The position numbers were made by a program, and so were the translations under genes. DNA of 64,000 bases, taken from assembly GCA_021613535.1 (NCBI GenBank), contig CP075493.1, positions 16,368,001 to 16,432,000 on the forward strand, given 5' to 3'. This DNA comes from Adineta vaga (taxonomy: Eukaryota > Animalia > Rotifera). The notes under the pieces were generated by a model, which saw only the letters and a program-made list of their open reading frames with translations, was not told the origin of the DNA and ran no database searches. How positions within the stretch are numbered: the first letter of the stretch is position 1; each line of letters starts with the position of its first letter. Positions 1 to 64,000 of this stretch are shown here, in pieces.

Positions 1-528
1 TTTAAGAAAAACTTTCATATATAATGAACTATAACATTATCTACTGTCTCGAAAAATTATATTGATAAATTGGACTAGTTACACGTCTTCTTTTGTATGG
101 AAAATGAATGTATTTAGTGAATTATATAAATGACATACTTTTATTAGGAAAATCAGATTTAATTCGTCGAAGATTATTCACTGCATTATAAATAATAGTT
201 TTTGTACATATATTATCTTTAATAAATAATAAGATTTTTATATAAATAAATAAATAAACAAACCTGGATAATAATAAATTGTATCACCTGTTCCATTTGA
301 TAGTAATGAATCTATTGGATAAAAGCGAGGTATTTGAAAATCAGAATGATATCGACGTTCAAGAATAAAACGCATAGCTGGTAAAAGTCCAATGAATATG
401 CTTGCTAAGAAAATTTCCATTATTGTACGACCAGGATTTCGTATTGTTAAAAGAAATGTTTTGATAAATAATGATCGAAAATTATTTAAAAACATTGTAC
501 AATAATTAGATTGATCACGATATTCCAT
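1..528 (-). CDS. ABCA-subfamily ABC transporter, 5' exons (gene runs off left edge)
   Basis: ORF 238-528 begins FRSLFIKTFLLTIRNPGRTIMEIFLASIFIGLL, matching the ABCA N-terminal L.KN....R.......EI motif plus TM1; GT donor near 262 and a further short exon ~139-217. Confidence 0.7.
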
Positions 529-2604
529 TTTTCACCCTACTTATTAATAAGGACGCAAAATAAATCAGTCATTACCTGACTTTTTTCTTTCTATACTATA
601 ATATATAAAGCAAATTATACGAACGAAAAAAAAAAATTTTTTCGTGTGTATTCAACCGATAAAATGATACAAACAAACGTATTTTATCTATCGATTTTAT
701 TTAGTAATAACACATAGATAGAATGAACTTATATATTAAAAACATTATATGAGAATAATATATCATATTGTTTATACTATAGAATCAATCGATGTGTTCG
801 TTCATCCGTTCTTTTAAACGATAAATTCTGAAAAGCTAATCTAATTATGATGAAATTTTCTACCGAGTATTGTCACTTGAATATTTCTGTAAAATTCGAA
901 GATGAGCCTGATTGGACGAGCTATTATTGAGTTATTGAAAAAATACTGGTATTTCTCTATATCCTCTATCTCATACGCTTTATGCAGTACACATAACTTT
1001 CGAATAAAATCCGAAATTTCCGCATTTATTCACTATATAGACTGCAACACAATCGATCTTATATTTCCATATTTCTACAATATTAAATTTATGTATTCAA
1101 AAAATCTTGCGAAAACTTACAAAAGGAAAGCCAAGGATACAAAGAAAGAATACAACAACTCGAAAATACATTGATAAAGGTGCATAAACATTATTATATA
1201 TAGGTATTTATATTGATGTTATTGTTAACATTCTTTAGGTCAAATGTATTTTCAATTCAGGTACGTTTTCTTCAATAAACGATAGGATAAATATGAAAAT
1301 GGGAAGAAAAAGAAAGCAAATATTTTTTTTTTTTTCTTCTCATTAAAAAGGTAACTGCAAAGATACAAAATATCGAAACATAATGTTTTGGTTTATGATA
1401 TTTTTCCTATTCATAATTCTTTCTTATATAATTTATAAGAAAAGAAAAATCTCTTTGGAATGTTATATGATTTTGAAATCAATAAAAATGTCTAGTCCAA
1501 TAATTTCATATAATCGCGCATTTGATTATAGAAAATGTGTACATTTGATCCACAATTTGGTCAAGGTATAACTCATATTTGTCGATAAGCAAGAGAATTA
1601 AATAATATTTTTGAAGAAAATTCTTATGAATTAAAAGATATTTTTTATATTCATAAATAATCGTGCATCAAAAATTAGTGGTGAATGTTGGATTTCTTCA
1701 ACTGCAAGTAATTGGAAAACATCAACATTAAAAGTAATTCAAACAAATCGATATGGAAAAAGAAAAATCTTTGTACGAAATGAACAGTTTCCAAATAAAA
1801 AAGAATAGCAATTAAAAACCCCTTTTTTATTCAATTTATGCAATGGTATAATTATTGGCTTTTATATTGTGCATCAAAACCAGGAAAATTAACGACGGAA
1901 TTTTTATATGTTATTAATCAACATAAAAATCCTTTGATTTTATTTAAACCATTAACATTCTTTTCAGTTTGTTTCAATGCTTTCATTCATTATTTTAACT
2001 TATCGAACGAAAAACGTATCCAATGCATTTCTTTCATTTAATGTTGTCATTTTGATAATAGAAAGCTTAATTGATCTATTCAGTTGTATAAATACATTTT
2101 TATATATAGTTAGTAAGAATGAATTCAAGAAATAGCATTTGTTGAATACCATTTTCATCCACATTAACATAAATTGTATAGATTATTTTAAAAATTGATT
2201 TACTTGTGAGTTACGTTCGAAATATAAAGAAAGTTCTTCTAGATTGACTTTCATGGCGTCAAATATTTCGGTAGCCATTCTCCGTGGACAATTGATGAGG
2301 AGCAATGCCTTTCTCTTGTCGAGGTCTGTAACATTTAAATTATTTAGATGTAAAGCTTCCTCAATGTGATTCTTAGCTTGATTTAATTAATAATTAGTGT
2401 TTTTTATCTTAATCATTAAGATCGACTAATAATGCTAATGTAAAATTATAGATTTCTCCAAAGTGTCATCAGTTGTTTAGATGTCTGAGAATTTTTTTCA
2501 TGAATATAGAAGATTCAATAATTCTTCTTTTGTTTTTCTTCGTACACCTTCAATAACTGAAGCAAGTGCAATATCAATTGAATAAGACGAAATACACGTA
2601 TATA

Positions 2605-3984
2605 TGTGGCAGTCGGTTAGGGATGTAGTTGAGATTGGAATATAGAAAAATACTATCTAAATCTATATTTTTATTTGTAGAGAGGAAAATAGAATTGATA
2701 ATTTTATATAAAAAAAAGCAATTATAATTTATTTAATTAAGCTATTAATCGTTAAATAATTGTTTTATAAAGAGGATGTTGGTTTTTGTATAAAAGGAAG
2801 AGACTGATTTTCGTGTAAGTAGACAGATTTTTTATGCACGGGACATGCGGGACATTAAATTTTATAAGGAAAGAGAGGATTTTCGAACTAAAAATAGTTT
2901 TCATTTCTAGGCGGGACATAGAATTTTCTTTCGTTTTGTATTAAGAGAAAGATTTTTGCTACCTATTTTTTCTGTTACAGTATATTTGACACTGTTTTAA
3001 ATAAATCTTTCTCTTTTCCTTTTTTAAAAATTACTTTGTTGCAGTTTTTACTTAGAATATAGATCAGACTGCTTCCTAATATTTCAATGTATAAAAAAAT
3101 ATATTTGTGTGCATAGAACAAATGTTTGGGATGCATAAATTATATGAATGAAAAATGAATTATCTCTCAGATATTTTTTTAGAAAATAGAGCTTATGTTA
3201 AATATTTTTATTGACTAATTGGAAATAGAATGTAATGACTGGTATACTACTTTAGATATTGATAAAAAATTTAGTGAAGTTTGAAAACATTACGAGCAGA
3301 GAGCTGATGAAAATGGCGACATGAATTAAAAAAGAGAAATAAAGCAGTTGAGTTTGAAAAATAAGAATATCGTTTTTTAGTGCCCCTTGAAATCAAAATA
3401 AATTTGGAATAGTTTAGACGAAATGATTTCAAGCGAGAGGTCAAAAAGACAGGGAATACAATTCGTTAAGAAAGTAAATATTTCTACAAAATTTGACAAG
3501 TTAAGCATGTAACAACGAATTTAATAACTTGATTAAAAAAGGTTATCATAGGACTATCGGCGAATCTTCGTTTTTAGGAACGAACATCTACTAAGAGAAT
3601 ATAAAATAGAGAAATGATTGTGTCACGTAGATTTCATACATAATAATATTTTGAAATACATTCTTTTATGAATTGTTCATTTATTATTATCAATCAAATA
3701 GAATTTTTTATAAATATCGCCTATGTATAATCTTACGAATATAGCGAAAATGAAACTATTCTTTGATAAAAAGTATACAGTATGAGTGACAAAATGTTTT
3801 TTTATGAAAATCCATTTATAATATTCTATTTGATTCAGATAGATTTATTGATGAAGAAATCTATGTTATTTTTATTCTGTTTTTCATTTTCGAATCTATG
3901 TCTGTATTTAATTTTCGTTTCTCTTTTTTATCTATTTTTTTCGCGCATTCCAATCTCAACTGAATTCTCATGTCAACTGTGACA
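2605..3984. mobile_element. Decayed TIR element with TGT...ACA termini and TATA flanks (Ginger-like?)
   Basis: Perfect 15-bp inverted repeat AGTTGAGATTGGAAT (2627-2641 / 3947-3961) inside imperfect ~40-bp TIRs starting TGT; TATA on both sides; internal GGGACA repeats and stop-ridden frames. Confidence 0.55.
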
Positions 3985-3989
3985 TATAT

Positions 3990-4324
3990 ATATTAATGGA
4001 TGTATCAGAATTAATGAAAATTGTCGTAATGTTACAAAAGGGATCTTTGTATTAGAATTCTTCATACTCTGAATAAGTATACCACCAACTAGACTTTAAG
4101 GATATTACACGATTAAATAAAACGTCCGGAGGAACCGTTAATTGTCTGTCTCTTTTATATCGATAAGTCTTAAGTTCAAGTTTAAACCGATTATAGTAAT
4201 TTGTTATCGAATGAAGTCTCTTGCAAACACAAGACATTGTACAAAGAATTGTTTGAATATCACAAAAATCAAAAATACGATGAAGTACTTCCACTGGAAG
4301 ATTGATTAAAGATGATTGTTCCAT
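3990..4324 (-). pseudogene. Truncated F-box protein
   Basis: N-terminal F-box LINLPVEVLHRIFDFCDIQTILCTMSCVCKRL; stops after 90 aa next to the TIR element. Confidence 0.7.
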
Positions 4325-5835
4325 GAGAATAATAATCTATGCGAATAGATAAAATAAACAATGAAATATCTTTTAGTAAGATTCTATTAAAACGTGATCG
4401 ATCTATATATAGATTTCTAATGCTTAGATCATGCATTTTTTCTCACTGAGATTGCTAACACTATTCGTAAAAGTCTTCTCTCGAACAACTCTAGTCACTC
4501 TTTTGTCATTTCTAACATCAACACAGTGCTCGAAAAAGAAAGCAAATAGAAAGATTACTAAAAGATATGATGAAAAAAAACCCACAAATAAAGAAAAAGA
4601 AATGTAGTCTTGATGGTGTGGGCGAGTATAAGAATAGGATAGGAAGGAATTCAAGAAAAAGCAATCATTTCACTTGAGGGGTGAGGGTGAAGATGTGTGA
4701 GTAGAGTTACCAGGAGAAATTAATTCTTTCGAATCATTTGTGTTTTGGATGCTGTACTTCTTATGTTAAAGTCCCCTTTGAGATGGCAACGATAGTGATG
4801 AAGTTTGTGGGTAATTTGAAGTGGAGTTTATCTGTAGATCGAGTTCGTGTAGAATGGAATGTTTTTTGGCTTGAATGGGTATGTGAGAATGGCGTCATGG
4901 GGTGAATCTCTCAGAGTCTCTTGGATAAGTAGGAATAATGTGGTAGTTTCATTTTTGAATAGTTATCTGGTCGTATCTTCAATGGATTGGATCATCGTTG
5001 AACAGTTGAAACGTTTGGTCATAAAATTGTTGTTGTTTTGTCACTTCGGACCATACGTCAGATACCGAAAACTACGAAGCAGTGTGTAAGTCTCAATCAT
5101 GGTCTAGGAGAATAACCGAAGCGACACAACGAATATCATATAAGTGTAGGGGTTTGAAAAGAAATCGTTCGGAATTCGTGATGTCATTAGGTATTACGGA
5201 TCATTTTGGTTTTTGATGAGTATGTTCTTGAAACAGTTGGATGATAACGATATATGTGATAATTTAATCTATGGATCTGCTTCTGTTAGTAGGACGGTGA
5301 CGACTTCACCGTGTTATATTCGATTAGAATGTCCGTGGGCTGGCTTAGATAACTTACGAAAAGTGAGATTTATCAGTTTGATGATTGCTGGTCGTAAAGA
5401 AGTCTATGAGTGGAATATGTTTCGATTTCTAAAAGCCTGTATTAGGTAGAGTTTCGGTCACTATTCTCACCGTGAAAACAGAGAGTTCATATCGGCAACT
5501 AGAAGATTTTGCGATCACTAAAAGCGTAAGTTGATGCCTATTAATGAATGTAGCTTTCAGTCATGATTTTGCATCACTTTCGGTGAATCAATTTCATATA
5601 ATAGATCATGTATATCTAGCATGAAGAAAGAATTAAATAAGTATTACGATACATAGATGGCCATCATGATTTATAAAGAATGTTCTAGAACATACTCGAA
5701 CTATATACGAATAGAAATATTATTATATGAAGAATCTAAAACGTGTTTAGATACTGCTTCAATAATATATATATATATATATGCGTAATGTACATAAAAA
5801 GCTAATTCTTTCGTTTCATATTCACGAAATTTGAT

Positions 5836-6030
5836 ACACTGATAAAAATGAGCACAGGTTAATAAACCCTCCAAAAGGATTTGTCAAACTGATGAACCCT
5901 TTGATCTACCCTTTCGCTTGATCTACCGAAAAAGGGTATTTCATACGTTGCAGTCTGATAAACGTTTTAGGGTATATCGGCAGTTATATACCCTCAAAAC
6001 GTTTATTAACTTTATGAACCCTATAAAAAC
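5836..6030. mobile_element. MITE fragment (TA-CACTG terminus)
   Basis: Starts TACACTGATAAAAA with AATAAACCCT motif shared with the fold-back MITE at 58698; internal inverted repeats. Confidence 0.35.
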
Positions 6031-6205
6031 TGATTTTTCATTCTACGTTTTCCACTGATGAGTGTATTACTAAACCGGTTTTTATGAGTAGCTGCCTAAT
6101 TCGACTTATAATATAAATGGATTTTCATTATTATATATCTATACATCTATCAACAGATATAGATCTAGATATACCTCACCCATGTTCAGTTAGGAATATA
6201 GGAAT

Positions 6206-6253
6206 AGGGTGGATGAGGGTGTTAGTATTACATCTGTCTAACACCCACCCTCA
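6206..6253. repeat. Telomere-like hairpin element
   Basis: GGGTGTTAG ... CTAACACCC inverted arms ending CCCTCA; loop homologous (reverse complement) to the copy at 28414. Confidence 0.75.
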
Positions 6254-6412
6254 GGAGGCTATAAAACTCCAGTAACATGCATATGACTCAAAGATGTGGA
6301 TTATATACGAATGGTTTACAGATTTTTTTACTCATAGCTGAAAGCCATGGCCGTCATTTACATTATATTCAGTCGAGGGTAAGGCGAGTCATGTGCGACG
6401 AATGCTATTTAT

Positions 6413-6943
6413 TTATATCAATAGTATTAATGGAATGACACCATCTCCGTAATCGGGTAAAGACTCATCATATATAGATGAAGGAGAATGTTTTTGAAAA
6501 CCAGTCTTTCGATACAATCGAAGGGCTCGTTCATTGTAAGATTCTGTCAAAAGAAAAATAAATGGACGCTGACGCTTTCGACACCATTTGATCATTTTTT
6601 TTAATATACGTGTTCCAATTCCAAAACCTTGTGCGGATTCAGAGACACCAAATAAAATCACATACAATCCACGATGTGAACCAATGTCACTAGCCAATGC
6701 ACAGCCAAGACATTGATCATTTTCATATGCACACCAAATATGAGTGGCACTATCAATAGTTACACGTAAAGTTTCTTCTGTATGAGCTGGTTGAAATAAT
6801 GGTAATAAAACGTTTTCTATATCATTTAATGGATAGTTTCGATCACGAGAAATTCGTATTAAACGACCAGACAGTTGTTTTCCCTTTTCCGAAGATGGCA
6901 GATCCATACTGTTGATTGAGTCGTTATATTCAGTTGTTTTCAT
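6413..6943 (-). CDS. GNAT (RimI-like) acetyltransferase, intronless
   Basis: Motif A FGVSESAQGFGIGTRIL and motif B NERALRLYRKTGF; first ATG at 6943. Confidence 0.85.
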   Translation of the reverse strand: MKTTEYNDSINSMDLPSSEKGKQLSGRLIRISRDRNYPLNDIENVLLPLFQPAHTEETLRVTIDSATHIWCAYENDQCLGCALASDIGSHRGLYVILFGVSESAQGFGIGTRILKKMIKWCRKRQRPFIFLLTESYNERALRLYRKTGFQKHSPSSIYDESLPDYGDGVIPLILLI

Positions 6944-7469
6944 TTGTGTTGTGTGACAGATACACAAATCAGAAAGGCAATTTGTTTTCAATATATTTCA
7001 TTCATTTTAAATTACAGTACATATTTCCACATTAGGTCAAAAACGTATGTCTAATATAGCAAGAGCGGAAGAAAAAAAAATATGGCAATAATCATTCATT
7101 CGTGTACAGCACTGTGCAAAGTGACGTCTGTAACGGTAATGGATATAAACACATGCAAAGTGTTCTCAATGCGCTCTGTTGTGCAGGGTGCGTAAAAATG
7201 TTTTCCAGGGAAGTAACTCTACCGTAACAAATGGTAACCACAATGAATTTTATACCAAATGAAAGCGCGGAAAAATGGGATATTCTGATGCTAAATTGTG
7301 AGGATTCTGAAAACTCTTTTATAATAAACATAATTTATCTTTAGAATTTCCAGCTATTTCACTATGAGAAAGTTTAGTGCTTGAAGCAATTCAAAGTGCA
7401 TCTTATTGGAAGCGATCGATAACATCAAAAGAATTTATTTTTCAAAACTGATTAGTGAATCTTCACTAC

Positions 7470-7990
7470 CCGAAGACGGGGTGGATACGAACATAAAAGA
7501 GTTTCAAATAGTTCCACATTTGATTCCATGTTAGTCAGAACATCTATGAGATGCTTTTTTAATGCCTCTTGCTTGTCACGATTCTCCACAGTTTTCGATC
7601 ATATTTTTCGCTCAACTTCATCTTTAATTATTGTTCTAATGTGCACAGCGACATTTAGATCAGGTGAATTGCCAGGCCATGTGTTTTTACCCCCCAAAAT
7701 TATATCATTCGCTTTAAGCAAAAATTGAGTCATATTTGCACGGATGCATGGCGCTTTGTCATGGACAAATCACTTGATCAGGATCGATCACATTTTCCTC
7801 ATCCTTCAGAAATGAAAACACATACTGCATCAAAATAACGTCACGGAAATATTGACCAGTCCAAGATTCACCCTTCTCTTTCATTACCCAGTGCAGCTTT
7901 TTCGCCGTGAAAATGATAAAAATGCCGATACATAACTGATTTTTTACCATCTCGCGATACCTTTCATTATCTTCAATATCAGCAATAAAT
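7470..7990 (-). mobile_element. Tc1/mariner-superfamily transposase relic
   Basis: Frameshifted ...HDKAPC...WPGNSPDLN...IKDEVE catalytic region; CAGGGTG TIR-like motif at ~7186. Confidence 0.8.
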
Positions 7991-8519
7991 ACTTCTTGCC
8001 CATACTAATTGTGGACTTTATTTGTGGACCAATCCTGGGAACCATAATTTTGGGCAAATGATAGTCATTCTAGAGCGGAAATTTAGATTTGTTTACTCGC
8101 AGCTTAGATGTTGAAATCAAATTATTTTGTAGCTTTCTGGTAAATGAGTTAGATTAAGATTGTTTACATATCGTTAACTACGTATTTGTTTGAATTGCTT
8201 ATAATTCATACTGTTTCGTTGTTGAATTTCAAATAAAAAGTTACCGATGTTTTTATTGATCTGGAATAGGTCGAAGTTTTAGCTAGTTGTGACGAAAGAG
8301 AGTAATCATCGCAAATTTAACATCTATTTGAGTTTATTTACAGGTGTATTCTTATAGTTCGATTAAGTGTTTAGTGATTAATGTACAAAAAAGATTTCCA
8401 GTTATATAAAGTCATCATACAGTTTAAGTGTGAAAAAGGGCTTGTTTCTTTTAACGTGAATGTATGTTTTCTCTTGATTTCTAATTATATTGATACGAGA
8501 TTTTTTTTGTAATATTCTA

Positions 8520-9434
8520 TAGATTCATCGGAATTGAATTGCAATCAATACAGTAATGATTTGGAAATTCTTCGTCAGTTTCCATTTCCGGTTAAATTAA
8601 ACCTATCCATGGATGAATTTTATAACTATGGAAAAAGTGTAGGTCAATTAAATGAAGATGGTACTTTTATTGAAAAAATTATCATTATAAATGAAAAAAT
8701 TGTTGCATTAAGTCTGTTCTGTTTATCAAAACTTACTACATTATTAATTCAATCAACACCATTTGAAAATAGAAAGTTTTATCTGTTGAATAAAATCAGT
8801 TTAATTTATTCTAAATCTTTATTTAGATATTGTACTGGATGCATTAGTAAATCTGAAAACACTGAAACATTTTGTTATTTATTTTACACCTATTAAAGAA
8901 ACAACAAAACAATTTTCGACACTTACTAATCTTGAAATTATTACATTTTGCAATTGTTCTTTAACTCATTTACCACATCTGAATAAACTCCATCAATTGG
9001 AATTTTTAAATATTCCAAACAATAGTTTAACTCAATTAGATGAACTATTAAATGCAAACTTAATAATATTAGAAATCTCAAGCAATAATTTTACTCAAAT
9101 ACCAATTTTGAAAAATAAAGAAAATCTTATATTTTTCTTTTCAGCTTCTAATCCTTTGAAGAACGCTGAATCTATTTTGTTATATCCAAATCTACAGCCA
9201 ATTGATTTACATGATACAACATTAATGTCTATTCCATCTGATATTGATAAATTACACCAGCTTGAACGATTACTTATAAATGATAACCAATTAACTGATC
9301 TTCCTCTTGGAATATTCAATCTATCTAAAATTTATTTTTTGGATGCACACAATAATTTATTTTCTGCAGAGAATATTGATTCATTCGAAGAAAAAATGAA
9401 ACAATGTCTTCCAACTGCGTATCTTTACATTTGA
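8520..9434 (+). CDS. Leucine-rich repeat protein (possibly pseudogenising)
   Basis: LxxLxLxxNxL repeats in ORF 8997-9434, extended in frame from acceptor ~8826; upstream donor looks mutated (GAAAG). Confidence 0.7.
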
Positions 9435-10014
9435 TTGAAATGGTGATAGGTGCCATATGAAAAATAATCGTTTTTTTTCTCATATCTTAAAAGTTTAATT
9501 AAATACTTATAAGGGTATCAGTTTTATTATACAATAAACTGAAGATTAGACTATAATATATTCATTATGAATGAAAATCTTGAATTGACAGTATAAATTA
9601 GGTATAGATATATTTTTACCTATAGTACTTTCCTTGTTTTAACGATTTTTATATATCAAAGACAATAAATGCGATTGATTTGTCATTTTTGTAGTGAATA
9701 TACGGACGTAAAAAGATGAATTATTATTCTATGAAATAAATATACAATTAATACATTGTTTATGAGGCACCTTTATTCCGATTGAAGAATATTCAAAAAT
9801 CTTTGAAGTACATTTTTCATGCACCCGTCAATACTAGTTTAGGAAAATCTTCGAACGAATACATCGAAAACTGAAAATGAGAAGTATTTATTGCTTAAAC
9901 ATGTAGGTGATAGATACATGCTTATATACATTAATGTTGTCATATATGGCCATACTCTCAAGAAGCAAAAATAAAACTAAAGACTCAATCCATTCAGTTA
10001 TAATCAAGATTCGT

Positions 10015-10827
10015 TTAAGTCTTGTAGAAAGTTTTAAATATTATTATACTGATCACACTGATTATTGTCACAACTCCTATGTAAAACACATTCCGTTGCG
10101 TTTCTTGGAAATTTGAATTTGTCATATTATTTCTTTGATGCAATCTTGCAACTTGTTGACGAATATTTGATAATTCATGGAAGTTTGCGGGCGTATGTTC
10201 AATTGCTTGTTCATATGGACGCAACGCTGCCTCTACTTGATCTTGCTCTAGATATGTCAATGCCGCTTGTTTATATAATTTTGTTAGAAGAAAATGTTGT
10301 TTTGGCAATGTTGAGCAACGATAAGTGTCAACTGCTTTATTAAAATTCTGATGAGCTTGTTCGAAATGACCTTGTTTTCTCTCCATAATACCCATTTGTA
10401 TATAGCAACCAATAATATTATCATGATAAGGTAAATGTAGATGTTCATTGTGAATATTAACTGCACGATCGAAATAATCCATAGCTAAATCGTATTGGTC
10501 AACATTTAACTTAGGAGCAATGATAAGTGGATCACAGTAAGGCATTGTTTTATATATATCATAGGCGCGCTGAAAATTTGTTAACGCTTCGATATATTCA
10601 CCTTGTCTATAATGTGCGTCTCCTAGTGTTTGATACATCGTAGCTAGATTTGGATGATTGTCAGGTAATGATTGACGCTGAATATCAATGGCTTCCTTTA
10701 TACATTCTATCGCCATTTTATGATTACCCACAGCTGTATATACCAAACATAGATAATGCGAACTACGGATTGTGCTCCACAACCTTGTTTTTTTTGTTTG
10801 TTCCTTATGGAAGCAGTTTTTGTTCAA
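10015..10827 (-). CDS. TPR-repeat protein fragment with C-terminal hydrophobic tail
   Basis: TPR units such as HPNLATMYQTLGDAHYRQGEYIEALTNFQRA; no clear ATG start; one TPR looks internally deleted; C-terminal IGVVTIISVISIIIF. Confidence 0.65.
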   Translation of the reverse strand: MNKNCFHKEQTKKTRLWSTIRSSHYLCLVYTAVGNHKMAIECIKEAIDIQRQSLPDNHPNLATMYQTLGDAHYRQGEYIEALTNFQRAYDIYKTMPYCDPLIIAPKLNVDQYDLAMDYFDRAVNIHNEHLHLPYHDNIIGCYIQMGIMERKQGHFEQAHQNFNKAVDTYRCSTLPKQHFLLTKLYKQAALTYLEQDQVEAALRPYEQAIEHTPANFHELSNIRQQVARLHQRNNMTNSNFQETQRNVFYIGVVTIISVISIIIFKTFYKT

Positions 10828-12454
10828 TTGAATAAACGTTGACTATGACATAATGCATTTCATCATTTCACTTGAGATGAGGAAAAATTTCTCGTTTTAC
10901 AAAACGATTCTTAGTATTTGTTTTTTCTTTCTCCTTCGTATTTGTGAAATAACACCATAGATTATCCAAATCGACGTATCATTATCTATTTTGAGACACG
11001 AAGAGAAAAACATAGCTGAGGTAGCTAAACTATTCAATGGTCATATTCTCGATAAATCCAACAGAAACGTCGATCTCTACGATAACAAATATCAATGAAA
11101 AGTCATTGGTAATTTTCGTACAACTGATTCCATCCGCTTTTCTTATTTCGCATTAGGTGTCCGCCGTGTCATGGTTTCACTCCGATTCTGGTCGATTTCT
11201 ATAACAAATCTGGTCCAGAAAAGAAACTAGAGATTATTTTCATAAGTTCAGATAACGATGAAGAATCATTTAATGAGTATTATCAAGCAACGCGTTGGTT
11301 AAATTTGGATTTCAAAGAACGTGAGAAGAAAGATGAATTAGACGAGAAATTCCAGGTAGATGGAAATAATGGAAATATCGTTTGTAAGGATGCAGGATAA
11401 GAAATTCAATTTAATGATAAGCAAGGTGATCGATTCCTTGGACAGACTCCTCGGAAGTACCGAAAAAATCTTCTCGGTCGTGCATTTGTTGTTAATTTCA
11501 TATATTAGACGTGTTTTCAAATATAATCTTAATCGCCACACTTTCTTTCATACAGGATGTTTCAAAGCAGAATGCAAATACCATCGGTCTAAAAGATGGG
11601 CAACTATGTAGAAAAGAACTTCATGGATGGAAAGCGGTGTTGGAATTAAAACTATATTTCGCACAGTTCAAATCGTTATAATTTGTAACTTTAGTACGCT
11701 AATGTGGGTTAGGACAAACCATAGGTTTTTATACGGTAAGACATTTTGATTTAACGACTTGAAAACTGACCGTTCGCACAATTAAAACTAAAATTTGTTC
11801 TGACTTCTTTTAACTATTGCTGAAATAGTTCGTAGTTCTCCAGGATCACGATTGTCCGTATAGGAAAAAATGTTCATTATAAGACTCGTGATATACTGAT
11901 CTCTAGACGAAAGATCCAAAAGATAATCATAATTTCAACTATTAAAAATTTGTTCGAGAAGATTGAAAAATTATAATTCCATTAATTGTTTGCCTGATAA
12001 GCTGATTGGTTATTATCCAAGTTGTAATAAACTACCTCATTTTCAACTCCAACACTGTCAGTTACACACTCGCTCTATTTCTGATCCATCATCACATCTG
12101 AATACAATATAAGATTTCTTTTATTATCTCACACCTTCTGCTTTCGACAGGACTTCCCATTTTAGGCCAAAGGAATGCTTTCTAATGAATTCATAATCAA
12201 CAGAGAAGAGTAAAATTTAAAAAAAATATCTTGCTATCAAACTACAAACGTATGGCAGATGCATAATAACACCCTCTATATACACGTGTGAAAAATGAAA
12301 GTTAATTATCGGTATGACTCCTACAGGCGTTTGAAAAAATATTCTTCTGTTTCTTCATTTTTCTGTATTCAAAATAATGACAAGTCAAACAAAGATGATT
12401 ATCATAACAACAGATGACGATCTTATTCATTAACTCATTTCGAATAAACCTAAG

Positions 12455-13530
12455 GATACGCAGCTTATTAATTACAACGACGCTATTGGTTTTAATTATG
12501 GTATTCTCTCATGTGCATCATGTAAAGCTTTTTTCCATCGAAATGGGAATGAAGATATTGTTCATGTCTTGTTTTGTTCGATTTTCTTAGTTCATTGTTG
12601 ATTTTGATTTCGATTAAAACGTTGTTTACATATGGGAATGAAGAAAGAACTACTCCGAAGTCGAGAAGAAATTCAACAGCGAAAGCATGCGGGAAAATAT
12701 CGAACAGCAGCAAACTCCAATATAGAATCGACTCGGCCAATATTCAAAGAAAATAAACTACAGTGAAACCTCTGTATAGTGGACAGCATCGGGACTTTTC
12801 AAATTGTTCCCTTTGTAGATGTGAGGTCATATATAAGAGAATGCTTCGGCGACAAAGTAAATGTGTTTTCTGGCTGGCAGAAGATAGTCAATGAATACGC
12901 CAGAACACTACCGTTTATCTCTACTTCTCTCTATATTAACTTCAGCTTTTGAAAGACAATAAACAGTTTGTTGAAAAATAGTAAAATCTCACATATGGAC
13001 ACTTAAACTAATAAAAACATCCTCATCATATAAAGTTACATAACAGTGTCCACTACCGAGAGGTTCATTTCTAGCAAAAAATATCGTGTTGGACTCTCAA
13101 AACTGTCCATTATGAAGGAGTGTCTATATAAGAGGTTTTACTGTAATCTGTTGTTGACAATTTAATAATCACGTTGCTCTTTGTCTTATTAAGTTCTGTC
13201 GTCCAATTTCATATTTCGAAGATTTACATGCGGATGATCGTTTTATATTGATTAAATACAATACTTTTTTTCCAGTCTGGTATTTTATCAATTTATAGAA
13301 GGAAATTAACAAGTCATTTGCCTTCATACACAGAATATGAAGAAGAAATGTTAAAACGTGAACTTTACATAATACGTAATAAGTCAAATGAGATGCTTGA
13401 GATAATCGTTTGCTTATCAAACTGTTTAATTGAAGTTATTCATTATGATGAAATATTCTTATGCCTTCTTCTGATTATTTTGCTATTTTCGAAAGGCTTA
13501 TCAATGACTGAAACATATAAGCGTTGAAAA
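12455..13530 (+). pseudogene. Nuclear hormone receptor pseudogene interrupted by a MITE
   Basis: DBD AIGFNYGILSCASCKAFFHRN ... RLKRCLHMGMKKE; LBD signature IKFCRPISYFEDLHADDRFILIKYN at ~13185; stops and frameshifts. Confidence 0.85.
12761..13143. mobile_element. Tc1/mariner (pogo/Tigger-like) MITE
   Basis: TIRs CAGTGAAACCTCT / AGAGGTTTTACTG, TA on both sides. Confidence 0.85.
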
Positions 13531-13772
13531 CAAATAGATGTGCAATGTAATAGACAAAACTTTCTCCATATATCTCAGATTTCGAAGTGCAAGATGAGAT
13601 CATAAAAGCAACTAAAAGCTGTTTTGTCAGTAAAACTTAGAGAAATGATATTGTGAAATAAACTGGTTGAGAAATTTTATTTTTGACGTGACTTCGATAG
13701 ACAAGACAACATAGAGAAAATGATAAGATTTATTAAAATGTCAGTTTCATGCACGAATATTTGATTTAATTT

Positions 13773-14878
13773 TTAATTTTTCTTTGGAGCTGAATCAGCA
13801 TAGAGTTCAGCATGCATCATTTCAGGATAACGATCACCGGCTACACTGGCTTTCTCGCAAGCTAATCGAATTTCTTTGATTTCTTCTTCATTTAGTTTAA
13901 TTTGAGCAGCTCGAATGTTTTCTTCTAGATTTTTCGTTTTACCCGTACCTGGTATGACAATGAAATCCTCACCTTGAGCAAGAATCCATGCTAATACTAA
14001 TTGACTTGAAGTGCAACCTTTTTTATGCGCAATTGCTGTCAATTGATTAACTAATTGAAGATTTTTTGGAAAGTTCTCTTTTGAAAAACGTGGAAATCTT
14101 CTTCGGAAATCATTGGTATTCAAGTCATCTGGGTTTTGAATTTGACCGGTTAATAATCCACGGCCTAACGGTGAATAGCAAACAATTGCTACATCGAGTT
14201 CTCGGCATGTTTTCAAAAGGCCAATTGGTTCACTTTCGATGTCTAAACTGAATGGTGAATATTCAACTTGTACACAAGCAATTGGATGAATAGCATATGC
14301 TCGTCGTAATGTATCACTTGAACATTCCGATAAACCAATATATTTAACTTTTCTAGCTTTAACAAGTTCTTTTAATGCATTCATGGTTTCTTCAATTGGC
14401 ACATTTTTGTCAATACGGTGAACATAATAGAGATCAATTGAATCAATACCAAGACGTTTTAAACTTTTTTCACATGCTTCACGAACATATTGTGCATCAC
14501 CACGACTTGACGCTGATTTAAATCCAGGAGTTATTACAACAGCAAATTTTGTTGCAAGAAATACCTAAAAGTTCGAAGTACTTGTAATTCAATATTTGCG
14601 ATTGGAATTTAACTTACTTTTTGACGTTGATGCGGATATTTTTGGAAATACTTTCCTAACAAATCTTCATTATCTCCATATATATCCGCGCTATCGAAAT
14701 AAGTACTACCAAGTTCAATAGCACGATCAAAGATTTTGAATCGTTCTTCATCAGAACTAGTAGGTCCATATGCAAATGATAAACTCATTGCTCCATAACC
14801 GATTGCTGATATTTTTGGACCATTTTTGCCTAATCGACGTCTGGGCATTGATGACTGATTACACATTCGACTAAACAT
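13773..14878 (-). CDS. Aldo-keto reductase (AKR13/YakC-like), 2 exons
   Basis: IGYGAMSL, FDSADIYG, FLATKF, IDLYYVHR, YSPLGRG, IPGT motifs; in-frame GT-AG intron 14565-14617. Confidence 0.93.
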
Positions 14879-16200
14879 ACTAACTTCACTTAGAATTGAT
14901 AATCCTTATGAGTTTACCGAATCTTTGCCGAGTATATATATTTGTGTAGACTTCACGGGAAAAGAAGAAAGGTGAACGCGTTTCGTTCTTGAGAAAAAAG
15001 GAAAAGAGTGCAAATGACAGATTGTGTTTTTGATTATGCTATATTTTGATACAATGACACAACCGTTTCTGTTTACAATCGAATTATTCAATAAACAAAG
15101 GACACTTTTGTCGTCGATAGGTTATCGATGATTGAGGGTGAACGTCAATAATGATCAGAATCGTTTTGTATAGACTATAGGTGTGGATGAACAGTAATCA
15201 TAAGGTTACACTTTACGACCTGGACGTCGATATTGGGCGAAGGGGAGTGTAGATATCTTTGGTATTAGCCAATAAGTGAATTTCGGCATCCATTAGAATG
15301 TTACTAGCGAGTACCCCTGCAAACTGCACGACGTTTTTTCTCAGAAAATTTCATATTTATTTCCGAATCATAACTGAATAATGATCGTTGAGATTTCACT
15401 GCGTGCAAAAGAATATTGACTTGATAGTTTTCCCACCATTCATAAGGTCAATTAGAAGATTGGTACATGTCGACTAGATTTTGTAATAAGAATCGATCTT
15501 GCCTGTTAGTTAGAGATGAAGTAAGACAAGCAATAATACGATTATCAGGAGACATTAGATCAGAAAGAAGAACATTTTTATTTTAAAATGTGCAGCAAAC
15601 TAATAAAATAACGTGAGTTCTTTATATTTCTAATGGTACCCGCATTTACTCTTCACATGATTTTTTTTCACAAAAATTGTTTCTTCTCACGTCAGAAGAA
15701 AAGAAAAAAATACAAAACATGACAACATGTGAACAATTGGAACATTATATTTCTTCTTTTTTCTAAGGAAATTCAAGCAGCTTAATAACTCAATGTGTCA
15801 TAAAAAAATAACAATTAAGAACCGTGCTCAAATGTGATAACGAACTCACTTTTTCGTTTCCTCTCATTCGTTATCGCATGTTTCAATCAACCCATCAATA
15901 AATGAATAACTGACGAAAACAAATTCAGTACGAACTTGAATATATTTTACCAATAGTTTTCTCTTTACGAAAGAAGGTCACATACACGTTGGTTCATTCT
16001 TTTACTTATAAAATAATTTTGAAGGTCAAGTTCGACAAAAATTACATCGTTTGATTCAAAATAACAAACATTTTTCGATTTACAAAATGAATCGGCATCT
16101 CGATATTTTGTTGAATATCTTCAAGGGATCGTTGTGACAAATTATTATTTGTTTTTCTACCTTATTATATAAGAATACATACGTATTATAGCTCTTTGTG

Positions 16201-16991
16201 TTTGGTTGAGAATAAGGAAGGACATTGATTATCAGTTTTTTCGATTACTCTTCCTGAAGATTATCGAATTGGCTTTTTGTGACGTTTCGGTGGGCGATGC
16301 CCCTTCGTCAGACTTTATTTCGAAATTACAACGACTTTTCACAGACACATATATATCTTTTTTCTTTTTCTAGTGGCTTATGTTACCTTTAAATGTTTTT
16401 TTTTGTGATTGGTTAATATTTTTAGATTACAAAGATTTGCATTCATAGTTCTGGTATAATAAATTAAGGAGCTAGGTGAATATTCCTTCATATTGTTGCC
16501 ACTTGTTTTCAATCTTTATGTTTGAAAAGCATAGAACAAGTGTCTCTTTATATTAGTTTCATCTTTTTGTGATAGGAAAATGTAAATTTTTTATTTTATT
16601 ATTGTTGTGAAAATAAACTGAATACTTAAACTTGAAATTATACGCCTATTCATAGCTTTAGAATTTAATCGGTTTGAAACATTAGAAATAACACTTGACC
16701 TGGGGCAGGCGTCTGATGGACATCTCTGGTATCTGCTGTTTTGTAAAATTTTAAACACTGATCAGAACTTTTTGCATACCTTCAGTAAATTCATTTAATA
16801 AACGACTCAATAAAATAATATAAAATGTTAATAGACTAACTTTTCTTATTCATAAGAAATAATCAATACAAGAATTTTTTTTTAGTTAAATTTTCCGAGT
16901 AAAAATAAGAGTATTAAATGTGTTCTCGATATAAGAAATAAAATTTGATTATTGATGAATTATATGTTCAAGATGATTTTGTCGTATTTTT
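16201..16991. repeat. 791-bp direct duplication, copy 1
   Basis: Near-identical to 25995-26785 (only ~3 substitutions noticed). Confidence 0.95.
16279..16313 (-). ncRNA. Degenerate hammerhead ribozyme-like motif (second copy 26073-26107)
   Basis: Minus strand gtCTGACGA-A-GGGGCATCGCCCACC-GAAAC-GTC-ac; core boxes intact but stems I and II imperfect. Confidence 0.55.
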
Positions 16992-17418
16992 AAAAATTTC
17001 ATTTAGTTGAGTGTATTGAATTAGTTGAATATATTCAATTAAATAAGACGTGAGTAAGATGAAAATCGGATGGTTCCATCGTAAGACTGGAATTATTTTT
17101 GTAATGTAGTTTAACATTCCATCAATAATTCAGTGGAATGAATAAGAGAGAAAAAGAAAGAAAAAATGCTTTTATGTTTTATAAAAAAAATAACTATCGA
17201 AACATTTGTTCTCTTAATGCCTTAAATAAATTGAAAATACATTAAATTAATGGCAACATGAAATGAAATAACTAGGAGGAGAAGTTTTACTGTAAACATT
17301 GATTAAATTTAAGAAGAAAAAAGGAAACATAAACTTGATAAACTGATCGTTTTCTTTCAGAAATGAAAACTTTGCGTCGTTTTTATATGAAATAAATTCT
17401 TGTTGAGAAGTATTTAAT

Positions 17419-18223
17419 ATGACGAAAAAAATAAATCAAACTTCCACAAAAGCAAATTCTAAAATACATCCAAAACAATCAGAAATCAACTATATAAATC
17501 AAGAAAATTATCATTCAAATAAAAAATCAAAGTTTGTTATCTCAATATAGAAGAATTATTCTCTTTTTTTTTTATAAATCATTTAGATGTTCCGTAACCC
17601 GATGTATTTGTATTCAATTATTAGTTTTATTATGTTGTCTTGTATTAGCAGCAATAATTATTCCAATTATTGTTATTATACTTGGTAAAAATTAGATTTT
17701 CTTTATATTTTTAAATTTAAATTTTCTTTTTCTTTTTTTATTAAGATACCAAAGTTAATCGTAAATATTTGAAATGAAATCTGTTTTGTTTTTAAATAGA
17801 AATCTGATTATTTTAGCATGTCAAACAACATACACGGATAGTTTTACATATTTGACAACACCAACAACTCAACAATGTACACAATGGAAAATTTTTACAA
17901 CTGGTTTAACTTGTTCATCATATTCTAAAATGCGTATTTACGGTTCAAATGATCCAACTGGAATAACAATAACAGATTCAGCTACTGTAACTGCATTTGC
18001 AGTAGCTTTAAGGTATAATACAAGTTTAAATACACTTTATAATGGAATTATTTGGAGAGCTGGTACATCATGTTGGGGTGGTTATGAATTAAGTTCAGTT
18101 ATTCAATGTGGTTGTGGGCAAGGGTATACAATTAGACCATGTACATATACTTCTTATTGGGGTGGAATCAATTCTGTTACATGTAATGCACAATCACAAA
18201 CGTTGTCGGTTACTTTTGAATGA
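17419..18223 (+). CDS. Type II membrane protein with Cys/Trp-rich extracellular domain (4 exons)
   Basis: ATG 17419; TM exon ~17588-17684; micro-exon ~17747-17761; last exon with YGSNDPTG, RPC...WGGINSVTCNAQSQT. Confidence 0.7.
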
Positions 18224-18753
18224 AAATTCTTTCCACTTTTTTTATTGGTTTTTACTCTGAACAATCCATATTTGAAATTTTTCTATCTTATGACCTATTC
18301 AATAAATTACAATAATTTAGAGGATTTTGTAGAGCAGATTCCATGCTATCGAATGACATCAAATATTCGTATATTTGGTTCATATTGGACGAAGATATTT
18401 ATCAAACAAAGAAGGTCTGAAAAATAGGCAAAACTTGACATGTTGGTTTTGGGTGCTAAACTTGCTAACCCAATTTCTCCACTATTCTGGCTTTTGTATA
18501 CATACACTATGATCTTTGAAACCACATATCAAAGATCGAAATCCCAGAACCATCTCCGGGCAGTTTAGTCTCTGCTGTCAAAAAGCTTCTCTTATACACC
18601 TGACTCTCTTGACTTATAGATATGCAATTTTTTGGTTATTCAACTTAATCAAACGGAAGTTGACTGAACAAAACAACTCAGAAAAATCTTTGTTCTCCAT
18701 CCTTAACATTCTCACATCTTTCTTTCGAAATCAATTTACATAGAATACATGAA

Positions 18754-19978
18754 TTAAAATAGTGAGTTCATCTTTATTATTCTTTTTAGAATCATGTATT
18801 TATGGACGACATCCAAGAAGACCTTGTCCGAAACCCAAAAGATTGATATAGGATTTTTGCCATCAGTAACTAATACCGATTGTATACCAAGTGCTTGTAA
18901 AAGTTTAACTTGTGTTTCAGAATCTGCTGTAGCAATACTTTGTATAGTAGAAACACCAATTGATTCGACCTGTGATTTAAACTTGTCAGCTTCAATTTGA
19001 GATAATTCGGCTTTTTTCTTAATTTCTAATTGATTTTGTTCACGTAAAAATTTCAATTCATTCTCGCGTACCGATGTCAATCGAGCTAATTCAGCATCGC
19101 CTTTGATTTTACTCGCTTGAGCTTTGAGACGTGCTAGAATTGAATATGTTATTTACAAATGATAGCAATCAGAAATAATACTGACCTTGTTCAACAGCTG
19201 CTTCATGTTGTATACGTTATGTCGTTCTAAGAGACCTTTTGCTTCTTGTTCACGACGTGATGCGTCATGTCTAGCGGTAGCTTCTTATGATTTCGTTGTA
19301 ATCTTAATGGAAAATTTATCTTTATAATTCAATAGAATTTTAAAAAATGACATTTCGATCTTACCTCAATTGCCATTTGTACACTTTGTTTAAGTGCATC
19401 ACGTGTTCGTTGATCAACAGGTTCAATACTTTGAATATCGATTGATGTAATAAAAAGATTATTTTGTGGAAAAACAAATCGTTCTCGAATATGCCTATTT
19501 TCATCAAGACCAAAAACTGATCCACGAATAATCTGAGTAGAATTTTTATGAAAATCATCAAATTGAATACCAGCTACAACACCACGAATACGTGAAGCAA
19601 TAGCTTTACAGGTATCACCAACAAAATCATCTACTGAAAAGAGTTTTGTCATTTCTTTCTTATCATTTTTATCGGTCAATTCAAAGTGCCAATCTAAAAA
19701 CAAGAAATCAGAATAATTAATAATGTTTATGAGTTCATTATTTCAAAAACTTACTATAAGCAAGTTGAAGTGAGAGACGAGCATATGATCAGCTGTTTCA
19801 ATGACAATACTACCTGTAAAGAAATTTGGACCAAGTAACAAACAAAGAAAATGAACTTGATTAGGAGTTTTGGGTACACCAGCACTAAGAGAAATCAATG
19901 TAAAATGTTCGTCAGGTTCAAGTATAATCATTTCTGGACCAAAGACAATACGAGCTGTTTTTGATTTGTAATCAGATT
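18754..19978 (-). pseudogene. MVP: Major vault protein, C-terminal half only
   Basis: [72 protein letters not shown]; stop codon, frameshifts and cap-helix deletion; 5' half absent. Confidence 0.92.
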
Positions 19979-19983
19979 TGATC

Positions 19984-20040
19984 TAGAAGCCATCTGATGA
20001 GATTGTGAAACTCAGTCGAAACCGGTCATGGCGGGTTCTA
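19984..20040 (+). ncRNA. Type I hammerhead ribozyme (Penelope/Athena-type)
   Basis: GCCAT-CTGATGA-GATTG(TGAAACT)CAGTC-GAAAC-CG-GTC^ATGGC; stem I extended by TAGAA/TTCTA; palindromic ACCGGT stem III; followed by CCCTCAA. Confidence 0.9.
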
Positions 20041-21668
20041 CCCTCAATACATTCTTTTCTGCAAAGGAGTGTGAGATGTTCAAATACATAAGAGATCATT
20101 GTCTACATTTACACACTCTCATTCTTAATATATTCAAAATAAGAATAAAGAAGATGTGAAAGTAATATTTTATAAATCAGTTTCATTTATTCTCATCAAG
20201 ATGTTCTCTCTCTCTCTAGTTCATTTTCAAGAAATATAAACTAGATACTATTTATTGATTTAAAAGTGATAATTATACGTAACATATATAAAGAATATTG
20301 AAACGTTTCGAAATTGAATATGATGCGCATTAAAATAAGATTCGAAGGAAATTTTTTCAATTCAGTTCTCGATGAAAATTTTAAAATGATTAACAGGATA
20401 AAAATAAATATATGATTAATCATGAATAAAACATAATTTATTGATAAATTTAAAATGATATAGAATGATTGTTCGAAAGATACTCTCAAATCTTATTCTT
20501 ACAATAGAATTTACCATGGATTTCAATGCTCAATAGAATAAATGATATGTTCAGTAACACCAAAAATTAAAAAAATAAGTAAATTATTAGAATGATCCAT
20601 AATTAAATAATTAGAAATTTCCATAATTAGTAAATAAAATTGATTCTTAGTTAGTTATATTTGGTTGAGTATATAAATTCAAGTGTTCTTTCTTTTCTTT
20701 TCGTATATAATACGATTACTACATACTTCTAAGTGTTGATTGATAATAGAAATAAATGTGGTTAATATTGCTCAATATGAAAGCGATTCATCAAATGAAG
20801 AGATTTATCCTGATAAAAAGGTCAACGAATAACGAAACATTGGATTAAACATGGTGTTGAAGCATTTATTACTAATGAATAGTCAAAACATGATGTCAAT
20901 TATTTAGAAAATGGTAGAAAAATATATTATAGTTACAAAAAAGCTAATTTTTCTGGCCCTTCAATGTAGTGCAAGTCTTTATTTATTTTCTCATGTAGAT
21001 AGTGATAGAGTTGCAATGTTTAGCGTAAAACTAACTTAGATCTTCCAATTGACGAAAACAAAGTTTTTGTCATATCATATAAAGTTTTGTGCGATGATGA
21101 AAGTGCGGTAATAACTTTCGATTACTTCACACAACGTTCATTTCTTCTCCTATACGCATATCTAGATACAACATACAAATTAATTTGAAAAGGATTTATG
21201 ATACTACTCATTTAAATAAAACATTTCATTCATTCAATCTTGTTATATGTTCAAATTGAAAAGAAAAAAAAAAGATTTCCAATTTATCTTCCTATTTTCT
21301 AATATTCATTCTACAACTGTTTTTCATTGATATCAGTACTATATTCTTATTTTATTCTCAAAGAATTTTTTGTTTCAAATAAAATTATTTGATTCATTCT
21401 GTTGTTTTTTCTATTAAATAAAAAACATATTTAATATGATACAGCATTTCTTATATTTCCGTTGTTCATGACAATCCCAATATTAGTTTTTTTCTTTTAA
21501 AAATGTTTATTCTACAAATAATATAGATTGTATTTCCTACTTATGAATAATTTTTTTTCTCAAAATCAACTGAAAAAAATCTTCCAATAAAATTATTTTT
21601 TTCTTGAGAAAAAAAGTTTTACTTCATTTTCACAACATTATTATTTTTAATTGCAAAACATAATTTGA

Positions 21669-24600
21669 ATGTCGTCTTTGAAAAATTATTTTCTTACTTT
21701 AAATCTTTTTACATCAGAATTTGATAAAACTGAAGATGAAACTATTGAACAACGTCGATGGAATATTATTGGAACACGAATTTATATTTTACTTCTGGTA
21801 ATAATTCTTATTGGTATTGCTATTGGTTTATCTTTAGTTAATCACACAATAAAGGTTATCATAGAAAATCCAACAAAAGAACAAATTGATCAACTCCCTA
21901 TTGATGCTAAATGTAAATGTTCTCAAATCTTAATACCTTATGGAACATTTACATCAGTTCAAGTTACTTTTCATGAAATATGTTCAAGTGATTTCATCAC
22001 AGATCGATGGATAAATGCAATCAATTCTGGATATAATACAACATTTTTTAATGGACGGGATTTTCGAACATATGGTAGTGCTGAATTTCAAAGTCTTGCG
22101 GGATTTTGTCGATTATCTAAATCTTATATAAATCAAAATATCGATTCATTTTATTCAAATACATTACTTAGTTCAGAAGTTTTATCTGAAAAAATTCTTC
22201 AATCTCAAACTTCTTCATCAATAAAACAATTTCAATTAATATCTTCAAATACATTTCAAAATCAATTAAATTTAATTAATAATATGATTGTTGGTAATGG
22301 ATTAAATAGTGCTCTTGGAACAGTTTATTATTATCAAATTCAACTGGATGATTTAGATCGTTTCATTGTTTTATTTATTTCTATAACAACAACTCAAGAA
22401 GATGGTTCAACTTGTTCTTGTCTAACAGATATTTGTAATAAAACTGTATCAGGTATATATAATGTATTTCAAGCACCACTTCCAACGCATAGTGGTGATT
22501 TATTATTTCGTATACCAGGAATATCATCTGGTTGTTTACCAGTAACATCAATACTTGCATCAACACTTGAATGTTTTTATGATCAAATATGTATTGATCA
22601 ACTTCTTTCTTATTTTCCTACAAATGATAAAAATTTTCAATCACTTTTAATAAATAATCAAAGTATTTTTAATTCTAAATCAACAATTCAATCAATTGTT
22701 AATAATTTAATGATTAAAAATTTAACAATTAATATATCTTACGAAAAATATTATTCACAATGTACACCATCATCATGTATTTATTTTCAAAATTCTCATT
22801 ATGATTTTAAATTTATTATTAAAAAATTAATTAGTTTATTTGCAAGTTTAATTTTAATACTTGAATTAATAATTCCATTTAGTATTAAATTTATTCAACA
22901 ATTAAAAGATCGAACACCTAAACCAAAGATTTCTTGTAAGTTGATTATTTAAATAATTCTATTTCTAGAATTTTCTTTTTCTTTCTTTATTCTGCTTAAA
23001 ACTGTGGCGGTTAGTCCCTAAGAGTAGTGAAGAATTAAAGAATAGAATGTGACGATAACAAACAGGAAGAATGCAATAATTACAAACAATAGAAAGAAAA
23101 CAATGACGTAATCGTCGTGTACATATATAATAACGTGATTGGTCATCTTCTCTTTCCATATCGTACATAATATAATCCTTGAAACCTCTTTACCAGGAGA
23201 AGAAATATGAACCTTCTGGTCTCTGAACTTCAGATGAATAGAACCACTATACCACAGAGATGTCTACCGCAGCTGAGCATGTACCGCTGCCGTGATGGTG
23301 ATTTTGAAAATCTTCAGATTTTCAAATTTCTGATCGGTTTGAATTAAATCCAATGCCTCTAAACGATCAAATTCGTCGAGTTTTATACTTTAGACGTCTT
23401 TGTCATGAGAATTTTGCGTAAAATAACGAGTTTTTCAAAGTGTCTTTTTTAAAAAACTGCCGCGCCGCCATCAACATCTCTGCTATGCCATCCTTGAATA
23501 CTCTATTTATAGACTTTTATTTTTCATTTATTTTTAGTATTAATTCGTTTATGTCAAATGAAAACTCTTATTAAAACGAAATTAATTGAATTGAATCTAT
23601 TTAAACATTATCCAAGTTCAGATCGACAAATACGTTATCAACGTTATGCAACACGATATCATTTAATTTCTATGATTATTTTAGTTTTTATTTTAACATT
23701 TTATACATTAACAATTAAAACAATTCAATCAAAAACAATTCAAAAACCAACTGAATTTGAATTTATTCAATTTGAAAAAGAATATTCTCAAACATTATCA
23801 TGTCCTTGTAGTTCAATATCAATGTTATATTCAGATTTTTTAACAATTTCTCCTCAATATCATCAAATATGTTCAAGTGATTTTATTTCCGATAAATGGT
23901 TCAATTATTTATATGGTTCAATGACAGGTCGATATTATGCGTATAATAGGGATTATCGATTTAGTGCACTTTTTCAATTTAAATTATTAAAAATTTTATG
24001 TAAACAATCTCATTCAATGATAAATGATGCACTTCAATTATTTTTTCAACGAAAATTTTTCAGTTTACAAGCTATGTCTCAAGAATCATTTCAAATTCAA
24101 ATTGAATCAGTTTTTCAAGATTGGGAATTAACAACAATTAAAACATTTCTAACAACAATTCAATTATTTCAAGCAATTATTCAAGGTAATCAATTAACAA
24201 ATATATTTAATTTTGGATTGGATATTGAATTGAATTCTTTTTTAAAAATGTATCCATCTATTTATTCAAATTGTAGTTGTACATATTCACCAACATGTCA
24301 TGAACTTGCTAGTATTTATAAATATGATGAAAATAATCAAGAACAAATTCAAATTTATACAATACCAAATTTTTATACTGGTTGTTATCAAATAACATCA
24401 TTATTACTATCAACATTAGAATGTTTTTATGATTTATCATGTTTATTACAAATTGATCGATATATTAATTCAACAATATCATTTCAATTTTCAGCACTTA
24501 ATTCAAATATTAATTCACCTTATGAAAAAATTGATAATCTTGTTGATCGATTAATGATTGATGAATGGTTACTAAATATATCATTTACATCATATTATTA

Positions 24601-25912
24601 TATTTGTTCACCATTATCATGTACATATCAATATCAAGGTCGAAATAATATTTTTGTTATAATAACAAGTATTTTAGGTATATTTGGTGGTTTATTACTT
24701 GGATTAAAATTATTAATGGTAATTATTTTACAATTTATTGATAAAATTCTTCAAAATGGTATTCATAGTCATATTTTATTACGATTAATTCAAAATATAT
24801 TTAATTGTTCAACAGAACATCAAATTATTCATCGATTACATTTTCTATTTGTTATTATAACTTTAACAATTCTTTATTATTTTTCTGCTTTTACACCATC
24901 GATTGAAACAATTCAAATTAATAAACCAACATTATTATCATATGAACAATTATTTAATAAATCATTTGATTCATTTCATTGTACTTGTTCTCAAATATCA
25001 ATTAAATATAATAGATTTTTTAATATTAAACCACGTTTTCATTCAATTTGTACAAGTGATTTTATATCTGATAAATGGATTTATTATTTATATGGTCATT
25101 TAGATTCTATTTATCGATATGATAATAACGATTATTTATTTTCAGCAACAAATCAATTTCGAATTCTTTCTTCTTTTTGTCATTTATCTCATCAAACAGT
25201 TGAAAATGCATTGCTTCAATTAGGTTCAAGTGATTTTATTAATACTGCACTTTTATCATTTAATTTATTAAATAAATATTTAGAAAAAACAATGATTGAT
25301 TTTGAACAAACAATGCCACAATTATTTATAAATACACTTTCATTAATTCGAGAAACAATTGGTGCAAATATGATAATAAATAATTTATTAACTAATTGGA
25401 AATATGTTCTATATTTTTATTCGGATTATTATGCTCAAACAGTTCGTGCTGTACCAAGAACATATAATAATTGTCATTGTGAATTATCATCAAAATGTGT
25501 TTCTTCATCACGTGGAATGTTAGCTGGTTGTTATCCACTTGAAGTATTATTACAAGCATCAATACAATGTTTATATAATCAAACATGTATTGATTCGTCA
25601 AATAGTTTTCAAGCAATTAATCAATCATCTTTATTATCAAGTCGTTTTTCATTAAATTCAACATTTGAATCAATTATAAATAAATTAATGATTGAAGAAT
25701 TCTTAACCGAAATTTCATATGAAACATATTTTAATGCATGTGCACCATCACTGTGTACTTATTCTTATACACATAAATATAATTTAATTGAAGGTATAAC
25801 AACATTAATTAATCTTTATGGTGGATTATTTATTATTTGTCGAATATTATCAATAATCATTGTTAAAAATATTTTATGTTTTAAACAAAGAATTCATCCT
25901 GAAACTAACTAA
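21669..25912 (+). CDS. 1213-aa multi-pass membrane protein with three tandem TM-Cys-rich ectodomain-TM repeats
   Basis: In-frame GT-AG intron 22936-23537 joins ORFs 21669 and 23558; three copies of CxCS..ICSSDF...W / GC....L.S.L.C.Y...C / C.P..C.Y. Confidence 0.85.
23255..23482. mobile_element. hAT MITE in intron
   Basis: TIR CAGAGATGT/ACATCTCTG; 8-bp TSD CTATACCA/CTATGCCA; CCGCCG-type subterminal motifs. Confidence 0.88.
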
Positions 25913-25994
25913 ATTCTTGACTAATCTTCTTCTTCTTCTTCTTTTATTATATTTTTGATTGAATTGAATTATTTCAAAAAGATATAAAATTGTT

Positions 25995-26785
25995 TTTGGT
26001 TGAGAATAAGGAAGGACATTGATTATCAGTTTTTTCGATTACTCTTCCTGAAGATTATCGAATTGGTTTTTTGTGACGTTTCGGTGGGCGATGCCCCTTC
26101 GTCAGACTTTATTTCGAAATTACAACGACTTTTCACAGACACATATATATCTTTTTTCTTTTTCTAGTGGCTTATGTTACCTTTAAATGTTTTTTTTTGT
26201 GATTGGTTAATATTTTTAGATTACAAAGATTTGCATTCATAGTTCTGGTATAATAAATTAAGGAGCTAGGTGAATATTCCTTCATATTGTTGCCACTTGT
26301 TTTCAATCTTTATGTTTGAAAAGCATAGAACAAGTGTCTCTTTATATTAGTTTCATCTTTTTGTGATAGGAAAATGTAATTTTTTTATTTTATTATTGTT
26401 GTGAAAATAAACTGAATACTTAAACTTGAAATTATACGCCTATTCATAGCTTTAGAATTTAATCGGTTTGAAACATTAGAAATAACACTTGACCTGGGGC
26501 AGGCGTCTGATGGACATCTCTGGTATCTGCTGTTTTGTAAAATTTTAAACACTGATCAGAACTTTTTGCATACCTTCAGTAAATTCATTTAATAAACGAC
26601 TCATTAAAATAATATAAAATGTTAATAGACTAACTTTTCTTATTCATAAGAAATAATCAATACAAGAATTTTTTTTTAGTTAAATTTTCCGAGTAAAAAT
26701 AAGAGTATTAAATGTGTTCTCGATATAAGAAATAAAATTTGATTATTGATGAATTATATGTTCAAGATGATTTTGTCGTATTTTT
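25995..26785. repeat. 791-bp direct duplication, copy 2, capped by telomere-like repeats
   Basis: Identity to 16201-16991 ends exactly where GGGTGTGGGGTGGGTGTGGGG begins (26786). Confidence 0.95.
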
Positions 26786-26803
26786 GGGTGTGGGGTGGGT
26801 GTG

Positions 26804-26964
26804 GGGCAAGGGGGAAAAAGCGAGACTTCCATACTTCAGTACTTCCACACCCACCCACTGTATTCCCATCATACTTTCCTTGTACTACTCAGATACTTCC
26901 TCGTACTTCTATCATACTTCCACGATACTTTAAAGTACGGAAGTCTCGCTTCTTCCCCTTGTCC
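26804..26964. mobile_element. MITE with ~33-bp TIRs and internal TACTTC-type repeats
   Basis: GGGCAAGGGGGAAAAAGCGAGACTTCCATACTT vs reverse complement of right end GGACAAGGGGAAGAAGCGAGACTTCCGTACTT. Confidence 0.75.
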
Positions 26965-27567
26965 TTGGCTCAAGACGTTCTTTTTGTTGTATTATTTCTG
27001 GCTTCTTTGCCTCTTTTGATACTGTTTCTCTCCCTATGTCCTTAACAGTTACTTTCCCTTTGAAACAATTTCCCGCAAAACATTTCTATTCTATTAATAG
27101 TAAAGCTCGTCTGTGTGAGTGTAACGACAATCGCTATTAAGGCTAGAAACAGTTATTTTTCACGCTTAATTATTTAGGTAAAAATAACATGCGATTTGAA
27201 ATTCTATGTGAAAAAAAAAAGATTTAGAATACTTAACTCATAAAAATGTTCAAGGAAAAAAATCAGGAATAATTGGCTTTATTAACTCCTTTGTTAACTA
27301 AAACGGATGTGTTCTTTACACGAATTTCCGTGTCTCGACTATTATAATGTAGGCAAAGTTAGCACCATATTCAATTAATTCTTGTCCTTATTCATTTTAG
27401 AGCTTGTGTTGACTCTGGAAGCACTTGTGTAAAGTTCAAAATTCGATTCTCTATCGAGTGAGGGTGGTTTCAGTATGGATCATCGGGCAAAAACCAGGAT
27501 TATTCATCAGAATACTGATTTTTATAGTTTTATCAAATTATTTCGAGTAATTTCTGTCCGAATTCGC

Positions 27568-27603
27568 TTGAGGGTGAGGGTGAGGGTGTGAGTGTGTGTG
27601 TGT
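27568..27603 (+). repeat. Interstitial telomere-like repeat (TGAGGG)x3 + TG
   Basis: TTGAGGGTGAGGGTGAGGGTGTGAGTGTGTG. Confidence 0.7.
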
Positions 27604-28413
27604 GTCAGAGTGTGTGTTCGGGTCAGTGTGCCAATAGTGGCTGGACATACTTTCGGATTCACATAATCACGTTTCCTCCTCTTAAGCTTTTTCTCCGTTC
27701 CTCTTCTCATCAAAGAAAGGAAGATATTGCCCTTGATGTTATGTAATGTGGTAGTTCTGTCGTGCATACATTATTAGAGTACATGTAATTTCAAATATCT
27801 ATATGGGAAAATCATTTGTTAGCGACGTGACTTCGTAAAGTTGCAATACGTATATCTCAGCCTAATGAACGTTTTTACAGTTGATTTTTATATATTATAT
27901 GTATGGTGGGCCACGCTAGATACGCAGAAAAAATTAGCTCTAAAATGGCTAGTTTACGGGAGTTATCGATGAAACAGTTAGCGTTAGCGACGTGACGTAA
28001 AAAAGACATCACCCTTCGCTCCATGCACTTCAATTGTAAATTTCAGCGAATCTCAACCTTATCTTTTGAAACTAAATAGTACATTTTGTAGACGACTGTT
28101 TGCATTACAAAATAGCTATACAACGCCTTTTCTAATTACGTTTAGATTTTTCAATAATAAGCGCTCATCTGGTGTTAGCGACGAAATATAGATCTAATTC
28201 AAAAATGCACCCAAATCAGATTTTAGAATTGACATACCTAAAGATATGTATAGAGTGAAAGTCTCAGCAACACATATACTCTTCTCTATATTATCAGACG
28301 AATGTAAGACAATCATCTCAAGAAAATGCCAAACAACGTCACAGTATCACAAGCCATTGCAATAAATATACCATGTTATTAATAATTCCAAACCAATACC
28401 ACAGAGTTCCATC

Positions 28414-28487
28414 TTGAGGGGTGGGTGTGTGGGGTGGGTGTGGGTGTGGGTGTTAGATAGATGTAGTGCTCACACCCACACCCACCC
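28414..28487. repeat. Telomere-like hairpin element
   Basis: TTGAGGG(GTGGGT)n-GTTAGATAGATGTAGTGCT-CACACCCACACCCACCC. Confidence 0.85.
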
Positions 28488-29359
28488 AATATATCAAGAA
28501 GCATAAAATATCAACATAATCCGATAGAAACACGATATCATCACATAAAACCAAGAGTATCGACTTAATCCGTTTAAAAAGAAACAATTCAAAACTCATT
28601 CTACAACAAAATTATTCCTCATTAAAACAGACTAATCTACTATGCATGAAAATATTCAAGACATTTCTTTCTTTCTTACAAAAAACCAATACTCACATAA
28701 ATTTCTACTTTAAAATCAATTGCTCTTCTAGATTTAAAAACATAATCAATCCTATACTCCACAACAACAACATTATATAATTTGAATAGCTGTAATATAC
28801 CAAGGAAATCTCTCACATTCTACGTCAGTTCTTCAAAAAACTTTATTCATTTCATTTACCGTATTTCTGAAATCATCCATCAATTAGAACCTACAAAAAT
28901 TAATTTTGGTAATTAGTTTTCGAACTTTTCTTTTGAAGTTTTAATCTAATTCTTAAATTGATTTTCATGAAGATTATTCTTCTACCTACTGATGATTTTG
29001 ATACTTTCAACAAGTATTGAAAACTGGTTCGTGGTAGTTATATTAACATACAGACCCGAAGATTTAAAAGCCGAGCAAGAACGACTCACTAAATTAAGAG
29101 AAAGCTTATTAGCTAAAGGTTTACAAGTTTAATCTTCGATAAAATATAACTTTACAAATAATAAAATTTTATTTATGAAGTTTTATATTTCTCTCTATAT
29201 TTATAATGTTTGTGAACTGAATAAAGATAATCTTGACTTTATAATCTTTGACTAAAAACTGATTTTGTTTCGTGTAGATTTCGCATTTTTGTATGATATT
29301 TTCGTTTTGGAAGTACGATGCAACATCAAATATATCGATTACATACATTTCTTGTGTGA

Positions 29360-29427
29360 AGGGTATGAGTGTGGGTTGGTGTGGGCGGTCGGTCTCTATT
29401 CTACACACTCAAGCTCACACACATACC
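29360..29427. repeat. Degenerate telomere-like hairpin element
   Basis: G-arm / loop / C-arm; loop resembles reverse complement of the 62859 copy. Confidence 0.6.
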
Positions 29428-30940
29428 AATCCTGATGGTGAGAGTTGAGGATGGGTACCTTCTGTTCACTTTTACACGCCTACCCGAACCCTTGCTTTTC
29501 TTCACTTACTCCCGCTCTCAGTCTCTTTTAATCTTTCCTTTGATATATGGAGCGAGAAGAATCGATAAAAATGCGATAGTGGTCGCTTTGTAAGTAGGAA
29601 AGAAAGAACGAACATCATAAATGTCTGAATTTGCTCTCCTATTTATTTTTAAAGTGAATCACAATGACGCTGCCGAATTCTCTGTGAATGACGACGAGAG
29701 AAAAAAGATTTTTCTTTTACTTCCTGTTGGAATTTTCTAACTTGGCTGGTTTTTTCCTACATTGGATTATTTTTCTGCGTACAATGCTCTTGCCATTTCT
29801 ATTTTCATTTTTCGTTTAAAGGTATGTAGATAAAGAAAACAGTACATCGAAAATACAAGAGAAATATTTTTTCAATAAGAATAGTGCGTAATACATTTCT
29901 GTCGCATGGATAGGATGTTGTAGAGCATGCATGTCAGCAGAACTAGAACCGATACCGACTACCGGTCGGTCGGACCAATCGATCGATTTTAACGGCAATT
30001 TAGCCCTTTTCATATAAATATATACAAAACTTCTACGGGGTCTGAAGAGTCTTTTCCCAAGAATACGCACGTAGCTTTTTGTTGAAGTTCCCTTCATCAA
30101 TTACCACTGTCCAGGCTATAGACATATAAGTGTTTCTGGAACAAATTTCACGCTGGGCGGTACCATCTCTGAAAGTAGGCATGTGATGATACTAAGACGT
30201 TCATGTTAAGCGGTTTAATTCAATTAGCAAATCTTGTAGCACACTGCTAGAGAAGACAAGTTATTGTGATGATATAAGTAACTGCTATCAAAATTTTCAA
30301 AAAAGACAGTCGAACAAAATGCTTATAACTTTTTAATCAAAATAGCTCGAGTTCCGTAGGCTTCATTATTCGTAAGAAGGAATCGGGGGACGTTACCGAT
30401 CCTTGTTTTTGAACAATTAAGATCACAAGAGTCTAGCTACCTTGGTTAACAAACTATGAGGATTTTTTCCTCCATTGTTATTTACAAGACGAGTCACAGG
30501 CATCACTTAACTCACTAATATTAATGTTTATGTGATATATCAATCACTAGTATTAATTTATCAAAATAGACGATAAAATGAACGAGCTGATTTTAATATT
30601 TCTTTACTTTGACTCTTCAGTCAAGTGAAAATTACTTCCTGAAAGTAACGATAAATAATAAAATTTGAATAAAGGTTTTCATTATCGAGGCATTTGAAAT
30701 TGATAGGTTGTTTTTCCATATTTTTCGGTTATGTTTCGGCTAGAAGATAGCTATCTTGAGAACAAACAAGCCTTCCATCAAACATGACTAAAATCTCTCA
30801 CAATTGATAATCGTATGTTTGGAAGATTTTCTGCTGGATTTTGAGAAACTATTTATCAATTCAGATGCACCGATGCTGAAAATCGTTATCGAAGTTCCAC
30901 TAAAAACAATTTCCTTTGCTGAACTATTCTAATTAAAAAT

Positions 30941-31001
30941 GGATGAATGTGGGTATGAGCAGAGAAAAGGTACGTACACTCACACAGATCCACACCCTCA
31001 A
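30941..31001. repeat. Degenerate telomere-like hairpin element
   Basis: TGTGGGTATGAG ... CTCACAC ... CCACACCCTCAA. Confidence 0.65.
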
Positions 31002-31499
31002 CTGTATCCAAAACACCAAAATGCCGGATTGATTTTGAGGCTGACACATGGCTAGAGACGATTTACCTTAAAACTTAGACGAATCTAACAAAATACTTTC
31101 GTTTTGTATTTTAACTATCAGATAATGTTTATTATAAGCTTCTCTTGATTGACTTTGAAATCATCACACTCAAAGCAAGTTTTTTCATCAGCTGAATTAA
31201 AGAATTCTAATACCGAAAAATATATTTTTGTCAAGAGAAGTAAATATGCTGTTAGATTTTTGAGCTGACTGCTCATCTCTCACAGTTTTTGTCGCTTTTC
31301 CAAACACATTATAATTCTTAAGAAACATAATTGATTCCGAAAATATAGCACTAACCTCGAGCATTGTGAGTTTTTTTCAAATGAAGGTGTCCGTGATGTA
31401 GTGTTGTGTTTGTTCCTATCGAAAGACCTACGAATGTTTTTGTCCTATAAAGATGTATTTTATTTTATCTATAATATAGAACAGCATTACGAGTTAGCA

Positions 31500-33378
31500 A
31501 TGTCTCTGGATATCGTTGAATCTGCAGCGAACCTTCGTCAATATGGACGGATCGAGTTTCAACTTATCGGACAAAATTCTATTCAGGAGACTGCTCCTCT
31601 AGATGACACCAATATCTGGCAATACATTGAGACTGTACAACCTGAACGACAACGACAAGAACATTTTTGTCAAAAAGGTATGTCTATTTGCGAAAATAAT
31701 TAAAGAGAGTAGATAGGTTTCAGTGAACCGCCAGTTAATTAAAAAGTCTACCCCGCCACCGCGCCGCCGAGTCATTTATTAAAATGATCGCACCGTCACC
31801 GCTCCGCGTCACCAAGAACTTCGTATAAAAAGTACTTCTTTTTCACTGAGAAAATAAGCAAGGCGTTTTCTATTTGTTGAGGATTTAATCACCTACGTCC
31901 GGAATTGATTATCAAACTATCGGCACTGAGCTGACGTTCGACATTAGCTACTTGCTGGAATTGAATAAAGTGACCGAGCGAGTTGCGATAAAATATGATA
32001 AATGAATCGATTTCTGTACCAAAATTTTAGAGGATTATGGTCGACCAAAGTAATATCAATTCGTTGCTTCAAATATTTGTTGAGTTCATCATCGTACTCG
32101 CCGTCGAATTCATCACTACAATATTATCGGTTTTAAAATCTCCTACAAGATGTTTTAGTTTCTTTTAAGCCGGTTCAGGTGTACGCTCTAAAAAAATCGG
32201 TTTCCTGCCGAACTTAAATCAAGGTTTAGTGAGCTGATATACCAAAAAGGATTTTCCCTCCAGGCACACGGGGAGAAGCTTTCCTACTGAATCTTTTTTA
32301 TCTTCCGTAGCCGAAAAAAAAACTTGGTACCAAAATACCAAGCATTCTAGCTTAATAAAAAAAACTTTCAGGTTCAGTACAATACTTTCGGGGTTTAATA
32401 TAAAATGTTCAAAACTCCCTGATGAACTTAGAAGGTTCGGTAGTTTTGGAACAAAATTTGTTTTTGTCTATGGAACATAAAAAGCTTCAGCAGAAAAACT
32501 TCTTCCCGTGTTCCCAGGTAAGAACCTTTTCTGGTTTATCAGATCGCTAAATCTTTTTTAAGTTTGGTAGAAGATCTATTTTTTCAGAGTGTAACTGGAT
32601 CATCAACTATTGCAGATTGGTTTCGTTGAGTATCCTCTGTGGATTTCATCTTTTCCATAATTTCATAGTCAACACTGTTTATTCTTTTCGAACAATTTTA
32701 ATGCTTAAAACATATCTACAAGACAACTGTTAGATATCGTTAAAGAGTTGTGTTCTATTCAGGAAACCTGCATCATAAGGAGGCGGAGCGAATCGTCAAA
32801 TCTCATATCGCCGGTTTGCGGATCTCTGATAGGTTTTTTAATAGGATAAATTTGTTTCAGTTTTTAATTAGACATTATTGTTGCCCTTTTTAGTGTTTTC
32901 TACCGTCATCAAAATTATTGTATTTACTGATACCATATTAACATCGTTAGTTCCGAACTTTCTGTCAAAACTTTTTCGCAGCCAAGACATTGATATAATT
33001 GAGCATTGGAACGAAGAATCTTTCTTTCAGAGTATCAATCCAGATGACTCAATCACGCATTTCATTATCATCAATTCAAGGCGAAAGGTTGAAAACTTAG
33101 TTAATCGGGTTCACTCTCGTCAAAACATTCAGGCAATGTATCTACATTGTGAGACAAAAGCACTGAAGTACCAGCGACGACTAGCGCGGAATTATTCCAA
33201 ATTGGATGCTGTCTATGACGACTCTCTTCGACTATTGGTCAAACTTATAATGGATATAGCATTATTTTGCGAGGAAACAGCCGATCGTCAAAAAGCTTAT
33301 GCACCATTGAAAAAAGCTGCTTATAGGAACTATCAGCGTTCAATTGATCTCTACGCGTTTGCAGAAACTATGGTCTAA
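31500..33378 (+). CDS. Uncharacterised protein with receiver-like alpha/beta domain; TE-filled first intron
   Basis: Exon 31500-~31677 with GT donor; ORF 32878-33378 THFIIIN...IQAMYLHC...KLDAVYDD resembles the N-terminal domain of the 46846 protein. Confidence 0.5.
31725..32150 (-). mobile_element. hAT transposase C-terminal dimerisation-domain relic with subterminal CCGCCG motifs
   Basis: DDELNKYL...NPLKFWY...LSQLARSLYSIPASS/ANVERQLS, frameshift and stop. Confidence 0.85.
32184..32591. mobile_element. Fold-back MITE with long imperfect TIRs, TA flanks
   Basis: TA-CGCTCTAAAAAAAT... / ...ATTTTTTCAGAGTG-TA; arms align over >150 bp. Confidence 0.8.
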
Positions 33379-33633
33379 TTATATATTTTGACCGACTGAC
33401 ATTGATTCACATGCGTTAAAACTATTTTTTGTTTATACTAATCATACCATAAACATTATGGAATGATAACTTAGTTTGTTTTCATATTTTGGTTATACAA
33501 TACGTTTCAAACTAAAATGTACTTCATTTTATTTTAGATAAACACATACATTTCTATTACTATCGACTTGCGATAATTATACTAGTTTATCGTCTTCATA
33601 TCGTCTGCTTGAAACATCGAACGTATAGTACTA

Positions 33634-36212
33634 ATGGACAAAGATATTCGCCGAATGATTCTGGTCTTAGAATCAGAAGGTGTTCGTGGTAATCCTGTAA
33701 ATGCGAACCAAAAGAGATTTACTGAAAATGATGATTTAATCGATCATATTTATAAAAATTTTGCACAAGTAGACTCGTTTGAAGTTTACACACATTATAG
33801 GCATTCATATGAAATGGTTCATTCTGGTATCATAGACTTGAGGCAATTGAAACGCATTACATTTTATTGCGATTCAGAGGTTGATATATGTCAAGCCAAA
33901 TTGTCGCATAGCAAAAGTTCCAAATTTATCTTTTGTTTGATAACAGAAGTGACAAATCGCATTCAAAACGCTCTCGATTCTGATGTTCTCAATCCATCAC
34001 TGCCAGTCAATACAGATAGTTTGGCATCAAAATTAGCCGAGAGAAGACGCCGAGTACAAAGCAAGCAACAGAATCTAACAACAGATGGGTTTTCAACACC
34101 GTTGCAATCCAGTGTAGGTTTTGATGTACTAAATATTAGTTTCATCAATCAAACATACTTGTGTCTATTTTGTTCACAGCTTTTACATGAGGCGGTCCAA
34201 CGTCAATGTAGTCATCGTCAATGTGCATCATGTGCGGAGAATTGGACAGAGTGTGTTTTATTTGATATTCTTGCAAATTAAATAGTATTCTTCTGCCTAT
34301 TTATTGCGTAGAAATGCCGGCAAATGTCCGAAATGTCAAGAAGAAACAACTAAGAATGTAGTGAAGTTTTTTTACTTTATTTAATATCATGTGTATTCAT
34401 ATATATTTTTAGACGCCCATTGATCGCGGCTTCCAACAGGATATGAGAACATTGGCTCTTACTTCTTCGTTTTGTGACTGGCGTGGTAAATTACGAAGCT
34501 ATCAAGTAAGACAACACATATAGAATACTGAATAAAGCATTGAAAATCTGTAATCGTAGTATTCCCTTCTGAGAACAAATAAAAGAAAAGCATCTGAAAG
34601 AAATGTGATCATCTTCTAATAATTTGAGAATAATAATAGAAACTTAAATCAGGAATTATTACAAATAAGTTGATGATTTGATTAGTACATTTATATTTAG
34701 TAAAGACTTGATGTAAAGTAAGAGATTTCTATTTATCTTTGATTGATGATCATATTTTGTTTCAAAGGTTTCTTTTGATCAATGTCATGAAGATTCAGTC
34801 TGCGAATATTGTGATGAACAATTTAACTCAACAAACGCTCTCAATCAACATATGCGACATGAATGTCCGATGATAACTGTGTCATGTGCTCTAAAGGAAT
34901 ACGGTTGTTCACATTCAGTATGTTCTGAGATGCACTTATCAGCTATATTTTCAATTTATTTCTCTTTCTCAAGGGGTTTCGCGCCGAAATGAAAAAACAT
35001 TATTTGTCAGAAGAACATCAAGGTGCACTATTCCACTTCGTACGCCGTTTAGAATTGGGCTTACGCCGTGAACCGCATCAAAATAGTAATGATCGTGACA
35101 TTGGTCAATTGCAACAGATATGTCAGTTAGGCAATAGCCTTGCTGATAGAATCCAGATATTGGAAAAAGATCTGTCCTGTATTTCTGATAAAAATGTTCA
35201 TTTACAAAATTCATTGGAAACTGTTATGAAAGACGTTATTTCACTTAAATCGAGCGCAGAAGAACAAAATATTTGCCTCGATCGAATGAAATGCATGCAA
35301 GAAACCTTGAAACGAGATATCGAATCAATAAAACATAACGTCGAAAGTACGCATCATATGCCAGATGATGGAACGCTGGTATGGAAAATACCAAATTTTC
35401 TAGAAAAACTGGGTAAGATTCTATTTACAATTTCTATAACTTTCATACGAAACGTAACCCTATAAGAGGCAATTTGTGAAAGCGTTTTCGGTAACATTAA
35501 ATCTCTCAGATGATACTTTGACATATTCTCTTCTAATTTTTTTTGAGGAAAAAAGATCGAAAAATGAGACATGATAATTCTGTGATTCATTAAACTTTTT
35601 CATTTGGTAGCTGATGCTCAGTCTGAAAGGCAAACATCAATTTATTCACCTCCATTTTACACATCGCCCACTGGCTACAAAATGCGTATGCGCTTATATT
35701 TGAATGGTGAAGGTAATGCTCGCCGCACACATATGTCACTCTTCTTTGTTCTTATGCGAGGCGAGTATGATGGAATCTTGAAGTTTCCATTCAATTATAC
35801 AGTAACATTTTGCTTGTTCGATCAAACTGATTCACGACGACATATCATTGACTCTTTTCGACCAGATGTGAAATTAAATAGTTTTCAACGACCACGTTCA
35901 AACATGAATATTGCTAGTGGCATACCAAAATTTGTACCTTTAAGCGTCTTGGAAGGAGAAAACAATTCTTATATTCAAGATGATACAATGTTCATTAAAG
36001 GAATGGTTGATTTTGTTAATATACCTCGTGCGCTGTTACCAGATGTATTTGGGATCAATCCAGCTTTACCTATTTATAGACAACATGATATTATTCTTGA
36101 AATCGTAGACAGATATAGGCGACACCGATTGATTCGCTGTATACAAGCTTTGTGTGATACTTATCAAATCGATCGGAGTACTGTGTATCTGTCACCATCC
36201 ACAGCTGAATAA
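33634..36212 (+). CDS. TRAF-family protein (RING, zinc finger, coiled coil, MATH), multi-exon
   Basis: RING CLFC...CSHRQCASC...CPKC; GTLVWKI; MATH SIYSPPFYTSPTGYKMRMRLYLNG...FFVLMRGEYD..L.FPF. Confidence 0.9.
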
Positions 36213-36501
36213 ATAATTGATATACAGTGTAATGTTGTCTGTAAGGCTTCGTCATCGATATTTGCTGCCTTATTTTTTATCTTTTTTTGTGATATTGATT
36301 TATTTACATATAGGATATCGGCTACGTACGCCATGAATCGTCATTACATAGGATGATTTTAAACTTATAAAAATAGAAAAAGCTGTCTCTGAAATTGAAA
36401 GTACACTATCGACAGATTATCAAACGTCTTCCACGCTTTGAAATACTTTTCAGGCGAACGGTATAAATCAGATTCTTCTTCTATTATGCGTATAAAACAG
36501 A

Positions 36502-36621
36502 AGGGTCTGGGTGAGCATGAGGATTTTTGTCGTTTCCATCCACACGCACACCCACACCCACACCCTCACCCACACCTACACCCACACCCTCACCCACACC
36601 TACACCCACCCACCCACACCC
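36502..36621. repeat. Interstitial telomere-like array (CCCACA/CCCTCA)n with short G-arm
   Basis: About 13 mixed CCCACA/CCCTCA/CCTACA units preceded by GGGTCTGGGTGAG. Confidence 0.85.
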
Positions 36622-37493
36622 TAGTGGAAAATTCAGTAATTAGTAAGTTTTCCTATCTTTACTTACTGGAATACAACAACTAAGGTACTCATTCGATAGA
36701 TCTCATCGAGTTCTATCTTGGTCCAACACTGATCTAACCTAATCTAACCTTTAAGTCAATATTTTTTGGATATAGTAAATTCATTAGTAATGGTTTACTA
36801 TTTAGTGATTTCTACCACTATAGTACGTTCAAAGACAGCATCCAAGGTATTCAATCGATAGAGCTCGAGTTATTCTATGGATGTATGAAGTTTCAGCGTT
36901 TGGTCTAACCTACAGGCGAATCCTTTTATAAAAAACTCGAATCCTAGTCTAAGATATCCTACGTTTGTCACTAATGGTAACCTCTTTCCATAACATTGGA
37001 ATCAGCAAAGAACAACTCGAGTATATTTTGAAGTTTTTTATCGCTATAGATAAAAGTACTTATCGTCTAAATATTTTATGATAATTATGAACATAAAACA
37101 CATTGAATGGATGAAAACTGTTGAAAAGATCACTTATCTTATTCTCTACGCGAATAATGATCCGAAAAAAAAATGATTTCAATCGATTGTATCTTTTCAG
37201 TTAGATACACTGTCACTGAAAAAGTACGAATTTTCATTACAGAACTGTTTTATTCCTAGATAGAAAAAAATTGTTTTTTTTATGCTAATGATGTTTCTAT
37301 TCTCTATACTCGAACTTGAATATGATTTTGAATGTAGATATTTTTAAAAATAAAGCGTACTCTTTCATACCACTTTACGAGCGAATAATTATCGGCCTTT
37401 TTGCTCTCTCTCCTTTTCAAGTATTAAAAGTAAAGAGGTTGAAGAAAAATAAAAAACTAATTTCTTTGTGACAATCATTCAGAAAAAAGAAAG

Positions 37494-38952
37494 ATGCGTA
37501 AAACATTGAAGATCTGTCTTTTTGTCTTATTTATTTTTCATACTGATTGTATTTATCTTAATAAGTTGAATAGTTTCCGAATCATCGGTAATATCTCTGA
37601 AATATTGAACAATAAAACAAAACACGAATGTGTATGTACAATGATGAGTTCAAATCAAATGATAACATCATTAAATTATTTTTCAAATAATCAAACATGT
37701 CAATTATTTTATGCAAATCTTACTGCAGTCACGTTTGAATGGGATCCAACTTCATCTTTAATCTATACAAATCAATCGACGATCTTTTCAGCAATTAGTA
37801 AGTTTTTTTTTTCATGAATGTAAAATTATTCTAGATATATATAAAGAAAAACGTTCGTTTGTTTATCGATCTACTCTTCTCACCAAACTCTCTATAGATC
37901 GGATTGCATTACGAAAAAGTAAGAGGGATTCGCATGTTATATTATATAAGTGGTTTTATCTAAAACACGAATGATCTCCTATCGTTTCTGATATACGAAA
38001 TTTCAAATCTAGAAGGTTCTGGACCAACATCAAGTATCTTCACAAGTTTTTTATATAATATTTTACAGAACATTGTTCATAAATATTTCTTATTTTGTAT
38101 ATAAGTCTTCGACTCATAATTTCTTTTGTCTTTCTTTTTTTTAGAAATGACGACCAGTACAACGGTATCCACGTAAGCTTTGATGAAAAACGTATCGTTT
38201 ACATACGATTCGATGATAAAGAGTACTTTTTACAGTCAAACATGTAGTTTATATAGAAAAAAATAGATTTTCGAAGCATTTCTTGGATCTACTGTATAAA
38301 TAAGGTCAGTAGTCGACTATAGACAGCATATTGTACTTTTCTTACTAATTCATTGAGCGATTCGATCGTTATTGATCGAAATGATCGACCAGAATTAATT
38401 TAATATAGTTATATTTGTGCTAATAAAAAATGATATATCATTTTAAAAGACTATCGTTATAAATTGTCTTTCTTCTTTTTATAAATATTTTTTGAAAGTT
38501 ATTGCTTTTTTATACGATAATCGTTGTATCTCTATATACTTAGTACAACAACATCCGTTCCACCGTGCAATGTCACAGCATGTCGTACACGAATTCAAAG
38601 TTATATTGCACAAAATTGGACATACGATACAATAAATTTTCCTGAATGCAATGGTTGTTCTCGTGCGAATTTCTCAAATTTTCCATCAGATTGGTCTAAT
38701 AGATGGTATATTCAGAACTTTTATATTTATTCTTCAAGCAGTGTGGATTGTGTCGGAAATCCATATATCGGTGATCTAGCGTTTTGTCAAAAAGCATGTC
38801 TGACAGATATAACATGTGTCGGCTTTTCTCGAGCTAAGAACGCTCTAAATACCGATTCTACTGCAGAATGTTATTTGAAAAGCAATATTACAGTAAGTCG
38901 AATATACAACAGTACCACATGGCAAACAGTGGCTTTCAATACTACGACATAG
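37494..38952 (+). CDS. Secreted PAN/apple-domain protein
   Basis: Signal peptide; CVC...SLNY....TCQL; Thr-rich micro-exon ~38146-38172; CQKACLTDITCVGF...CYLK. Confidence 0.7.
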
Positions 38953-39102
38953 ATTATACAAAGAACGAACATCATACGATACAATACAACAGTTTATGCG
39001 TTTTCTTTGTTCACTTTTCATACCTACATTATTTAATTCAAAGCTTTATTATATTGTACTCTGTATAATTTTATGAGTATTAGACTATAAAAATAAATAG
39101 GA

Positions 39103-39159
39103 TGTGGGTGGGTGTGTATGGATGCAGGTCTCTGCTCCTTATTTTCACACCCACACCCA
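39103..39159. repeat. Telomere-like hairpin element
   Basis: TGTGGGTGGGTGTG ... CACACCCACACCC. Confidence 0.7.
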
Positions 39160-39489
39160 GAAAAATAGCAACGAAATGCGTATTTCTCCTCTTTGTCTTA
39201 CTCATTCATTTAGATTCGACTCTATTTTTATTTTCATAACCGTTATCTTCAATCATTCTTTCTGGTTTTCATTCGCATTTGCTACTCAAGATATCATTGT
39301 GCAAAACAATTCATCATTTATTTCAAAGTGAATAAAATCATAATTTTTGTTGAAGGGTGTGGATAATTGTCGCATCCAGTAGTCCTAACTTTCACCAGAT
39401 TTTTTATTTTGGTTTTCGATATTTCTACTTTCGGGATTATGTAGGGAGATCAGAATATAGTCTATTGGTATAATGATATTGTCAAATAA

Positions 39490-39850
39490 TTCGCTTATCT
39501 CCTTGCTGTAACTCTTGTTGAACAGTCTGCGAAACATTATTCCCACGAAACAGATCTAGCCATTCCATTTTCTAGAACAGGATGAAACAAAAATTAAAGA
39601 GATGTAAAGAGAATAAAACTCATCGTATTATTTCGCAGGCCATCAGCTAGATGTTGTACACCAATATCTCCAATTTGATTCTCTCTTAGATCCAGCGTTA
39701 TGAGTGCCTGTGTATGTCGCAGAAAATAGAGTTGAGGAAAGTAGAAAGAGACTAAAGCTCACCGTATTACTTCGCAGAGCATCAACGAGATATTGTACAC
39801 CCTCAGCTCTAATTTGATCGTCTGTAAGATACAATGTAGTGAGTACCTAC
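39490..39850 (-). pseudogene. Orphan 3' exons of an RNI/NLRC3-like LRR gene
   Basis: 28-aa LRR exons LTTLYLTDDQIRAEGVQYLVDALRSNT and LITLDLRENQIGDIGVQHLADGLRNN; no upstream exons seen. Confidence 0.7.
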
Positions 39851-40404
39851 ATGTATGGCAGTAAAATAACGGATCGTCCCGTGTACCGGCGGAAAGATCC
39901 TTTTTTGGTTCGCTAAAACTCTTTTTTTATAGTGTGGAATTAGGAATAACATTTAAGAGAGACTTAGTAAGGCTATAAGCTGAGCTGCTCAAATATGTCT
40001 TGGATTTCGGTTCATGTTATTCTATTTAAAAGATCAAATTGTGTATGCAGAAAATCCAAAATATTAGGGTCATTTGCGACTGAAATACTGATGAAATTGC
40101 TGGGTAGTGGGGCGAGACTGAGTATCCAACGGAAAATTCTTCAGTAGAATTTGAATCAACATTTCAGAAATTAGCGAGAGTGGTGATAATAAAGTACCAA
40201 AACAACAAAATTTGAAAAGCAAAATGAGATCGGCACTTTATGGAAGATCGTGAGAGTATCGTTTTCTAATATGATGTGTATACATGTTGTATTTTTCTGA
40301 ATAACAGCAACTATGTGTTTTTTAGAAAAAGATTTTGTAATTTGAAATCCATTCGATAACGTTTTTGGCTTTCTTATGTTACTATTCTCTTCTAGTGTAG
40401 TAAT

Positions 40405-40548
40405 TAGTGGTGGCGCCAAGGGTGGGCTGGAGCGGACTGAGCTCACTAGGTTTTAAAAAATTTTCGCGGAAAACTAATCTTTATATAACAAAACTCAAGA
40501 TTCCTATAGGTGAGTCCACCCATGGTCAAATTTCTGGCGCCGCCGCTA
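40405..40548. mobile_element. hAT MITE
   Basis: TIR TAGTGGTGGCGCCA / TGGCGCCGCCGCTA; perfect 8-bp TSD GTAGTAAT. Confidence 0.92.
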
Positions 40549-40950
40549 GTAGTAATGTTATAAACATACTTTGAGGGTGTGGGTGAAGATGTGGTTGAGA
40601 GTAATGAAGGACGCTCATATGGTCTCGATAATTATGTGTAACAATTCACTAAACATAGTTCAACAGCATTGCTAAGAAATCAATCAAAGAATAACGAACA
40701 ACAAACCATGTCAGATTAGTAAATAAAAGTAATAAATGTGTGGGAAAGGAATAATAACACTGATATGCGAAGCTTTGATAAGTATTTAATAATATTTTGT
40801 ATTGAATTACAATACGTGTTGGATTTATAGTTAACTAAATTACATAAAATGAAAAATTCAATTGATCATATTTCACTCATGATGTCTACAGAAGTACTCT
40901 GTATGGTTATTCGAAATTCGTTGAAAGGGAGTTCGACTTTCGTAATGATC

Positions 40951-40997
40951 TTGAGGGTGGGTGTGAGTAAAGAAGATATATTCACACCCACACCCTC
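40951..40997. repeat. Telomere-like hairpin element (a G-arm-only copy also at 40571)
   Basis: TTGAGGGTGGGTGTGA-GTAAAGAAGATATAT-TCACACCCACACCCTC. Confidence 0.85.
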
Positions 40998-41039
40998 TTA
41001 TGTTATGCTTCAAATCTATAAGAATTCCACCAGAAATGA

Positions 41040-41430
41040 TTCATCATATCATCGTTATCGCTGCTGGTATATTAGGTTAATTATTTTTGAGTTGTAAAGG
41101 TAGATATATAAACTAAATTATCTATTTTTTACAGGTATTTATACACATATAGCTCATGCAAGTCATTTTCTAATGCTTGCTGAAGAATTATCAACTATTC
41201 CACTTAATCTTAAAACAATTTATCATGATTGACCTCATCTACATGATTTTTTTGCAAAATTATTTATTATTACATTCATTTTAAGTCGTCTTGTCTATGG
41301 AACCATTATATGTATATATACACTTCGAGCAGTACCAACATTTATTCATATGGCATCAAATTTAGATGATACAATAAGTATTGTGTTATTGTACTAGGAC
41401 AAGTTGTGCTCTTTATTTTCACACGAAATG
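41040..41430 (+). pseudogene. TLC (TRAM/LAG1/CLN8) domain gene fragment
   Basis: HHIIVI / LAEELSTIPLNL / FILSRLVYG with internal stop; 5' part missing. Confidence 0.65.
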
Positions 41431-42079
41431 TCATGAACAATAAAACATGATACTCTAACTCATTTATTAATCATATATTTGACGAGAAAGAAAATAAACA
41501 AAATAACACGGTGAGAGGAAAGACAAAATCTGGAATATTTCTCAAGAAAATAATCAATTCATTTATATTGTCAGTTGTATATTTTATCTTTTATCCTTGA
41601 AAGTTCAAACACAATTGACTTTCTCTTATACATATTTTATAAATGAAAAAATAGATACTATATGGTTGTTTATATTACAAGGCGTCTAATATTCTAGAAA
41701 AGTGAAAAAGTATTATAATAAATTTTCAAATTTTATATCAAATTCTTTAATATTGTGTTGGTCCGAATGAAAATCAAAATAGGAATTATAAAACATTAAT
41801 TAATGATATTCTCGATATTTTGAATGAATGTTTTTATAGCGAATCATCTGAGAACAATTCTTGGTTCCATACAGATGTATAAATGATCCTACATTTCGAT
41901 GCGAAGATGTACCCACACCCACCCTCATATGTTGGAAAAGAATATTCCAGTAGAATTTTACTTTGCACTCAAGTATTCAAATCTGTTTATTATATGATAA
42001 ATGTCCTATGAAAATATTATGATTTTGAGAATCAGAAACACAAAATATATTAAAAAAAGAAAGAAAGATTCGGTTGTTA

Positions 42080-43739
42080 TTATGGTTTGTAGAGTTCTGA
42101 ACTACTTAAATAAGCGATATTACTACCTCCACCAGTAACAAGTACTTTTCCATTTGACAAAACAGATGCTCTGTGTGCATAACGAGAAGAATTCATTCTA
42201 ACAGTACTTGTCCATAAACCTGTTGATGGATTATACAATTCAGCATTATTCAAAGCAAGACCATTGTGTCCACCACATACTAAAACATTTCCATTTGCCA
42301 ATACAGATGATGTATGATAATACGCTGTATAATTCATACTACCAGTATTTGACCATAAACCTGTTGATGGATCATATAATTCCGCGGTATTCAAAAAAGC
42401 ACCATCGAAACCAGCAGTTATAAGTACTTTTCCATTGTTTAATATTGACGCTGTATGTGTGTAGCGATTATAATTCATGCTACTGGTAGTTGTCCAGATA
42501 CCTGTAGATGGATCATATAATTCAGAAGTATTTAAAACTCCAATATCGCATCCACCAGCAACAAGAACTTTGCCATTAGCTAATATGGATGCAGTATGTA
42601 GACCTCTAGCATTGTTCATACTTCCAGTACTTGTCCATAGTCCTGTTGATGGATTATATAACTCACATCTACTTATATAAACACCATTATCATCTCGTCC
42701 ACCGGCAACTAATACTTTTCCATTTTGTAACACGGTTGCTGTATGATAAGCTCGACTATCGATCATATTAGAAGTAACTATCCATGATCCAGTTAATGGA
42801 TTATATAATTCAGTAGTATTCCATTGAATACTACTATCAAATCCTCCAATGATGAGTACTTGTCCATTTGTTAGTAAAGTTGCTGTATGCGAATATCGTT
42901 TGAAATTCATACTACCCGTAATTATCCAAGTTTCTGTAGATGGATCAAATAATTCAGCAGTATCTAATATAAAGCCATTATTTCCACCAGCAACCAATAC
43001 TTTGCCATTGGTTAATACAGTCGCTGTATGAAAACATCGAGTGTCAGTCATATTATTCATACTTAACCATTCTAAGAATAGAAGATGATTTTAAAAGAAT
43101 ATTTTATATATCATCGATTTGTTACCTGGATTTGATATTGTTGTCTTGGATTGATGTTTTTGAAGTAGAGCATAAATACCTATGGCTATACCGACTAAGA
43201 TCATGAAAAGAATCAAAAGACCAAGAACAATAATCCACGGTTTTGGACGTTTTTTATTCTTCTTCTTCTTTGTCTTTTTATGAGAATCCCATGCAGGTGC
43301 ACAACTATACATATAAAAAATAAAAAGTTCTAATATTAATCAATGAAAATATGTACATTACTAACTTAGAATTTATATCTGATATTGCTGACTCGATATT
43401 CACTGAAAAGATTGTTGGCGTATACATACGATTTGTTTTCTTTTCAGATGAAATCTGTGAACCTGTGGTAACAGTTTGTCGTTCAGAATTTAAATTATTC
43501 ACTAAAGTTCGATAATTGGATCGATGTTCTTCTGTAGATAATGATTCTTCGTTAGATTTTGAAGACAAGTGTTTTTGATTTTTCCGATTACCATTACTGG
43601 GTGTTACCTAATAGATATTGTGATGACTGGATTATACAATAATATCATTTTTTATTTAACTTACCGTTGATATCCAGCGAGATGGTTTTCGCTTTGGTCG
43701 TCTGACCAATTCTACTTTGATCGATGGTATGTTTTTCAT
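42080..43739 (-). CDS. Membrane-anchored kelch/galactose-oxidase-type beta-propeller protein
   Basis: Seven repeats of W..T.SM...R..HTA..L.NGKVL..GG; TM exon 43091-43312; ATG at 43739. Confidence 0.88.
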
Positions 43740-44045
43740 ACAATTCTTTTTTTTACAATATAAAATTGAAAGAAATGCAATTTATATAGTTGTATTCATC
43801 AATTTCACCGATGCCTTATCTATGTCAATAATGCTTGATTGAATTTTGAAGAGAATAAAGAACCAGGTATAAGTCTTTTTTCTTCTGAAAAAGTATCAAC
43901 ATAATATAAATTCGTCCTTGTTTAAACAAAATTTGCATTGGTTTCTTATTATGTACTGAAAATTGTGTAAAAACTGAGAGAAGGTCAAAAGGAACATTTT
44001 CTATATGGTCACATCAAGAAAGAAAGAACGAACGAAAAGAACAGA

Positions 44046-44720
44046 ATGTATTTTGTATTCAATTATCTTAATATTGTTTTTATATCGCTGCACTTACTTC
44101 CACTGTTATCCTATTCGTACAGTGTTCACCATTGCACAGTGCTTCTCGACTATCAGAGATTGATCTGAACAATCCTTCTAATGCATTACCATGTCCTTTG
44201 CTTAATGTTTCTGCAGTTTGTTTAATAACATTTGATTTATTCGGTGCATTGATGTTAAGTGACACTTTCTTACAACGTAATATTGCAACACTTTTACCAT
44301 TATTATCATCAACAGATGTGGAACGATTGACCTATTCATGGCTTGATGCATATGTATCATTATTTTGGAAAATCATTTCCAACATCACCCATACAAATTT
44401 TAAAGTCCTTTAAATTATCAACAACAATACCTGAAGATAGTCCTATTTTTAATTCGTCAATAGCAGCATGGAGCAATTTAGAACCACGCTCAGGTGTGAC
44501 AGATGTTCTATCGGAATTAAGCAAAAAATATCAATTAGGATTACTTTCTAATGGTGATAAAAACACCTTACAAACAAATCACAAGTTTTACATGTAGCTG
44601 ATTCAATATATGATGCGCATGGTGCTCGTCGTTTTGGTATTTATTCCGATGCAATTGATAGTTCAGCAGAAGATACCAATACACAACCATGATTTGCTTT
44701 TAATGATATTAAATAGGTAC
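44046..44720 (+). pseudogene. Haloacid dehalogenase (HAD type II)-like pseudogene with signal peptide
   Basis: ITFDLFGAL, AWSNLEP...LGLLSNGD, LHVA...YDAHGA motifs across frameshifts and deletions. Confidence 0.75.
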
Positions 44721-46845
44721 TTTTATTTTTTTAAATTTAATATTCTATCTAATAATATTTTATTTAAATGAATATGTAAGAGAGTAACACAAAATTTCTG
44801 TTTGTAATAATGGAGTTTTTAACTAAAACTATCAGTACAATGTATATAACTACGATGTTTTCGAGCAATCAGTTGAGAAATTGTGTTAAGAGCATCGATT
44901 CCAGCACCACAAAAAATACCGACTGCCATATTAATAAAGCATTCGAAACTACCATCATATTAAAGAACAAAAAGAATTGCTGTAGATGAAAACGAAAAAG
45001 AAGATCGATTCAATTATCTTTGTCGATAAAGAACAATCCGTCTATGTTTCTCTAAGAGAGATAGTTTATAGAAAGTCAACGGTGGAAAAATGAATTTTTT
45101 TTCACGACAAACTGCTCATGACAATAGACGTCGGCATTTCTATATTTCTTGTTTTTTTTGTATATAAAAATATGTTAAACCAATGACAGATGAGTTTCAT
45201 AATTATTGACAAAAGTTTAAATGTATATTTTTATGCAAATGAGCAAATAAGTGGAAATGATCATATGGAAAATAAACATTCATAATAGTGATTTATAACA
45301 AAAATAATCATTTTTGTTGAAACAGATCATTTAAGACAATCAGAACAACCGAAATCAATTGTTTGATTTTATTTTCGACGAAACGAGAATCCACCTTCCT
45401 AAGTGTTGGTACAATCATCATCTTTCAATCTTTGTAAGTTGGTAAAAACTTTAAATAAAAAACGAAATATCACTTTCTTTTCATTTATTCATATACATGT
45501 CATATTCACAAGTTTGAGTCATTGATTGTGATTCATGTAAGGAATGTAATTATGTATACAACGACTGATGTGCAGAAAGGTAAATGTCAATATTCACTCT
45601 CAGCCTCTTAGCTATTGATAAAATCAAATTTGATGTGCTTTTTATAAATTGATCGATCATTTAAAAAAAATTCACTAGTCATTTACACTAAGTTGGTAAA
45701 AACCAGCTACAAAGAAACAAAATATCAGATTCTGATTCATAAGAGAAGTGAAACATCGTATGAATACAACCTGTATGTAGCTTGACATTGTCAATTAGGT
45801 ATTTTGATTAAAAGGAAGTATTTTTCTATAGACTGTTTTTTTTAGATATTACAAGGATATTAAATGGGATCAAACAGTAATGATCAAACAGAAGGAAATC
45901 TAGTCTGTTATTATCTAATGCTTATACCACGTGAAAAAATCGATTCTTATCAATTTAGGAAGAAGTTTACTGTTTCGTTCGAATAAATTATCGAAATTTA
46001 ATTTCAGTTCATGAAATCAATGAATATAAAATACTTCAAAATGATCAAATTATTTACAAAGGTTGTTTAAAAGATGAAGGTAAGTTTCAGATAAAATATA
46101 CTCTCTCAATATATTCAGTTTTAATCTAATTATTTAGAATCATTTACATTTAAATCAATACGAAATTTGAGTGAATCGTCGTTTAAATTAGAGATTTATC
46201 GTAATGATATAATTCATGATGAGATCATCTCTTGCTGTGAATATGGTTTTATGGATAATAATTTAAACGATTCATTTCAAGTTGTACAAATTCTTGGCTG
46301 TAAGCCATGTCAAAAGTAAGCGATGATTTATTAAAACTATTTAAGAAGAATAGTCAATCTTTTCTTTCAAGATGTCAATCAATATCTGATGTATCGTATA
46401 TACGACAATTGAGCAAAGCATCAGAAAGTAAGAAATATCTTTGATTGAATATTTTTTTTTCAAACTTTTATACTATAGATCCTATGATTGAATCATCTGA
46501 GGAGACAACAAATCTCTACAATTCCCGTATTAATCATGTTGCATCGGAAAATCCGATCGGTAACTAAAAAAGCTTTGTCTTTCTTAAAGGAAATGATTGT
46601 TTTGAAGGACCTCCTCAATTATCACCGATGTCATCGTTGACTGAACATACTTTTCCATCGTCTTATGCAAGTACATTATCGCTAACTGACCACAATACAA
46701 ATCTTTCATTCAATCAAAACCAAAACACACAAAGTTTGAATGGAACTAATGATTTCATGCAATTGCTGTCTAGTTTCTTATACAATTCGATGTGTAAGTC
46801 TTGACGAATGATAATAGAATTTGTTTATTGTTGTAAATAGTTCGA

Positions 46846-49172
46846 ATGGCTGATAGTACAGAAACTCAATCAAGAATTTCGCGAGAGAAAGGGAATGTTG
46901 AATGGTTTAATCTAATCTATTTACATAAGTCTTGGCCACTTGATCCATCGGTCATTGAAAATATTCGTCGTTTGATAAATATCATTAAAACATTCGACGA
47001 TCCTGATGAATGTATTGCATATATCAATAGTTTAACAAATCGGAAAGTGATTTTAATTCTTTCCGATGATTTTGTCGATTCATTTCTTCCGCGAATTGAA
47101 GATGATTTTTCTATTTCATCGATTTATATTTTATCCGAAAACCCAGAGAGAAATTCAACGTTTTATTCCAATCAAATTCAAGGTATTCATCGATCGATGG
47201 ATGAGATTTACGAAATGTTAACTAATGAAATTAATCCAATGAAATTGGATTTAATAGATTTTCAATCGGTTTATGTGGATAATACGAAACTTAATCCGGA
47301 ATTTCTTTTCTTTCGAGTACTATGTGAGACTCTTGTTGATTCGAATGAAACTGAAAATGCTTTTGACGAATTAATTCATTTTGCTCGTCAAGAATATGAA
47401 GGAAACGAATATGAACTGGCAGAAATAGAAAATTTTGAAAGAAATTATAAAAATAATCAAGCACTTTCCTGGCTCTTTCGACCTTGTTTCTTATTCAAAG
47501 TAATCAAATTTAGTTTTCAAATCAATCTATTTCATAAAAATCATTTGTTTAGATGTTACATCGAGCTCTTTTTGTCCATGAAGTTGATGTTTTATATAAA
47601 TTTCGTAGTTTTATTCAAGACATAAATACTCAAATCGCAAAAGAAAATTTAAGTGAACCGATTAGTGTTTATTTGGGAAATACAATTGAACAATCAGAAA
47701 TCGTTTCAATGGAATCATTTCGAGACAATCAAAATTTAATCACATTTCAACAATTATTATTCGCTTCGACGAATCAATCACAAGCTATTACAAGAGCAAA
47801 AAATTTACCACGCCGTAATAATACATTTTTAAATCTCCTCGTTCGTATTGATTTTCCATCATCAACGGGATTTGTAAGTCGAATCGATCGACATTTATCA
47901 TCACAGAACGATGGAATTAATATACTCATTAGTGCAGGTCTCATAACTAAAATAATTACTATTGATAAAGATTATCAAAAGAATGGTTACATACTAATTC
48001 ATTTACAATTTGTTTCAATTGAAGATCAAGTCAATCTTCAAGAACAACTTCAAATAGAACGAAAGCAAATTCAAAGTACATCTCCGTTATTTCAAATAGC
48101 AAAATTATTATTGAAAGTTAATTATCAAACAATTGGCGAAGAATTTTTTTCAAATCTTCTTAATGAAGATTTTCTTCTCGATAACAGAAATCGACAAAAT
48201 TCAATAGGACAAAGCTTAGAATTATTCGCAATAAATCATTTTCAAATATACAATTTTAAACGTGCAAGTGAATTATTTTCTCTTTGTTTAAAAGCTTATT
48301 ATCGATTTCTACCAAAACAAAACGAAAATTTATATTTGACCTATCGTGATCTTGGTGATTCACTTTTTCGTATAGGCGAATATCAATTAGCGATTGACAA
48401 TTATCAATTAGCATTTGCAGCTCAACGTCATTCAAATAATCCCAATTTATCTGATTCAGCATTATGTTACTATAAATCAGGCTTAGCTTATCTTAAACAA
48501 GGACATGAACAAAATGCTATTCAAGCTTTAGATCATGCAGAGAAAATCCTCAAACAATCGGATAAATTACATCATGTAGAACTCATTTCCATCTATGAAA
48601 CTTTAGCCGATTATTATTTTGCGAAGAACAAACTTGATGATGTGATTATCTCTTATAAGAAAATCGTCGTTATTTATCAATCTGTCCAGCCACATGATTC
48701 AAAAGAACTTTATACAGTCAATTTTATTATTGGAGGTCTTTATTTGAAAGTTTTAGATTATGCAAATGCTAGGATTTATTATGAACGTGCATTTGATTAC
48801 GGTAAAGAATATTTACCAGAAAAACATCATACTTTTGTAGTACTTCATAATAATATTGGTTATGGATACTATCAACAAGAACAATATTCAAAAGCATTAT
48901 ATCATTATTCGAATGGCCTTTCATTAGCATCGGAATGTGAACCGGAAAATTCACCTTTAATCGGTACACTTCTGTCGAATACAGCATTAGTCTATTCAAA
49001 TACAGAAAAATTTGATCAAGCCATCAAAACAATGGAAAAAGCCATCGAGCACCTTTGCAAAACTCTTCCAAATGATGATGAAGAAGTTACCTATAAACGA
49101 ACATTATTGGATGGAATTAAACGAAAGAAAATTCTTTATGAGGTTAGTGAAGAAACATCCGACTATTTCTAA
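46846..49172 (+). CDS. Receiver-like / degenerate ADP-ribosyltransferase / TPR protein (further upstream exons likely to ~45860)
   Basis: Intron 47499-47552 joins the two ORFs; N-terminal domain, ART-fold remnants, then ~7 TPRs (e.g. LHNNIGYGYYQQEQYSKALYHY). Confidence 0.8.
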
Positions 49173-49904
49173 TCAACGTTTTGATTTATTTTTGAACATT
49201 TTTTTCTCTTGAATAAAGTTCTTTTTTATATTTGAAGGATGAGGGTCGTACGTAAGGTGTCATTCCATGGTCTTTTTTTCTACTACATATTTATGTTATT
49301 GTAAAATACTTAATCTTGATCAATGATCTTCTGCTAGTTCAGTAGCAGTTATTCTGAATGTTCTATTCAAACAAAAAACTTTTTCTAATCCTTGATGTTT
49401 ACGCTATATTTATCAGAGACCGAAAACGTCTCGAACCGAAGTAATAATATTCGAAAAGATAGTCAAACACACTCAAACGTTGAATGAAGAATTAATTATT
49501 GCTCGAAGTATCGTCGATTTTGAAAATATCTGATGCCGTTGGCGAAGTTAACACACGCTTTTATTGAATTTTTTATATACTTAATTTTATCTCCGTATAA
49601 TACAGTGTTGTTTTCTTTTCATACCAGTTACACTGATTGTATTTACCCCGATGGATCAATTCTATACAGCAGAACTATTTTATCCTTATGTGTCTTGAAT
49701 TTCATCAATTCTCTGAACTATGACAAATAATCGTCGGTAATGACATGACGTCAATATTAGCCTAAAAAGCTATTGATACTTTTTATTATTTATAATAATT
49801 TAAACGTTGATACAATTTCATGAATTCAATTAAATCAAAGCTACTACATATATAAAATTCAGTTCTGATAAAAATCGACGTGTATTGGGGTCTTCCGTCC
49901 ATCT

Positions 49905-51524
49905 TCAAACACGGATCCTAAATTCACGCAGTGCTTCGTAGATGGGCATGCTTTGTTCGATCAGCACCTGTACATCGTCAGGCAGAACGAGATCATTTGT
50001 ATTGTCTTTCTTTTTCTGAATCTGATTAAACCCTGTGCTATACTGAGCCTCTTCGTGCCAGTCTCCCCATTTGTCGAACGCCTTAACCCGTTCCGATTTC
50101 CACTCGAGCATGCTCGGTTCAAATCGTTCATTAATACCTGATTCGCAGTACATTCGCATGATTGCTGTAGGTTCTGTGACGAGATCGCCTGCGTCGACCA
50201 AGGCTGGACGAGTGCCGGTAAGCTCAGTGAGAAATTCGAACAAGGCCTGCAGCTCCGGATATCCTATGTCATCGTGAATAAAATCCCTGTTAACTCCAAT
50301 AAACCCACGGTAATTAGAAGGTATAGCCTTTCGTGGCGTGCGAATGAGAAACGTATGTGTGCACCTCTTGAGAAAGTCAATCGGGACGAGTTCATCCATG
50401 AATAACGTCATAAAGACTGAGAAACAACCCAAAAGGTAGCAATAGTCGAACGAAAAGTGATGTCACCTGTATACTCGATAACTGGACACTTTTAACTCCG
50501 CACTGGCTAAAACGAGGCAAATTTCGTCTGGTGTCAAAACATACATCGACACTTCTTTAGTAGACCGATTCCAGATGGTCGGTCGAAATAGCAACAGAAC
50601 AAATCTTTTTGCACCTTTTTTGCTTCTCTGTGGATTTATATTTCGTCTGCCGACAAAAGTACGCACTTCTAAAATGTTAATTACAATATGGATGCTCATC
50701 TATTACAGTGCAAGTAGGGAAAATGTGAATATTTACGTAATATGTACTTTAAAGTGTGCTCGTTAACTGTATACTTCTTCAATATTCGTGTTATCTTGTA
50801 TCAAAAGTAAAAATCGGGCAACTGCTGCTGCATGATATACGTATATCCTCTTGGTCGCATCTGATCCACAGGCATGGACTGTCAGTATTGGGAAGTCAAA
50901 AGTGCGCTTTCAGACTGTTTCTTTTCAAAGGTATTGCTCTATTTGACCAGCTGGGTAAACACGTCACGTAACAGTATTGTGTTTTGATGGAAAGCATACT
51001 TTGCAAATGAGAAGATAGAAAAATTACCTATCTAGAAAAAATGAAAAACTTTAAAAAAATATAATCTTGAAGTGGCTAAAAACTAGACACTGGCTATCGA
51101 TGTCTGAAATCGAGTGAATGTAAGAAGAACAGAAACCCGTTACTCTCCACATTTCTTTTCTATGAAAGACGACGTTATTTATGGCTGTTCCTCAGTGCAG
51201 TTGGATTTTCTGGATGTGATTTGTAGCCGGGACGAACAACATGGCGCGGCATATCTTTGACAAAGACGTTTTTCTTTTCCTTGTTGGCAGCGGCCTTGAG
51301 TATTTCGTCGATTATCTGCGAGAAGGTTGTATCCAAATACTCTGCATGTTTACTCAATTCATTATCAAAATAGCTGTACATACGTTCGGGACCAAAGTAG
51401 CAAGCATCGCTGAATGGTTCATGAAAAGTAATATAGTCATCCCGTTGCATGAAAGCTCGTAGAAAAGCAGTCGACACTGAACGCGGGTGCGACCAAAGAA
51501 AGACGATTTTTGTTGTTGCTTCCA
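49905..51524 (-). pseudogene. Sulfotransferase-fold P-loop protein gene split by a ~0.8-kb insertion
   Basis: FLWSHPRSVSTAF...HEPF, FVKDM, HPENPT | PIDFL..HTFLIRTP; junctions lack canonical GT-AG; insertion 50390-51197 has inverted CCAT(G/A)AATAACGTC ends. Confidence 0.75.
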
Positions 51525-52814
51525 TTAACAATGAATATAAAACACTAAAATAAGAGTGAAGTATCAACACAGTGAAGGTATGATAAAATATAAGCTACCG
51601 AGTCGCAATAACACACGACTCTTGTAAATTTTTTTCTCTTGTCGCTCTTTGCCCTTCGATAAATAAAAAAAAGTCGCTCGCTCGCAAGCAATCAAAACTA
51701 ATGTGAAATAAATGCATTGCAACAAGCACACTCGTTCTCTTCATCAACGTGTTTCGAACACGTGTGTTTGTCACAATTGTCACATTTTAACAACGGCTTC
51801 TTTTCTCTCATAGCAACCAGTTATCGAGCGTTGGCAACTCAATGCATGTGAACATGACTATAACTATTTTTATTTTCAACCTTTCGACCTGGTTGCTTTA
51901 CCAGAAGATGCGTCGTAAAATTCTCTACAAAACTAGATCAAACTTATTTCTATAGAAAGTTAAGGGAAAAGATTAAAACGAAAAATACTCAAGATGCACA
52001 AATGGATCAACTTTCTAAGCTGATAAAACATATGTTCTGTTTCTTTTACATTGACTAATAGTGATAGAAAGAAAAGAAGAGAGACGTTCTATTGACCTTG
52101 AAAAGCTGTATCAACTGGTTATGATTGAAAAATTTTTACGCTAATCTTTGTGACTTAAACGGTTTGTTCTTACTACCACTTTGCGTGTATCAACTCTGTC
52201 TATTTTCCTTTTCTCCGTTTGCTCACATATACCTTCAAGCGAGACAGAGAGAAGAAAGCGGGCAGACGGATGAACAAGAGGAGAGTGAGTCGACGGTCAA
52301 TCGCTGTTCATTGAGTTTGAGTCTCTAGACAGATGTTTACCTAGTATCTTTTTTATTGCTGAACAGACGAAAAGTGAACCGATGACGTGACCCAATTATC
52401 GGTACAGAGATTAAAACCAAATTTTGGTGTACGATGATAGAATGTCAGGTCTTTTCACCTAGAATTCGATTCAAACGAATTTCGAACTACATAAAGAGAA
52501 AGAGTACACGTTAAAGTGCTCAAAAACATTTTCTCCATTGTTTTGTTGTCAGTAGAACTGTTGAAAATATTTTCTATGTACATGGAAAATATCTTAGAAG
52601 TTTGATCGTTTTATATGTGTAGAGTATTCTATTGTTAATTATTCTGCCTTATTCTCTACAGAAAAACGTTTGACATACTTCTTGCAGAGTATTGAATGGC
52701 GGACCTTTTGGAACAACAATCAAGTTTAAGGGTTGGAAAGAAAAAAATCATAGTCAAAATACTAAGAAGCTCATTACTTATGGTCCACCCGTTAGATTTG
52801 TAGATACATCATAC

Positions 52815-53875
52815 CAGAGATGGGCAAGTACGGAGTTTCTCGAGTACGAGTACTGTATAAATACTAATACCAATTTCCGAATGGAAATACTATTTCTTTA
52901 GATACGACTTCAAATTCGTAGCAATTAGTGGGAGACAGTTTTGTAGTTTTTGAATAATTGTACGATAAGTAAGTCAAAAAAATATTGCCAAAGAGAAATA
53001 TTAAAACAGTTTTTCATAAATTTATTTTACTATTAAACTTCAGGTAATTTAATCAAAGTAGAAATGAATTACATTTTAGAAAAGTTAATAAGCATACATT
53101 CTTGCCTGTTAATCGTGCCCGATGTGGCCGCATGATATATCCACTCTGCGAAAAGACACGTTCCACTGGTGTCGATGTTGCAGGTACCGTTAGATACTCA
53201 AGACTCACGTTAGAAGAATTTGTATCTTTGTTTGAATTATTTAATGAAGCTACAGTATTAACACAAGGTCAATCATATACAACCATTAGCCTTGTGGCAC
53301 CTACTGTTCTTGGTATACTTTTTGATCTTGAACGTGAACTTTGTTCTTCTTCTTCAACTCTTGTTCCACTATGTAAAACTCTTATTTCATCGATTAAAGC
53401 TAGATTTAGTGGTCTACTTCGTCATTTTGAAATCGATGTACCTTTTGATTCTTTTTGTATGTCAGAACGTTTTTCTGATGCGATTTTTCTTATTCCTCCA
53501 CTTCTTGATGCACGTTTTAAACTATTGTGGCTCAATAATCTTGATACAGTTGTAAAAGTGCGTGTTCTCGAAAAAATTCGTGCTGCATTTGTTCGTTTTT
53601 TCTCTAAATTAATCATTCTTGTGTCACGTAACGTAGGACCTGATATGTCAAAAGCAGCTGAACCAAGTGATGCTGGTGTAGCAACAAAAACTGATGATAC
53701 ATTACTTAAAAGAAAATGTCTTTTTCCTTATTTCAATGAAACGAAAAAGATTTCTGTCGATGACAAAGCCAAGATTTTAAGCGAATTAGATGCTTACTTG
53801 TGTGAAGAAAGTTGTGAAGCAAATCTAATTTTTATGAAAAATAATTTGTATCCATGCTTATACGAACTGACGGTA
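52815..53875 (+). mobile_element. hAT transposon remnant (TIR plus C-terminal transposase, truncated)
   Basis: CAGAGATGGGC end with GAGTAC subterminal repeats; FNEATVLTQGQSYTTIS, LLDARFK, ELDAYL...YPCLYEL cut within the dimerisation domain. Confidence 0.85.
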
Positions 53876-54414
53876 AGTACACAACAAACTCTATACGCCT
53901 ATGCGTAAACTGTTGAATTCCACACATTCTTTCACATAAACGACACGATAGAAAATTTCGCTCACATATACAAATGCGTAGTAGAGAGCAAAGTTCATTT
54001 TCTCTCTAATACCTATGTATACGAAGCTCTTTTTCCTTTCACAATCAGTCTTCAAATGCTACACAAGTAAGTACTAAATATCCTATCCAATATATATTAA
54101 TAAAAACTATTATTTTTATAATAACAAATATAGATCAGATCCGACTTATATACAATTATTCCATTACGACAACCTTCTAACATTTATTGACAATAGAGTT
54201 ATACCATCAAACATGGAATATACCAGTCATTATTCATCCGACAAAAACAATGTAAATAAGGCCATTGCAAGTTGAATGTGATTAATTATCTTGTATAATT
54301 AGTCATATTTGATTATGTAACAGTGCTTTAGCTATATGATTGATTTTGTAAATGTCTTATTTTGATTTCTTTGGAAGTTAAGATAAGTCTTTCTGAATCA
54401 GTCTGTAGTAGTGT

Positions 54415-54460
54415 AGTCATCTGATGAAGAACTGTAAAAAGTTCGAAACCGGTCATGACT
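54415..54460 (+). ncRNA. Type I hammerhead ribozyme (Athena/Terminon-type 3' end)
   Basis: AGTCAT-CTGATGA-A-GAACT(GTAAAA)AGTTC-GAAAC-CG-GTC^ATGACT; ACACCC at 54470-54475. Confidence 0.93.
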
Positions 54461-54573
54461 TCAAATCTCACACCCTTTTCTGGTCATTTTTGACTGTATT
54501 TCTTTTTTAGCAAAAAAAAAAGATTTCATTAACTTCGTTATGTATCAAAATTCATTTCATCAAAAAAATTATT

Positions 54574-55445
54574 TTAATTTCGATTGATAAAAATTTTTTG
54601 TACTCGATTATTTTCACAATCGACAACATAAAGATTACCTTCTCTGTCAAATGATAAACCTTTGGGACATTTGAGTTGGTTTAGTCCTGCGCTGCTTCCA
54701 TTTCCACTAACAATAATATTACCTTCTTGACCTCCTTTCGGCCAACAAACTATTCGATCATTTCTGGAGTCAGCCACATAAACATTACCCACATGATCGA
54801 CAGCTACACCTTCAGGATTCCACAATTGTCTTAAACCATCTCCTCTACCTTGTCCACCAGCAACCACAATTCCTTCTTTTGCACCCTTTACCCATTTCAT
54901 CACACGATGATTGTCATGATCTGACACATAGACTGAATAATCTTGATCAACGAAGATAAAATTAGGAGTACTCAATAAATTGAGATAATATCCTCTTCCA
55001 TCTCCACCTGCTATAATTGTTCCATGTAGATCTCCTCTCGCCCATCGTCTCACTTCATTCTTCCTACCGTCAACGACATAAAGACTTCCATTGTCATCCA
55101 TGGTTAGACCAATACAGCGAACTTCAGAGATAATTATTTGTCCATTTTTGCCATTTTGACGAGCCCATCGTACAACTCGTTTGTTTCCACAATCACAAAT
55201 GATCAGCGAATCAAGCTCTTTATCAACAATTACATCTGTTGGATGGTTCAATTGATCACTTCGATTCCCTTTTCCATTACCACCAGCAACAAGTTGACCA
55301 TTCTTTGCATTACGATTCCACTTAACAATACGATGATTATAATAGTCAGCAACATATATACATTGATCGTCATCATCAACATAGATACCATGAGGATGGG
55401 AGAGCTGATTTAGTCGATGGCCTTGTCGATTTCCTCCAGCAATTG
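54574..55445 (-). CDS. NHL-repeat beta-propeller protein, last exon (5' exons not found)
   Basis: Six repeats of the type QLxxPxGxxVD...YVAD..NHRI. Confidence 0.85.
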
Positions 55446-56287
55446 TTTCTAGATACACAAAATATTGAGTTTAAAATAACATGTTTCGTGTATGGAAATC
55501 TGATCTATAGACTGACTCAAACATAAAAGTTGTGATCACTATGTGGAGGATTCCCAGAAAGGCAAGTAAACGATGAAAACGGTGCTAAGCGCGTTTATAT
55601 TTAAGTTTTTAAAATCTTTTTTGACAGAGCCGAAAAACACCTTAATTAAGGTTTAGAAACGGAATTTTTTTACTGCCTTCTCGTCGAATTATGATGCAAA
55701 CAAAAGAAACGCATATACATTGATGAATGCAACAAGAGCGAGTAAGTGCCATAGTTACTAAATCTTCACCTATATTAGAAGACCTCCAACTTGGATCACG
55801 CAAAAGCGTCGAAAGTTTCAAAAATGGTCTTCTTATATGGAGCAGACTATTTTCTTACAAGATATCTTCTAATATGCGGAAGGATTTAGTCTTTAGCCGT
55901 CAGGGATTGAGTTTGATAAAAATATATCGGATCGTTCGAAATCGCGTATTTGTGCGGTTTTATGTACCGATGAATTCTTCTGATAAATCACGATCTGAGA
56001 ACGCCACAAAGTGTGGAAGTGTGTCGAATCGTACCATCTCGCGCTTATTCCGAACTCCTCTTTCGAATGTCGTTCACCTCCAACTGGATGCAACCCTAAA
56101 TCTAATCTATACATGAACAATGCGAAACGACTGGGTCGATACGCGTGAAACTCATAAAACAAATATTACATGTTCGCATCCTAGAAGAGGGAGCGACTGT
56201 GAAGGTTGCCGTTACATCTCTGCCAATAGGAGTGTGGTCATATATATCATAATGTAAGGCCTACAGTAGCATTTTTATAGAATTCAA

Positions 56288-58000
56288 TCAAAAACCTTGT
56301 TGCGTTATTGCTACGATCGGAGGTGGGATGTTTGGTGAAGTTTCATTTTCCAAACGCTGATAGTCCTCGCGGTCAATATCGTATTTCTTGCTTTGTTGCA
56401 GTTCACTTGAAGTTGGTCGCAAATCTGCATCATGAACGATTAGTCGACGAATCAACCGTCCATACTAAAATGCAAAATGAAGAAAACACTCATCATATAC
56501 AACGAGCGACATTTGACATACCGCTGTTTTGTTATTGTTTTTCATGTCAAAATCGTCTGGTAGTTTTAAGTCGGTGTTTCTCGCATTTTCCAAGACCTGA
56601 ACACAAGGAGAAATATTCACCAATTAGAAAATAAGAAACCATTATTTTACTCTTTCTCGTTCTCGTAAGGTCTTGAAAGGATAAAGCAATTCTAATAAAA
56701 TCAAGCCCATAGCATAAATATCAACTTTCTGTGTTGGTTGCTTGTTGTCTTTTTGTTCTGGACTAATGTATTTGGCAGTTCCATGCGCTGGAACCGTAGT
56801 ACTGTACTGATCTGTTCGATGATGATGAGACTCCGCAAGACTTTCTTGTGGTATCATAAGATGATGACTCTGTTCATACAAATTATGTTCGTCTTCGTCA
56901 TCAGTTCTTATAATCTGCTTTGTCAAACCGAAATCCCCAATTTTAACCGTGTTAGCAGATAAAGAAAAAAATATGTTGGCTGGTTTCAAATCACGATGAA
57001 TCTATTGAAATTGGATAATTTCTCGGTTGTGTTTCGTGTCAAACAAAGAAAAGATTTACCAGTTTGTGTTCATGTTGATGGATATACGTCATACCATTGA
57101 CAATCTGGTAAAAGATCTTCAGTCCTTCAAGACGATCTCTGATATATTCTGAGCGATTTTCAGGTAACAAACGATGGTATAAAGTATGATGATGACATAG
57201 TTCTACAGCAATATACAGATATTCCTTTGTTTGTACAAAGTCTTCTGTTGTTCCCGTAGATGAATCAGTTGAATTACAGGACACTTTTGAAGCTGATGCA
57301 TTTTCGGTGTCACTCGAAACGGTTTTCTCGAACAACACGTCATTGTTTCGATTTCTGTTATGGCTTGATGATATTTGATCATCTGTATTACTATCATCGG
57401 TATTCGAGTCAATGAATGTAAAACAACTATTTGACTCGTTAGAAAAATGTTCAACTTTCCTATTTTCTTTCCGTCCTTCATGTATCTTCATATCATTTAT
57501 TTCAGATTGTAGACTATCGAAAGACACATCTTCTTCATTTTCATTACTTAATTCGTATTGTGACGATGAACTATGCTCATTATTATTTCTACATAAAATG
57601 CGAAGATGTCGATCGAGATTGTAATCCAGAGAGTGACGCTCGAACCAGGCAGTGTAGTATCTCACGACATTGTCATGTGACAAATTGACCAAAATGCGAA
57701 CTTCTTTCACAGCAGTTTCTTTTTTGTTTCTAACATTGATATCGAGTAGGAAAAACATCTCGCATAAAATGATAGCTGACTTACGATTTCAAGTCTATAC
57801 GTTTGATGGCGCAGCGTCTTTCGTCGCATATATGTATTGCTTGGTATACTTTTCCAAAACCACCTTTATCAATATATTGTATATCTTTATAATCTTCCCA
57901 TAGCCTAAAATCAATACAAAAAATATATTAAGGCCGGTAACAAAGACGACATCGATTACCGGCTTGATTCAATATTGTTGTGGTTTCCTGCCTGTGCCAT
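56288..58000 (-). CDS. eIF2-alpha kinase-family protein kinase, 6 exons
   Basis: SRLWEDY...KGGFGKV, AIKRI, EVRILVNLSHDNVVRYYTAWFE, long acidic/Ser insert, YLYIAVELC, HRDLKPAN, KIGDFGL, GTAKYISPEQ, KVDIYAMG. Confidence 0.9.
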
Positions 58001-58257
58001 GACTTCCAACAAAAACTAATATGAATTTATTTTATTACAGGTAAATTTCTCTTGCTGAATTATCTTGAAGAAAGTCCAGCCGAAACATATTAGTTTTAAA
58101 ACTTGTTTGCTTGTAACATTAATTTCTTAGATAGTACAAAAGCTCTCGGTTGTTAACGCTCTTGATTATAGGCTTGGACCGAACATGAACTCAGGTTCGG
58201 ATACTGCCTAACGAACTAAGAGAGTGTCGAGCATCTAAGGAGTTCTGCAAGCATTTC

Positions 58258-58440
58258 TGAGGGTATGGGTGGGTGTGAGCGGGTGAATAAGAGTTAACTA
58301 TGATTCTGACCCACATTCTGAGTCCTTAGCATCATCACTATGACGAATGGACGCAGTTACATACACTATTTCAACGTGATGACTGTTGTTTTATCTAGTG
58401 GGTGGGTGCCGCTCACCCTACATTTTCTTTCACCCATCCT
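58258..58440. repeat. Two degenerate telomere-like hairpins
   Basis: TGAGGGTATGGGTGGGTGTGAG...ACCCACA; GTGGGTGGGTG...CACCC. Confidence 0.5.
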
Positions 58441-58697
58441 AAAATATAAAGTTCGTAAATAAAAAAATTGATATTTTTCGGATTGCATCTTCAATAGAAG
58501 AAAAATTGTAATTATGTTGTAAAAAAATTAATTAAGTTTTGTGTAACTTATTATAGAAGAAAAAGTTTTTTAGGTAGTAGCCCATCCTAAAACTCCAGCC
58601 GCCTACCCGAAGAATGTAACCTAGGTATAACAATGGTAATGACACTTATGATATTTTCTTTGATAAATTTAAATTCATATATGAGCCTTACCAACGA

Positions 58698-59055
58698 CAT
58701 TATAAAAAGAGTGGAGAATAATAAACCCTGATTTTCCGTTCGTAGCTATTTCATAAAACTTTTTTTCGTGCGTTGCAAATTCATATACCCTTTTACCGTT
58801 TTTAGTGCTCAGAAATCCTTTTTGAGTGTATGGACGAAATAAATCTTCGGGAAAAGGGTTTATCATTATACGCTTTAAACACATTCGTAGAATAATAGAA
58901 TCTTTGCCCGAGAGTTTATTCCGTTCATATAGTCAAAAAGGGTTTATGAGTACTTCAAATTGTACAAAGGTATATGAATTTGCAACGTGTGAGAAACCCT
59001 TATCGTAAGGTTTATGAAAAGAAGGGTTTATTATGCTCCACTTTTTTTTACAGTG
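58698..59055. mobile_element. Fold-back MITE
   Basis: CATTATAAAAAGAGTGGAGAATAATAAACCCT vs right-end reverse complement CACTGTAAAAAAAAGTGGAGCATAATAAACCCT; arms align internally (TTGCAAATTCATATACC). Confidence 0.82.
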
Positions 59056-60272
59056 TACGAGAACCTGAATTACTCAGCCTGCTCATTCATTGGAAGTCTT
59101 TGAAATACTAGCGTCAAATGTTCGTTCATTTTTTGTTTAATCTAGGATCATTAGGTAGTACAGATCGACACGTTTCTAATTTCTGGTATTATAAGATGAC
59201 TTTGTCTATTGTGCGAACACCCAGCCCAATCGCTCAAAGCTTTAAAAGAATTAGAGACTATCTTTATGACAAATACGTGTAGTATTCAGAAAAGATGAAA
59301 TGTCGTTGATCCTAATTGGAAATAGTCTAATACCTTATAGTTTCAATCGCGTCACACATTCAAGGCTTCGAGTTTGCCGACGGTACAATGCTGTATCAAA
59401 TGAGCAGCGAGAGAAGGCACACGACAACACCTCCCTTCATGTTCATCGAATGATCTAAACCACTACTCAAACGCATAATTTTTCGTCATGGACATGCCTC
59501 ATTTGTCCAAAGTCGAAGTGACTATGCGTTCCTACTTTCGCCAATTTTGAATTAGGAGCAAAGAACTTTATCTTTTCTCTTTTGTTAATATGCACTCACA
59601 GTAAAATGTTTCGGTTTTTTCTAAAATTATTTTCGAATTGATAGTGAACTCGAGTTAGACAATTTATGTCAAGAATATAGAAGACAACTCTTAGGACAGT
59701 CAGTTTTGCTACACATCGACTAATTCAAAAATGGCGATTATCACGGATATCTTGATATATGTCGATCTCCTCAAAACGAAGGCACCATTTTAGAAAGGTG
59801 AGCTCGAATAAATATTCAATAAGAACCTTCGGTATCAAAATTTCAACCCTTTATGAAATACAGACTTTAAGCAGTATACGGTTGCAAACCATCCAAATGT
59901 GTATTACTTCTCGTACTAAATATTAATTGTGTTGTTAGAACCCTGAGAAATAAGTTCTATTTCTTCAAAACAGCACAATTTTTTGATCGACTAATGTAGA
60001 TACTAAGATAGTAGCGTGTCGTCGCAAAGACAAATTTATGTTATCGATTCGCGTCATTCAAATGTTTCAAAAATTTGAGTAAAAAAGGATTACATTTTTC
60101 TTTTAACATCACTCACCTGCTCGAGCGAAGAAAAAAATGAAATAAATGTGCGTTAACTCGTTGTTATAAAGGAATGAAAAGCCAATACGAGTTATTTGGA
60201 TTTTTTCCCTTTGAAAACAAATCGATGTTGTTCATTTTTCAACAACACCTTTTAGTGAGAAAAAATGATCTT

Positions 60273-60334
60273 CAGGGTGTGGGTGAAGGTGTGGGTGTGA
60301 TTATTCCTCTCTCTCTATTCCATCCACACCCTCA
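60273..60334. repeat. Telomere-like hairpin element
   Basis: AGGGTGTGGGTGAAGGTGTGGGTGTG ... CCACACCCTCA. Confidence 0.8.
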
Positions 60335-60598
60335 TTTTTAGTCATAGAACGTATTTAGCGTCTTTTTCCTGCCACACAGCGATCAAATCGAAATAATTTA
60401 TATATATATTCGTGATCAGCGTTTTATTCTCTATCAAATCGTATATAAAAGAACGAGAGGAAAAAAATCCACTGTAATTTTGCATTTCCCGCACCTTACC
60501 ACATTTAAAAAGCACTATTAGTCATATTCCACTTATCATAATACAAGATAAGAATTTTCTTATTATGAGATTCATTTTTCATCAGAAAAATTTTCAAC

Positions 60599-62551
60599 AT
60601 GGAGACTACAACAACAACAACATGGCTTGATTATTTTCCAGCAGAAATTATTTTTATCATATTCGATTATTTAACTTCAAATGATATTATTTATAAATTC
60701 TTTTTCTTCAATCAACGATTCAATAATTTATTATTAGAAACTCAACATTGTTTAAATTATTTCGAATTACCAACAGTTGATTTAAATAAATGGAAAAATA
60801 TTCTTTCAATAATTGGATCTCAAGTTAAATTATTAAATATAACATCAACTGATTTATCATTTCCATTGGAATATTTTTCAAATCTAAAATCTTTAATAAT
60901 TTCATCACCACTTAATAATGCAAGTGTTGATTTAATTAATATTATAAAAAGTAAACAGTTTCCAAATTTACATTCATTCAAAATAAAGAAACACAATTAT
61001 TTTTATCCTGAATATGAAGGAATTTATAATAATGAAGCACCCAACATATTAGAAGAAATACTTAGTCATGAAAATTCACTGAGAATATTTCATTGTTCAT
61101 TAATGACACAACCCACCCTCACAAATTCTTTCAAGATAAATATAAATTTACATTCATTAACAATAAAATTAAAATATTTTGAGCATTTGCTTCCAGTACT
61201 ATCATATACACCAAATTTAGAACATTTAAATGTCCATACATATCTATTTGATGAAAACATTTCGAATCATTTATTAAATAAATCTATGGTAAAATTGAAA
61301 CAATTTTATTTAAAATTAGGTTTTCATGATCGATCAGAAATGTCACTCAGTATTCGTTACAGTTTGACCATTAATATAATATTCCTTGTTATACAACAAC
61401 TTTCACCATCAATAAACTGTTTATCTATTGATTTAATTGATACAGGTTCGGGAAAAATAGGGTTAAGTCCATTTACAAGCGCAACACTTCAACAATTGTT
61501 AGAATCAATGGTGGAATTAAAAAAATTTCATTTCTACAGTCAAATTCGTTTTTCTCAAAAAGAAAGTATTTTATTAGAATATCAAAATCAATATTGGTTT
61601 GATCATAATTTATATTTTGGAACACATGATGGTTATTTTTATACATTACCATTTCATTTTGATAATCTTTATTTTTTTCCAAATAATTTTGATGATATTA
61701 AAACAACTAATGATGATATTCTGCTTAACAATCCTCGATTATATTATAATGTTAAATATATTGATTTAGTGTTGATATACAATAACAAAGATTTTATTCA
61801 ACAACTGAATACAAAAATGCCTAAACTGACTTTTCTTACATTTCGTACACGTGTACTTACATCTAATACCGAACAACCGAAAATAAATTTAACTCAAACA
61901 AAAGAAATTGGTTTAACATTAAATAATATAACTACCATTGAGATATATCGTGGATCAATTGAAAACGAAATTGAATGGACAATTAATATATTACCTAATT
62001 TGAATCGTTTGATTTTATCAGATTTGAAAGAATATTCAATACATAATTCATTAGGTGAAATATTAAATAAAAAAATTCAATATTTGCATATTGATTTACA
62101 TGATAATAATCAATTCATAGAAATAAATAGTATTTATTTCTCAAATGTTCAATATATGAAGATTTGGTTTAACTATGATAACAAACGACAAACAAACGAT
62201 CGGGGATGTAACCAGAAATTTTCGAGCAATGGACAAAGCTTGGACAAAGCGCCTTTTTTAAAAGATTCTGCTGGAAAAATACTATCCTCAAAGATTTTCA
62301 ATCTGCAATTGCATATTTGCCCCTCTTCTGGCTGCGATACTGCAAACGATGAAATAATCGCGAGAAAAACATTCATAAAATTTCCAAATCTTAAACAATT
62401 AATGGTGGGTTCTATGGATAGACTTAATTCGTATGAATGTAAAATAAAATTATTTATTGAATATAAACGCAACGATCATACTGTACAAATCTATAAATTT
62501 CAATATTCTGATGGATATTCTTTATTTATCAAAAAATTATTAGAAACTTAA
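60599..62551 (+). CDS. F-box / degenerate LRR protein, intronless
   Basis: LDYFPAEIIFIIFDYL F-box; LxxL repeats; YFYTLPFHF motif. Confidence 0.85.
   Translation: METTTTTTWLDYFPAEIIFIIFDYLTSNDIIYKFFFFNQRFNNLLLETQHCLNYFELPTVDLNKWKNILSIIGSQVKLLNITSTDLSFPLEYFSNLKSLIISSPLNNASVDLINIIKSKQFPNLHSFKIKKHNYFYPEYEGIYNNEAPNILEEILSHENSLRIFHCSLMTQPTLTNSFKININLHSLTIKLKYFEHLLPVLSYTPNLEHLNVHTYLFDENISNHLLNKSMVKLKQFYLKLGFHDRSEMSLSIRYSLTINIIFLVIQQLSPSINCLSIDLIDTGSGKIGLSPFTSATLQQLLESMVELKKFHFYSQIRFSQKESILLEYQNQYWFDHNLYFGTHDGYFYTLPFHFDNLYFFPNNFDDIKTTNDDILLNNPRLYYNVKYIDLVLIYNNKDFIQQLNTKMPKLTFLTFRTRVLTSNTEQPKINLTQTKEIGLTLNNITTIEIYRGSIENEIEWTINILPNLNRLILSDLKEYSIHNSLGEILNKKIQYLHIDLHDNNQFIEINSIYFSNVQYMKIWFNYDNKRQTNDRGCNQKFSSNGQSLDKAPFLKDSAGKILSSKIFNLQLHICPSSGCDTANDEIIARKTFIKFPNLKQLMVGSMDRLNSYECKIKLFIEYKRNDHTVQIYKFQYSDGYSLFIKKLLET
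62201..62342. mobile_element. hAT MITE inserted in frame within the F-box CDS
   Basis: Perfect 8-bp TSD CAAACGAT (62193-62200 / 62343-62350); imperfect TIRs CGGGGATGTAACCAGAA / TTCTGGCTGCGATACTG. Confidence 0.85.
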
Positions 62552-62858
62552 TTTTTTATGTTGATTAAACTGATTTTGAAGCGGCAATAAAATGATCATT
62601 TAATACTGCAAATTTTCCTGTATAGGCCACCCTAAGCGAATATCTCGTACCCAAAATCTTAACCATCGAAGCTCGCTCACGAAAGATCATAAGTGCTTTT
62701 GATGTAAAGTTTCGCGCTGAATCCGAATCTAGACTTAGACTTTTAAGAGGTCGATATTAATTAGAAAAATATTGCAGATCATCTTTCTTATCAGCCTCCC
62801 TATGTGAACATTTTTCGGGTCAACACGCGTGTCGAACGCGTCTGAATCGAAGCAACTG

Positions 62859-62922
62859 AGCGGGTGTGGGTGTAGATAAATAATCGGCTGTCACCCTAAC
62901 TCCGCTCCACCCATACCCTCAA
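62859..62922. repeat. Telomere-like hairpin element
   Basis: GGGTGTGGGTGTAG ... CACCCATACCCTCAA. Confidence 0.75.
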
Positions 62923-63216
62923 ATATAAAATACATTTTTATGTGTAAAATAGGTGGAAATAAATAATAATATCGTGAGTTTAATTTATATGAATCAATCC
63001 ACTATTGTTGGAAAGAATTTTATCATTGAAGAAAAAAAAAACGATAATCTTTTCATTAAAACTTGAAATAAACAAAAGATAACAATCTTTTTTTTTCTCA
63101 GTCGTCGAACTATTATCTCTTCAAAAAAAAATGTGAATACTGATAATAGTAAATAAAACTCTGACTATATAAACTCATTGTTTTCTGTCATTTGACAATA
63201 TATTATTAAAGAAAAC

Positions 63217-64000
63217 ATGATGTATTCAACGAACACTAAACAGTTTTCTGGAACAACAAATAATTCTCGTGGTACTTCTTCTGCAAAAGTTCTTGATTAT
63301 ATTCCTGTTACTAACAAAGCTTTGGCAACGATTCTTGGAGGTTTAAAACTTTACAATGTAATTGAAAATGATAAAATTTCCGATAAATATCAAACAACAT
63401 CATCTCCATATGATATTGTTATACGAATTAATAATTTATTTGATTTAAGAACACAAGGATGGGAAATCTTATTAGGTGAACATACAAAACATGTCAAACC
63501 AATAAAAAAAACAGTAGAAAATACTGCTTCACCGATCACTGATCAAAAGGAAGGTGTTATTGTTAGTGTTCTTGGTGCATATAATCGAGGGAAATCATTT
63601 CTTCTCAATCAATTATGTAATATTTCTCTTCCAACTGGAAATTTAATTCATACTGAAGGAATATCCATCACTGCTGGAAGACATAATTATACAAATATCG
63701 TTTTTCTTGATACTGCAGGTACTGATACACCAGTGAAAAATGACGAAATCGAATATAAAAGAGCAAAAGAAGCACTTTTAAGAGAAGTCGTTCTTCATCT
63801 ATCATCGTTTATTATCATTGTTGTCAATCGATTACGAACAACTGATCAAATTTATATTCATCAAGTATTAAAATATTGTCGAACTTTATCAGTTAAAAAA
63901 ACAATTTTGATTGTACATAATTTATTAGATGTTGAGAAACTTCAAGATATTGATCGTATTATTAATGACGAGATCAAATTAATTTTTGGAGCAATGGAAC
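63217..64000 (+). CDS. GBP/atlastin-like P-loop GTPase (runs off right edge; absent from ORF track)
   Basis: Open frame from ATG 63217: G1 GAYNRGKS, G2 HTEG, G3 DTAG, then IVVNRL and IVHNL. Confidence 0.8.
   Translation, partial: MMYSTNTKQFSGTTNNSRGTSSAKVLDYIPVTNKALATILGGLKLYNVIENDKISDKYQTTSSPYDIVIRINNLFDLRTQGWEILLGEHTKHVKPIKKTVENTASPITDQKEGVIVSVLGAYNRGKSFLLNQLCNISLPTGNLIHTEGISITAGRHNYTNIVFLDTAGTDTPVKNDEIEYKRAKEALLREVVLHLSSFIIIVVNRLRTTDQIYIHQVLKYCRTLSVKKTILIVHNLLDVEKLQDIDRIINDEIKLIFGAME

Follow-up and report, generated by a model that had tools for sequence, protein, structure and literature searches.

Results

Between a broken gene and a run of essentially single-copy DNA on chromosome 1 of the bdelloid rotifer Adineta vaga lies a patch of 85 bases (19963–20047, + strand; positions are those of the window, the whole 64,000-nucleotide stretch of DNA that was analyzed). 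Most likely the patch is filler between two DNA ends, the scar of a break repaired by reverse transcription. It comprises the tail of a retroelement plus CCCTCAA or, by content, a hammerhead ribozyme, a 13-nt tail and one telomere-type unit. The locus is at about 16.39 Mb of chromosome 1 in an assembly of 100.8 Mb and six contigs; A. vaga has six chromosomes and (TGTGGG)n telomeres (PMC8494291).

The patch as a retroelement tail

Positions 19963–20040 (+, ∼78 nt) correspond to the 5′-truncated 3′ end of a Penelope-like element of the Athena/Terminon type. At least nine genomic copies match 19963–20041 at 80% to 93% identity, with homology to the family in blastn alignments ending at 20036 or 20041. 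On the left, blastn against the relatives places the 5′ truncation at 19963–65; the first-pass annotation had set this end at 19975, and family homology in fact begins slightly further left (19963–19965). On the right, the patch starts exactly at the element-to-telomere transition of the family. In 16 genomic relatives the hammerhead and a short tail lead directly into C-strand telomeric repeats, which are long in the copy at C3:17.6 kb, number a few units in others and include CACCCT variants.

These relatives end in repeats of the (ACACCC) or (TCACCC) type, and a hammerhead with (ACACCC)n or (TCACCC)n behind it is the signature of Athena/Terminon 3′ ends (PMC6431247, PMC8557442). Athena and Terminon are Penelope-like elements that lack an endonuclease and occur in bdelloid rotifers (Gladyshev & Arkhipova 2007, Arkhipova et al. 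2017, reviewed in PMC6431247). The Athena/Terminon-type identity proposed in the first-pass annotation is borne out in that family members end in reverse-complement telomeric repeats, as described in PMC6431247 and PMC8557442. To judge from its sequence, the patch is thus a truncated Athena/Terminon-type 3′ end of A. vaga.

Three relatives have more than 1.3 kb of upstream homology in common, and four (L022, L027, L028 and L029) are just 70–107 nt long, short like the window copy. The 5′ ends of L027 and L028, the two examined, are capped by telomeric repeats. Since short copies of 70–107 nt exist elsewhere, very short extensions can be counted among the usual products.

At the window locus, the open reading frame (ORF) for a reverse transcriptase (RT) is absent owing to the 5′ truncation. 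A genome-wide RVT_1 scan gave no match beside any hammerhead copy, and a Pfam scan gave no RT domain in the ORFs of L057 (up to 10 kb); for L055 and L056 the search was a long-ORF screen only, and the L055 region ends ∼2.6 kb short of its hammerhead. The regions next to the three longer relatives (up to 10 kb) hold host-type genes only. Because no RT ORF was found beside the longer relatives examined, the Athena/Terminon assignment is made on 3′ architecture and the literature. In L057 (C3:18304000–18313999), the longer Athena-type 3′ fragment at C3:18.30 Mb adjoins a FAD-binding monooxygenase-like ORF and fragments of ASC sodium-channel genes.

The hammerhead within the patch

A minimal type I hammerhead is complete at 19989–20032 (+), every core base being present as read from the sequence. 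Helix I (19989–19993/20028–20032, gccat/atggc) and helix II (20001–20005/20013–20017, with a 7-nt closing loop) are perfect. The core elements CUGAUGA and GAAA occupy 19994–20000 and 20018–20021, and palindromic ACCGGT (20021–20026) yields a 1-bp helix III with a palindromic loop. Cleavage is predicted after C17, which is C20027. All of C3-U4-G5-A6-N7-G8-A9, G12-A13-A14, A15.1-U16.1 and H17 were found (19994–20000, 20018–20021 and 20026–20027). The exact hammerhead pattern has two matches in the window versus none in 100 shuffles.

No hammerhead match was obtained with Rfam models, either at the gathering score over the whole window or at E ≤ 10 over 451 nt, and for this reason a covariance model of the family itself was built on 15 genomic relatives, neither window copy being among them. 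This model aligned to 19982–20043 over its full length with all pairs standard (75.3 bits, E 4.4e-20). Across 17 aligned copies, helices I and II are paired in 88.8% of cases versus 15–49% when the partners are slid, and compensatory change is seen at 7 of the 10 helix pairs, in helix I and in helix II. The folding energy of the 73-mer is unexceptional relative to shuffles (z −0.14). The claim of a complete type I hammerhead with an ACCGGT stem III therefore stands on the agreement of core, helices and family-model score; the match to type I covariance models that had been suggested as a check is absent from Rfam at E ≤ 10 and present only with the family-specific model.

In animal Penelope-like elements, those of rotifers included, hammerheads take this form, with a palindromic loop on a helix III of 1 bp, and such minimal hammerheads need a dimer, monomer cleavage being undetectable in vitro (PMC4209133). 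One hammerhead copy only is found at 19989–20032, and none of the RNA runs contains the hammerhead stretch. As a single copy of a dimer-dependent type for which no transcript was found, the hammerhead is probably a passenger.

The description of this hammerhead as isolated is accurate, since a scan of the window with the family model places the nearest family member 34 kb away, at 54409–54470. That second hammerhead (+, 45 bits) is followed by ...CACACCC (to 54475), and a hAT-like ORF (53102–53908) lies upstream on the same strand. A hammerhead-like string, CUGACGA...GAAAC GUC, at 16266–16311 and 26060–26105 (−) was rejected: it has no convincing helix I and is missed by the family model. It sits in a duplicated block of ∼0.8 kb and is probably no ribozyme.

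The CCCTCAA edge

The element tail is closed at its 3′ junction by CCCTCAA (20041–20047, +, 7 nt), which is TTGAGGG on the minus strand. Throughout the genome, ACCC-N0-3-CCCTCAA occurs 1,699 times versus 11 times for the reversed control, and the exact 14-mer 1,056 times versus 2. At 30 of 30 sampled loci CCCTCAA closes a C-rich tract against unrelated sequence. The bases past CCCTCAA at these loci match GATGG over 0, 1, 2, 3, 4 or 5 nt in 10, 2, 2, 5, 4 and 7 cases, respectively, a variability best read as uneven starting points on a fixed template. In about half of the 30 loci an inverted G-rich arm lies just upstream, so that the two arms form head-to-head hairpins. A hammerhead was absent from all 28 CCCTCAA loci sampled for it; the TTGAGGG start is therefore not specific to Athena.

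Three other ACCGGT hammerheads were found by genome search to be followed by C-rich repeats and then CCCTCAA. In the patch, the hammerhead tail meets CCCTCAA with no canonical repeats between them. The window has 10 CCCTCAA sites, of which at least 7 are the closing edge of a telomere-like tract. From the genome-wide and window patterns together it follows that the CCCTCAA of the hammerhead is the ordinary outer edge of an added tract. The first-pass annotation had recognized the motif directly after the hammerhead as the edge of the hairpin family, and the genome-wide counts (1,699 versus 11) uphold this.

Interstitial telomere-like tracts are frequent in the window, with 30 near-matches to the C-strand decamer versus 0.36 expected. 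Examples are at 27568–27600, 28414–28490, 30940–31001, 40571–40590, 40951–41005 and 62860–62922. At their border with unique DNA such tracts open with (CCATC)TTGAGGG, and a G-arm and a C-arm are often arranged as head-to-head hairpins. The ragged GATGG boundary looks as though it was copied from one RNA ending ...CCCUCAAGAUGG. A candidate template for the (CCATC)TTGAGGG start is telomerase RNA, by analogy with TERC-ITS, in which telomeric repeats and telomerase-RNA-derived sequence are inserted at double-strand breaks (PMC2246262, PMC8537989). If telomerase RNA is the template, ...CUCAAGAUGG would be expected 3′ of its template.

The MVP remnant

The left neighbor of the patch is the 5′-truncated remnant of a gene for the major vault protein (MVP), at 18754–19974 (−). 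It covers the end of repeat 9, the shoulder and the cap-helix region, and contains Pfam Vault_3 (profile positions 16–62) and MVP_shoulder domains. Its first MVP residue corresponds to rat MVP D472, within repeat 9 (Vault_3 position 16 of 62), so the truncation falls in the middle of an exon and of a domain. Over 18791–19974, DNA identity is 82–83% to the MVP paralogue at C3:17.98 Mb and 68–76% to other paralogues. A GT..AG intron at 19694–19761 (−) is present in the C3:17.98 Mb paralogue and lacking in the C6 paralogue (∼61 nt). Because it has been retained, the remnant is a DNA-level genomic copy, not a retrocopy.

An in-frame TAA stop lies at 19285–19287 (−), where paralogues have Gln (ITTKS*EA, from tblastn of paralogue frames); the paralogue contigs have G at 19287. 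The complete MVP architecture, with N-terminal vault repeats, shoulder and cap helix in one open gene, is absent, and only the part from residue ∼472 onward remains. The remnant is a pseudogene.

The first-pass annotation had named, as an observation that would count against it, a longer insertion and, further right, the MVP 5′ half. No MVP 5′ half was found by blastn of 17000–22000 against six paralogue loci, no N-terminal MVP sequence was found elsewhere in the 64 kb by tblastn of paralogue frames, and a whole-genome Pfam Vault scan gave no vault repeat (PF01505) anywhere on chromosome 1. Given this absence, such an insertion is unsupported and the claim of truncation stands.

The MVP/patch junction

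The window was aligned three ways, with three MVP paralogues and five Athena-type relatives. The MVP paralogues align ungapped to 19974 and, with one mismatch or a 2-nt gap, to 19980–81; the Athena-type relatives align from 19960–65. The two sources thus have in common a junction zone, 19963–19981, with ∼19 nt of imperfect homology around an exact TTTGTAATCA (19965–19974), that is, a microhomology of 10–19 nt. In the first-pass annotation, MVP coding similarity stopped within about 10 bp of the left end of the hammerhead. The gene is indeed truncated there, but its similarity overlaps the patch (to 19974–19981) instead of falling short of it.

A comparison of 2.6 kb of MVP with 1.3 kb of Athena tail gives ∼8 common 10-mers, which is the chance level. 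With that number, the probability that a junction would fall on one of them unguided by homology is roughly 1e-5 to 1e-6; that the junction lies exactly on a common 10-mer therefore shows it to be homology-guided. TTTGTAATCA is the common 10-mer nearest the 3′ end of the element (80 nt), and a growing cDNA that pairs at the first match would be expected to use the nearest one. Read on the minus strand, the order is right flank, TTGAGGG, antisense Athena ending ...TGATTACAAA and MVP sense, a polarity that fits the annealing of two 3′ tails. The flanks have no direct repeat in common, and hence no target-site duplication (TSD). Four traits of endonuclease-independent insertion are present: no TSD, 5′ truncation, 5′ microhomology and loss of target DNA.

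In tblastn, the alignments of two MVP paralogues were extended to 20036 over the antisense hammerhead (TRHDRFRL versus TKRDRWKV). This extension was dismissed as coincidence because Athena-type copies at unrelated loci have conserved the bases concerned and DNA similarity is lacking there.

The junction is real, independent public runs being in agreement. At least half of the sampled words of 19400–20600 occur in 7 runs from four separate studies, and 96% occur in 4 runs, one per study. A mismatch-free unitig, 19753–19992, crosses the junction in the 2015 and 2022 runs and extends just 11–29 letters beyond it; a second unitig covers 19963–21500 in the 2015 run and 20004–21500 in the 2022 run. 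In run X1, the unitig depth of the locus (18500–21500) is 71–97 versus 128–163 for unitigs of MVP paralogues, a ratio that is weaker in X2. The locus may be on one haplotype only, or the haplotypes may have diverged.

Right flank and chromosomal setting

The right flank (20048–21668) is essentially single-copy, non-MVP DNA: a search of the A. vaga genome returned the flank itself and a weak match (75%, ∼200 nt) on C6, and no MVP similarity was found within it. Since the flank is essentially single-copy, there is no empty site within the assembly. In contigs of two other organisms (X12 and X13) only scraps were found, and no ancestral state.

The segment right of the patch (∼6.7 kb) ends at 26783, where the + strand bears a G-strand addition and then a C-rich arm. 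The outward additions of the segment 20048–26860 are, at its left end, TTGAGGG with the Athena tail and, at its right end (26783), TTGGGTGTGGGG.... From the left patch and the addition at 26783 it follows that both 3′ ends of the 6.7-kb segment bear outward additions, and a once-free DNA fragment would look like this. On the other side of the locus, a Cys-rich ORF of 149 aa (17774–18223, within 17442–18226, +) belongs to a dispersed family of at least 10 copies; copies of the 17442–18226 family have 65–72% DNA identity and are on chromosomes 1, 3 and 5.

Chromosome 1 is at least 18.03 Mb long, which puts the patch at least 1.6 Mb from its right end. Six of nine relatives are in the orientation consistent with addition at a telomere, within 0–3 Mb of an end. 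The window copy (+), on the right arm, has the orientation opposite to that of an addition at that telomere, which argues against the patch being a simple relic of the nearby telomere.

Discussion

The course of events that we favor, with confidence that is about evenly balanced, begins at the right flank. A free 3′-OH on the minus strand of the present right flank, the inferred primer, would have received TTGAGGG, the same opening letters as those of the ∼1,700 telomere-like tracts of the genome. An uncleaved Athena-type RNA would then have offered its C-rich tail for pairing to the G-rich end, and reverse transcription would have carried that end through the hammerhead, for ∼75 nt. The nascent 3′ end would have annealed, at the 10–19-nt microhomology, to a resected 3′ overhang in an exon of an MVP paralogue, after which flaps would have been trimmed, gaps filled and the MVP 5′ half lost. 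The TTGAGGG step may have involved a different enzyme and a different template, as CCCTCAA tracts usually have no hammerhead.

The first-pass annotation had proposed RT-mediated repair at an internal break. In favor of this are the Athena-type tail, its natural 3′ edge, CCCTCAA, the MVP truncation and the microhomology; we infer the RNA template, the enzyme, the internal position of the break and the origin of both junctions in a single event. Note that the 78 nt of element tail carry nothing that would tell an RNA template from a DNA template.

The same end product would result from two steps, a possibility that we regard as real, if the less probable. A longer Athena/Terminon copy would have been added to the TTGAGGG-tipped flank, at a former chromosome end or a break, and later microhomology-mediated end joining at TTTGTAATCA would have removed both the body of the element and the 5′ half of MVP. 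Common 10-mers between MVP and the Athena tail are at the chance level, so a suitable microhomology would have been available. Host genes trapped between Terminon copies and internalized arrays have been described (PMC6431247), and telomeric linkers are numerous in this patchwork region. This course nevertheless takes two events that are independent of each other; of the ∼8 common 10-mers, the junction has the one nearest the 3′ end of the element; and elsewhere, very short copies with the hammerhead alone are common as first products.

It is improbable that the ∼85 bp were copied or ligated from a genomic Athena 3′ junction without reverse transcription, whether by templated insertion of the polymerase-theta type, by MMBIR or by fragment capture. 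Templated insertions at microhomology junctions are known, the bdelloid genome has been fragmented repeatedly and no feature of the patch is RNA-specific; a start exactly at the natural 3′ edge of the element with CCCTCAA would, however, be due to chance, and no genomic copy is more than 93% identical or has the same flank. It is very improbable indeed that the hammerhead works as a stand-alone ribozyme or serves a truncated MVP transcript as regulatory RNA, since the intact core and two perfect helices are outweighed by the single copy with its 1-bp helix III and palindromic loop (a monomer type reported to be inactive, PMC4209133), its absence from the RNA runs, its position antisense to an MVP remnant that has a stop, and a folding energy no better than that of shuffles.

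The systems closest to the patch as reverse-transcribed repair filler are Athena/Terminon additions, endonuclease-independent L1 insertions and TERC-ITS. Like Athena/Terminon copies, it has a 3′ hammerhead followed at once by reverse-complement telomeric sequence, is 5′-truncated, has relatives that mostly lie toward chromosome ends and would have been attached to a G-rich 3′ end. It differs from them in its length of ∼78 nt, in a 5′ end joined to a host exon by microhomology instead of being telomere-capped, in its one 7-nt telomere-type unit, in its opposite orientation and in having no linked RT ORF. Like the minimal hammerheads of type I that Penelope-like elements carry (Cervera & de la Pena 2014, PMC4209133), the ribozyme has a conserved core, a G10.1-C11.1 pair and a short helix III whose loop is palindromic, and its family within the genome shows covariation; unlike those, the window locus has no pseudo-LTR or tandem pair, and Rfam models give no score.

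With endonuclease-independent L1 insertions at breaks or dysfunctional telomeres (PMC1920257), the patch shares the hallmarks of cDNA primed on a pre-existing 3′-OH: no TSD, 5′ truncation, microhomology at the 5′ junction and loss of target DNA. The patch comes from another retroelement clade and is far shorter, and its priming would have been through telomere-type complementarity, versus a poly(A) tail in L1. TERC-ITS likewise consist of RNA-templated filler with telomere-type repeats at repaired breaks and include head-to-head arrangements. In the patch, unlike in TERC-ITS, the filler runs on into a retroelement tail, and for the rotifer TTGAGGG(ATGG-complement) start telomerase RNA is no more than a candidate source.

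Taken alone, the locus is one more truncated Athena/Terminon end plus a dead MVP copy. The succession of flank, TTGAGGG, antisense tail, microhomology and broken gene is the product to be expected if a telomere-attaching RT patched a break away from a telomere. More tentatively, the locus could be a caught intermediate that links the ∼1,700 hairpin scars to retroelement cDNA synthesis: 3′ ends would routinely be extended on an RNA template from (CCATC)TTGAGGG and may prime reverse transcription of Athena type, followed by rejoining at microhomologies. Bdelloid rotifers survive massive chromosome breakage, and A. vaga is desiccation-tolerant and asexual. If the locus is such an intermediate, reverse transcription would be a regular arm of double-strand-break repair in bdelloids.
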